Assembly (NCBI GenBank): GCA_964016885.1
Contig: OZ024742.1
Coordinates: forward strand, 261,702,001-261,766,000
Origin: Eledone cirrhosa
Taxonomy: Eukaryota
DNA length: 64,000 bases
Direction: 5' to 3'
Shown piece by piece: positions 1-64,000 of the stretch. The stretch's first letter is position 1; every line of letters begins with the position of its first letter. Position numbers and translations under genes: made by a program. The notes below the pieces were generated by a model. That model searched no databases, was not told where the DNA came from, and saw nothing but the letters and a program-made list of their open reading frames with translations.

Positions 1-519
1 TATGAGACCTATCCAAACCATGTAGAAAGGTGCTGTCAGCAAAGTAAGTGTTAGCACTAAGCTCAGTGAAGATCAAGTTATATAATGCTTGAATAAGAAG
101 TGTGATACTGCATGGCTATAAAATATGGCACTCAACATGGAGGATATTTGGAGACTGGAAAAAAGTAAGGCTCTGTTGGATAGGTAGTGTCAGCATGCAT
201 GAAAGCCAGATTGCTATGGAAAGGACATACAAATGTATAATAATTGTTGGGTAATATATGGACAATTGAAAAATATGTGGGATTAAACAAGGCAAACAAA
301 AGGTGAGAAAAGAAGTCACAAGGTGAACAAAACATTTGAACAAAAACGTTTGAAAAATGTTTACAATAAAAATAATTAAATGAAAACAAAGGGAAATGAT
401 CTGATATTTTTGGTTCAACCTTTATTGAAGCAGAATGAAATAAGAAAAGTGTTGTAAATATATAAATGAGTTTTGCATCTAGGAAGTTCCCCCCTCTCTG
501 TGATGCAAGCCCAGGCAGG

Positions 520-685
520 TTGTTTTTCTGGAAGACCAGCAGTCACCCATGCATGCCAGCTGAGTGAACTGGAGCAACATGAAATAAAGTGCATTGCTCA
601 AGGACACAATGCACTGCCCAATCCAGAAATCAAATACACAACCTCACCACTATGAAACCAATGCTCTAACCACTAAGCAACATTC
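520..685 (-). mobile_element. tRNA-derived SINE fragment (CORE-like central domain)
   Basis: Reverse complement of the ccttgagcaagacactttatttcacattgctccagt module seen at 3651-3984. Confidence 0.7.
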
Positions 686-711
686 CTTCACAAAATATAC
701 ATACACACATA

Positions 712-744
<33 letters not shown>

Positions 745-1028
745 GTAAAAAATGTTATGAACTCAGATGTAAGCATATATGTTTATATGTATATACATTT
801 CAATGTAAGTGCATGCTTGTCTTCATCTTTATTTATATGTATTTATCTTTTTCATAAATGTTCTTAGGATGTATAAGGATGTATGGATATGACATATATA
901 TATATGTGTGTGCATATATATATATATTTCTATACACACATATGTATATGTGTATATAAATATATATATATACACATATACATATGTTTGTATAGAAAAA
1001 TATATATATATATCATATTCATACATAC

Positions 1029-1106
<78 letters not shown>

Positions 1107-1192
1107 ACATATATACATATATATAGGCATTTTTTTAAAGGCTTGGCAAGGTAATTTGCATGCTTTTAGTACATGTGTTGGTTCTTTCACAG

Positions 1193-1367
1193 CAACGTTG
1201 TCTGAAGGTTTTAACCTCCCTGCAAAGTTTGTCATTCACTGCCACGGTCCCACATGGTCAACCAAAAATAGTAAAGATTTACTAGCAAAGACCATAAAAA
1301 ACAGTCTATCTCTTGCTGAGAGGAAGAACTTTAGAACCATTGCCTTTCCTTCAGTGGGGAGTGGACG
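1193..1367 (+). CDS. MACROH2A: Core histone macroH2A, penultimate coding exon (macro domain)
   Basis: Acceptor ttctttcacAG, donor GTaagc. Encodes [58 protein letters not shown], matching the recalled macroH2A motif LPAKFVIHC...IAFPSIGSGR. Confidence 0.93.
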
Positions 1368-1879
1368 GTAAGCATCTTATTGTCAGAACTTGTTTCTAGA
1401 AGAAAGTAAAACAAACAAAACAAAAAACAGTTTTACACACCTACCTTATATTTCATGATATTTTGAAGTTGTGATGCCTGTTTCAAAAGAGAAGAAATGG
1501 AGTATGGTGCCATAAATGTCATATATATATATTGCAATCGAGAGGTTGTGGATTCAATTCGCGGACTGGGTGATGGGTTGTGTTCTTGAGCAAAACACAT
1601 TGCTTCAGTTTACTTAGTTGCGATATCACTGCTGTATCGACCATTGCCTTTCCCTTAGAATCGGTGGCATAGGCAACTGCTAGTCTTCCACAAACAGCTT
1701 TGCCCAGACTTGCACCTCAGATGGAAACTTTCGAGGTACAAATCCCATGGTCATTCATGACCAAAGGCAACCATTACCCTTACTCTATATATGTAAAAAG
1801 TAAACAGAAATAACAAAGCAAATGATAAAGTACAACAAAGAAATATATTAGTCTAATGCTAGAAATAATAGGAAAAGGT

Positions 1880-1915
1880 TCTTAACGTTTTGGACACTAG
1901 TCCTTCATCAGAAGA
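1880..1915 (-). ncRNA. Degenerate minimal type-I hammerhead ribozyme motif
   Basis: Minus strand reads tctt-CTGATGA-a-ggac tagt gtcc-AAAA-cg-TT-aaga. Stems I and II pair, but GAAA is mutated to AAAA. Confidence 0.55.
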
Positions 1916-3650
1916 TAGAATGAGAAATAAATGATGAAATAGAAAGTTAAAGAGTGACAAGAAGGAATGGTAAAAAAAAAAAGCATAATCAGTCAACCAT
2001 ATATATATATATACCCTTCTTTTGTTTTTGAAAAAAGGTTCCTGCCTAGAAATATCATAAAATATGAGGTAAAAGTGTAAACTGCTGTTTTGTTTTCTTT
2101 ACCTTACTTCACTCTACTTTTTCCTCCTATATTTAACTTGCATTGTATTGACTTTCCCCAAACAATCCTAACTACATATTTCACAATGTTTCACTAAAAC
2201 TATACTACTTAAAACTTATTTCCTTGCTGATTGTCCATCTTCCTTTCATGTGTTTTTGCTGATTGTCCATCTTCCTTTCATGTGTTTTAGTTTAATACTA
2301 ATGCATATTTATGTTTATCCCTGTGTTTATATTTCTCTCTGCATATGTATGTATGTTCTGAAAAGTTCCTAGGCTTAGTGGGTGGTTAGTGTGTTCGGCT
2401 CATGTTTGTAAGGTTGTGAGTTCAAGTCTTTGAGCAAGACACTTTATTTCACATTGCTTCATTCCTTTCAGCTGGAAAAATGAGTTGTATCTAATTCAAA
2501 AGCCCAGCTTTGTCACATACTATGTCAGGCTGATACTCATGAGAATTACATTAAGAGTACACATGCCTATAGACTACTGAGACATTTACGAGTTAATTTC
2601 ATGAGCAAACTGTTCTGTTGATCAAACAACTGGAACACTCATCGACAGAACCAATGGAGGGTTCATTCTACATAAGGCTGGAATAAAGAATCAAGTTTCC
2701 CCTACAATGGATACTTCACTTGGTTATGCTTTTATAGCTATGAGTGTGTCTATTTATTCACATCATCATCATTTAATGTCCATTTTTTCATGCTGGCATG
2801 GGTTGGATGGGTCATCACAAATCAACTTTGTATTTAATCAGAGTTATTTTCTTCCCAGATAGGTTGTCGGGGGCACATCTCACAGTTTTGGCATTGTTTC
2901 TACAGCTGGATACCATTCCTATCACTAGTCACATTACAAAGTGTACTGGACGCATTTTATCATAACACCAGCACATGGAGGATGTTGTGTTCTTGACAGA
3001 CACAACTGAAGAGTCCTATTAACCTTTTGTTTGACAAGATTTCTATGGCTGGATGCCTTCCTAATGTCAACCACTTTATTGTATACAGTGTGCATTTTTC
3101 TTGGCACCAGTACTTAAGAAGTTGTCTGTACATAACTAAATAGATATGTTGCAGTGATTCTATAAATTATTCTATTCCGTACATAACTGAATGGATATTC
3201 ATAGTGGTACTGTAAAATATTCTATCATACAAAACAAATTAGTAAGAATGCTAAATAAAGGTGAAAAATATCAAGTTTAGAACAATTAATTAGTTAACTC
3301 TTAACATCTTGTAATAATTTAACAGAAAATATCTAAAAACAGGATTGTTAATTCAAATTATTATAGTATCATTACTAGTGGACAGAGCACTGTGAAAATT
3401 TGTAGTAAACAAAAGCAGACTTTAACTATTACTGTGATGCTCACATAGTGCTGTTTTGTACTTTTTAAGAATGTCTTGCTAATGCTGTTTGATGTGGTAG
3501 ATGTTGAGAGTTAGTTAAAATGGAGAGTCATTTAAAAACAAAGTCTAGCTATAGAAAAATAAGCTAGTTTCTAATTATGTTCTTTCTGATAATCAGTGTG
3601 TGATTAACAAGTTCATTTCATAACCACATGGTTTTCAGGTTCATTCATGG

Positions 3651-3984
3651 AGGCACTGGTTAGAGCATTGGGCTTGCAATCGAAAGGTTGTGAGTTCAAT
3701 TGTCAGACCGGGTGATGTGTTGTTTCCTTGAGCAAGACACTTTATTTCACATTGCTCCAGTTTACTCAGCTGTAGAAATGAGATGATAGGACTGAGTTCC
3801 CTATCATTCCACTGCAAAGTGGTCGTGGAGGTGCCACGGCAAAAAAGCACCCAGCACTCACTGTAAATGAGGTTGGTGTTAGGAAGGGCATCCAGCTGTA
3901 GAAATTGAGCCAGAATCAGTTCCCGTCCCACCCTTGCAAGCAGGGAAAAGTGGACGTAAAATGAAATGATGATGAAATGATGAT
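3651..3984 (+). mobile_element. tRNA-derived SINE with RTE-like 3' tail
   Basis: A/B-box-like head (tggttagagc...gagttcaatt) and ccttgagcaagacac central domain. The 3' end cttgcaagcagggaaaagtggacgtaaaatga(tga)n is shared with the RTE 3' end near 48020-48066. Confidence 0.8.
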
Positions 3985-4333
3985 TCCCACTGCGTGGCAC
4001 CTTGCACAAGTATCTTCTACTTTAGCCTCAAGTTAATCAATTCCTTGTGAGTGAAATTTGGTAGGCAGAATCTGTAGAAGCCCATTGTATATATTTGTGT
4101 ATGTCCATATTTGTGTTTGTGTTTTATATCCTATAAGATAGCAATTAAACAAAAAGATATCAATAAAATAAGTACCAAATTTGAAAAAAATTAGTATTCA
4201 TGTTGATATGATCAATTAAAACCCGTTAAAAAAGTGCCCCAGTATGGTCACAATCTAATGATTGAAACCAGTAAAAGAATAAATGACAATAAAATAATGT
4301 TATAACATTACCTGACATATCATGCCTGCCTAA

Positions 4334-4522
<189 letters not shown>

Positions 4523-4650
4523 ATCCTTCCACTGACCTGCTACCCACCAAACTTGTTCCTTATATGTCATTGAATTCTCTCCCATTCTTATGGGTTCTGT
4601 TGGTTGTTATTGTTGATGTTGATGTTTTTGTTTTGTTTTTCTTGTTATCT

Positions 4651-4909
4651 TTAACTCTTTCATTACCATATTTCTAATGAAAAACACTGCCTATGATTTT
4701 CAAATCATTTTGAAAATAAAGAATTTAGAAAGATTTAGTAGTATAACTAACTTTCTCACTATTAAGTTGATGCTTGGAGCCTAGCTTAACAAAGGTTCTT
4801 ACATAGAATAATGATGGAAGAATTTTAGCTAAATATAAATATTTTAAAATAAATAACCTCATATCATAAAACCAGGGAAGTTTCAGGCAGTTTGGTATCA
4901 AAAGAGTTA
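4651..4909. mobile_element. TTAA-flanked MITE (piggyBac-like) in the macroH2A 3' region
   Basis: ttaa-ctcttttcattacc ... ggtatcaaaagag-ttaa termini. Related copies at 42776-43022 (inverted) and about 57025-57240. Confidence 0.7.
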
Positions 4910-5229
4910 ATGCAGAAACAATTTAGAGAACTGTCAACTACAAACTTATTTTTCCTGACTACAAAATACAGCTATGGAAACATGAGAATACATACGCAAA
5001 CATAAACACACTCATTCATACACACATACAAAGAAATATACACATATACATAAATTTGTCCAACCCATGCCAGCATGGAACACAAATGTAAAATGGTGAT
5101 AGTGATGATGAAAACAGAATGGGGACTTTATGGAAATTTTACTAATTAGTATATCAACTCTGTACCTAAAAGTTCATCAAGTACTACCCTTATCTGTGGT
5201 CTTATTGACCTCTATACTTTGAACTCTTC

Positions 5230-5279
<50 letters not shown>

Positions 5280-5855
5280 TTAACAACAAGTGTTTTAAGG
5301 CTATATTCTCTATTAAAGCAAGAATTAGTCTTGTTACAGGACCCATGACAAGTTGTATACTCATCATGGCGTTTTGCATCTTGATACCCTTCCTAGTACC
5401 AACCTTACACTAAATATGCCAGCACATGCATACACAGATTCACCCACATATGTAAATGTTGAAAATATTGACAGATCTTAAAATATTATTTATCTTTCTT
5501 CTTGTTGTTGTTATCTTTCTTGTCATCACATTATCTTCAGCATCAGCAACATCATCATTGTTAAATGAGTAAGAGAATTATCTCCCAGCCAGCCAAACTT
5601 GCCTGCAAGCTGTTGTTTGGTTCTTGGTTGTTTCACTTCACTCGCAGTGTTTATACATCTGAGGGAGTCATGAATATCACACAATCTCCATTTATAGTCT
5701 AGGTCCTATGAAATCAACATCATCATCATAGTTGCCATTAGTATTATCACTTCTATTTATTCAGCATTGTGTTGTCCTCTGTAAGTATTTGGATTGCTCA
5801 ACATAAAACTGTCTCCTTCAGCCTTAGGTATCAGGCACCATTATTATTTATTGTG

Positions 5856-8393
5856 GGCGGTGAATTGGCAGTATCGGTAGAGAGTCGGACGCCATGCTTT
5901 GCAGCATAGTTACGTCCCTTTACGATCTGAGTTCAAATCCCGCCGAGGTTAACTTTGCCTTTCATCCTTACCGGGGTCGATAAAATAAAGTACCAGTAAT
6001 GTACTGCGTAATTGCTGGCCTTGTGCCAAAAGTAGAAACAATTATTATTTATTGTAGTTTTGCCTTTCATCTTTACAGGGTCAATAAAATAAAGGTACCA
6101 ATAATGTACTGGGGTTGATTTAATCAGCTTCCCCTCCCTTAAAATTGCTGGCTTTGAGCCTAAATCAGAAACCACGGCCCTTGCCATTCTGAGTTCAAAT
6201 CCCGCCGAGGTTAACTTTGCCTTTCATCCTTATGGGGTCGATAAAATAAAGTACCAGTAATACACTGGGTAATTGCTGGCCTTGTGCCAAAACTAGAAAC
6301 AATTATTATTATCAGTATTACCAGATCAGACAAAATGCCTCAGGATATTTAGTTATGACCCTTTACATTCTTGTTTACATTCAGTTATGCCCCTTTAAGT
6401 TCAAATTTTACTATGGTCAACTTTGTCTGTCATCCCGCCACGATCGATAAAATAAAATACCAGTCAAGTACTGGAGTCAATGAAAATGACCACTACCTCC
6501 TTCCCACCAAACTTCTGGCCAGGTGCCTAAATTAGGAACCATTATTTTTAATGAACTGGGTAATTGCTGGCCTTGTGCCTAAAGTAGAAACAATTATTTT
6601 TTTCTTGATTATAATTATAGGATGATGGATTGGCAGAGTTATTAGAGTGTCAGACAAAAATGCCCTGCAGTATTTGTTCCAGCCCTTTACATTCTGAGTT
6701 CAAATCATGTAAGGGTGAATAAAATAAAGTACCAGTCGAGAATTGGATTCAAGTTAATCAACTTACCTCCCACCAAATTGCTGGCCTTGTGCCACCCTTA
6801 GTCTGCCACTAGTTTCATTTTCCTAGTTGAAACAACTTTTTTATACTGCTGATATACTTGAGGAAGGCATTATTTGCCACATAATCTTATCCTCTCCCTC
6901 CTGTACATATTTATGGCTCTGTGCCTGTGTTGTAAATCATTGTGACATAGGGTTATGGCCCTTTACATTCTGAGTTCAAATCCTGCTATGGTTAGCTTTG
7001 TTTTTCATCCTTATGGGGTCAATAAAATGAAGTACCAGTAATGCATTGGGGTTGATTTAATCAACTTTCCCCTCCCCAAAATTGTTGGCCTTGTGCCTAA
7101 ATCAGAAACCATGCCATTCATTCCTTGGGACAATATAATCGACTTTTGTTGTTTCTAAACTTGTGCCTATGTTAGAAATTCTTATTATTGTTGTTCTTGT
7201 TAGGACAGTGGATTGGCAGTATTGGTAGAGAGTCGGACACCATGCTTTGCAGCATAGAGTTACGGTCTGAGTTCCAATCCCGCTGAGGTTAACTTTGCCT
7301 TTCATCCTTAAGGGGTGATAAAATAAAGCACCAGTAACGTACTGGGGTTGGTTTAATCAACTTTCCCCTTCCCCCAAATTAATGGCCTTGTGCCTATAGT
7401 AGAATTCATTATTGTTGTTCTTGTTAAAGGGTTGGTTCGGCAGTATCAGTAAAGCATTGGACATGCTTTGCAGCATATAGTTACATTCCTTTAAGTTCTG
7501 AGTTCAAATCCTGCCAAGGTTAGCTTTGCCTTTCGTTCTTACAGGGTCGATAAAATAAAATACCAATAATGCACTGGGAGCCATTTAATCAACTTTCCCT
7601 TTCCCCCAAATTGTTGACCGTGTGCCTAAAATAGGAACCATTATTGTTGTTCTTGTTAGGATGGTGGCTGACAGAATCAGTACAATGCTCTTGTGATATT
7701 TTGTTGCATCTCTTTATGTTTCCAGTTTCAAATTCTACCATGGAAAACCCAGCCTTTTGTCATTCTGGAGTCAATATATGTACCAGTCATGTACAGGAGT
7801 CGATATGATCAACTATACATGCCCCCACAACTCTCCACCAAAACAAAAATTAGTGGCCTGGTGCCTATGTTAGAAATAATTATTATCATCATCATCATCA
7901 TCATCATTGTCATGATCATTATTATTGATATGCATGGCTTAGTGTTCAGATAATTGGATTTGTAATCTCACAATTGCGAGTTTGATTCTTGGACCAAGCA
8001 ATGCGTTATGTCCTTCAGCAAGAACTTTTATTTCACATTGCTCTTTCTCCCAAGAGTTGCGATAGGTAATTAGTATCAGCAATGGAAACATTGTTTCCCT
8101 AGTCCAATTGGATGAGTTCCACCCTCACTCGGTAAACAAATTAGGTGTGGAATCTTGTCAATGGATAATATATATACCATCATCATTATTAATATTCAAT
8201 ATTAGGGTGGTGAATTGGCAGTATCGGTAGAGGGTTGGACGCCATGCTGTCTAGCATAGTTACGTCCCTTTACAGTCTGAGTTCAAATCCCACCGAGGTT
8301 AACTTTGCCTTTCATCCTTACGGGGTCGATAAAATAAAGTACCAGTAATGTACTGGTAATTGCTGGCCTTGTGCCTAAAGTAGAAACAATTAT
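5856..8393 (+). mobile_element. Cluster of about 10 co-oriented copies of a second tRNA-type SINE family
   Basis: Repeated module ctgagttcaaatcccgccgaggttaactttgcctttcatcctt..ggggtcgataaaataaagtaccagt...gctggccttgtgcc..aa.tagaaac followed by (att)n. Confidence 0.85.
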
Positions 8394-8519
8394 TAATATT
8401 CAATATATATGAGCTATTTATGCAAATGGTTAAAGTTTTAGAGTAAACTATATATAATGACATGAATAATATAAAAAAGAAAGAAATATATATATATATA
8501 TAATCTGTTCCAACAGTGG

Positions 8520-9300
8520 CATATGCTGATACTTAAGTTTCATTGGGTTTAATGCCAAATCATTCAGTCAGCCATATTATATTGGAATACTTCCAAGAAA
8601 ATTCTTGATCATATAAGAGAGAGATCTAAGAGCAAAGAACTCCATTTAATTAAATGAATTATGGTTAAACTTTATATATGTAAGGGAGATAATTCTAACA
8701 AGAACTAAAGCAGAAGTGACCTCCACTTAACAAAAGCCTAGACTTATGTAGATATGTCAGAGAGCAGTTTCCTGAACCACCAAATGACCTTCAGACATCC
8801 TGACAAGAAGCAAACCCCATATGAAACCTCAAAGAAAACGGCATAGAGTTCTCCATAAAATGGAGAATACTGGAAAAATCCACACCTTACATCAAAGGAG
8901 TGAAAACCTGTTATTTATGTAGTGCAGAAAAATGGAATATACTCTCACAACTATCTTCTAAAAAATACTGCCTATATACACGATTATATTTTTTCAATCG
9001 ACCTCCTCAAGAATCTAAGTTCTTTCTGAGGAGATGGTCTCAGCCAAACTAAAATTTTCAGTTTTACTCTTGTTATTTCTCTGCACACAAGTTACCCCAT
9101 TTTTTATTTTCTTAATAGAATTATCTCTCCTACATATATAAAGATTAACAGTAATTTAATTAATTGCGATTTTTTTACGGTTCCCTGACTTTAAACCTCT
9201 CCTATATGATCAAGAATCTTCCTGTAAGTACTCCATCACAATATGATAGGCTAAATGAGTTGTCTTTAAAACCAACAAAATTTAAGTATCATTACCACTC
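8520..9300 (+). mobile_element. Old Penelope-like relic: GIY-YIG C-terminal remnant between diverged inverted repeats
   Basis: About 8845-8950 translates as FSIKWRILEKSTPYIKGVKTCYLCSAEKWNIL, similar to the endonuclease end of the 18907 ORF. 8520-8705 and 9107-9295 are diverged inverted copies. Confidence 0.6.
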
Positions 9301-9588
9301 TTGTAACTCATTATACATAACCCATCCCATGGATTGAGTGCTGTAAACACTTGGATATTTATGCCAAGTTTATACTATAATATATATATATATCAGTTGT
9401 TGGGGATGATCATATTGCCAATAAAAGACAAACGAATTATTTAATTTTCAATTCAGCTTTATTGTTAGTTCATCAAATTTCTTTTGTCACACTATTTGTT
9501 TTCCTCTGTGCCTCTTCTTTCTTATCTTATTTTGTTTACTTTTCTTTTTTGTTGGTAGTATTAGCAACATTACCATCCCTGAATGTAG

Positions 9589-9673
<85 letters not shown>

Positions 9674-9689
9674 CATATATATATATATA

Positions 9690-10109
9690 TGTAGGAGGTG
9701 AGTTTTATTGTAGTACAATAAAGCAATGCAGATATCGGATAAGAAGCACTCTACAGTTTGTGGGACTGGAGTATGCATAATATAAGATCAAAAGATGGTT
9801 AAAGGAGTTCAATATATTTTATTATGCGCATTTCAAAAACAAACATCATCAAACAATAATATTTGTGTTTTCATCAGATAAAACAGGAGAACATGATATG
9901 AAGGCTAAAAAAACACTTGTTGATAGTGCAGTTTTAATATATGTTGATATGTTGATTTAAAACTGCACCATCAACAAGTGTTTTTTTAGCCTTCATATCA
10001 TGTTCTCCTGTTTTATCTGATGAAAACACAAATATTATTGTTTGATGATGTTTGTTTTTGAAATGCGCATAATAAAATATATTGAACTCCTTTAACCATC
10101 TTTTGATCT

Positions 10110-10117
<8 letters not shown>
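9690..10117. mobile_element. Non-coding fold-back element with 161-bp inverted arms, one hammerhead per arm
   Basis: Arms 9777-9937 and 9957-10117 are reverse complements with 1 mismatch and a 19-nt loop. Bounded by (TA)n tracts. Confidence 0.85.
10011..10077 (+). ncRNA. Type-I hammerhead ribozyme (mirror copy on - strand at 9817-9883)
   Basis: ttttat-CTGATGA-[long G-U-rich stem II]-GAAA-tgcgca-TA-ataaaa. Stem I is ttttat/ataaaa, stem III is palindromic, cleavage triplet AUA. Confidence 0.8.
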
Positions 10118-10167
<50 letters not shown>

Positions 10168-10377
10168 GTATATATATATATGTATATATACATATATATA
10201 TAGAGATATAGATAGGTAAATATACACGGGTGTGTATGATTGTGTATAGAAGATTATATTAATAAGAGGAATTCCAACTTTGTCTGATTTACTCGTTTTA
10301 TTTACAATCCTTTAAAATATTTATAATGGTATTATAATGAAATAGTATGATAGAATATTAAATTCTAAGTGTTAATT

Positions 10378-10414
10378 GAACAAGTACTTTCATACTTTCG
10401 CAATCTTCAGGTTC
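10378..10414 (-). ncRNA. Minimal type-I hammerhead in the 3' UTR of the Neptune-like element
   Basis: Minus strand reads gaac-CTGAAGA-ttgc gaaa gtat-GAAA-gtac-TT-gttc. Stem I is gaac/gttc and stem III gtac is palindromic. Confidence 0.75.
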
Positions 10415-10791
10415 ATGATATGTGGTGACAGTCGAGTTTGCAATTTTCAACTGTAATGAGATGGGTAAATTTCCTACATTTTATACAGAGAAAAGTGGCT
10501 CCAGAATGCAAAGCCCTGTAAACTGTATTTCGACCAATCAGTATGTAGTTTCACTGAATTACTACAGCTGATTGGTTTAAGCGTCACGGCTGGTTGAGCA
10601 TGCTAACGACCAATAGTCATATCCAACGTATCAATTGTTTTGCTTTTTTTGAAATGATGAAAATAGCATTTTCTATTAATCATCACCATCAACATCACTT
10701 TTATTATTATTATTATTGTTGTTGTTGTTGTTGTTGTTGTTGTTAGTGGTCGTGGTCATAGTGGTAGTAGAAGTAATACCCCTAGGCGTTA

Positions 10792-12822
10792 TTATTGTTC
10801 ATTTAGCTTGGGTTTGAATTTATCAATAAAATTCTTTTCTTTGATTTTTCTCTTGATTTCACTTGGGCTGTGTAATTTGTAGAATGGGAATATTATAAAT
10901 ATTCCCTGACCACATGTTGCCAGGTGGCCGCTTAGGGGTATCTGACGGACATTTGGGTCTCTGATTTGTTGACGGTGTACCCGTGCACGTTCCGATAGTG
11001 CATTTCCAGTTTGACCGACATATAGATCTTCACAATTCGGGCATTTAATGCAGTAAATTAGATTTCTGCTTTTGCAGTTCATATTTGCATTTGGGAATAT
11101 TTTTCCAGTTTTTGTTTTCATATATTGACCAGCGTGTATGGATTGACATGTGCCGCATCGATTATCATTGCATTTAGATACAGTGAATGATTGGTCTTTG
11201 TTGTTAAGGTCAAACTTTGCTTTTGTTAGCAATTGCTTCGTATTTTTTGGCTGTCTTTTACTAAGAGTCAAAGATCGATCTGTGATTAAGCCTTTTAATT
11301 CATTACTTTGAGCAATGATCGGTAGGTTTACTTTGGCAGCGTTGAAGATATTCTGGTGACATGGGTTGTGTGTCATTATAAATGGTATGACCAGTTCTTG
11401 GTTTCTTCTTCCTTGGGTTGTTCTAAGTTGTTGTATAGGTATTTTTATAGCCCGCTGTATGCCATTTTCTATAAGTAGAGATGGGTATTTTTGTTTGAGC
11501 AAAAATTCTCTTAGTTCTGTTAGGCGTTTGTACCTGGTATTCGTATCTTCTACAATGGTACAAATTCTTCTGGCTAGGCAGTATGGGATGTTGCGTTTTG
11601 TATGAGGTGGATGGCACGACTTAAAATTCAGATATTGATGGGTGTCTGTGTGTTTATAATATATATCCGTGGTAATTGTGGTGTCGTTTTTGATTATCAT
11701 TATATCTAGGAATGGTAATTTGGTCCTACTCATCTCTTTTGTGAATTGGAGAGATGGGTGTAGGTTATTCAGGAGGATATTGAACTCATCCAGAGTATCT
11801 AGAGATTCTGTCCAGATGATGAAACAGTCGTCAAGGTATCTCTTCCAAGATTTTTCAATGTACTTTCTAAAGTCAGTACTATATATTTCCTCTATTTCTT
11901 GGTAGAGTTGTTGTTCTAAGTATCCCATTACAGAGTTCGCGTAAACGGGAGCAAACTTCGTTCCCATCGCTGTGCCTCTAATTTGGATGTAATTCTTTCC
12001 ATTGAAGAAGAAAGTGTTGTTTTCCAGAATAAGTTTAACTGCGTCTAATATAAATGGCGCTGTGAATCTAATGGGAATCACTTCTCTATGTTTTTCTACC
12101 CAGTATTTAACCGCCTTTATTCCTAAATCATGTGTAATGTTGGTGTAAAGGCTTACCACATCAAAACTGAGTAGAAGTGAATTCGTTTCCGTGGTTTTGG
12201 GAAGATGGGACAGGAAGTCGATATCATCCCGGATGAAACTGGGTATGTGAATACATAGTGGTTTCAAAATAATGTCAACAAAATTGCTTAGACGGTGAGT
12301 GGGGCATGTTGGACCAGCTATAATAGGTCTAAGTTTTAAGTCTTTTGGGTGTAATAATTTAATGTACTCACTGTTTTGTTCTCTTACTGCCAGTTGTATT
12401 TCTTTTGACTTGTGAACTTTCGGTAGGCCATACAGGTTGCTGGGTTTCGGCTCAAAATTGGTGATATAGTCTCTTTCCTTATCAGTAAATGAGTTGTGGT
12501 ATTTTGAAGCCAGGTTGTTGATCTTCTTCATGATGTTGTGGTCTATATTTGACGGTATTTCATGATAGAATGTTGTGTCTTTCAGTTGTTCCTCAACCAA
12601 ATCCTTGTAGTATTCAGTATCCATTATAACAACTGCACCCCCTTTATCTGCTTGTTTAATTATTATTGTTTTATCATTTTGTATACGTTTAAGTGCAGAC
12701 ATTTCTGATTTGTTAATGTTTGGCCTAACATTAGTATTATGTCTAAGAGGAAATTTAGACAGGATGTCAATGTATTGGGCGAGATAGATATTTCTTCCTT
12801 TTGGCGGGGTGAAATTTGATTT
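10792..12822 (-). CDS. Penelope-like reverse transcriptase + GIY-YIG endonuclease (about 675 uninterrupted codons, no native start)
   Basis: Motifs [42 protein letters not shown], Cys linker [28 protein letters not shown]...E..FI...PKLN. Confidence 0.92.
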
Positions 12823-13599
12823 ATATATGTATATATATATATATACACACACATACATAAATATACATACACACCATACACATATAGACATATACATATG
12901 TAAATATATATATATACACACATATATATATACATATATATATATGTGTGTGTGTGTGTATGTACATATATATATATATGTATATTTATATACATATATA
13001 TGGATATATATATATATATAAATATGTGTATGTATATATATATATATTTGTTTATATATATGTATATGTACATATATATATGTATATGTACATATATATA
13101 TGTATATGTATATGTATATATATATCATAATTCCATGTTAATAAATCCATTGTTAGTTTTTAGGCACAGATCAATAATCACAGGATTATGTAATAAATAG
13201 AATGTGATGAAATTATAGTATACTGCCTTCTAATTCATTATTATATATATCACCATCACCATCCTTTTTATATCTGTTTTTTCGTGCTTGCATAGGTTGG
13301 ACAGGTCTTTTCAGCACAGCATCTTTCCACTCACTGCATTCCTTCGTTATCTCCTCTCACCATCAGCTTCGTCATCAGCCCTTGCCATCTCTGCTTAGGT
13401 CTTCCTTGGACTACTTGTACTGAGGGTTCCTTCCACTGGGATTTCCTGGCATTTCTTCACCCAACATTCATCATCCATGCATCTCAAATGCCCATACAAA
13501 AGTAGTTTTCTCTTTGGATTACCCTTAATTTCAGTTTCTCCTTCAGTTCATCCAAGCTCTGCTTTTCTCTCACATTTACATTGCACATCCAATAAATTA

Positions 13600-14005
13600 T
13601 CATCATCACCGTTTAACATCCATTTTCCAGGCTAGCATGGATTAGACGAACTGTCTCTTTGTAAGATAAGCTAGGTTGGATGACCGTGTTTTGCTCATAC
13701 GGAACTGATTTTGGTCTGGTTTCTATGGCTGTCCTTCCTAATGTCAACCACATTTACCTTGTGTACTGGGTGCTTTTTGTCATGAAACCTACACAACCAC
13801 TTTACAGTGTGGACTGGACACTTTTTGTCATGTCACCAACAACTTTACAGTATGGGCTGGGCGGTTTTTGTTGTGACACCTACCCAACAACTTTACAGTG
13901 TGCACTGGGTACTTTTATCATGACACCAACACAACCACTTTACAGTGTGGATTGGGCATTCATTGTCATGGCACCAAAACGACCACTTTATTGTGTGGAC
14001 TGGGG
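13600..14005 (-). repeat. SINE/RTE-tail-related element with an internal ~42-bp minisatellite
   Basis: Six or more units of cactttacagtgtggactgg..cttttt.tcatg.cacc following a reverse-complemented RTE-type tail. Confidence 0.65.
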
Positions 14006-14089
14006 ATTTGGGTGGGTGAGGTGCATACAATGACTGCAGAGAGCTGAGATCATAGTTATATATTCCCCGGATCATAGTTATATATCCCC

Positions 14090-15480
14090 CTGGAACGAGG
14101 TCACGGCGAAGGTGTTTGCACTCACCCAGAAGTGGGCCGAGTGCAAACTCTCCTTGAAAGGTCAAGAGGAGGTGGCGAATATTTACATAGCGTCTGTCAT
14201 CTACTACCGCTTGACAGTCGTGCCTTGTCCCCGCGAATACCTCACCAAAATGGAACGCCTACTCTTCAAGTTCCTCTGGAAGAAACAGGCTCCATTGGTG
14301 AGGAGATGCATCTGCTATCAACACCCTTCTAACGGAGAGCTGGGCATGCTGTGGCTGATGATGCACAAACACGTGCTGAGGCTACGCCATCTCCAAGTAT
14401 TCCTGACTGGCGAACCGGTGTGGCTGTCGTTTGTGAAACGAGCTCTTCCACAACTTGTCTCACTAACAGAGCTGAAGTCCTGGGTCAAGCGAAGACCGAA
14501 AATGGGTGCCTGGCACCTTGAGTGCCTTCAGGCACTCACAGCCCTCTACCAAGTGGAAACGGCAATCAGCAGAGACTCCACTTCGACATTCTATAGGGGA
14601 TTAGTGGAGGATAAGTGCGACAACGTTCTCGAGGAACTCTAGGCATTGAGGAAGACGAACTGACCAGTCTGTTCAGGAGGACTTTCCATCCAGGGCCTTC
14701 TAGATAACTTCCAGAGGACTCGGGCCTAGCAGTGCTACCGAGGAGCTCTACCAGTTCGAGACAAAATCTACAGGGACGGACGCCCTGGCAGAGATCCTGC
14801 TAAAAGGACCTGTCCAAGATGCGAGCAGGACATCGAAACCGTTCTGCACGCAATTATTCAGTGCCCAGGGGTGACCGACCTGTGGAATTATGTCGAACAG
14901 CTACTGTCACATGTAGGACACATCCAGTTGTCAGCCGAGTCCATCGTGAGGATCACCCCACCGCTTTCATTTAAGAATGAAGGAGAAGCGGTCTTTCTCT
15001 GTCTGGTGGCTATGGCGAAAGAGGTAATATGGTGGACGAGGTTAAAAGGACTGAGGGCAAACACCTTTCTCTCCGGACAACAACTTATCCCCTTCTTTAA
15101 GTATCACTTCAGAAGGAAGGTGAGAGTGGAGAGAGAGGTGCTACACCCCAGTAAATTCACTGAAAGGTGGGTGAATGTGGCGAAAATGGCCCGGGTGAAT
15201 GGGCCTTCTCTGTATATAAATCTGTAGGTTGAGGAAGATAAACAGAGGGAAGACGGGAACACCTATAAAATGTGTTCCTCGTGTTGAGGGTTGTTTTATC
15301 CGCGGGGTGTAAAACAACCCCCGCAGTAGCGTTACCCCCCACCCCTAATGGGGATTTCAATTGTTTTATTTCTATATAGTTTATTGTTATTTATCATTGT
15401 TAAAGATTTTATGTAAAACCCCCGCCGTCACATCTTGTAATGTCCCATTTTTGTATGCCCCTGTGGCAAATAAAGAAGAT
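14090..15480 (+). mobile_element. L1/Tx1-clade LINE 3' fragment (RT C-terminus, CCHC zinc finger, 3' UTR)
   Basis: LFKFLWK..PLVRR..C.QHP..G.LGM and CPRCEQDIETVLH....C, with in-frame stops. Ends at aataaagaagat. atatattcccc is repeated on both flanks. Confidence 0.8.
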
Positions 15481-15946
15481 ATATATTCCCCAGATATTAC
15501 GTCACACAATGACACAACCCACTAGACTGGAGAAATGGTGATGGTAGAGACCAGTACCAGGTAGCTAAGAGAGAAGCTAGGTGACAGGTATACACAGCTT
15601 GGAGAGAAGCTGAAAAAAGAAAGCTTGCTAATGTCTTGAGGTGTGAAGGATTGGTGAGGTAGATCTAGGCACATGGATGAGGGGTGGGGTGTTGGGACAT
15701 GGATGAGGTGTTACGACGTGGTAGGTGTGATGGAGTGGTAGGTGGTACATACTAAACGTATGCCTCAGCCTCTGTACATGGGAAGGCAAGTCTTCAATAT
15801 TATTGCATAATACTAGAGATCGCAGTCCTGAGCGGTGCAATTGTGGAAGTATAGTTGCTTCATTTCTCTGCAGCCTACGCATGTCCTCTGCAGTCACTGC
15901 CTTTGTTTCACACTTTGTACAGAGATGTCATACAGTCGTTCTTTTG

Positions 15947-16620
15947 TACAAGGTGTGTCAGACAAAAAACAGGACTGGAGTCGCAAAAAAAATATTTTAG
16001 ATCCAAACTACAAACTACAAGTTTTCCCTTCAGAATAATCCTCCTCAGATCTAACACACTTTCCCATTCTTCTCCGCCATCCCTTTATGCACTCCTGGAA
16101 GGATTCTCCACTGCTCCGTCGTCACAGTCTTCTTGATAGCTGCCATGCCCGGAAATGGATCATAGTCAAAGATCATGAATCTCCCTGGCATGTCTGGTTT
16201 AGTTTCAAGATGCTCGAGGATATCCTGACACACCTGCATGCACCACATCCTCTGGTCATCATTCATCAGCTTCAACACCATCTTCTGTATGCCCAAATCT
16301 TTGATAATAATCTTTCAAATGCTTTCACGGTTCATGCACAGCTCACTTGCGAACAGTCAACCAATGATCACCTCGTACCACATGCCTCCTGCATTCAATA
16401 TTAGCCTCAGTCATGCTCATTGAAGGTCTTCCACTCCTGGAGGTTGTCTTCCACATTTTGTGCCACCTGAAAACATGTGAGCATGACATCATCTCATCTC
16501 CAGACACTTCTGATGGAGTTTTCCTCAGCCAGACTAGAAACCAAGCTGGTTCATTGCTCTATGCCCATCGCTCGATGGCCTAAAATTGAGGAGTTGCTAA
16601 CAAAACCCCATGAAAAAACA
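15947..16620. mobile_element. Degenerate mariner-type transposon remnant
   Basis: ta-caaggtgtgtcag terminus. Minus-strand fragment DDQR..MQVCQDILEHLETKPD resembles the mariner transposase linker. Confidence 0.55.
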
Positions 16621-16659
16621 TACAATCGCTGCAGAGAGCTGAGATCATAGTTATATATT

Positions 16660-17030
16660 CCTTGACTGCTGAAAACCTGTGGAGGCTAGAAAGAAATGAG
16701 ATGAGTATGCTCTGATGGATGTGCAATGTTAGTGTGCATGAGTGACATAGCATAGGCAAACTGAGGGAAAAACTTGGCATAAGAGGAATAGATTGTAGTG
16801 TGCAAGAGAAAAGACTGTGTTGGATTGACCATGTGATGCACATGAAAGATGGCAGCTGCATAAAGAAATGCAAAGAAACCCCAGTGGCTGGGACCCATGG
16901 AAAAGGCAGACCCAGGAAGACTTGGGATGTGGTTGTAAGGACTGATCTTAGAAAGCTAAACTTTACAACAAAAATGACTAAAGACTGTAAGAGATGGCGC
17001 TTTACAGTGCTGAAGAAGATCTGACCTGCA
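16660..17030 (+). mobile_element. RTE LINE 3' fragment
   Basis: RLCWIDHVMHM..GKGRPRKTW, the RTE C-terminal motif. Confidence 0.8.
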
Positions 17031-17542
17031 GCATACAATGTGACCTGACCTCTCCTCCCCTCTTCCACTAGTACTCTCTAACAGTTATTCTCAACTTCAC
17101 TTCTTCAACCCTCCCCCATACACACGAATTCCTTGCACCTGCCGATTGTAAAGTGGTTGATGATAGGAAAAGCTTCCAGCATTGGAGAGTTTGTCAAGCA
17201 AACAAAAGGGTCAGGAGGACCCTTCAGTTATGTCATGGAGATGACAGCCTCACTAGTGTTTGGTGATCTAGACAATAAATGCACCCAGTACACACTGTAA
17301 AGTGGTTGGTGATAGGAAGGGCATCCAGCCATAGAAAACTTGCCAGACAAAGGGTCAGTTTTGTCAAAGGCATGACAACCTCTCCTGAGCACTCAAACAT
17401 GAGACTGTACATATACGCACAGGTTCCTAGCCTTCCTGCAAGATCAGTGGCTCAGCTTCAGTACTGACTCAGTCTATATGGACCCATCCAACCCTTACTA
17501 GCATGGAAAGCAGATGTTAAAGCAACAATGATTTTGATGATG

Positions 17543-17584
<42 letters not shown>

Positions 17585-17589
<5 letters not shown>

Positions 17590-20500
17590 ATGTATAAAAT
17601 CAATACAATATTATTACCTCATTACCAGAGGTTTCCCGAATGAGGCGAATACGAAATAAACGACTTCATTCGTTCGTCAGACGAGGCAATATAAAACATG
17701 GGCAAATACTTAGAAAAACACATCAAGAAAATCAAAAAAATATATAGATAAATGAAATAGAAATTGAAATATATAAAAATCTATCAAGAAAAATAGTTAG
17801 GTGTGTGTATGTGTATGTATATACGCTCACAGATGTGCATATATGTATATGTGCACATGTAAATGTATAGTTAGAAAGTGTGCGTAATTATAAAAATTTA
17901 GGGCAAGTGTATCTATATGTCTGTATTATACAGACAGAAATGGTTACATCGTAAATATGAGAATATAAAGTCGCGCGCATAAAAACGCCTGGACACTCGT
18001 ACACTTAGATGCGGAAAGAAAGGAGGTAAAGAGTGTATAATATTTAAAAGAAAAGTATCGGTCTCGATATATTTGTAAAAATATAGTAACGATAAATTAG
18101 AAAGAAAAGATAGAAAGAAAAAATTAAAGAAAACAAAAAAAAAAGGGGGGGGGTACATACATACACAGACACGCGTGTCTCACAAAAGAAATGTAAAAAT
18201 AATTATGCTTATATACACACGCGCAATTACACTTCCATACGTTCGATACGTACATACACACACACACACACACACACTTATACTAGCGCATATAAACCTA
18301 TTTGCATGCCCACGTATGAAACTGAGTAAGTAACAAAAGAGGGAAGGGAGGGGGGGGGGGGAGAAGAAAAAAGGAACAAAAACATAAAAACGAAATGTCA
18401 AAAACACGGATATAAAGACAACTACACATACGCATAATATATACATACACACACAAACACCTATACACACACACATACATACGCGCACATATATATATAT
18501 ATATATATATACACATACATACACGCACGCGCGCGCACATACGTAGTCACTCGTGTACATATATAAAAAGTATACACACATTAAGGCGTTCAGCCATATT
18601 GAAATGTGGATAAATAAGTACAAGTATAAAATTGTAAGATAGGCTGCGCAAAAATAAAATAAAAATAAAAATGAAAAATATATCTGGATTGAAAAACACA
18701 AAAGACAAGTGTAATCAGTTAGTGGAAGAAAAGGGAAGTAAAAGAAGGGGAAGTAAAAAATAGAAAATAGGAAGTGGATCGGAGAATAAAGGGGGGGGGG
18801 GGGGGGTGAAGTAAAAATAAATAAAAGTGAAAATAAATGAAATTATTGACAAGGATAAGAATGAAAGTAAGTCAGAAAGGGTAATTAAAAAGAGAATAAT
18901 AAGAGATTATGGAGGATAAGTATCTGAAAGTGTGTTAAGTTTATATGAGCTGGAAAGCAAGTGTGATTTCATGTGTGGGCAACTGGTAAAAATTTCCGTC
19001 TTTGTGTTCAGGCAGGTCTTTGGTGATTTAAGATTTTGCAATATCCAAAATTTTTCATTTATGCAGAGCGTGCATTTTCTTGTTCCTCTAGCATATTTTT
19101 TAGATTGGTTCAAAATTGACCAATCTAGTTTATATTGGATGCCTTGGTCTTTCAAATCCCAGATTCTGCTAGCCAGAGCTGTTGTAAATCTTTTTTCTGG
19201 ATGTCGAAAGGATGCGACATGTGAGTAATAACGCGTTTTGAATCTGTCTTGCGTCATACCCACATATCGTTCACTGGTGACTGGATGGTTGTTGCTGATG
19301 GTTGTCACATTAGCCGCATATACAATGGCTTTGGTGTTGCATTTACCTTGTAATGGGCATTCACTTTTGATTCTACAGGAGCAAGTTTGATTTTCTCTAG
19401 GTGAAATTTTGTTGAGGATATAGGACTTAATAGGGGGACCGCAGGAATAGCTAATTTTAACACAGTTTCTGTTAAAGATCTTATAGTATCTATGTGTTCT
19501 AGGGAAATGTTTATCTAGGAGTTCTAGGAATTTTTTGCCTACATTAGTTTTAACTGCTAGAGAGTAGGGGGGTGTGTGAACCAGATTATTTTTCTTTTCC
19601 TATTTTTATGTTTAATAGAGTTAGTGTAGTTAGGTATGTATTTAATCGGTTCGCTAAAGCCGCTATTTTGGAGGGCTATATTATAGTAGGGGGATGCCTT
19701 ATTGAAAATAGCTTCTGATGAAGAGAGGGTGGAGATCCTACAGCTAATATTAGGGATAAGGTTTTTAAAAACTATAGGTGGATGGCAAGATCCTTTATTT
19801 ATATATTTTAAGTTTTCATTAGGTTTATGGTATGGTTTATAAGAAGCAGTAGGCAAATCTAAGTTTATATCTAGGAAATCTACGTTGGACACGTTAGTAT
19901 CAATAGTAATTTTAAGATTAAAACTAGCAAAGGTTTTTATTAAGTCTTTCCTTAATCTATCTAAGTTATGGCCTATGGTGGTATGGGAAAGTATTAGACC
20001 ATCATCGCGATAAAGCCCAAAAATATGGTTAGGAAATTTTTCTTTAAGTGTATGTAAGAGGAATAGGCCGACCAGATCACAAACCTCGGCACTGTCATAA
20101 GAGCCCATTGAGACATCGAATGGGTTCTCTGGGTTAGATATTTTTACCCAAGTGTCATTATCATTAAAAAGAAGAGTGTTCCTAGCATGCAAGATTACAT
20201 CCTCTTCAATATCGGAGATATTAGTGAACCCTCTAGCGAAATTTAAAGCTTTCACTAAAAGGGTCTGAGTAATAGATGGGTAGAAATCTACGATATCAAA
20301 TTGGGTGAATCTAGAACTGATTTTGTTTTTAATATTATTAAACCAATGTACTACGGAAGAGCTATTTATCCATTGGAGTAATTTAGACTTACTTCTAATA
20401 TGTGTATTTAATTTATTTAAATTTTTTTTACTGGCAAGACCAATATCAGTCTTAGCAGGGTTGATTAATCTACAACTAGGGTGATTAATAAAGTCGGGTT

Positions 20501-21152
20501 TATGATCTTTAAGGGTTTAGCAAGTTTTTCTGTCCTATTATCTATTTCTAAAGAAACAGCTAATTCTTTAGCTTCCTTATTTATATTATGGTACGTATTT
20601 ATATTAGCTATTTGGTATTTAGAGGTGATATTATCTATTAATAGTTGGTCGTGTAAATTATTATTAACTTCATATAGGTTTTTAGTTTTATCTGAGAAGA
20701 TGAACTTATTATTAGAAGATTTGAAAGTAGAAATATCATTAGATAATTTGGATTGAAAGGGGTTAGAGTACTTACAAAAATTGATGTTGTTGATAAGGTT
20801 AACTAGGTCTAATTCAAAGGCGGTCATATCTTTTACTCTTTGCGGGTATTTGTGAGTTTTGATGTCAAAATGTTCCGTAGAATCCGTGTTAAATTGACCA
20901 TCGAGAATCAAAGCTTTCCATCTCATTCTTTTAACAACCTTCTCTACTTTGTCTATCAGTATTTTCGTGTAGAGAGTATTAGAAGGTGTTGGGATATTCT
21001 TTACAGAGTAGTCCAAAGGGTATTTGTCCATATTCGGTATTGGTTTAAAATCCTATGACTGGAGAGTGCTCGACTTAAAAAGGGCTGGAAGGTGCCAATC
21101 TCATAACGATGTAGAATATGCTACGATCATATATGTAGAATATGCTACGATA
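17585..21152 (-). mobile_element. Near-full-length Penelope-like element (Naiad-like), two frameshifts
   Basis: ORF pieces 21031-20465, about 20500-19557 and about 19570-18907 carry YSVKNIP, FSDKT, FDIVDFYPSI, FDVSMGSYDSAEVCDLVG, GLYRDDGL, WF.PPYS, CSCRIKSECPL and GIY-YIG (AIVY...YVGMT..FKTRY..H...CTLC..EK). About 1.3-kb 3' UTR, (TA)n on both sides. Confidence 0.88.
17617..17686 (-). ncRNA. Complete type-I hammerhead ribozyme at the 3' end of the Naiad-like element
   Basis: Minus strand reads cctcgt-CTGACGA-a-cgaatga...tcattcg-g-GAAA-cc tct gg-TA-atgagg. All three stems pair and the cleavage triplet is GUA. Confidence 0.85.
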
Positions 21153-21167
21153 TATATATATATATAT

Positions 21168-21460
21168 AAAAGGTTGTGAGTTCAATTCTCAGACCAGGTG
21201 ATGTGTTGTTTCCTTGAGCAAGACACTTTATTTCACATTGCTCCAGTTTACTCAGCTGTAGAAATGAGATGATAGGGACTGGGGTCCCTATCATTCCACT
21301 GCAAAGTGGTCGTGGAGGTGCCACGCCAAAAAAGCACCCACCACTCACTGTAAATGAGGTTGGTGTTAGGAAGGGCATCCAGCTGTAGAAATCAAGCCAG
21401 AATCAGTTCCCGTCCCACCCTTGCAAGCAAGGAAAAGTGGACGTAAAATGAAATGAATGA
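21168..21460 (+). mobile_element. SINE copy (family of 3651-3984), 5'-truncated
   Basis: Near-identical to 3685-3975. Confidence 0.85.
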
Positions 21461-22890
21461 ATATATATATATATATATATAGTTATACTTTAGGAGGGTC
21501 ATGCTGCCAATAAAATACTCATCTGTTGGATTTCATTTCAAATTATTATTATAATTTTCCAGTGGGTTAATTTAATAACCAGATGGTTTTCTAGTTGTTG
21601 ATTGTCATCAAAGCTCTTTCCTCACACATTTTCTGACCTCCTCAGTGAATACTTTTATTGTTAGGGTTATTGAGGATAGAGGCCAGCAATTTGGTAAAAA
21701 AATCTGCAATTGGCTTGTGTAAACTCATACAGTGCTCGAGAAATGGAAAAATAGTATGCCAGACAAGTCTGGCAGAATGTAAGTAGACAGCCTGTTAAAC
21801 TACATCCAGACAATGCAACCCCTCATCATCGACACAAGAGAAAAAACACCACAAAAGCCTGAGGAAAGAGAAAAAAACCTCAATGCTCACATGATGATGT
21901 GGTCTAGCATAATGCAGCCTAATAAGAGTACAGTTACAACTTCCAGGCCTGGAACAATGACCGACACTGTATGGACTTCACAAATACCACAAAACAAATA
22001 GTGATCCAGTCACAGGACTACCAACACAGCCAGTCTGTGGAGCCAATATTGCCAGCAACTATAGACTCTCCTACTTCCTCTTCATGATCATATGCCCCAT
22101 AATTGAAATGTCCCCAGACATATGTGACAACACAGACGACCTCCTTGGCAGAATCAACGAATGCAACCTATCTGGGGATCTGACAGGCTGTACAATAGGG
22201 CGTATGAATGTGGTATTCCTATACCCATCCATTGATATAGATTTTCTGTTAAAAATGTGTGGCGATGATCAGCGAGAGTCAGGTAGAATTCTGTGGGATT
22301 GACACCAGTGAGTTGGGACTCCTGCAGGATAAGGAATACTTAGATACACATGACCTTAGCGGCCTCTGTCCTACAAGGACAAGGAGAGACAGACCACCTA
22401 TCATTACCTCAATAGCAAAGAAGACCCTCACAGAAAGATGGAGTGAATGGACCAGAGCCATATGAACTCCCAAAAACCATGACCAAGTTAAGAAATTGAT
22501 TGCACATGTGGTGGGGGCCAGTATAAGACTAACTGTTAAGGAACATATGTTTAAGTTCAATAGCAAAACATATACTCAAGAAGAGGAGATGGCCGTTGGT
22601 GTCAGCATCATGGGTGACAGCTAACCTCTTTATGGTATGGTGGGACAGGAGACTTTAGAAACACTTAGATGAGAGCTCTATAACCCTATGTACTCATGCT
22701 ATGTAGATGACATCAATATAGTATTTAAAATATCCCCACAGGAGAATAGTCAGGAATTAAAAAGGAACACCATGGAAAGCATCCAGCAAATAGCAAACTC
22801 CATCCACCAGAGTATTAAAGTTACCGAAGTATTAAACACCCCAACCATAGACTACCTGTACTAGTGACACAGAACTCTGGTTAGAAACCA

Positions 22891-24032
22891 TCTATATATA
22901 TAAAACTGTTGTTGTCTGTGTGTGTGTGTGTGTCCTCATTTTTGCAAAGTCTATACAAATCCACATTTCTACTCCAATTGACTTCAAACTTGCATTTGTA
23001 TATTCGTTGCAGTCTAAATATATTAACTGCAGCTTTTATTTTTCAATTTTCTGTTGTTAAAGGGGTGTTAGGCGCCGGTTATCAATCTCCGTCGCGCTCT
23101 TATAATATCTGTCTGTATGACTGGCTGTCTGCATTACGACATTCTGATGAACATTGATGACGTATTATGTTCGCTATTATCCGTTCATTGCCAGGGAACG
23201 TCTTCACGAACCAAAGTATCGTCTTCCTGTTTTCCTTCAATTGCAACGTTTTTCGAAATATTTACTTCTGCGTTCACAGATTGATATTTTCAGTTTCAGA
23301 AGATCCCGTTAAGGGTGAATGCAACGATTCTTTGCTTAAACTTTAATCTATTATTTTAATCTATATATGTATATATATAAAACTGAGGAAGGATGTATGT
23401 ATGTATGTATGTATGTATGTGTGTATGTGTGTGTGTGTGTGTGTGAAACGCCGAGACGTACCCAACCAATTTTTTTCAAACTTTACATGTGTATTATTTA
23501 TGTTTCAGGGAGTGTTATGCATATAAAAAAAATTCCACTTTTTGATCCCCTAGGGCCCGCATTAGGTGAAAAACTGCGTTTTTTCAGATTTTTAGGGGGT
23601 TTTTTAGGCGTTACGTCAGACCGATTTCCTTGAAATTGTAACCATGTATTAATCAGTCTCTTCTTCATACCGTGAGCAAAGAAAATCTAACTTTTTTATG
23701 GCCTAGGGCTCGCATTAGGTGAAAAACTTCATTTTTTCAGCTTTTTAGGGCTTTTTTGAGGCGTTACGTCTAGCTGATTTTCCTGAAATTTCAAGGCATA
23801 TTATGCACATAAAAAAAATTCATTTTCTTGATCCCCTAGGGCCCGCATTAGGTTAAAACCTGACTTTTTCCTGCTTCATCGAGGAAAATCTTAGATTATC
23901 CAGCCATCAGAGTATTCGGTTTATTTTCTTTACGTATTTTCCAGGCATGCAATTTTTCCACAATTGGTCTGTTGGCGGCCCGCGTTCCAAAATACCTTAT
24001 CCCATGCAATGCCGGGTACCACTGCTCGATAG
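22891..24032 (+). mobile_element. Non-autonomous Helitron-like element
   Basis: 5' TC(tatatatataaaactg), 3' GC-rich hairpin (cccatgcaatgccggg) then ...ATAG. Inserted between A and T with no TSD; removal restores the PLE frame WLETIIKDK. Second 5'-like end near 23360 and internal ~150-bp repeats. Confidence 0.7.
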
Positions 24033-25089
24033 TAATAAAAGACAAACTCTCCATTGCATTATGCCAAACCCATGGCCTCCAAGTACCTGATCCACCAAAA
24101 CTCAGCCATTTCGGATGTCAACATACTAATCGTGGGCTTAGTAAGAGTGATGAGGAATGTGTCCCGCATGTGTGATCCTAAAGAATTAGAGAGACACATA
24201 CAACATTTCATCCACCGCATGCATCTCTGGCTACAATCAGAGAAACAGGATCAGGGTGTATAAAGGAGCCAGGGCCAAATGAGTGAATATTATAAAAAAT
24301 TATGTGAATGGGACTTGCCTCGTGTATAGGAGCAAATTTTGGAATAGGATAGAGAGAACTAAGAAAAAGACAAATAAGATCAACTCATGGTATGACAGCA
24401 ACAGATACCAGAGTGCAATGTTCGTCAATGCTACACCCAGAGGCAAACTAACATACAAATTTAGAAGGGCTCTAGACAAACTAAAATTAAATATTAAGAT
24501 TAGTAGAAAAACCAGGTATTCCCATAAACGCCCTGGTTAGTAGAACGTACCCTTTTGAGAAAACCCCTGTACTGAGAGAAAATGTAGTCTGCAGATTAAG
24601 CCCACAAATTAACTATAAAGTCTCAATGAGGATCCTTCATTGAGGAGATTGTGCCACAGGCACTAACCCACATGAAATGATACATGTACACTTCTTAATT
24701 GTCCCTCAACAATGTAGAAGTGTGCACAAGTGCATATGTGGTCTATAAGATCACATGCAAAAAATGTAGCACCTTATATATTGGAAGTACCATACACATA
24801 TGGATCAAGGAGCATGTGACAATGAGAGCCTCTTCCGTTAAAGAACATCTTGACAGATGCTGCAACCAAAACATTGAGGTCACTATAGTGGCAACAGAAA
24901 GGAATATAGGAAATTTAAGGATTAAAGAAGCCATTTTCATCAGCAGAATAAAACCAAGGATAAATAATAAGTCAGAAATGCACAAAGTAGAAAACCCGCA
25001 CATGCGCATATGTTTTTCAAACACATGGACTAGTTAGGGAAGAAAACTCTAATTGCTCGTTTTCTTTTGTCTTTGACTGTTTCAGCTTT

Positions 25090-25127
25090 GCATCTGAAAA
25101 GAGGGTAATAGCCCTAAAATATCATGC
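25090..25127 (+). ncRNA. Degenerate hammerhead motif just downstream of the PLE ORF
   Basis: gcat-CTGAAAA-g-aggg taatag ccct-AAAA-ta-TC-atgc. Stems intact, two G-to-A core changes. Confidence 0.5.
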
Positions 25128-25219
25128 TAAAATATACTAAGTAAAACATTACTTTGTTTCATTTGTCGTCATTTGCCCTTCATATTTTCTACCACACTGA
25201 CAGATTTTTTTTTAATTAC

Positions 25220-26030
25220 ACTGTGTAACAAAAAAAAATTTTTTCTCTGTTCCTGGCTTGTAATCACTTTTTTGTGTTGCTTAGGTCCCAAATAAATAAA
25301 AAAAAAAGTGCTATTAAACAGTTAAAAGTTTGGGTTTGTAAAAATTCTAAGCTATTCACTAGAATTATTTGTATGCTGGATTTTACGTTGTAAGTTTAAT
25401 TTGCTTATGTTAAATGATATTTTTATATATGTTTCAGGTTAAATTAAAATTATAAAACAAAGAGTAATACCTAAAGAAAATTATAAAAGTGCAATAAAGT
25501 CTAAAATTGTTAAAAAGTGGATTAAAGAGATTTATTGATATTGGATTTTCGCACCCTGAATAAAGGGTAAGTTGTGTTTTAAACATTCGTCTCCAGGATG
25601 AAGCAGTGGAACTTGGTCAAGGAGGAAGTGCAGGTGACAAGTCAGAGAAATCGACACAAACCTTTCTCAGGCTTTTACACTCTTAGGGATGGCCTTTGCT
25701 TCTGCCATGACGTGCTTGGACTGTTTGACGTTATTGGGGTACCGTTTGTGCCCAAGAAGTGGCGACTATTTATAGACAGCTCCACCACAATGGAAACAAG
25801 TTCCCGACACTGCCCCTAGCTCATTCAGTCTGCCTGAAGGAAGATTACTACAGTGTGAAAGTCCTCTTGGAAGCTCTGCAATACAACCTGTACAATTGGG
25901 AAATCATTGGAAACTTCAAGATGGTGGTTTTCCTGCTTGGACTCCAAAGAGGCTTTATCAAATTCCAATGCTTCCTCTGCCTTTGGGACAGCAGAGCCAC
26001 CTCTGACCATTACAAAAGAAAGAACTTATC
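25220..26030 (+). mobile_element. Chapaev (CMC) transposon fragment
   Basis: cactg terminus. WRLFIDSS and LHNGNKFPTLPLAHS..LKEDY....FKMV.FLLGLQ.GF.K..CFLCLWDSR transposase motifs. Confidence 0.7.
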
Positions 26031-26111
26031 GGCCTTATACTATATATATATATATAGAATAAGAAAAATGTGAAGTTCAGTGTAGATGTTAAAGAGTCCT
26101 TTATTTACAAA

Positions 26112-26192
26112 GCTGTGATACATATTTCAATGACGATCATGTCTACGTGATTGTTCAGTTGCGTAACCGGTCATGTGATACCATCAGACAGC
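26112..26192 (-). ncRNA. Type-I hammerhead-like motif with long stem II (core variant CUGAUGG)
   Basis: Minus strand reads gctgt-CTGATGG-...-GAAA-tatgta-TC-acagc. Flanks are homologous to 31950-32112. Confidence 0.6.
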
Positions 26193-29100
26193 ATCTTTAT
26201 GTAATAAGGTTACGTTTCCAAGGCAATCCAATCTAAAGACAAGGGAACGGACAGAAATGAAGATTAAGAGGATCAAAAGCAACGTAAAACCTCTTATTTT
26301 CCCACAATACCCTTTATTTCGCATGGAAACCTGGAACGAGATTCTCTTGCAAAACCTGACTTTTCTCCCCCCTCACCTCATTGGACGGATAGACAGCCAG
26401 CAAATTTATATGCAGATTACTGGGACCTGCTAGCCCAAAGAACCCATGGAAGAACACACCAGTTTAGTATAGCTGCTACTATGGCACTGGGAATACAACT
26501 GAAGATAGTTTGTCTTCACTGGGAATATAACTAAGAAAGATCTGGGCAGAAGTAATGGAAGCAGATCACAAAATGCTGAAATTCACAGAAAAGATGAAGG
26601 AATGCAGTAAGTGGAAGGAGACTGTAATGGAAAAGACCCATCTAAACCAAGCATGCATGGAAAAACAAACATAAAATGATGATTTCTATTGCATGGCCAT
26701 TTGTAATTATGATTGCATTTCAAAATAGCTACATCGATGATAATAGGAAGAGGTATACAACACCATGGTGGTAGCAAAGGTGAAAAATTAAACACTCTAC
26801 ACTGAAGATTTTTAAAGGAAAGAATAAATTTAAAAAAAAATAAAATAAACAGCATGAATGACAATTGAACTCTTGATATTCTGTAATGATTTAGCATAAA
26901 ATATTTTAAAAATTGGTTTGTTAATTCAAATGTATCTTTAGTGGTGAACAGATTGTGAAAATTTGTGATATTAGGGTTAAGACATTAATTTTTTATGTTA
27001 TGTAGTCGTGAACACCTTGCTAATGTAGTTTCATGTAGTACACGATGTTAAGAGTTGAATAGACTTACAAGCACAAATATATAATGTCCATCTTTAAAAC
27101 GGACACAAACAGAATAGTGCTGAAAATACAAATCAGAAAAACAGTAAGAATATTAACAGCACCAATAACTTGTCATTGATGTGCTCTATCTCTAGGAAAA
27201 AATATAAAATAGGGATGAGGTATGTCAAGAAAGACAGTGCTTCCTTGTCTGAGGAATTTATCTGAAAACAGTTTGGAAGGAAAGTGATGTATCTGTATGT
27301 TGCAAATAATACTTTCTATATGCCATAAAAAAAGGGGAGCTCTGGCTGAAGTGTAGCAGAATGTGTGCTCCTTTAGGGCCAAAACAACAGGCAGAGTTGG
27401 TGGTGCACATGCCTGCCCTGACACTGGTGCTGCAGTACATAAAAAAGAAATTTATGATCACAGCCAGAAATAATGGAACACTGACTCTTGGATTGTTATT
27501 GACTTTGTAGCACAATTCAGGTAGTTAGTTAAGACCTCCTACTCCCCTTATATTTCAAAACACACAGGCTCAATATTTAGAATTATTAATCCACAGTTAA
27601 ACAATTGTTTTTATGTACATATATGAAAAAGAGTAAATGTATATAAAAGATATATTCATGTGAAAACACACATGCACATCAAAATATACATGTACACACA
27701 AATACACACTAGCTCAGAAAGGACACAGAAAGTTTTTATTATATTTTTATTTTTGAAACTGATATTTATTAAATAAACAGAACATCCTTGCTATATACAG
27801 TCATGTATGGTATACATTTATAACAACTGAAAATCATTTTTACTGAAATAACAATGACAGGAATATACTGGTTGCTCCAACAAGGATCTATTTAGTAAAC
27901 TTACTTAACTTAATCTCTTGTACTGCATTAGCAATACATTCTTGAAAAGAACAAAGCAGCATTATGACTGCATCACATTTAAAATTAAAATCTTAGAATA
28001 TAAAACTGTTGGTTAACACATGAACATTCGGTAAACAGGACAAAAATTAACATGAGCTCTGATGAATATTAATTTACAAACTAGAGTTTCATAATTCTGT
28101 ACCATCATAAAATAATGTCAACAATGCTAATATGAGATACACAGCCTTAATTTGTAAGCTTTCAACACAATACAGAGTTGGAATTAGTTCAAATTTACAT
28201 AAAACAACTGAAAACCTTTTATTTCAGTGTAGGTTCCCATTTTTGTTAAGAATATTATGTCTATATTTCAAACACTTACACCTACTGCCTTCTCAACAGT
28301 CAGACTGTATGAATAATGTATAGTTTGGCTTCTCTAAAAGGAAATTAACCCAGAGATACATTAGGTCTTAGATACACAATTTCAATCATTACAGCAGAGC
28401 GGTGACTTGTCTCTAGATTGAATATCACTTATTGACAAAAAGGAAACACAAAAAAATATTTCCATTGCTGACTCTACCCTGGCAGGAGACAGGACTTCAA
28501 CTCAGAATGTATAGAGCTGGATTAGATACCACAAAGCATCCTGTTTGGCTTTTTAACAAATCTGTCAATCCTCTGCTCCTGGATTAATACTTCATTTATT
28601 AATTCCAAAAAGATGAAAAGCAAAGTTAACTTCAGTGGGATTTAAAATGAGAGTGCAGAGAGCCCCCAAAATGCTGGCATTCTAACATCTCTGCCATAAT
28701 AAACTAGATATATAATTGCTGCCCCCACAGTGATTCTCAAACCTTATCATCACAGCATGCTTTAGAATAAGTAAAGATATTTCGACATACTCTGTACCTA
28801 AATTCCAAAATTTATTCAAAAGAGGTATATTACATATTAGCAGAGCATAAAATGGAAATTTAGATAATTAAAAATCAAGAAAAAATATTTGTACTTCCTT
28901 CTTTAGTCAATAAATGGAGCAAAGTTATTAATAAGAAACATGCACTTGGTGTTTTTTGGCAAGTTTTATTCTCAGTTTAGTTATTTCCCTTTTTGACAGT
29001 TACATACGAGCTTTATTACAATTTTCAATTTGTATTTTTCACATTCTGAAATGGAATCTTAAGTCTTTTGTGGTACACATAATTACACCTCGTGGCACAC

Positions 29101-29782
29101 CAGAAAGTTAAAGTACACAGTTTGGGAACCATTATATTAGTGACACAAGAAGAATGACTGAAGACATGGCTGTTCAAAATGTAGACAACATTCTGTGTAT
29201 GGATGGGGCCTTATGTCAAATTAAAGGAATTTGATTAATAAGAATTCATTAGATAAAATTTTTTAAATGAAAACAGTTCATATTCTAGATTTTCATAAGG
29301 CTTGTAAGATTTTTAAATATATTAATGGCTTCTAATTTAAATACAAGGCCAGCAATTTGAAGGGAGGGAGAAAATCGACCAAATCGACTCCATTATTTAA
29401 CTAGTGCTTTATGGAACCTAGAAGAATGAAAGAGAAAATTAGTTGGATTTGAACTCAGTACAAAGTTTTTAAACATATCAATGATTTAATATTGTAGCTG
29501 TCAATCTATGAACAATATATATAGCTGTCATTGACATGACGTGCAAAATACGTAGAATTAAGTTGACAGTAAAATTGTTTGACTGATTAAATGGAATAAA
29601 TACAATTAGAGCTGTGAATCAAGCCTTAAACATTAATAAGTTCATGTAGATACATCACAATATTGTTTTGTTGGGTTTTTTTTCTCTCTTTTTTTTTGTT
29701 TTAATGCATACATGAAGTTTGAAAGGAAGCAGAAGGACTTTATAGTATTCAGAACCACTGGGAACTACTAGGAACAACCATT

Positions 29783-29814
29783 TCATCGTTTCTGGAGTGT
29801 TTTGAACTTGGATT
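29783..29814 (-). CDS. BLOC1S2: BLOC-1 subunit 2, coding exon 5 (last)
   Basis: Acceptor tattttcAG. Encodes (E)SKFKTLQKR*, TGA at 29785-29783. Confidence 0.88.
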
Positions 29815-30175
29815 CTGAAAATACATTAGTTGAAAACAATTCAGATTCATTCTATATAATATGTATATGACTACCATCCACACTCCCTCCTCCACCACTT
29901 TAGTGTTCTCACCACTGCATCCCTTTTGCCACTCATGACCCTCTCAAATCACTCCACACTTGCCATAATTTCACACTTATCTGCCTCCAACCACCCCCAC
30001 AGAACAAAGAAGACTCTCCCGTTGGAACAAGGACCAACCCAGTACACCCAGTAAGGTGGTTGACAACAGAAAGGACACCCAGCTGTAAAAGCCATGCCTA
30101 TAAAAAGGGGGGAGTAAGAGGACCCTTTAGTCATGTCATGGCACAAACAACCTTTCTAGTATTGGTGATCTACAT

Positions 30176-30545
30176 CAGCAGTCGCCAACCAGTGGTCCGA
30201 GAGAACATTTTGGTGGTTTGCAGATAAATTTGGACATTATTTGCAATTTTTATGTTTTATTAATAATAAAACAAAAATAAAGTTCAGTTAAAATATATTT
30301 TATAACAGCCCTAAAAATGTTTCTCCTCAGTAAAGAACTAACATCCATGAAAGAATTTTACACATATGTATCATCTATCGACAATATGACATATGTTCGC
30401 TTCAGTATTGTTTAATAAAATGGAAGTTCTCTGATCATTATTTTACAAATGTATTTCTCTTTTTAAAAAAATTCATATTAGCGGTCTGCGGATTCAAAAT
30501 TATGAATTTACTGGTTCGTGAGGTCCGAAAGGTTGAAGACTGGTG
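30176..30545. mobile_element. hAT (Charlie-like) MITE
   Basis: cagcagtcgccaacc / ggttgaagactggtg termini with an 8-bp TSD atctaca(t/a). Confidence 0.7.
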
Positions 30546-31127
30546 ATCTACAAGATAAATGTACCCAGGACATGCAATAAAGTGGTTGGTGATAAGAAAT
30601 GGCATCCAGCCATAGAAAGTTTACCAAAGTGTTTGGATGACCCTTGAGTTATGTCAAGGACATGAAAGTCTACTCTGTGCACTAGATAGAACATAAGACT
30701 GTACGTAAGTGAGATGCAGACCCCCCCCCCCCCCCCCCCACCACCACCACCACCACCACCACCACCACCACCACCCACACACACACACACTTCTTCAGCC
30801 TGTCTGGGAGGTCAGTAGCCTTTATTTCAATACTGATTTGCTCTATGAAGACCCATGCTAGCAAGGAAAGTGGATGTTAAACGATGATGATGATATATAT
30901 ATAAATTTATTCACCCACACACATATACAAATACATAAATATATAAACACATTTGTTTTTTCCAAAAAAAATTTTTTTATCCATTTCTGCTTGCTTCTTC
31001 TAACATAGATACATATCAATATATTAAACAAATTTCAAAAGATATATATATATATACACACTTATAAATTACATTCATATACAAATTTATAACTTATTGA
31101 TAATATTATATTAATATATAAATATAT

Positions 31128-31411
31128 CAATTCTCAGACCGGGTGAGGTGTCGTTTCCTTGAGCAAGACACTTTATTTCACATTGCTCCAGTTTACTCAG
31201 CTGTAGAAATGAGATGATAGGACTGGAGTCCCTATCATTCCACCGTAAAGCGGACGTGTAGGCACCACGGAAAAAAAGCACCCAGCACTCACTGTAAATG
31301 AGGTTGGTGTTAGGAAGGGCATCCAGCTGTAGAAATCGAGCCAGAATCAGTTCCCGTCCCACCCTTGCAAGCAGGGAAAAGCGGACGTAAAATGATGATG
31401 ATGATGATGAT
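31128..31411 (+). mobile_element. SINE copy (family of 3651-3984)
   Basis: Near-identical body and (gat)n tail. Confidence 0.85.
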
Positions 31412-31545
31412 ATATATATTTTTTCTCATATATGTCTCCTCTCTCATTTTGCACCTATGTACTTTTTGTTTTTATTCATGTGATAGAAGAAGATATTAAC
31501 TAATTATTTACCTAATTACTATGTTTCATACTGTAATTTACCCTC

Positions 31546-31716
31546 CATTCTACTGTATGGTACTATCAGTCAATATATGGATAATATATCTGTAATATTG
31601 ATCCCCTTTCAAAACTTCTTACTATAATTTTCCGTTCTACTGTATAGTACTATCGTTCAAGATATGGATAATATATCTGTAATATTGATCCCCTTTCAAA
31701 ACTTCTTACTATAATT
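31546..31716. repeat. Direct tandem duplication, ~88 bp x2
   Basis: ttctactgtat.gtactatc..tcaa.atatggataatatatctgtaatattgatcccctttcaaaacttcttactataattt occurs twice. Confidence 0.85.
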
Positions 31717-31981
31717 TAAACATCTCCCTATTTATTATTTATTATATATAGATTTTTTTTTTATTAACTTCAATCAAGATTTTAACCTGCCTAGGCGAGT
31801 TTCGTAGAGTTTTGGGGTAGTAGATGGTCAACTTCCTTCAGACTTGCACCTCTGCAAATCGGTGGGGGGTGAATTGGGACTCAGAAGGGAACGGGCGAAG
31901 GATTCAAGAACACCCATTTTGTCCGTTCCCTTGTCGATTCAATTTGGATTGCCTCGGGAACGTAACTTTATTATGTAAGAA

Positions 31982-32056
31982 GCTGTCTGATGATGTCATG
32001 ACACTGAGTACACAGAATCGTGTGGCCACTGTTGTCATTGAAATATGTATCACAGC
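31982..32056 (+). ncRNA. Type-I hammerhead ribozyme with extended stem II
   Basis: gctgt-CTGATGA-tgtc-atgaca...tgtcat-t-GAAA-tatgta-TC-acagc. Stem I is gctgt/acagc, triplet AUC. Confidence 0.78.
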
Positions 32057-32168
32057 CTTATCATTAAAGGACTTTAACATCTGAAACTACTTTGCATTTT
32101 CTTATTCTGTATATATCATCATCATCTCATCTTCGTTTAACGTCCATTTTCCACGCTAGCATGGGTTA

Positions 32169-32220
<52 letters not shown>

Positions 32221-32424
32221 AATAAAATATAAACATTGACACATACATTTACATATACATATACAATCAAATAAAGCCACATAAATGTAAATCCATCCTT
32301 ATATATATATATATATATATATATAAACATACATACATTTGCTCATAAAAAAAAATCTACCCTATGCATACATATATACAATAATCTATACATACACTCA
32401 CACACATATATATATATATATATA

Positions 32425-33245
32425 TGAAAGTACAATAACTAGGGTAAGAACAGGATGGAAGAAGTTCAGGGAGCTACTGCCACTGCTAGTTGCAAAAGGC
32501 TTTTCCCTCAAAATGAAAGGCAGACTGTATGATGCGTGTATACGAACAGCAATGTTACATGGTAGTAATGCCTGGGCGCTGAATGTGGAAGACTTGCGTA
32601 GATTAGAAAGAGACAAAGCATGCATGCTCAGATGGATGTGTAATAGTAACATACGCGAACGGCAAAGCATAAATGAATTGAGAGAGAGACTGAGCATAAG
32701 AGGAATCAAACGCTGTGTGCAGGAGAGGCGGTTGCGTTGGTATGGACATGTGATGCGTATGAAGGATGACAGCTGCATAAAAAGGTGCAGAGCACTAGAA
32801 GTCGATGGAAACCGCGGAGTGGAGAGACCCAAGAAGACCTGGGATGAGGTGATAAAAGACGACCTTACCCAATTACACCTCTCAAAGGCGATGACACACG
32901 ACCGTGACCTCTGGCGTCACGCAATAATACAGAGTACCCGACTTCCCATGGGTACAAGCCGAAGCTGAAGCATATAGACAATATTCCCCCACACTCTCCC
33001 ACTGCAAAAAAAGCACCCAGCCCACACTGTAAAGTGGACGTGTAGACGCCACGGAAAAAAAGCACCCAGCACTCACTGTAAATGAGGTTGGTGTTAGGAA
33101 GGGCATCAAGCTGTAGAAATCAAGCCAGAATCAGTTCCTGTATGAGCAAGACAAGGTCAGCCGACCAGACACTGCCCACAACAGGACAACCCGTCTAACC
33201 CATGCTAGCGTGGAAGAACGGACGTAAAACGGTGATGATGATGAT
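32425..33245 (+). mobile_element. RTE LINE 3' end with 3' UTR and (gat)n tail
   Basis: GWKKFRELLPLL..KGRLYDAC...RRLRWYGHVMR...RPKKTW, then tail gacgtaaaacggtgatgatg. Confidence 0.88.
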
Positions 33246-33264
33246 ATATATATATATCATCATC

Positions 33265-34600
33265 ACCTTGTGAGGAACTACAGAAGTACCTAGCTAAAAG
33301 TAAACCCCTCTACTTGGCATTTGTTGACCTGGAGAAAGCTTTTGACAGAGTCCCGCGTTCCATAATCTGGTGCGCTCTTAGGAGTATATGAGTGGCTTGT
33401 GGCGATTGGCTTGTATAAAGAAGCAGTCAGCAAGGTCAGAATTAACAATGACTATTGTGATGAATTTAGTGTGCAAGTAAGAGTTCATCAGGGCTCCATT
33501 CTTAGCCCTCTTGTTTATTCACGTCCTTCTAGCTATAACAGAAGAGATTAAGACTGGCTGTCCATAGGAAATCCTATATGGTGGTGATCTAACCTTCATA
33601 GCTGAATCTATGGCAGAATTAGAGAAAAAATTCCAAACCTGGTAGCATAGTCTAGAATCAAAAAGTCTTAAAATCAACTTGGTGAAGACTAGTCCTAATA
33701 AGTAGAAAGGAAAACAAAAGCAAATCCCCTTAGAGGAAATGGCCTTCCTTACTGTGCAAGAAAGGTAGAAATTCCATCCTATGTCACAAATGCAAACTAT
33801 GTGTACCCAAGAGATGTAGTGCAATCTCAGGTAGGCTAGCAAAGGACATACGTTTTGTATGTGGTTGATGCACAGGGGCAGTAAGTAGCAAGAATTCACA
33901 GGAAACAAGCTCCTGTAAATGCTCAGAGGGCTCCATAGAAGTAGTTGATAGTTTCTGTTACCTGGGTGAACAAATTAGTAGTGAAGGTGGATGTTCTCAA
34001 AGTATAGTAGCCTAAGTGAGGACGGGATGGAAAAAGTTCTAGGTACTACTTCCACTGCTAGCTACAAAAGGTCTTTGTGTGCATACGAACAGTAATGCTG
34101 CATGGAAATAAGACCTGGGCAATATTTGCAGAAGACCTACCAAGATTGGAAAGAAATGAAACTTGCATGATCCAATGGATGTGTAATAATATTGGGTATA
34201 AACAACAAAGCATCAATGAACTGAGAGAAACTGGGCATAAGAGGACTCAAATGCAGTATGCAAGAGAGGAGATTGCAGTGGTATGGGCATGTAAGAAAGT
34301 TGTGTAGGTGACACGAAAAAAGCACTCAGTGCACCCTCTAAGGTGGTCATGCTGGTAACACGATAAAAAAAATACCCAGTCCACCCTGTTAGATGATTGT
34401 CTTGGAGCCAGGATAAAAAGCACCTAGTCTACAGTGTAACATGGTTGGTGATAGGAAGATCATCCAGCCATAGAAACCAAGTCAAAATACAGATCTGTAT
34501 AAGCAAGACATGGTTACCTGACCTGAATTGTCTCATAATGTGACAACCCATCTATCACATGCAAGCATGGGCAAATAGATGTTAAACAGTGATGATGACG
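33265..34600 (+). mobile_element. Decayed RTE LINE (RT region to tail)
   Basis: AFVDLEKAFDRVP and VHQGSILSP remnants with many stops and frameshifts. Confidence 0.8.
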
Positions 34601-34643
34601 ATATACTTATATACATATGTGTGTGTATATATATATATATATA

Positions 34644-35843
34644 CAGGGTGCGGACGATATTTGTTCGCAAGATTACTGTCTAGGAAAAAATAACACAGTA
34701 GTTTTATTTTTTAAGATATATTTATCAAACTTGGGTCAGTTTGTCTTCATGACTTGTTCTTTCGATCTCACTCGATAAACCCGCCATTGGCTTTGATGAC
34801 GGCCTCGGAACCGGCTACAGGCCTTCGTCACTGTCCCCCAACTTAGGCCCCTAAAGGCACTTGTGATCCTGGCCTTCAGATCGTCTTTCGTATTGCAGCT
34901 AGATCTGTTGGTGTCTCGTTCCACTGCGCCCCACACAAAGAAGTCGAGGGGGTTGCAGTCAGACGAGCTGGGAGGCCAGATGTCATGTGAAGTGTGGTCG
35001 ACGAAGTTCTCTGACAGCCAGGCTTGGGTCTTTCAGCTGGTATGGCAGGGCGCTGAGTCTTGCTGCCACACATACGGCCCACCTGCAGCTACCTGGTCGA
35101 TCCAGGGCTTTACTACCTCACTCAGAACACGGATGTAGCCATCGGTGTTCAGCTTGAGGCCTTCGGGGAAGAAGTGAGGTGGCGTGACGTCACCTTGACT
35201 GCTGATGACACCTAAGACCAATGTTGTAGCTGGAAACTGTGTCTGCATAACTCTGTGCACGTCTTTGGATGAGACAGCGAGCCACCTGTTCTGGGAGTTG
35301 ATCTTCAGGTCTTGGCAGAAGTTTTTCTCATCGGAGAAAAACTACAGCATGTCTGGCTCCAGTGGGTGTTTCAACTTGTTGATCAGCTTCTTTGCATGCT
35401 TCAGTCGCTTTTCTTACATCGCCTTTTACAGAAATTGTCCTTTCCTCATCTTGTATGAAACGTAGCGAATGTCTTCATGTACCACCAGCCTAATGAGCTT
35501 TTCATCCACACCTTTCTCCCTTGCAATGGCACGCATCTCTGATGTTGCTTCGTAGTCGAATCCTGAATCTTCCAATTCCTTTCTGACCTTTTCCACCATT
35601 CTCCTGCTGATGCTGAGAAAGTCTGAAATTTCCTTATTTGTCCTCCTGGCGCGGATTCCAAGAAGAACTCCGTGTCTCTTCCACAAATTTGGAGGTTCAA
35701 AATTATTCATAATCAATTATTCTGAAAATAAATAATGGAAATATAGTCACTGTTTTTATGAAGACAAGAGTGACAATGGAAGTAAATAAAATTTACATAA
35801 AATTAGCAGTTGAAAATTGCGAACAAATATCATCCACACTCTG
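34644..35843 (-). mobile_element. Tc1/mariner DD37D (maT) transposon, defective
   Basis: TIRs cagggtgcggacgatatttgttcgcaa / ttgcgaacaaatatcatccacactctg with TA flanks. FSDEK and WQQDSAPCH...NPLD motifs, 37 residues between the last two Asp. Confidence 0.88.
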
Positions 35844-35847
35844 TATA

Positions 35848-35935
<88 letters not shown>

Positions 35936-36057
35936 TACAAACATACATAAAATACTCTAGCCCTACACAAGAGAGAGACAAACAAACATAGAGAAAAACA
36001 CAAAGAGAGAGAGAAGGGAAAGAGAGAGTTGGTAATCAAAGTAACAGTACTACTCAC

Positions 36058-36162
36058 CTAATTTCTTGGAATAGGCATCTAATCGGTAGGCTGCTTGCTC
36101 CAGATTACTGACGCTCTCTTCTATTTGGTCAATTTGATCAAGGTATGGTTGTAAACTGCGGT
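36058..36162 (-). CDS. BLOC1S2: BLOC-1 subunit 2, coding exon 4
   Basis: Acceptor ctccacAG, donor GTgagt. Encodes [35 protein letters not shown]. Confidence 0.95.
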
Positions 36163-36496
36163 CTGTGGAGGGGATGAGAAATAATAAAGGTGTAAAGGAA
36201 GGCATAAAAAATGTTTATGTATAATAAACAAACATATGTCTTGCTGTGGGTATTTTAAACTGTGATCATGTCACAACTATCTCAATGGCTGTGTGAGTAT
36301 GCAAGACCTAGTGTTTTAGAATTTCTATCTGCCATCAGTGACATTTACTCTCTTGCCACTGAGGCAAGAATAGGCTATTGTATATGGTACAATTAAGGAG
36401 GTGCTGTAACAATCATAAGATTAATACATAACTGTGATACTGCAACATACTCTTCCATATATGGTCTACCTATTAGAAACTTTTGTACAACAGTTA

Positions 36497-37170
36497 TACA
36501 AGGTGGGGCATAAATATCTCCCACATTTTGAAGGGATATAAAAAAAAAAACACAACTATCTAAAAAAATACTGATTATATTTCTAAACAGTACAGAAAAA
36601 AATAGTTTTGTTTTAAGGTTTTTAAAAAATTATGAGACAAATGGCAGCTGTCATTGGCAATAAATTGATGGAGTCATTCCCAGAAGTTCTCCATGAGTCT
36701 CCGGGTCATCTCAGGGAGAGTTGTATCGATTTACAGCTCTGTGGTTGGCATGATCTGTCTTAGTTAATTCTTGAACCATCATTTTGTAAGGATGTAGTTT
36801 CAAATTGGCATGCAGAATCCTCCTCAAACTCTGGCTTGATATCTCCAGTGCTATGCTATGCCTATGAGCAAAACACTTTGCCAATTGCTGAATGGCTGTT
36901 CTAACTGCTGTCACATTTTCTGGAGTTCTGATGGTCCCAGGTCTGCCAGGTGATTTTCTTTTCAGTGTGGATCCAGTTGCCTGAAGGTTAGAAATCCAAA
37001 GCAAAATCGTTTTCCAATCTGGTACAGATGAATTTGGACTGAACACGAAGCGTCTATGTAACACTCACTGCTTCGCTATTTCATAATACACTTGAATAAC
37101 AAAGTCACAATGTTCACCGGTCCAACTCATGATGGGTACTGAAAATAAGGTGCGTTTGTATTATTAGACC
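36497..37170 (-). mobile_element. Internally deleted Tc1/mariner-superfamily element (rosa/DD41D-like N-terminus)
   Basis: SPGRPGTIRTPENV.AV....ILH.NLKLHPYK HTH region and a ta-caaggtggggca terminus. Confidence 0.6.
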
Positions 37171-37586
37171 AATAAAATTGGGGTGGATTGGTATAAAAAG
37201 GGTCAACTATTCTTTTACTGGATTCAGTCATTAGACTGTGGCTCTGTTGGAACACCATCTTGAGGGGAGTTAGTTGATCATATTGACCCCTGTACTTAAA
37301 CATAAGCAGATACACACACACATATAAATAGCATAGAAAATAGACTTTAAACAGTGATGAGGATGATCTGCATGACAATCTTCAACAGTTTCTGTTGATT
37401 AAATTTCACTCACTATGAGTGGGACTGAACCTGAAACCATGTGTGTGCAAAGTGACATCCTTAACCACACAGCTATGCCTGCACTAAAAAAAATACTTTT
37501 TAAAGAATTACATTTACAATCAATACAGAAAGATATGGAAGAGGGCTATTGAGTGATGAGGAGACAGCCAAACAATAAATACCTAC

Positions 37587-37706
37587 ATTTGTCATCCAGT
37601 TCAAGCATTGCTCGACTGACATTCATTGCAATGTGTTTCATTTCTGAATATTTGTTGATGGTCACTTGATTCATCTGCTCTAAAAGTTTGTACTCCTCAG
37701 CTGTCC
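37587..37706 (-). CDS. BLOC1S2: BLOC-1 subunit 2, coding exon 3
   Basis: Acceptor tgtatgtAG, donor GTaggt. Encodes GTAEEYKLLEQMNQVTINKYSEMKHIAMNVSRAMLELDDK. Confidence 0.95.
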
Positions 37707-37989
37707 CTACATACAATAGATACATATTTATAATTACACATGCAATTTGGATTCATATAAATATACATATAAAAAAGTATATTCATTTATGTAAAATTAC
37801 ATTATACATAGGTGGGAGGTGGGGGTCATTCTTTCATAAATATACTTCTTGACAAAAGGTAAACAATAAACACTAGTGAAATATCAAAGACATGTTTGTA
37901 CTGCCCAACACTCAGTAGTGGTATATTAAAGACGTTTGTATTGCTCAGTATTGTCTAGTTTAAATCTTTTATTTATCAGTTATTTATAA

Positions 37990-38019
<30 letters not shown>

Positions 38020-38020
<1 letters not shown>

Positions 38021-38426
38021 TTAAAAGTTAAACAAGGTTCAATGAATAAATCAAAGAATGAGTTTTACAATAGATTGGAAGCACTCAACAGTATTAGTTT
38101 TCCAGAGTTATTAATATTAATTCAAAATATTAACAAAATAGATATTCTTGTGATCAAGTATATTTTATTATACATATTTCAGAGGTACTGAGTTAAGTTC
38201 AACAGTACGTTCTCATCAGATAAAATAAGATGACATACCCTGACATAGTAGATGGTTAAGATACTACCATGGCTGAATCTTAACCATCTACTATGTCAGG
38301 GTATGTCATGCATCATCTTATTTTATCTGATGAGGACGTACTGTTGAACTTAACTCAGTACCTCTGAAATATGTATAATAAAATATACTTGATCACAAGA
38401 ATATCCATTTTGTTAATATTTTGAAT
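38020..38426. mobile_element. Second non-coding fold-back element with a hammerhead in each arm
   Basis: Arms 38120-38262 and 38277-38426 are inverted (2 substitutions, one short indel) with a 14-nt loop. Bounded by (TA)n. Confidence 0.85.
38321..38383 (+). ncRNA. Type-I hammerhead ribozyme (mirror copy on - strand at about 38163-38226)
   Basis: ttttat-CTGATGA-ggac-gtactg...cagtac-ctct-GAAA-tatgta-TA-ataaaa. Confidence 0.8.
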
Positions 38427-38449
38427 ATATATATATATATATATATATA

Positions 38450-40347
38450 TCATCATCATTTTACATACACTTTTCCCTGCTTGCAAGGTTAGGACAGGTT
38501 CTATTCAGCACAGCATCTCTCCACTTGTCATGTTCCTTCGTCATCTCCACCGTGAGCTTCAGCGATCTGAGGTTTGCTCTCACCACCTCCTCTTAAACAC
38601 AGTTTCTCTCTCAACACATCCATGCTCGGTCGTTCATGTACACTGACATTGCACATCCAACAGAGCATTCTTGCCTCATTTCTCTCCAGCCGTCGCATAT
38701 CCTCTGCAGTTGCTGCCCATGGCTCACTACCATGCAGCATCGTGCACCTGACACAGGCATCATATAACCAGCCTTTCGTACGCAGGGAGAAACCCTTCTT
38801 CATCAGCAGAGGAAGCAGCTCCCTAAACATCTCCCAACCCGTCCTTCTTCTAGATACTATGGCCTCAGAACACCCCCCTCCAATGCTAATATGATCACCT
38901 AGGTACCGGAAGCTATCAACCACTTCTATAGAACCTACCTGCATTTGAAAAATATGTCTACCAATGTGACTTCTACTGTCAAATTTCCCTGTACATCTAC
39001 TGCGTGCGTATTTTTCCCTACCTGTTAGGTTGCCTGCTATCCCATTACATCTCTTGTGTACCCAAGATCTGCATTGTGTACATTTTATAGAATTTATGCC
39101 AGTTCCTTTTCTGCATATCAAACATGGCCATTTCCCTGACGGAATCAGAGTTTTGCCCTCTTTTCTACTCAACACTTTTGTCTTAGCTAGGTTCACTCTC
39201 ATTCCTCTTGCTTCCAACTGCTGTTTCCATAGCCAGAATTTATTCTCTAGCTCCTCTACTGTTTCTGCTATAAGAACCACATCGTCAGCATAGAGAAGTT
39301 CCCATGGGTAGCCCGTCTTAAACTCCTCTGTTATGGCTTGCAGGACTATAATAAACAAGAGCAGGCTGAGGACCGAACCTTGATGTACTCCTACTTGTAT
39401 CTGGAATTCCTCACTAAACTCCATTCCTACCCTGATTTTACTGACAGCACCTCTGTACAAAGCTTGCACTGTCCTCACAAGCCATTCCTCAACACCTAGT
39501 TTCCTTAGGGACCACCAGATGACAGATCGGGGTACCCTCAAAGGCCTTCTCTAGGTCAACAAAAGCTAAGTACAGTGACTTATTCTTCTCTTGTACTCGT
39601 CTCACTAAGAGGGCATCTGTTGTACTTTTCCCAGGCACAAAACCAAACTGCATCTCATAGTTGGACCCTTTTTCTAATTAGTTGCGCTAATATCCTTTCT
39701 GCCACTTTCTTAACCTGATCCATCAGTTTTATGCCCCTATAATTGCTCCTCTCCAGAGCATCCCCTTTACCTTTGTAGCAATTTATGAGAATACTGCTGC
39801 ACCAGTCTTTGGGTATGACACTGCCATATATAGCCTGATTGATGATGCGTGCAACCAGTTTAGTGCCTACGTCCCCTGATGCCTTCAGCATCTCAGCAAC
39901 TATCCCCGACGGTCCAGCGGCCTTACCATTCTTCATTTCCTTAATCGCCTCTTGGACCCTATATTCGTCTATCTTAATAGCTGGTCCCTCTGTCCGATCT
40001 GCTGGGGGTAATTTCTCTCTCTCCCATTCGTTCTCCACATTCATCAGTCCCTCATAATGACATTTCCAGGCCTCCTTTTTCTGATCATTCGTGACACTGA
40101 GTACACCGGCATCATTTCGGACACACATCTCCAACAACATCCTGATTTGCACTGACACACTGCCTTGCAATGTGGAACACCGCACGTCTCTGTTCTTCCC
40201 GTCGCAGAACAATGGCAAACCTCCTACTCTCAGGGGGTTCTTGCACATGGCCACACCGGCCACCCCACTACCATGCGCAGCCCTAACATGATTAGTGTTA
40301 TTGCTGTTGACGCAGTTGTTGTTGTGTGATTACTCGATGACGGTCGG
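38450..40347 (-). mobile_element. RTE LINE with the endonuclease domain deleted and a rearranged 5' end
   Basis: RT motifs (GVHQGSVLS, LLYADD), PHD finger, (cat)n tail at 38450. A 5' segment homologous to 44888-44965 is joined directly to sequence homologous to about 46120. Confidence 0.88.
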
Positions 40348-41096
40348 GGATGATCAACAATGTATTTGCTTCCAGCGAACCCTACAAGTCACTCCAGACA
40401 TGATTCATCAGCTGGGGTTAGAGAAAGATCTTGAGGGTCACCAGGGCTGTGTGAATTGTTTAGAATGGAATGATAAAGGAACGTTATTGGCAAGTGGATC
40501 TGATGATGTTCAAATTATTGTGTGGAATCCTTTCTGTCATAAGTGCTTAACCACAATCAGAACAGGACATTAAGGAAATATATTTTCTTTGAAGTTTCTT
40601 CCCAACTCTAATGATTTAATAATTGTGAGTGGAGCCACTGACTGTAAGATCCTAGTCCATGATGTAAGCATATAGGAAACCACACATGTATTTGGCTGTC
40701 ATGCAGGTCGTGTGAAGTGGCTAGCTACTGCTCCAAATGTTCCGTTTATGTTTTGGAGTGCTGCGGAAGATGGCACAATCATGCAATTTGATCTGCGAAC
40801 TCCAATTATCTGTGATAGCACACCCCAGAATGTTTTAATCAATCTTAATGCACATATGGGACTTCATGCTGAAGCAAAGTGCATTGCTATCAATCCTTTA
40901 CGGCCAGATGAGATGGCAGTTGGAGCTAATGATCCTTATGTTCAAGTGTACGACAGAAGAATGTTGTCATGCAAAAGTATCAAATTTCCTACTGATAATG
41001 GATCACGGTTTCAATGGGATAGCCCTGTTACTTCACCCAGCTTAAGGGAAGAGGACTACAACTTACATTCGAGCTGTCTACAATACTTTGTTGCAG
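40348..41096 (+). pseudogene. WDTC1: WDTC1 (adipose/DCAF9) N-terminal WD40 fragment, intron-free, two nonsense codons
   Basis: LGLEKDLEGHQGCVNCLEWNDKGTLLASGSDD...TGH*GNIFSLKFLP...FWSAAEDGTIMQFDLR...EAKCIAINP...QYFVAG. Single frame with TAA at 40571 and TAG at 40673. Homology ends at GCAG|GTAGAA. Confidence 0.85.
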
Positions 41097-41419
41097 GTAG
41101 AAATCTGTTTGTTTTAATTGTTCTTCTAGGTCATTTGAGGACACTCTGTCTCTGATGCAGTCTACGTACAGTGCGGAGTTCCCTATGCTCCAAGGCTGTG
41201 TTAAGTTCTACATAGCAGGTAATACAACTACAATTCATGCCTGCAATTGTCTAATGGTATTACTTCAACTCATTGCACAACTCTCATCCTATATCTACTA
41301 TCTTCAGATTTTTAATTGGTTTAAGAAGTATATTATTTTCATTTCAAACTTACAATTTTTAGAATTGCAATCGCAATGATATGAGTTTTATAATTAAGTT
41401 CTTTACTAGTACTCCTGTA

Positions 41420-42542
41420 AATAATTATATATTATTTATATTTGGGCACCATCTCTTTGAAATAGCCTCTTTTGGAATGTACATAGTAATCCCACAGCAT
41501 CTTCCATGCCTCAAAAACACACTAGTCTTTTTCTGAAGGCTGTTCAATATTGCCAACAGTTCCATTTGAATTTCATTTATGGTCTCACAGTGGCTTCCTT
41601 TCAGCTTCAATTTCATTTTGGAAAGCACAACAAAGTCACAGGTGAGTAAGGAGGGTGTTGAATGACTGCCATTTGTTCTTCGTCAAAAACTGCATTGTCT
41701 TGAAGAGGTGCAACATCTGTCAAGGGCCTCAGAACATTGAAGTAAAAATTGGAATTTACCATCCTGCTGGGAAGAACAAATTCTAAGTGAGCATACTTTC
41801 CATTGCACTCCAGACCAGCCTCATTTTCTTTGTTCTTAGTGACTGCAATGACTGATGTTTTGTCCCAGGATCATAGCCATAAACCTAACTCATCACCCAT
41901 GATGATTCTAGTGATGAAACTTGGCTCATTATTTATCTTTCTTAATAAGCTAAAAGCACACATCAAGATGCCACTGCTTTGGATTGAATGTTAAGAACTG
42001 GGACCACAAATTTTACAGGGATACAATGCATGTTCAGGTTTTCCCTGAAAATCTTCTAGTAGACTCCATAATTGATTTCAATCTTGTGAGAGAGCTGATG
42101 AATTATTTGGCAACAATCCTCATAGATGAGTTCATGAATTTTTTCCCCCAATTTCCAGCATTTTAGTTGTGATTGGTTGCCCTGAACGCTCATCTTTTTA
42201 AACTGCCATTTAACCAACCTTTAAATGCATGTGCCTCCCAAACATCTGTGTTGATTATAAAGAATGTTTACCAAAAGACCGGCAACATATTTCAAGGGTC
42301 TTGGTAGCAAATGTACTGGGCTTAATGCAACATTTTTTGTCAGCCATTGTAAAAATTGCAGTTGTTCTAATACAACATTACAAAACTTTGGTTAATAATT
42401 GAACATGGGTTGATAGCATGAAGCTGATCTGTTGACTGACTCAGTAGGCTGATTACTAATGATCGTCTGCTGCACACATATTTCTACTGAACAGTATAAT
42501 CACAGCATGCGCAGTCTGGAAACTTTCTCATAACACCTCATA
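41420..42542 (-). mobile_element. Decayed mariner-like transposon
   Basis: KMKLKLKG...ETINEIQ C-terminal remnant and a terminus actttctcataacacctcata. Confidence 0.5.
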
Positions 42543-42775
42543 CTAGTTATAAATATGTGCTTTGATTCAAATAGATAAATAGAATACATAAATAGAACAG
42601 TTATATCACTTTTGAACATAGCATTGAGAAATAATTCTTTTTAACCATATCAGGTAGTTCATGTTTATAATCAGATGTAAAATATCTTGTAACAGATTTT
42701 AGACCAGTAATTTTTCACTTGTAATTTCACATCAAAAACAAAAATAACTATGATTTTGAAATAATTTACAGCTCT

Positions 42776-43022
42776 TTAACCCTTTTGATACCAAACTACC
42801 TGAACATGCTCCCAGTTCTACAATACAAAACTGTTCATTTTAAAGTATTTATATGCATCTATAAACCTTCCGTCGTAATTTTATATAAGAACATTTGTTA
42901 AGTTCTGTTCCAAACAAAGTTAGTTATATTATTAACCCCTTCTGAATTCTTGATTATTTTCAAAATTATCTAAAAATCATAGACAATATTTTTCATTAGA
43001 AATAAAGTAATGAAAGGGTTAA
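42776..43022. mobile_element. TTAA-flanked MITE (family of 4651-4909)
   Basis: ttaa-cccttttgatacc ... gtaatgaaaggg-ttaa. Confidence 0.75.
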
Positions 43023-44366
43023 GAGTTGTAATATATAAACTACTTTTGAATTTAAATCCTATTACAAATTCCATTTCACCTTTAAACCAATTAAATGTCT
43101 CTATGTTGTTGAAATATAATTAATGTCTATCCACCTGAATATTATTAGCTTATTTGCTAAATTATTTAAATTCCTCGTGGCTGTAATAATACACCACTTA
43201 TTCTGCCTCTGCAATTACATTTTCACCCTATCTCTGCTTCCATCATTACATATCTACTTCAATAAGTTATCTATACCTCTTTCTAATAAATATCAGCTGT
43301 TATCATAAATACAATATCTCATTTTTTTTTTCATTTATTCATATAACTTTTAACATCCTGTATTGATTTTGCGGAATGTTTGTAGTATCTTTACTATTTG
43401 ATTGATCTTTGTGAAAATGTGCAGTGTTAGAGTAAATACTTTAATATTTAATGTGATGCAGTCATAGTGCTGTTTTGTACTTTTCAAGAATGTCTTGCTA
43501 ATGTGACTTCATGCAGTACAGGATGTTAAAAGTTAAATAATTTATCCACACATCTCTCTCTCTTTAATAAATTTCAGCTGTTATTATAAATATCATATCT
43601 CATATTTTATCATTTATTCATGTCATACTGGTGCCACAATAAAAAGCACCCAGTCCACCCTGCAAAGTAGTAATGCCGGTGCTACATAAAACACAGCTAT
43701 AAAGTGGTTGGCATTAGGAAGGACATCCAACTGTTTTTGCCTTATAACATCACAGCCTGTCTAACTCACGCAAGCATGGAAAATGGACATTAAACTGTAA
43801 TGATAATGGTTATGTGTGGGGCTAATCCTCATCAGTACACTGTATCACTTAAGATGTGATAACTTAGTAAAAGAATCCTGACAGTCAACAGAGCTAAGTG
43901 ACTGTAAAATTGTTGGTAAAGCAGCTGTCATACTGTAGAGGTTGACAGTCCAGTCAAATCAGATGGACTTAAACTAATTTGATAGGGAAATGAATGCAAG
44001 CTCAGTGTGATGTAAATGATAACTTGATTCTTTATATGTATGTATGAATTCCTAACTCCTGATGGAGTTGTATAGGAACTGTAGTGACAAAATATGGAAT
44101 GTACAATCAAGATGTCTCCCAGATACATTTTGGAACATGACAATCTGTCCAACCAATGCTGTGGACTTAAATGATAATGATTATGATATATTTGAAAAAT
44201 AGAGATTGTATTTATAGATGGTGATTTGACTTAGAGGTTTTGTGGTGTAATAAGAGTGGAATTTTTCAGCGTTTTGTTTTTATTTTAATGTGTTTGTGTG
44301 TGTTAACTTACACAATGTATTTTTAATATATACATATATATATATATATATATATGTCCGACGCTG

Positions 44367-47300
44367 TATATCATAGAACAGACAAGGGGCGTACGGAGGC
44401 TCTGTAAGCCGCAATGTAGGCAGCTCGTCTAGGAGAGCTACCACTCCGAATAGAGTGCGGAGTAGAGAAGTCCCCTAAGTCCAGTAAGACAACTTCCCTA
44501 GTGCTGATGGCACAAATAAAAACATCCAGTCCATGCTGTAAAATGGAGGAGTAGATAGGGCCCCTGAGTCAGGTTAGACGACCTCTCTAGTGCTGGTAGC
44601 ACGAATAAAAGCACCGAGTCCATGCTGTAAAATGGAGGGGTAGATAGGGCCCCTGAGTCCAGTAAGACGACCTCTCTAGTGCTGGTGGCATGAATAAAAG
44701 CACCCAGTCCGTGCTGTAAAATGGAGGAGTGGTTAGGGCCCCTGAGTCCAGTAAGACAACCTCTCTAATGCTGGTGGTACGAATAAAAGCACCCAGTCCA
44801 TGCTGTAAAATGGTGCTGGTGTTAGGAAGGGCATCCAACCAGTATAATAAAAAGCCAAAATTATGAGCACAACAAATAAGAATTGCAACAACTGCGTCAA
44901 CAGCAATAACACTAACCATGTTAGGGCTGCGCATGGTAGTGGGGTGGCCATGTGTGAGAACCCCACGACCGTCATCGAGCAATCGCACAACAGGAAAAAG
45001 AACGGGATGTCGCATCTCAGAGTTGCCACACTAACAGGTAGATCTGGTGAGATAGCGGAAATGCTGGAGAGAAGGCATGTGGATGTGTGCTGTGTGCAAG
45101 AGGTGCGATGGAGAGGTGCCTCTGCAAGACTAATCGCAGGCAAACATCTTAGTTATAAGCTTTTCTGGGTGGATAATGATGATGGGTTAGGTGGGGTAGG
45201 CATATTACTGGCTGAGAGATGGATCAATAAGACGATAGAGGTAGTTAGAGTTGGTAATAGAATAATTAAGCTTAGATTAGTTGTAGGCAAGAGACTGCTG
45301 ACAATCATCTCTGCCTATGCTCCCCAGGCAGGCCTAGGTAAAGAAGAGAAAGACAGCTTTTACGAGCAACTTTTACAGACAGCCTCAATGACAGAGGACG
45401 GAGACATCGTTATGCTAGCAGGGGACTTCAATGGACATGTTGGACAGCTCCAGGATGGATACACTGGGGTACATGGTGGGCACGGTTACGCCTCAAGAAA
45501 TGAAGAAGGAGTGAGGCTTCTTGAATTTTGTGATCCAAATGCACTAACCATTTGCAACACTAATTTCCAGAAGCCTTCCAACCACCTAATAACCTACAAA
45601 TCAGGCGAGCACATAAGCCAGATTGACTTCCTGCTAGTTAGACAGCGAGACAGACAGATGGTGTCAAATACTAAGGCTTACCCTGGGGAAGAATGTACCC
45701 CACAGCATAGGTTAGTCGTTAGTAACATCTCAGTAAGCAAGAGAAAGAATGAGACATACAGTAAGGTGTGGAAAAGAAAGGTCTGGAAGCTAAAAGACAT
45801 TTCATTAAAATATAAATTTAGCAAAGCCCTTCAAGATGCTTACAACGAAAAAGAAGACGATTTAGAGTTGTATGACATAGATGATAACTGGAATTTCTTG
45901 TGTGACAACTTACTGCAGGCTACTGAAGAAACTTGTGGTTGGAGCAGAGCTTCCACCAGACAGAGAGTGACCTGGTAGTGGAACAGCACGGTAGATAGGG
46001 CCATTAGAGACAAAAGACTGGCATGGAAAGCTTGGAAAAGTGGTGGGAGTAGAGATGGATACACAGCCGCTAAGAGAGAAGCTAGACGTCAGGTGTACTT
46101 AGCACGCAGGGAGGCTGAGAGTAGGAGGTTTGCCAATGTTCTGCGACGGGCAGATCAGAGATGTGCGGTGTTCCGCATTGCAAGGCAGTGTGTCAGTGCA
46201 AATCAGGATGTTGTTGGAAATAAGTGTGTCCGGAATGATGCCGGTGTACTTAGTGTCATGAATGATCAAAAGAAGAAGGCCTGGAAATGTCATTATGAGA
46301 GACTGATGAATGTAGAGAACGAATGGGACAGAGAGGAATTACCCCCAGTAGACTCGACAGAGGGACCAGCTATTGAGATTGATGAATATAGGGTACAAGA
46401 GGTAATTAAGGAAATGAAGAATGGTAAGGCTGCTGGGCTGTCGGAGATAGTTGCTGAGATGCTGAAGGCTTCAGGAGAAGTAGGCACTAAACTAGTTGCA
46501 CGCATCATTAATCAAGCTATATATGGTGGTGTCATACCCAAAGACTGGTACAGCAGTATTCTCATAAATTTTTACAAAGGTAAAGGGGATGCTCTAGAGA
46601 GGAGCAATTATAGGGGCATAAAGCTGATGGATCAGGTTATGAAAGTGGCAGAGAGAATATTAGCGTAACTGATTAGAGAAAGAGTCAATTTAGATGAGAT
46701 GCAGTTTGGTTTTGTGCCTGGGAAAAGTACAACAGATTCCCTCTTCATAGTGAGGCAACTACAAGAGAGGTTCTTAGAGAAGAAGAAGCCACTATACTTA
46801 GATTTTGTTGACCTAGAGAAGGCCTTTGATAGGGTACTCCGATCTATCATCTAGTGGTCCCTAAGGAAACTAGGGATAGAGGAATGGCTTGTGAGGATAG
46901 TGCAAGCTTTGTACAGGGGTGCTGTCAGTAAAGTGAGAATAGGAATGGAGTTTAGTGAGGAATTCCAGATACAAGTAGGTGTACATCAAGGTTCTGTCCT
47001 CAGCCCGCTCTTGTTCATTATAGTCCTCCAAGCCATAACGGAGGAGTTTAAGACTGGATGCCCATGGGAACTTCTTTATGCTGATGATCTGGTTCTTATA
47101 GCAGAATCAGTAAAGGAGCTAGAATATAAATTCTGGCTATGGAAACAGCAGTTGGAATCAAGAGGCCTGAGAGTGAACATAGCTAAAACAAAGGCGTTGA
47201 TAAGTAGAAGAGAGGACAATACTCTGATTCCGTCAGGGAAATGGCCATGTTCGATATGTAGGAAAGGAACTGGCATAAATTCCATAAAATGTACGCAATG

Positions 47301-48066
47301 CAGATCTTGGGTACACAAGAGATGTAGCGGGATAGTAGGCAAACTAACAGGTAGGGAAAACTATGTATGCAGTAGATGTACAGGGAAATTTGGCAGTAGT
47401 AATCGATGTGATAGACTCATTTTTCCAATGCAGGTGGGTTCTATAGAAGTGGTTGATAGCTTCCGGTACCTAGGTGATCAGATTAGCATGGGAGTGAGGT
47501 GTTCCGAGGCCATAGTATCTAGAATAAGGAAGGGTTGGAAGAAGTTTAGGGAGCTGCTCCCTCTGTTGACAAAGAAGGGTTTCTCCCTGCGTACGAAAGG
47601 ACGGTTATATGATGCCTGTGTGAAATGTGCGATGTTGCATGGCAGTGAGCCATGGGCAGCAACTGCAGAGGATATGCGACGGCTGGAGAGAAATTAAGCA
47701 AGTATGCTCCGTTGGATGTGCAATGTCAATGTGCAAGAACGGCCAAGCATAGACGAGTTGAGAAAGAAACTGGGTATAAGAGGGATAAGTTGTGGTGTGC
47801 AGGAGAGAAGGCTGAGATGGTATGGACATGTGATGCGCATGGAGGATGATCGATGGGTGAAGAAGTGCCAGGAAGTCCCAGTGGAGAGAAGACGCAGTAG
47901 AGGTAGACCACGAAAAACATGGGCAGAGGTGGTGAGAGCAGACCTCAGATCGCTGAAACTCACGGAGTAGATGACGAAGGACTGTGATGGGTGGAGAGAT
48001 GCTGTGCTGAATAGGACCCGTCCAACACTTGCAAGCAGTGAAAAGCAGACGTAAAATGATGATGAT
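44367..48066 (+). mobile_element. Full-length RTE LINE (APE - RT - PHD finger), inactivated by nonsense mutations
   Basis: ORF pieces starting at 44863, 46093, 46891 and 47704 share one frame. Motifs CCVQE, SAYAP, GDFNGHVG, SQIDF, QHRLV, DLEKAFD, YADD, RRLRWYGH. 5' UTR has 89-bp monomers and the 3' end has a (gat)n tail. Confidence 0.93.
44470..44812 (+). repeat. 89-bp tandem monomers in the RTE 5' UTR (about 4 copies)
   Basis: ctgagtccagtaagac.acctctctagtgctgg recurs at about 44475, 44564, 44653 and 44742. Confidence 0.9.
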
Positions 48067-48069
48067 CAT

Positions 48070-48553
48070 GGTGACCGCACCAGCCACCCCACTAATGTGC
48101 GCAGCTCTAACAAGGTTGGTGTTATTGCTGTTTACGCAGTTGTTGCAATTCTCATTTGTTGTGCTCATAGTGTTTGGCAGTAGTATATATACTGGTTGGA
48201 TGCCCTTTCTAACACCAGCACCACTTTACAGCATGGACTGGGTGCTTTTATTCGTGCCACCAGCACTAGAGAGGTTGTCTTACTGGACTCAGGGGCCCTC
48301 TCTACCCCTCCATTTTACAGCATGGACTAGGTGCTTTTATTCGTGCCACCAGCACTGGAGAGGTCGTCTTACTGAACTCAGGGGCCCTATCCACCCCTCC
48401 ATTTTTACAGCATGGACTGGGTGCTTTTATTCGTGCCGCCAGCACTAGGGAAGTTGTCTTACTGGACTTAGGGGACTTCTCTACCCCGCACCAATTTATT
48501 CAGAGTGGTAGCTCTCCTAGACGGCTTGCCTACATTGTCTGTTCTATGATATA
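48070..48553 (-). repeat. Inverted copy of the RTE 5' UTR attached to the RTE tail
   Basis: Diverged reverse complement of about 44367-44950, including the outermost tatcatagaacagacaa motif. Confidence 0.9.
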
Positions 48554-48959
48554 TTCACGAGGGAGTGGTTGCATACAGCGTCAAGCATGTATACCGAATG
48601 TGGTGGTGGTGGTGGGGCGGGCGGGTGAGAACTACAATGGCTTATACATACAAATTTATATGCAAACACTTTCAATGGCGTATACAAACAAATTTTATAT
48701 ACAAACACATACAAATCACATATATATATATATACAAATCTCATACATATATACATATACAAATCTCATACATATATACATATACAAATCTCATCATATA
48801 TACATATACAAATCTCATACATATATATATATGTATATATATATATACAACTGAAAATTTTGGAGACATAAATATAAACACTTATCTTGTACAATGGCTT
48901 ATACATATAAATTTTATATGCAAGCACATTCAACAGTTTATATCACATACAAATCTCAT

Positions 48960-48992
<33 letters not shown>

Positions 48993-49827
48993 CAGGGTGA
49001 GGACGATATTTGTTCGCAATTTTCAACTGCTAATTTTATGCAAATTTTTTTTACTTCCGTTGTCACTCTTGTCTTCATAAAAACAGTGACTATATTTCCA
49101 TTATTTATTTTCAGAATAATTGATTATGAATAATTTTGAATCTCCAAATTTGTGGAAGAGACACAGAGTTCTTCTTGGAATCCGCGCCGGGAGGACAAAT
49201 AAAGAAATTTCAGACTTTCTCAGCATCAGTAGGAGAATGGTGTCTTATCCAAAGACGTGCCCAGAGTCATGCAGACAAAGTTTCCAGCGACAACATTGGT
49301 CTTAGGTGTCGTCAGCAGTCAAGGTGACGTCATGCCACCTCACTTCTTCCCTGAGGGCCTCAAGCTGAACACCGATGGCTACATCCGTGTTCTGAGCGAG
49401 GTAGTAAAGCCCTGGATCAACCAGGTAGCTTCAGGTAGGCCGTAAGTGTGGCAGCAAGACTCAGCGCCCTGCCATACCAGCCGAAAGACCCAAGCCTGGC
49501 TGTCAGAGAACTTCGTCAACCACACTTCACATGACATCTGGCCTCCCAGCTCGCCTGACTGCAACCTCCTCGACTTCTTTGTGTGGGGCGCAGTGGAATG
49601 AGACACCAACAGATCTAGCTGCAATACGAAAGACAATCTGAAGGCCAGGATCACAAGTGCCTTTAGGAGCCTAAGTCGGAGGACAGTGACGAAGGCCTGT
49701 AGCCGGTTCCGAGGCCGCCTTGAGGACGTCATCAAAGCCAATGGCGGGTTTATCGAGTGAGATCGAAAGAACAAGTCATGAAGACAAATAGACAATAATC
49801 TTGCGAACAAATATCGTCCGCACCCTG
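48993..49827 (+). mobile_element. maT (DD37D) transposon, internally deleted copy
   Basis: Same TIRs and highly similar body to 34644-35843, opposite orientation, TA flanks. Confidence 0.9.
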
Positions 49828-49907
49828 TATATGTATATATATATATACAACCGAAAAATTTTGGAGACATAAATATAAACACTTATTTTATACGAAGTTT
49901 TCATAAC

Positions 49908-49968
<61 letters not shown>

Positions 49969-50024
49969 CTTTGATCTTAACTTAAAGTCTGTCTGAGAAG
50001 CATGTGTATATATATATATATATC

Positions 50025-52960
50025 ATCATCAACATCATCATTTTTACATTCATTGTTCTGTGCTTGCATGGATTGGATAAATTCTTTTCAGCACAGCATC
50101 TCTCCACTTGTCGCATTCCTTCATCATCTCCTCTGTGAGTCTCAAAGATTTCAGATCAGCACTTACCACCTCTGCCCAGGTCTTCCTTGGTCTACCTCTA
50201 GGACGGCTTCTTTCCACTGGCACTCCCTGACACTTCTTGACCCAGCAATCATCATCCATGTAAATCATATGTCCATACCAACACAGTCTTCTCTCTTGCA
50301 CACCACTTCAGATTCCTTGTAAACCCAGTTTTATCCAAGCCTTGTAAACCCAGTTCATCCAAGCCCTGGCTTTCACTCACACTTACATTGCACATCCAAC
50401 GAAGCATGGTTGCTTCATTTCTCTCCAGCCTACACATGTCCTCTGCAGTCACTGCCCATGTTTCACTACCATGCAGCATTGCACACGTGTCATACAGCCA
50501 TCCTTTTTTACATAGGGAGAAACCTTTTGTTATCAACAGTGAGAGTAGATCTCTAAATTTCTCCAATCCCATCCTTATTCTAGCTAGTATTCTCTTGGAG
50601 CACCCTCCTCCACGACTGATTAAGTCACCTAGATAGCAGAAGCTATCAATCACTTCCATGGATCCCTCCTGTGATTGGAAAAGGTTTCTATCCTTGATGC
50701 TCTTCTCCTTGATTTCTCCTGTGCATTTTCTACATACAAAGTCTTTCCTTCCTGTTAGTCTACTTGTTATCCCATTACATCTCTTGTGTACCGAAGATTT
50801 ACATTGTGTATATCTTTTACAGTTTATGCCTACTCCTTTTCTACAAATTGAGCAGGGCCACTCTCCTGAAAGAATCAGGCTCTTTTCTTCTTTCCTATTT
50901 ACTAGCACTTTAGTTTTGGCTAAGTTTACTCTCAGCCCTTTGGATTCCAAATTCAGTTTCCATAGTCAGGACTTATTCTCTAGTTCTCTTATCGATTCAA
51001 CTATAAGGACCAGATCACTGGCACAGAGAAGTTTCCATGGACAGCCAGTCTTAAACTCCACTGTTATGGCCTGGAGAACTATGATGAATGGTAGTGGGCT
51101 ACAAACCGAACCCTGATGAACTCTTACTTGTACCTTGAATTTCTCACAAAACTCACTTCCTACTCTCGCTTTACTGACAGCTCCTCTGTACATGGCTTGC
51201 ACTGCTCTCACAAACCATTCTTTTACACTTAATTTTTGTAAGGACCACCAGATAACAGATCCAAGTACACTGTCAAAGGCCTTTTCTAAATTAACAAAAG
51301 CTAAATATAGCAGTTTATTCTTGGTTAGGAACTTCTCTTGTTGTCTCACTAAGAAGAGGGCATCTGTAGTACTTTTCCCAAGCATAAAACCGAACTGCAT
51401 CTCGTCTAATTTGACTATCCCTAATTAGCTGTGCTAGAACTCTTTCCGTCACTTCCATAACTTGGTCCATTAGTTTTATTCTTCTGTAGTTGCTCCTGTC
51501 TAGAGCATCACCTTTACAATTTATGATTGTACTGCTGCACCAGTCACTGTGTATGATTCTGTCCTGTATTACCTGACTGACTATGCAGGTTACTAGTTGG
51601 CTCCTACTTCTTCCGATGCTTTTAGCATCTTGGTAACTATCTTTGATGGTTCTACAGCTTTACCATTCTTCATCTCCTGGATTGCTTCTTTGATCTTATA
51701 ACTCAAATTCAATAGCTGGTCCCTCAGTTGGGGGTAGTCTCTTTTCCTCCCATTCATTCTCTACATTCATCAGCCTTTCATAACATTTCCAGGCCTCTTT
51801 CTTTTGAGCATCAGTAGTACTAAGTGCACCAGTGTCATTTCTAACACATTTTCCCCAACAAAAACTTGATCCACACAGACACACTGCCTTGCTATACAGA
51901 AAACCTCATGTCTCAAGACATTGGCAAGCTTCTCCCTTTGCTTCCTAGTACTGGTCTCTGCTACCCCCATTTTTCAAGTCATTCCAAGCCTGTTTTTTGG
52001 TTTTAATGGCTCTAACCACTGTGTTGTTCCACCACCAGGTCACCCTCTCTCTCATCAGCAGTTCACAATATGTTATGTAAGAATTTCCAATTGTCTTCTG
52101 TTATATGTACCTAACTCATCTTTCCTCTCATAAAATGAATCTTGTAAGGCCTATCTAAACCTATATTTAACAGAAAAGCCCTTTAGCTTCCAAACCTTCT
52201 GTTTCCATATTTTCCTGCATATCTTGTGTTTATTCTGATGTCACTAATAACTAACTTTGTTGGGCAGCATATTTTTTCCTGGGGAAGACCTTAGCATTTA
52301 TGACTGTCCATCTATCTTGTCTTACAAGAAATCAATCTGGCTTGTGTTTTTGCCTGATTCATATATGATCAGGTGGCTGAATGGTTTCCTAACATTTGTG
52401 TTGCAAATAGTTTCTTCATTTGCATCCCAGAATTTCAGGAACCTCACTCCCTCTTCATTTCTTGAATCACAGCAATAGCCGCTGTGAACTCCAGTGAATC
52501 CATCCTGGAACTGTCCAACATGTCCATTGAAGTTGCCTACCAAGATGATGAGGTCTTTTTCATCATTGTTGTCTATAAAAATTCCTCATAGATCCGTTCC
52601 TTTTGTTCTTTACTCAGTCCTGCCTGTGGTGCATAGGTAGATATAATTGTCACCATTCTATTTCCTTCAGTTATTCTAAGCTTGATAATTTGTCACTACT
52701 CTAACTACCTTTATCATTTTATCTATCCCTTTCTCAGCTAGAAGAATGCCTATACCCCCTACCCCATCATCATCAATTCCTACCTACCAAGGTTTGTATC
52801 TATGCTGCTTGCCTGTGAATTGTCTTGCTGAGGCACCCCCCACCCCATCGCCTACATCTCACCTCTTGTAAACAAAATTCATCCACTTCTCTCCTCTCTA
52901 ACAGTTCCATAATTTCACTTGGCTTACCTTTCAGGGTGCCAACATTGAGAGTGACAGCCC
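50025..52960 (-). mobile_element. Decayed near-full-length RTE LINE
   Basis: TLNVGTLKG, GNFNGHVG, MQFGFM, VHQGS and GRPRKTW fragments with a (cat)n tail. Confidence 0.88.
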
Positions 52961-53377
52961 AGAATTGTGTAACTTCACAGTGGTTAGTCCCCTGAGTAAT
53001 AGTTCTTTGTACAATCGAAACAATATCAATATAATATCGAAATAATATCAATACAACGATAGAATATTGAAGCAACATTGATACAATATATAAATACTAG
53101 CAGTCACCCGGCCTTCACTCTGGTTTGTACTGTGCTCAAATCTATTCATAAGGCACCTATTGGCATCTATTGTAAAATAAAAGATGCTAAAAGTTATTTA
53201 AATATTGCATAACATATTTTTAAAAAACTTATTTAGAATATCTCTCTCTCACACACACCATCGTCTCTCCAGCAATTTTAACTGAACTATACAATAGCTT
53301 AGATATAATAGATGACCACATTCACAGACAACAGAAACAGCAAAGTTAATTTTAACCATCAAAGTATAATACTGTAC

Positions 53378-53494
53378 CTTCAAGTTCACCTCTTAAATAG
53401 ATTGCAGTTTTGCTCATTGTTTCCTGGCAAAGGCGCACCACATCAGCTGGTGGTTCATCTTTGGATTCTGACAGGTCATCTACTTTGTTACTAT
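53378..53494 (-). CDS. BLOC1S2: BLOC-1 subunit 2, coding exon 2
   Basis: Acceptor ttatttcAG, donor GTacag. Encodes DSNKVDDLSESKDEPPADVVRLCQETMSKTAIYLRGELE, 117 nt, phase 1-1. Confidence 0.92.
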
Positions 53495-55619
53495 CTGAAA
53501 TAAAGGGTATTAACTCTTAACTTTCTGTAATGATTTAGCAAAAACAAGTTTGTTAATTCAAATGTAGTATCTTTACTATTGGACAGATTGTTGTGAACAT
53601 TTGCAGTATTTGGGTAAAAACTAGAATTTTTAATGTGATGCAGTCATAGAACTGTTTCGTATTTTATTCCTAATATACTTTCATGAGGTACAAGACATTG
53701 AGATTTATATAGTTCCTTATCAACAAACAGAAAATATGAACGTTTAAAAAGACACTCAATTTTATGAAGTTCATCTAGCAAACGACCAACTTGCTGGACA
53801 GAAACAAATGGTAAACATAAACACACATACACATATATATAATTTTAAAATGGTTTTTCAAGGAGCATTAGAAGAGAATGACAGTTAAATAAAGTACTCA
53901 ATACATTAGTAGAAAAGATACATATTTATTTCATATAGAAATGACTTCTACAATACTAGAACTGTTTTATTCATTAGAAATTATCAGGCAGACAGTTAAA
54001 TGAATAGATTGATAGGCAAACCGATGGATAGATGGACAGATTGATAGACAGACAAATGGATAAATGGACAGATAGAGAGACAGATAGATGGATAGATAAA
54101 CAGATAGGCAGACAGATAGCTAGATGGGTGTTTTTTGTTGTGGCACTAGCACTACCACTTTACAGACGGGCTGGGTGCATTTGATCGCAGAATCAGCACT
54201 GCCTCATTACAACATTAAGTGGCTCATTGTTCTTGGCCAGATTGGGGAGGCATTGATGGAGTGGGTATGTAAAAATGAGAGGGGTAGCAGACTACATGGT
54301 GCTAGCCAAAGGAGGAAAAGAAGAGGAAGCACCAGATCATGGAGGTCTTGAAGAGAGTTGCATCTGGCACTATATTGTGAGGTACGACTGGCTTCCGTAC
54401 TGACAAGAATTGGGCTAAGAAAGTAAATCAGGAATGTGCATGGGAACAGTGAACACAATGTGGGGGTGGGGGCACATCTGTCTTTTATGCTGGCATAGGT
54501 GAACAAGGAAGGTGAATTGGGGATACACAATGTGTGTGTGTGTTGAGGGGGTGATTTCTTTCAATGCTGGTATGGGTTGGACAAGGAAGGAGGAATGAAG
54601 AAAAGGTGTTGAAGGATGTGAGAGGAGACTAGAGGAGTGAGGAGGGCTAGTTAGGGAATAAGGGTGGGGAAGGGGGACAGAGGAGACATGTGGGAGTGGG
54701 AAACATTGGCAGGCAGGGAGCTAAATGTTGGTTCACTTTTCTACCTGCACCATGCTTATTTCATTCCACCACGTGAGTTGGTGAGTTTTCTGTCATAAGG
54801 CATATCACCAGTCAACTAAGTCTTGTGTGATCTCCCTCTTGGGAGTCAGCTTCACAAGGTGAGTTTCATTACATCATCCCAAGTCTTTCTTGCACTTCCT
54901 CTTACATATGTCTACCCTGCATTTCTTTATGCAACTATCATCCTCCATGTACATCAGATGTCCTCAATAGCACAGAGGGTGAGAGAGAGGCGGTTGGCAA
55001 AAGGGAAGGGATGAGAGAAAAGTGGGTTTAAAAAGAATGGGTGACATATTCACAGCCTGACTGTGAAAACAATTGGGGGATAAGAGCGAGTGGGGAGGCA
55101 TGTCACAAGTTACTCGAAAGTGAGGGTGGGAGGGAAAGGTGGCCTTAAAGAGAGAGAGTGATGATAGTTGATCTGCCGGGAGGTGGGGGGTGAAAGAGGG
55201 GTGGCTTTAGAGAATGTGTGTGACTCTGTGACATCCTTAGCCAGGCTAGGAATGCAGAAATGAGGGTGGGGGAGGCAAACAAGCTACATTTTGCTCACGG
55301 ACAGAGTGGGTGAGAGATGGTCTTAGAGAGTGATGTCGAGGGAGGAGGCGTCCTTCTTTCCATGCTGGTATGGTTGACAAAGGAAGGGGGAATCAGGGAT
55401 GTGAGTGGGGAGGGTAAGTGATGAGTCATGAAGTGAAAGATTGTGCAGGCAAAATCTGGCAGTACCCTGCAAGAGGTTCCATGTTGACAGAGGTAAGGTA
55501 AAGAAGGAGTTAACAGGGATGTGAATAAAAAAGATTAAGTGGGGGATGGGGAATTAGATATTTATCCTCAGCCAACTAGACTATTGCTCACAGCTATTGT
55601 CACTCTAAAGTGTCAAATT

Positions 55620-56085
55620 AATTGCAGAACTTAAAGCAATCCAATAAAGCTACACCAAGAAGATTGCTTCAATGAAAGAGATGAGCTACTGGGAGAGGCT
55701 GAAAAAAATAAAGCTCTACTTCCTGGAGCAAAGACAAGAGAGGTATGCTGTGATATACATATGAAAGATCTTGGAAGGGTTAGCACCAAACTGTAGCATT
55801 GAGAGCTGGACCAACCCCCAAAAGAATGCCACTATGCAGTGCCAAAGGTCCCACACATCACATCTGGAGTAAGAATCAGATATTGCAACAGCTTGGGGTT
55901 CAAGGGTCCCCGGCTCTTTAATATGCTACCAAAAAATCTGAGACATCTACATGGGGTGGATATAGATATTTTTAAGAAACAACTCAACATTCTGCTATCT
56001 AAGATCCCAGATGAACCCACAGCATGACAAGAAGTACAAATAAGGCAACAGTGACAAATTCCCTCATGCATCAATGGCCAACCAA
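55620..56085 (+). mobile_element. CR1/L2-group LINE 3' fragment
   Basis: SYWERLK...LE.RQERY..IY and KGPRLFNMLPKNLR....FKKQL...L..IPDEP. Confidence 0.7.
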
Positions 56086-57399
56086 AAAAGGACAGCTATA
56101 GAAAGTCTAGCAACAATGGTGGTGCCCCAACATGGCCCCAGCTAGTTAAATGGAACAGGTACAAGAGTAAAACAAACACAGAGTAAGGGATGCAGACAGG
56201 AAAATGTGAGCTTATTGCTAATTTTATAATATTATCTGTGACACAGATGGCTCCCTCACCTATTCTTTTGTTAAGTTGATTTCTATTTTATCGAAACTAT
56301 TCTCCCCTCCTAATCACATAATTCTATGTCTCATTCTTTCATCTGGCTGTTTTTCAGTTGTTTTGTCTACATAGTTCAAACTGACCATCTTTGTCACACC
56401 TTATTCAGCTTAAAAGCCATATATTTAATCATATTTTTATTTTGACATTAATATAGTTATTGTCTTTAAAAGAACTATGTCAGAGCCCCGGAGAGGTGGA
56501 GCTACGTAATAAGTCGGACTATCTATTATTTCCTCTTCATTATAGGTCTGTTTATTCAATGATGATCTGGGGTTCAACAACAAAGAGAGAAGATTGTGAG
56601 AACAATACTACAGAGGATCACCAAACTGCTTGGCAAAAGAGTAATGGAAATTAACATGATGTGTTGCAATGATCAAGTAGTCAGGCATTCCTCAAGACAA
56701 TGTCAAAGCTGGTGCATTGTATTATTGGGAAAGACACTTTATTTAATTTTGCTCCAGTCTACTCAACTGGGTAAGAATGAGTTGCAACACTGGTGCCAAG
56801 CTGTACCAGCTTATGCTTTTCTTTTGGACAACATTAGTGTTGCGAAAAGCACCACTGGAGCCCAATTATATTGATAACAATAGCCATTGGATAACATTAT
56901 CCGTGATTAAAATAAACGTGTTTTCTATGTAAAATGTGTCCTATTAGATTTTAAACAATCAACTTGATAATTAAATTCAAGACCGACAGAAAGTATAAAT
57001 GCAAATATATAAACGCAAAACACGTTAACCAGTTTGATACCAAAACACTTGAAACTGACTTGGGTTCCACGATACAAAACTGTTTATGTTTAAAAACCTT
57101 CCATCATAATTCTTTGTTAAGTTATGTTCCCAACACCATCTTTGTAACGAGAACGTTCGTTATATTACTGAATTCTTGATTATTATCAATATGATTTGAA
57201 AATCATAGGCATTGTCTTTCATTAGAAATATTGTATCGAAAATGATGCCACGTAGAAATTAATTAGCTTGTTTTTAACGACGATGGGCTCAGACAGATTT
57301 ATTTCAAAGGACAATAACTGTATTAATGCCTAGTGTTCAAAGCTTTAGAACACGTAATATAGATTGAAATATAAGAAATAACAGTAATTGCGACATAAC

Positions 57400-57481
57400 C
57401 TTCCATCCTGGCAGTTTCGTCTTCGTTTTTCATGCGGTTTTCTTGGTCCTTTTTACTCTTCATACTTTCATGGCCTGCCAT
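57400..57481 (-). CDS. BLOC1S2: BLOC-1 subunit 2, coding exon 1 (predicted)
   Basis: ATG at 57481, MAGHESMKSKKDQENRMKNEDETARME, phase-1 donor GTtatg compatible with exon 2. Upstream acceptor tatatttAG at 57502. The five exons total 456 nt. This N-terminus is poorly conserved. Confidence 0.7.
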
Positions 57482-57644
57482 TATTTACATCGCTTATGTC
57501 ACTAAATATAACAACACCAAATTAGTAACATTTTAATTGCATGTAAATTGTAAGAAGAAAGTTTTATTTTAAATTCATATCATTGAGGAACATTTATTTA
57601 GAGCTTCTTTTTTTTCAAATAAAAAATACTGAACATCGTTATAT

Positions 57645-57743
<99 letters not shown>

Positions 57744-57989
57744 AGTGTGTGTGTACACACACGTATATGTGTAAACAAACGCGTATTAAACAGAAAAATA
57801 ACACGGATCAAGCGAATTTGCAGAATTTTTTTATGTTTCCTCTTAGTATACATCTCTCTCTCTCTCTCTCTTTATTTATTATATAGAACTATAATATTGT
57901 ATCAATCATTGTTGCATTTAGATGAATATGTAATGAAATAATTAAAGGCGTTTACAATGACATAAGCGGGTTCAAATTATGAAAATCGA

Positions 57990-58090
57990 TAGTGCAGACT
58001 CACTTTTGTAGATATAAGTCGAGATATTTTGGTTTCTAATTGAGTTATTTCTAATATTCTCAACATATATAGGGACACACTAAAGCACAT
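57990..58090. promoter_or_regulatory. Putative compact bidirectional promoter / 5' UTR region for BLOC1S2 and RNF181
   Basis: Minus-strand donor GTGAGT at 58003-57998 (candidate non-coding BLOC1S2 exon) lies 88 bp from the RNF181 ATG. Confidence 0.5.
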
Positions 58091-58170
58091 ATGGCTTCGT
58101 ATTTCGATGAACACGACTGCGAACCTTTAGGAGATGGCCAAGCACCAAATCACACACTCTCATTAGCCAG
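58091..58170 (+). CDS. RNF181: E3 ubiquitin ligase RNF181, first coding exon
   Basis: MASYFDEHDCEPLGDGQAPNHTLSLAR matches the recalled RNF181 N-terminus MASYFDEHDCEP. Donor AG|GTaggt. Confidence 0.88.
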
Positions 58171-58530
58171 GTAGGTCTTCCTTAATAAATTTCATTAAAT
58201 TGTTTACTTTACAATATGAACTGGATAACAAACATATATCTATAGTTCTACAATGTAGAAAATAGTCTGTTTATTTTTTTACTGTGACTTATATGTTCGT
58301 TTACTCCTCAATGCCTCAGACAACTGTTGACTTAAGAAGAATATCTTGCAGTGTTTTAAAAATTCCTTTCTAACAATTACATTTCCTACTCTCTTAAATT
58401 AGCAATTGTCGGCTATAATTTAATGTTCGCAGAGAGTCATTTTTTAAAATATGTATATATATATATAAATTGAAACGGCAAGAGGTCAGCTGTCGGGGTA
58501 ACGATTCTTTCACACACACACACATATATT

Positions 58531-58567
<37 letters not shown>

Positions 58568-58659
58568 ATAATGTGTGTGTGTGTGTGGTATGTATGTATA
58601 ATATATATATATGTGTGTGTGTCTACAATATATATAGGTATGAATAATATGTGTATGTG

Positions 58660-59810
58660 TGTATATTCTTCATCTTCTACGCCCACTTATTCCTGGAAGG
58701 GGCATGGGGGTAAGGTCTTCAAACACTTCTTCCAGCAGGTCTTATCAGAAGCAACCGTCTCCAATTGATCCAGCTGGATTCTAAAGTGAGACCAGCCGAG
58801 CTCATGGATGTTATCTAACCATCTTGCTTGGAGTTTACCCCTGGGTCTCCTACCTGCAAAATCTGTCCAGTGATTCTTTCCTGAGACATTCTAACTACTT
58901 GCCCATATTATCGGAGCTGTGATCTCTCAATTCAGAGAAGTAACGGCTCTACTTAGAGTGACTCTCTGATCGCTAAGCTAAGTACTTGTGAGTGGGGATA
59001 CTCTCAAGCCCCCCGGCTGTCAGAATGTTTTATGGACTGGATCCTATTACGAGTGGAAATTTGCCTCTTGAAGCTTAGGCTGAAAAATAGGTGTATGTTG
59101 GTGGTGCAAATTTATGCATCGAACAAAGAGTCTGAATACAGATCTTTCCTTGATGAAATCACTGTAGCATTTGATGTAGTTAAGATTGAGTCATATATCC
59201 TAATGGGAGTCATCAATGCACATGTTGGCACTGACTGCCTGACATGGAAAGGAGTGATTGGAAGGAATGGTGATCCCAATTTAAATACAAATGGAAAGGC
59301 TTTATTTGACTTCTGTTTTAGCAATGGACTCTCTATTATGAACACCTTCTTTCAGAACATATAAGGTGGGGGGATAAGAGACAGAGACCAATAATTGATT
59401 TTGTTTATTGTCCCTGATCTCTTTGATTCTATGCTGAATGTTCATATTAGGAGAGGGGAAAGGCTGTCAACTGATCACCATCTTGTTATCTGCAGCTTGA
59501 GATTACATAAAGTCAAAGAAGCCCACAAAACTGGCAGGTCAAAGTCAACCTACAGGAATAAGTGGGAAGCGTTGGGAGATAAGGAAGTCAGAACCAGGTA
59601 TGCGAATATTATTGCACCTAAATTCAGAGAAATCCCTGAGCAAAATGAGTATGTTGAAACGGAGTGATGACTGTTCAGCTTGGCATTTCCTGCTTCAGCT
59701 GTTAAATGCTCTGGGTGAAAGTGGCGTGGTGTGGTGCCATGTGGCAGGAGGACCTCTTGGTTCAATCAAAAGGTCAAAGATTCCATCGACGCAAAAGAGG
59801 AAATAATTCC
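58660..59810. mobile_element. RTE-clade LINE fragments of a different family (3' end on -, APE domain on +)
   Basis: VQIYASN...NAHVG....GVIGRNG...IMNTFF and STDHHLV on +. RYYGQV...GRRPRG-like 3' end with (aga)n tail on -. Confidence 0.7.
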
Positions 59811-60329
59811 TTCTTCCTGTACTTGCAGTACAAGCAGGCATAAGAAGTTGCAACAGAGGTAGTATGTATGTATAATATATATTATACATATATACATGTA
59901 TAATATATATTATAAATATATATACTGTCAGATAAAAAGTAGGTTGCCGACCTCTAAATGTAAAACTAAAAATTATTAGTATTGTATCTAAAGCTCACCT
60001 AAACATTGCCTAGGCGGTTTCTTACCATAATAGCGCATCCTGGATGCCATTTCCCTACTCCCACTGACACACCTCACTATGTCAGCTTTCTGAGTGAGGG
60101 CTATGGACCCCCCTCCCCATCCTCTTAAATAAAAGCCCCACCCCTCACACATTTCGCCACTATAGTTTGCATATAGCACCAAAAACATTAGTAGGGTAAA
60201 ATGGACTTAGTGAAGGATTGTTAGTTACTGCTGATGCTGATAAGCAGGATGACTAGAAACATCTGTGACAAATAATATAATATGAAAGAACCTGACATGC
60301 ATGTAAATCCCTTGAGTATCTCCAACCAG

Positions 60330-63300
60330 GAAAAGAGGAAGACAGTCATGCATCCCCCACCCCATCCAGTGTGGAACCTCAGATTCACTACATTAAATGT
60401 CAGAATAATGGGAGGTAAGGGCAATACCACAGGCATGATATTATCTGCATACACCCCACAAGCGGGATTTGCCAATAAACAAAAATACCATTTCTACAAG
60501 GCCGTCCTACAGACTGCCTCAACGACAGATGACAGCAATCTTATGATTGAAGCTGGTGACTTCAATAGACATGTTGGGGAACATCATGATGGATTCCCTG
60601 GCATACATGGAAACTACGGGTTTGGCACATTCTGTAATGCTCTCAACTTAATGATCTGTAACACAAACTTCAAGAAACCAGCCAACCACTTGATTACCTA
60701 CCAATCAAGGGAGCATATAAGCCAGATAGACTTCATCCTCACCAAGAATCAAGACAGGCAAATTGTCTTAAATACCAAGTCCTTCCCTGGGGAGGAATGT
60801 ACTTCCCAACATATATTAGTTGTCAGTGACCTTAGAGTAAGGACTAGGTAGACCAAAAGATGAAAGCCAGTCTGAAGAAGGACTTGGAAGCCGAGAGAAC
60901 CCTCTGTAGGTAACAAATTTAGAGAAATCTTTCTTGATGCCCATGACAGTAAGGAAGAGGAGTTAGGCACATATGACATTGATAAAAATTGGGAATTTCT
61001 ATGGGACAATCTACTGGAAGCCACAAGCAGGTGACATGGTAGAATGACAAGGTAGAAAGAGCCATTAAAACAAAAAGACAAGTCTGGAAGAAGGGAAGAG
61101 ACAGAAAGCAATACCAGATAGCAAGAAGGGAGGTCAGGTGCCAAGTACATCTAGGGAAGCAGGAGGTAGAAAAGAAGTTTGTACATGTTCTGCATCATGA
61201 AGATCAGAGGTGAGAAATGTTCTGGACTGCGAAACAGTATACAAGAAAAAGTTGTGATATGGTTGGAGAAAAGTATATCTGAGATGATAATGGAGCACTT
61301 GCTCTGTCTGACACTGAAAAGAAGGTGGCATGGAAGACATATTATGAGAGGCTGCTGAATGAGGAAAACGAATGGAACAATGAGGGCCTACTCCATGCAG
61401 ACGCTACTGAGGGACCAGCCATGAAAGTTGACAACAGTATGATAGATAAAGCAGTTAAGGACATGAAGGTAGAGAAATCAGCTAGACCATCTGGTATAGT
61501 CACTGAGATGCTAAAAGCATCTGACATGGTAGGATATGAGTTAGACGCATAGTTAATCAAGTAGTTCAGGATAGTGTCATACCCAACGACAGATGCAGCA
61601 GTCATCATCATCACAGTTTAGCATCTATTTTCCACGCTAGATGCTAGTTGGGTCAGTTGATCATGTCTTGCTCATACAGAACTGTTTCTGGCTAGATTTA
61701 TATGGTTGGATGCCCTTCGTATTATAGCAAATTGCTACAAGGGCAAAGGAGATTCTCTAGAGAAAAGTAACTACAGAGGCATGAAGCTGATGGACCAGGT
61801 CATGAAAGTTGCTGAAAGGGGTATAGCACAGCTAATTAGGGAAAGAATCAAGTTAGATGAGATGCAGTTTGGATTTATGCCAGGTAGGTGTACTACTAAT
61901 ACCTTCTTTCTGGCATGACAACTACATGAGAGGTGTTTAGCTAAGAGTAAGCCACTGTATCTAGCATTTGTAGATCTAAAGAAAGCCTTTGACAGGGTTC
62001 CATAACTTATAATCTAGTGAGCACTTACAAAGCTAGGTGTAGATGAATTACTTGTGAGGGCCATGCATGCCATGCATAGAGGAGCAACTAGCAGAGTGAG
62101 AGTCGGCAATGAGTACAGTGATGAATTTGAAGTGCAGGTGGGGGTCCACCTGGGATCAGTCCTCAGTCCACCCCTATTTATCAATGTACTTCAGGCCATC
62201 ACTGAGAAGTTTAAAACTGGCACTCCAGACAAGCTCCTTTATGCTGATGACCTAGTCTTCATACTGAGTCCGAAGGAGAGTTAGCTAGAGGCAAAATTTC
62301 AAGCATGGAAGAAGAACTTCACTAAATTTACTAAAAGTAAATTTAATGAAGATGAAAGTCTTATAAGTAGGAAAGAAGACAGGAAAGTGGCCTTGTTGAA
62401 TATGTCAGAAAGGGATGGGCAGAAATTCCATAAGGTGTACACAATTAAACTATGGATGCACAAGAGATGTAGTGGGATTGCAGGTAGGCTAACAGAAAAG
62501 ATAGCCTTTATATGCAGCAGATTCACAGGGGAAGTAAGCACAAAGGTGAAATAGATTCCCACAGTTGTCAGGGAAGTTCTCTAGAAGTTGTTGACAGCTT
62601 TTGCTTCTTAGGCGATCAAATTAGTAGTGTGGGAGGATGCACTGAAAGTGTGATAGCTATGATAAGAACAGACTGGAAGAGGTTCAGAGATCTATTACCC
62701 CTGCTAACAACAAAATGCTTTTCTCTCAGAGTGAAGGGTAGACTGTGTGCAAACTACAATGCTACTTGGCAGTGAAACATGGGCCTTGACTACGGAAGAC
62801 CTGTAGACGCTAGAAAGAACTGAATTAAGTATGGTCCAATGTTAGTGTGCGTGAGCAACATAGTGTAAGCAAACCGAGGGAAAAACTAGGCATAAGAGGA
62901 ATTGGTTGTAGTGTGCAAGACAGAAGACTGCGTTGGTATGGCCATGTGATGTGCATAGAAGATGGCAAGTGCATAAAGAAGTGCAGAGAAACCCCAGTTG
63001 CTGGAACCCGTGAAAGAGGTAGACCCTGGAAGACATGGGATTAGGTTGTGAAGGCTGACCTTAAAAAGCTAAACTCTAAACCTTACAGCAGAAATGTATA
63101 TGCAATTTAAGTGTGAGTGAAAGGCAGAGTTTGGATGAACTGAGTGAGAAACTGGGTTTAAGTGGAATCCGAAGTAGTGTGCAAGAGTGAAGACTGTGTA
63201 GGTATGGGCATGTGATGCATATGGATGATGATGGCTGGTTGAAGTGTCAGAAAATCCCAGTGGAAAGAAGCTGCAGTGGAAATAGACCAAGGAAGACTTT

Positions 63301-63430
63301 GGCAGAAGTGATGACAACTGATCTCAAATTGCAGAATCTCACAGAGGAGATGACAAAAGAATGCAGCGAATGGAGAGATGCTAAAAATAACTCATCCAAC
63401 CCATGCAAGCACAGAAAAACGATGATGATA
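60330..63430 (+). mobile_element. Heavily decayed RTE LINE(s)
   Basis: AGDFNRHVG, SQIDF, MQFGFMPG, GVHLGSVLSP, LLYADD, RRLRWYGH, a duplicated 3' segment and (gat)n tail. Confidence 0.85.
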
Positions 63431-63488
63431 TATGTATATATTTATCAATAAGCCAACATGAAGGCTAGGTTTTGTATCTTTTACACTA

Positions 63489-63568
63489 CTCATGATACAT
63501 ATTTCTGACACGAGATGGCTACATTTTGATACAATGACACAATCCATTTCACACCTTCATCAGATAGC
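63489..63568 (-). ncRNA. Hammerhead-like motif with long stem II (degenerate stem I)
   Basis: Minus strand reads gctat-CTGATGA-...-GAAA-tatgta-TC-atgag, with the same GAAATATGTATC signature as 32040-32051. Confidence 0.5.
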
Positions 63569-64000
63569 ACAAGATATGGTGCATGGCATCACAGGGACCT
63601 ACAACTTTTCAGCTAGATTCCCACCATATTTCAAATTTAGTATAAAATTCACTGATGTATGTACATGTAGGTGCTTTTCCTTCCATCTTCGTGTGCTTGG
63701 AATACCCTGATGTAATAAACCTCGGAAACTTTGGTAGACACCTAATACCTTCCCCTTGATTTCGCCTGCTAACACCAACTTGATCTCATTAGGGAGGCAG
63801 GCCATTGAATTAACAACACCAGAATTTTTGGGTCTATCTCCATATCACTACTCTGCATATAGATTACATATCAACTGCAATGTGCCGTTTGATATAGGTG
63901 TATCATAGATTGCGTCATGGTATCATAATGTAGTCATCTCACAACAGAATTATGTATCATGGTCATTATGAAAGATATAAAATCTAGCTTTCGTGATGTC

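Follow-up and report, generated by a model that had tools for sequence, protein, structure and literature searches.

The stretch between 38020 and 38426 of the window, by which we mean the whole 64,000 nucleotides of DNA that were analysed, raises the question of what a palindrome with a hammerhead ribozyme motif in each arm is, how such a structure is made, and whether it matters to BLOC1S2, in an intron of which it lies.

Twin hammerheads in a palindromic element

Hammerheads were called by sequence pattern, and the motifs have the CUGANGA, GAAA and UH elements of a type I core, with stems I and II paired. Positions 38114–38432 constitute an inverted repeat, within which 38120–38425 folds into a 142 bp hairpin (142 predicted pairs) holding two outward-facing hammerheads of type I, whose cores (+38327 and −38219) both read CTGATGA...GAAA-TATGTA-TA. 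The candidate target microsatellite, (TA)n, is present on either side of the element (37994–38020 on the left and 38425–38450 on the right, neither with an assigned strand), and the left arm is longer than the right by ~95 nt. The first-pass annotation had described a twin-hammerhead palindrome with a longer left arm and (TA)n flanks, and the inverted repeat, the cores and the flanks were all recovered. The plus-strand hammerhead (38319–38385) has stem I at 38319–38326/38378–38385, core positions 38327–38333, stem II at 38334–38365, GAAA at 38366–38369 and a short near-palindromic helix III, with a predicted cut after 38377. Its minus-strand partner (38161–38227), which is in the sense of the BLOC1S2 pre-mRNA, has core position C3 at 38219 and a predicted cut after 38169; stem II has lost its second pair through a G-to-A substitution at 38211, and 7 nt are deleted upstream of stem I. 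The arms differ by two substitutions and one 7-nt gap over the ~150 nt before the TA end, a small divergence that appears as for a young insertion.

Both arms align wholly to the leader of a longer natural copy elsewhere in the genome (L221), a partial tandem whose 5' pLTR has a TATA box at −31, an Inr-like A at +1, a hammerhead cut after +115 and an ATG at +329. The tailed arm (38020–38262, minus strand) is a copy of this leader from +15 to ~+266, the putative second reverse transcriptase (RT) start site, and matches the 5' pLTR-ORF leader of L221 at 239 of 260 positions (92%). The tailless arm (38263–38426, plus strand) runs from exactly +1, the Inr-like A, to the putative first start site at ~+165, and is identical to the L221 leader at 162 of 170 positions. 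The arms meet with no overlap and no extra letter, and the window copy has no extra G. The additional ~95 nt of the left arm (38021–38113, minus strand) constitute the stretch of leader between the two start sites and, on this alignment, are the 'tail' of Penelope elements; in longer copies this stretch adjoins the ATG of the ORF on its upstream side, such that the tail is 5' UTR here.

A Penelope-like retrotransposon with Hydra-clade motifs

We refer to the family of 38020–38426 as family 2 and to that of 9690–10117 as family 1. The latter element had been noted as having the same architecture, and indeed it is the same product from a sister family, with a plus-strand arm from +1 and a minus-strand arm from +11 that carries the tail. 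Longer genomic copies extend upstream of the hammerhead, through the 3' UTR and into an ORF, which in family 1 is an 821-codon open frame (L051); the partial tandem L055 shows that family 1 is laid out as family 2, and a TATA box at −31 is absent from family 1. In family 2 the ends of the window copy run on into ORF pieces ~50% identical to L051 (L099, L100, L221 and others), and no intact family-2 ORF was found in the 19 long copies examined or the 150 places scored. Both arms are the 5' leader of a Penelope-like element (PLE) encoding an RT and a GIY-YIG endonuclease with motifs of the Hydra clade.

The ORFs contain QxDIxSYY, YRDD and xxYxC...YxG motifs, with GIY-YIG at the C-terminus. Direct scans of the PLE ORFs against Pfam and PDB sequences gave no match, a homolog search returned 18 proteins at 29–38%, and the Atlas neighbours of the ORFs carry HTH_animal, GIY-YIG and RVT_1. 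A single ORF with RT and C-terminal GIY-YIG is linked to the repeat, as in EN+ PLEs, together with a sense-orientation hammerhead in the pLTR, partial tandems (L221, L055) and a one-sided tail, and inverted 5'-truncated partners are present in L100–L117. Of the Hydra-clade motifs, DKT stands in place of DKG (SDKTN in both families), and the RW motif is found as RLRWT and RVRWC, the K of the Hydra RWK not being present. The CxCX5C linker is CNCRIKNKC in L051 and CNCRNRSNC in L108, the CxxC before E is CNLCLNE and CNLCTME respectively, and both have CxH after N as N-x8-CLH. Stretches of (TA)4 or longer continue past both arms in 44 of 51 twins and past one arm in the other 7. Family 2 spans ~4.4 kb in L099, with a 3' UTR of ~2 kb, and thus exceeds the Hydra-clade length of under 3 kb, which in PMC8557442 is given as holding 'generally' and does not define the clade.

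Two other classifications were considered and set aside. The arms are asymmetric and are the leader of an RT-coding element, which speaks against a MITE or DNA transposon, and they form an inverted pair with one sense hammerhead per strand, not the tandem direct repeats of a non-LTR retrozyme.

The window contains a third, longer Penelope-like copy on the minus strand between (TA)n runs (17590–21130), in which 18973–21034 has 34–40% identity to the family-1 ORF. In its hammerhead at −17680, helix III consists of three pairs closed by a 3-nt loop, and this motif may therefore work as a monomer. Elsewhere, at G000:C7:78454364-78463084, a related 738-codon open frame occurs three times in tandem with 4,011-nt spacing, a full tandem array of another family.

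Conservation of the hammerhead

An Rfam search returned no hammerhead family at E<=5, the matches being (TA)n artefacts. The shared core pattern nonetheless has 34,042 strict matches in the 3.0-Gb genome against none for a reversed control, and is therefore not a product of chance. Among 149 distinct motifs from the loci examined, stem II pairs 1–3 and 5–7 are paired in 92–97%, pair 4 is a C-pyrimidine mismatch in 137, and pairs 7 and 8 of stem I, which the filter did not impose, are paired in 94% and 88% respectively. Between families, stem II pairs exchange among G-C, A-U and C-G, related copies not being independent in this comparison of the 149 motifs. The earlier proposal of selection on ribozyme structure thus gains from the covariation of stem II across these 149 hammerheads, and its companion claim, that conservation is confined to the core and stem I, gives way, since compensatory changes between the families have preserved the pairing of stem II. 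As read from the motif alignment, selection on the ribozyme includes stem II and acted on active Penelope-like lineages.

Helix III is weak, with a self-duplex of −4.2 kcal/mol by folding for family 2, and the minimum-energy fold of the isolated motif is not a hammerhead. By analogy, the short near-palindromic helix III is of the dimer-dependent type described in PMC4209133. Twins also occur in at least two further hammerhead families that share the core, stem I and the C-pyrimidine mismatch (e.g. L110 1573–1958; L002, L008).

Copy number, start sites and the 5' stop

The earlier suggestion of a family-level mechanism, with a genome-wide count of palindromic copies, is borne out: the palindrome is an insertion product of a Penelope-like retrotransposon, and there are thousands of further twins. 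One exact 22-mer of family 2 has 3,975 matches genome-wide, and counting exact 15-mers on both sides with 30–300 nt between them gives lower bounds of at least 1,287 short twins for family 2 with near subfamilies and at least 3,207 for family 1; the window copy itself escapes this count owing to one change. Many other copies stand alone, are long, or have a partner that consists of the tail only, and 27 of the first 50 family-1 twins span 160–176 nt, where 168 is expected.

Tails are one-sided. Among 51 family-2 twins (the window copy and the first 50 listed), 48 have one tail, three have none detected and none has two; by a motif test, 15 of 16 family-1 twins have one. The remaining family-1 flag for tails on both arms (L226) has one arm that ends 12 nt past the core with no TA end, and L159, an apparent two-tail twin, proved an artefact of the tail library. 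Of the four start sites, three contain ATAT-type sequence with microhomology to (TA)n.

At the other end, 37 of the 51 family-2 twins were well resolved by the reference copies and 14 were dropped. Of their 74 arms, 21 end at 0 to +3 (13 of these at +1), 42 end inside the leader and 11 end upstream, where several cases reflect an alignment that spilled over the junction. In family 1, 20 of 32 arms end at 0/+1 and one upstream. A position-ordered sample of 60 arms gives 8 ends at −1 to +3, 14 inside and 38 upstream, and long arms are therefore a second large class.

Genome-wide, a break from the template at +1 occurs in 232 family-2 and 2,652 family-1 copies, compared with ~77 junctions for a control stop at +7 (61 among the first 100 of 126 matches, the other 39 having been dropped as read-through point mutants). 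For the hammerhead cut there are 21 matches, of which 13 are read-through variants and at most 8 are junctions that stop there, and cut RNA is thus rarely the template. The patterns for +1, +7 and the cut site pick different subfamily variants, and the denominators of these comparisons differ accordingly. The base before +1 is G in 45/100 family-2 and 56/100 family-1 copies against 8/61 at the +7 control (hand counts of the first 100 listed; Fisher p 2.6e-5 and 3e-8). Copying of a cap is known from work on L1 to leave an additional G where the 5' end is complete, and we infer from these junctions that +1 would be the transcription start and the cap the source of the G. Many family-1 C-ATATG joints fit a templated −1 base of the partner arm, such that the extra letter can in some cases derive from the partner arm instead of the cap.

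Comparison of the arms within twins is informative as to their origin. In 15 of the 37 resolved twins, including the window copy, it is the arm without the tail that extends further 5', each arm thus holding sequence that the other lacks; in 10 the tailed arm also reaches further 5'. The closest relative of an arm is its partner in 12 of 51 twins, the two being tied with other copies in 11 and beaten in 28, so that arm-to-arm identity gives no support to a single template molecule for both arms. Short and long arms show some segregation, in that partners pass +1 in 0/7 versus 7/17 cases, but this is not significant (p 0.065). Two twins (L156, L005) contain short direct repeats of leader +20 to +85, as if the RT had jumped back on its template.

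Proposed mechanism

We consider it likely that the element consists of head-to-head leader copies placed in (TA)n by two rounds of target-primed reverse transcription on uncleaved, capped sense RNA. The element's endonuclease would open a (TA)n run, and each DNA end would prime at one of the two start sites, both of them A/U-rich and situated between the hammerhead and the ATG. The resulting cDNAs would then extend across the hammerhead and run off at the cap, in many cases with an added C, after which their ends would be joined with trimming, microhomology or filler; in longer insertions the same two start sites would be used on the downstream pLTR copy. Retroviral-type strand transfer is not supported as the main source of these long copies. 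We also lean, with less assurance, towards a dimeric RT that uses two fixed leader sites to start, each serving one target end, with both cDNAs running off the cap in the manner of a doubled retroviral strong-stop DNA.

The published explanation for such inversions, self-priming in which one cDNA, or an antisense template from the same element, folds back on itself (proposed for rotifer Penelope elements in PMC3846280), would account for the frequency of head-to-head junctions with short palindromes, and the 10 twins whose tailed arm reaches further 5' are what a fold-back could give. It is difficult to reconcile with the 15 twins of the opposite kind, in which neither arm copies the other, and arms that end at a sense-strand Inr and carry an additional G point to capped sense RNA. 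A single fold-back is, on its arm ends, excluded for the window copy, and we regard the process as very unlikely for the class. A further candidate is a template of hammerhead-cut or circular RNA monomers, retrozyme-like, with +1 as a strong pause or recombination hot spot instead of an RNA end; circular templates have been put forward for PLEs in PMC4209133. Both arms cross the cut site, as a ligated circle would also allow, and a few tandem short repeats do occur (L156). A circle, however, offers neither an end at +1 nor a cap from which the additional G could come, hardly any arms (8 at most) terminate at the cut, and the twins are inverted and not tandem, so that we think this origin very unlikely.

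If two-sided priming on capped RNA is correct, head-to-head pLTRs and the one-sided tail are explained without antisense self-priming, the twins show in vivo that the hammerhead does not cut its template, and the transcription start of the element has been mapped from DNA alone. Each twin would also silence its own hammerhead in either host direction, seeding the genome with thousands of 150-bp hairpins.

The host gene BLOC1S2

The coding exons of BLOC1S2 (PF10046) lie on the minus strand at 53494–53378, 37706–37587 and 36162–36058, and the host intron is 37707–53377 (15.7 kb); its designation as intron 2 presumes a single coding exon upstream of 53494. 'Exon 3' (37587–37706), downstream of the element, matches PF10046 with E 6.7e-8, and contigs from transcript runs X8 and X1 join 37587 to 36162, the start of 'exon 4' (36058–36162, the next coding exon), across GT-AG ends. 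The X1 contig continues behind 37708 into the upstream BLOC1S2 exon and matches the end of 'exon 2' (53378–53494), X1 being another organism code that may be without the insertion. No contigs from runs X1 and X2 aligned to the element, and those from runs X8 and X5 that did are pieces of many family copies, none of them spanning it.

Relative to the acceptor at 37706/37707, the edge of the hairpin is 413 nt and that of the element 313 nt away, in agreement with the ~400 nt given earlier, and the expected ~140-bp hairpin with a hammerhead in the pre-mRNA is matched by the 142 predicted pairs and by the sense orientation of the minus-strand motif. When growing minus-strand transcripts are folded, the hammerhead core is predicted to be paired from the outset (mean unpaired probability <=0.046), and forcing the hammerhead fold within the hairpin transcript costs 93 kcal/mol. 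The idea that the hairpin masks self-cleavage of the host transcript is consequently upheld as far as predicted masking goes, but this follows automatically from head-to-head geometry in any twin and in either direction, and so shows no host-side design. In the BLOC1S2 pre-mRNA the antisense arm would be made before the hammerhead and is predicted to trap it, and the insertion is therefore likely to be near neutral.

Retention of this copy as a regulatory hairpin acting on BLOC1S2, as a masked ribozyme switch or an ADAR or Dicer substrate, would be in keeping with the position of the hairpin 413 nt from the acceptor and with the predicted coverage of the core as soon as it is made. Such a role is nevertheless highly improbable given that the genome has thousands of like twins, that the arms are nearly identical, as for a young insertion, that the sense hammerhead carries a stem II mismatch, that much longer inverted repeats share the intron, and that spliced BLOC1S2 transcripts are present. 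The inverted repeats in question measure 370–590 nt per piece and could give more double-stranded RNA than the element hairpin. As far as BLOC1S2 is concerned, we most likely have here a commonplace insertion into an intron, probably a by-product and not a regulatory device.

Several other features are found around it. Two LINE copies with endonuclease and RT frames, which we take to be RTE-like, lie in opposite orientation in the same intron (38449–40233 and 44851–48066) and are 86–93% complementary over ~1.6 kb in pieces. An inverted transposase-like pair, presumably Tc1/mariner-like (34800–35878 and 48958–49717), is 94–95% complementary and flanks two BLOC1S2 exons. On the plus strand, opposite to the gene within its intron, two long WD40-coding frames without the expected introns (40292–41152) resemble WDTC1 and are perhaps a processed pseudogene.

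Comparison with known systems

In L1 twin priming both target ends prime cDNA, as proposed here, but L1 arms cover different parts of the RNA, whereas the arms here overlap and so form a palindrome. This class of element is already known, as are the twin arrangement and the tail on one arm, and what these copies add is the mechanism. Our literature search found no twin-priming, strong-stop or transcription-start reading of Penelope inversions, most subscription papers and older Penelope papers lying outside its reach.

The closest clade is Hydra, which in PMC8557442 includes Hydra-1_Obim from octopus, with its hammerhead listed in the supplement. Likenesses are the C-terminal GIY-YIG, DKT, RW, the CxCX5C linker, CxxC before E and CxH after N, as well as the hammerhead in the pLTR, (TA)n targets and inverted 5'-truncated copies. 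RW is followed by T or C here and by K in Hydra, family 2 is longer at ~4.4 kb with its ~2 kb 3' UTR than the 1.1–3.0 kb of the listed Hydra elements, the Hydra-1_oBim hammerhead as listed differs from ours, and tens of thousands of hammerhead copies set this genome apart. The Cercyon PLEs of Schistosoma, as presented in PMC4209133, have dual min-hammerheads on opposite strands 100–700 bp apart, an arrangement that is only noted there and ascribed to truncated PLEs; the type I fold and the weak palindromic helix III are shared, and low activity is reported for such weak-helix-III, dimer-dependent hammerheads. The hammerheads here differ in having no extra base between 9 and 10.1 and in keeping the C-pyrimidine mismatch at stem II pair 4, and the ends, tails and junction letters have here been mapped.

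Non-LTR retrozymes, as set out in 10.64898/2026.07.22.740005, are likewise short, non-coding and PLE-derived with a type I hammerhead, but are tandem direct repeats, whereas the twins are inverted and show no sign of moving again; tandem hammerheads are reported there as excluded from introns. Penelope elements of the rotifer Adineta vaga have head-to-head pLTRs with a tail on one arm, and a TATA and TCACT Inr-like motif in the pLTR, the tail being 31 there and ~95 nt here, and antisense self-priming is favoured in PMC3846280. For Poseidon of Anolis carolinensis, PMC11167929 describes a tail that is defined in vitro by a pair of internal RT start sites close to the pLTR-ORF junction, extension of both strands, a predicted dimer and dispensable hammerhead cleavage. 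Two start sites, an uncleaved RNA template and an A/T-rich target are thus common to both, with the difference that the sites here are in the 5' UTR, ~95 nt apart and with A/T microhomology to (TA)n, while Poseidon PAc starts inside the ORF without homology. How the inverted structures of PLEs form is named as an open question in PMC8557442, and families 1 and 2 offer a genome-scale, testable answer, in which each insertion has a single tail, the 5' stop is fixed and capped, and the template is uncut. This answer is in line with what the only in vitro system shows and speaks against antisense self-priming as published.
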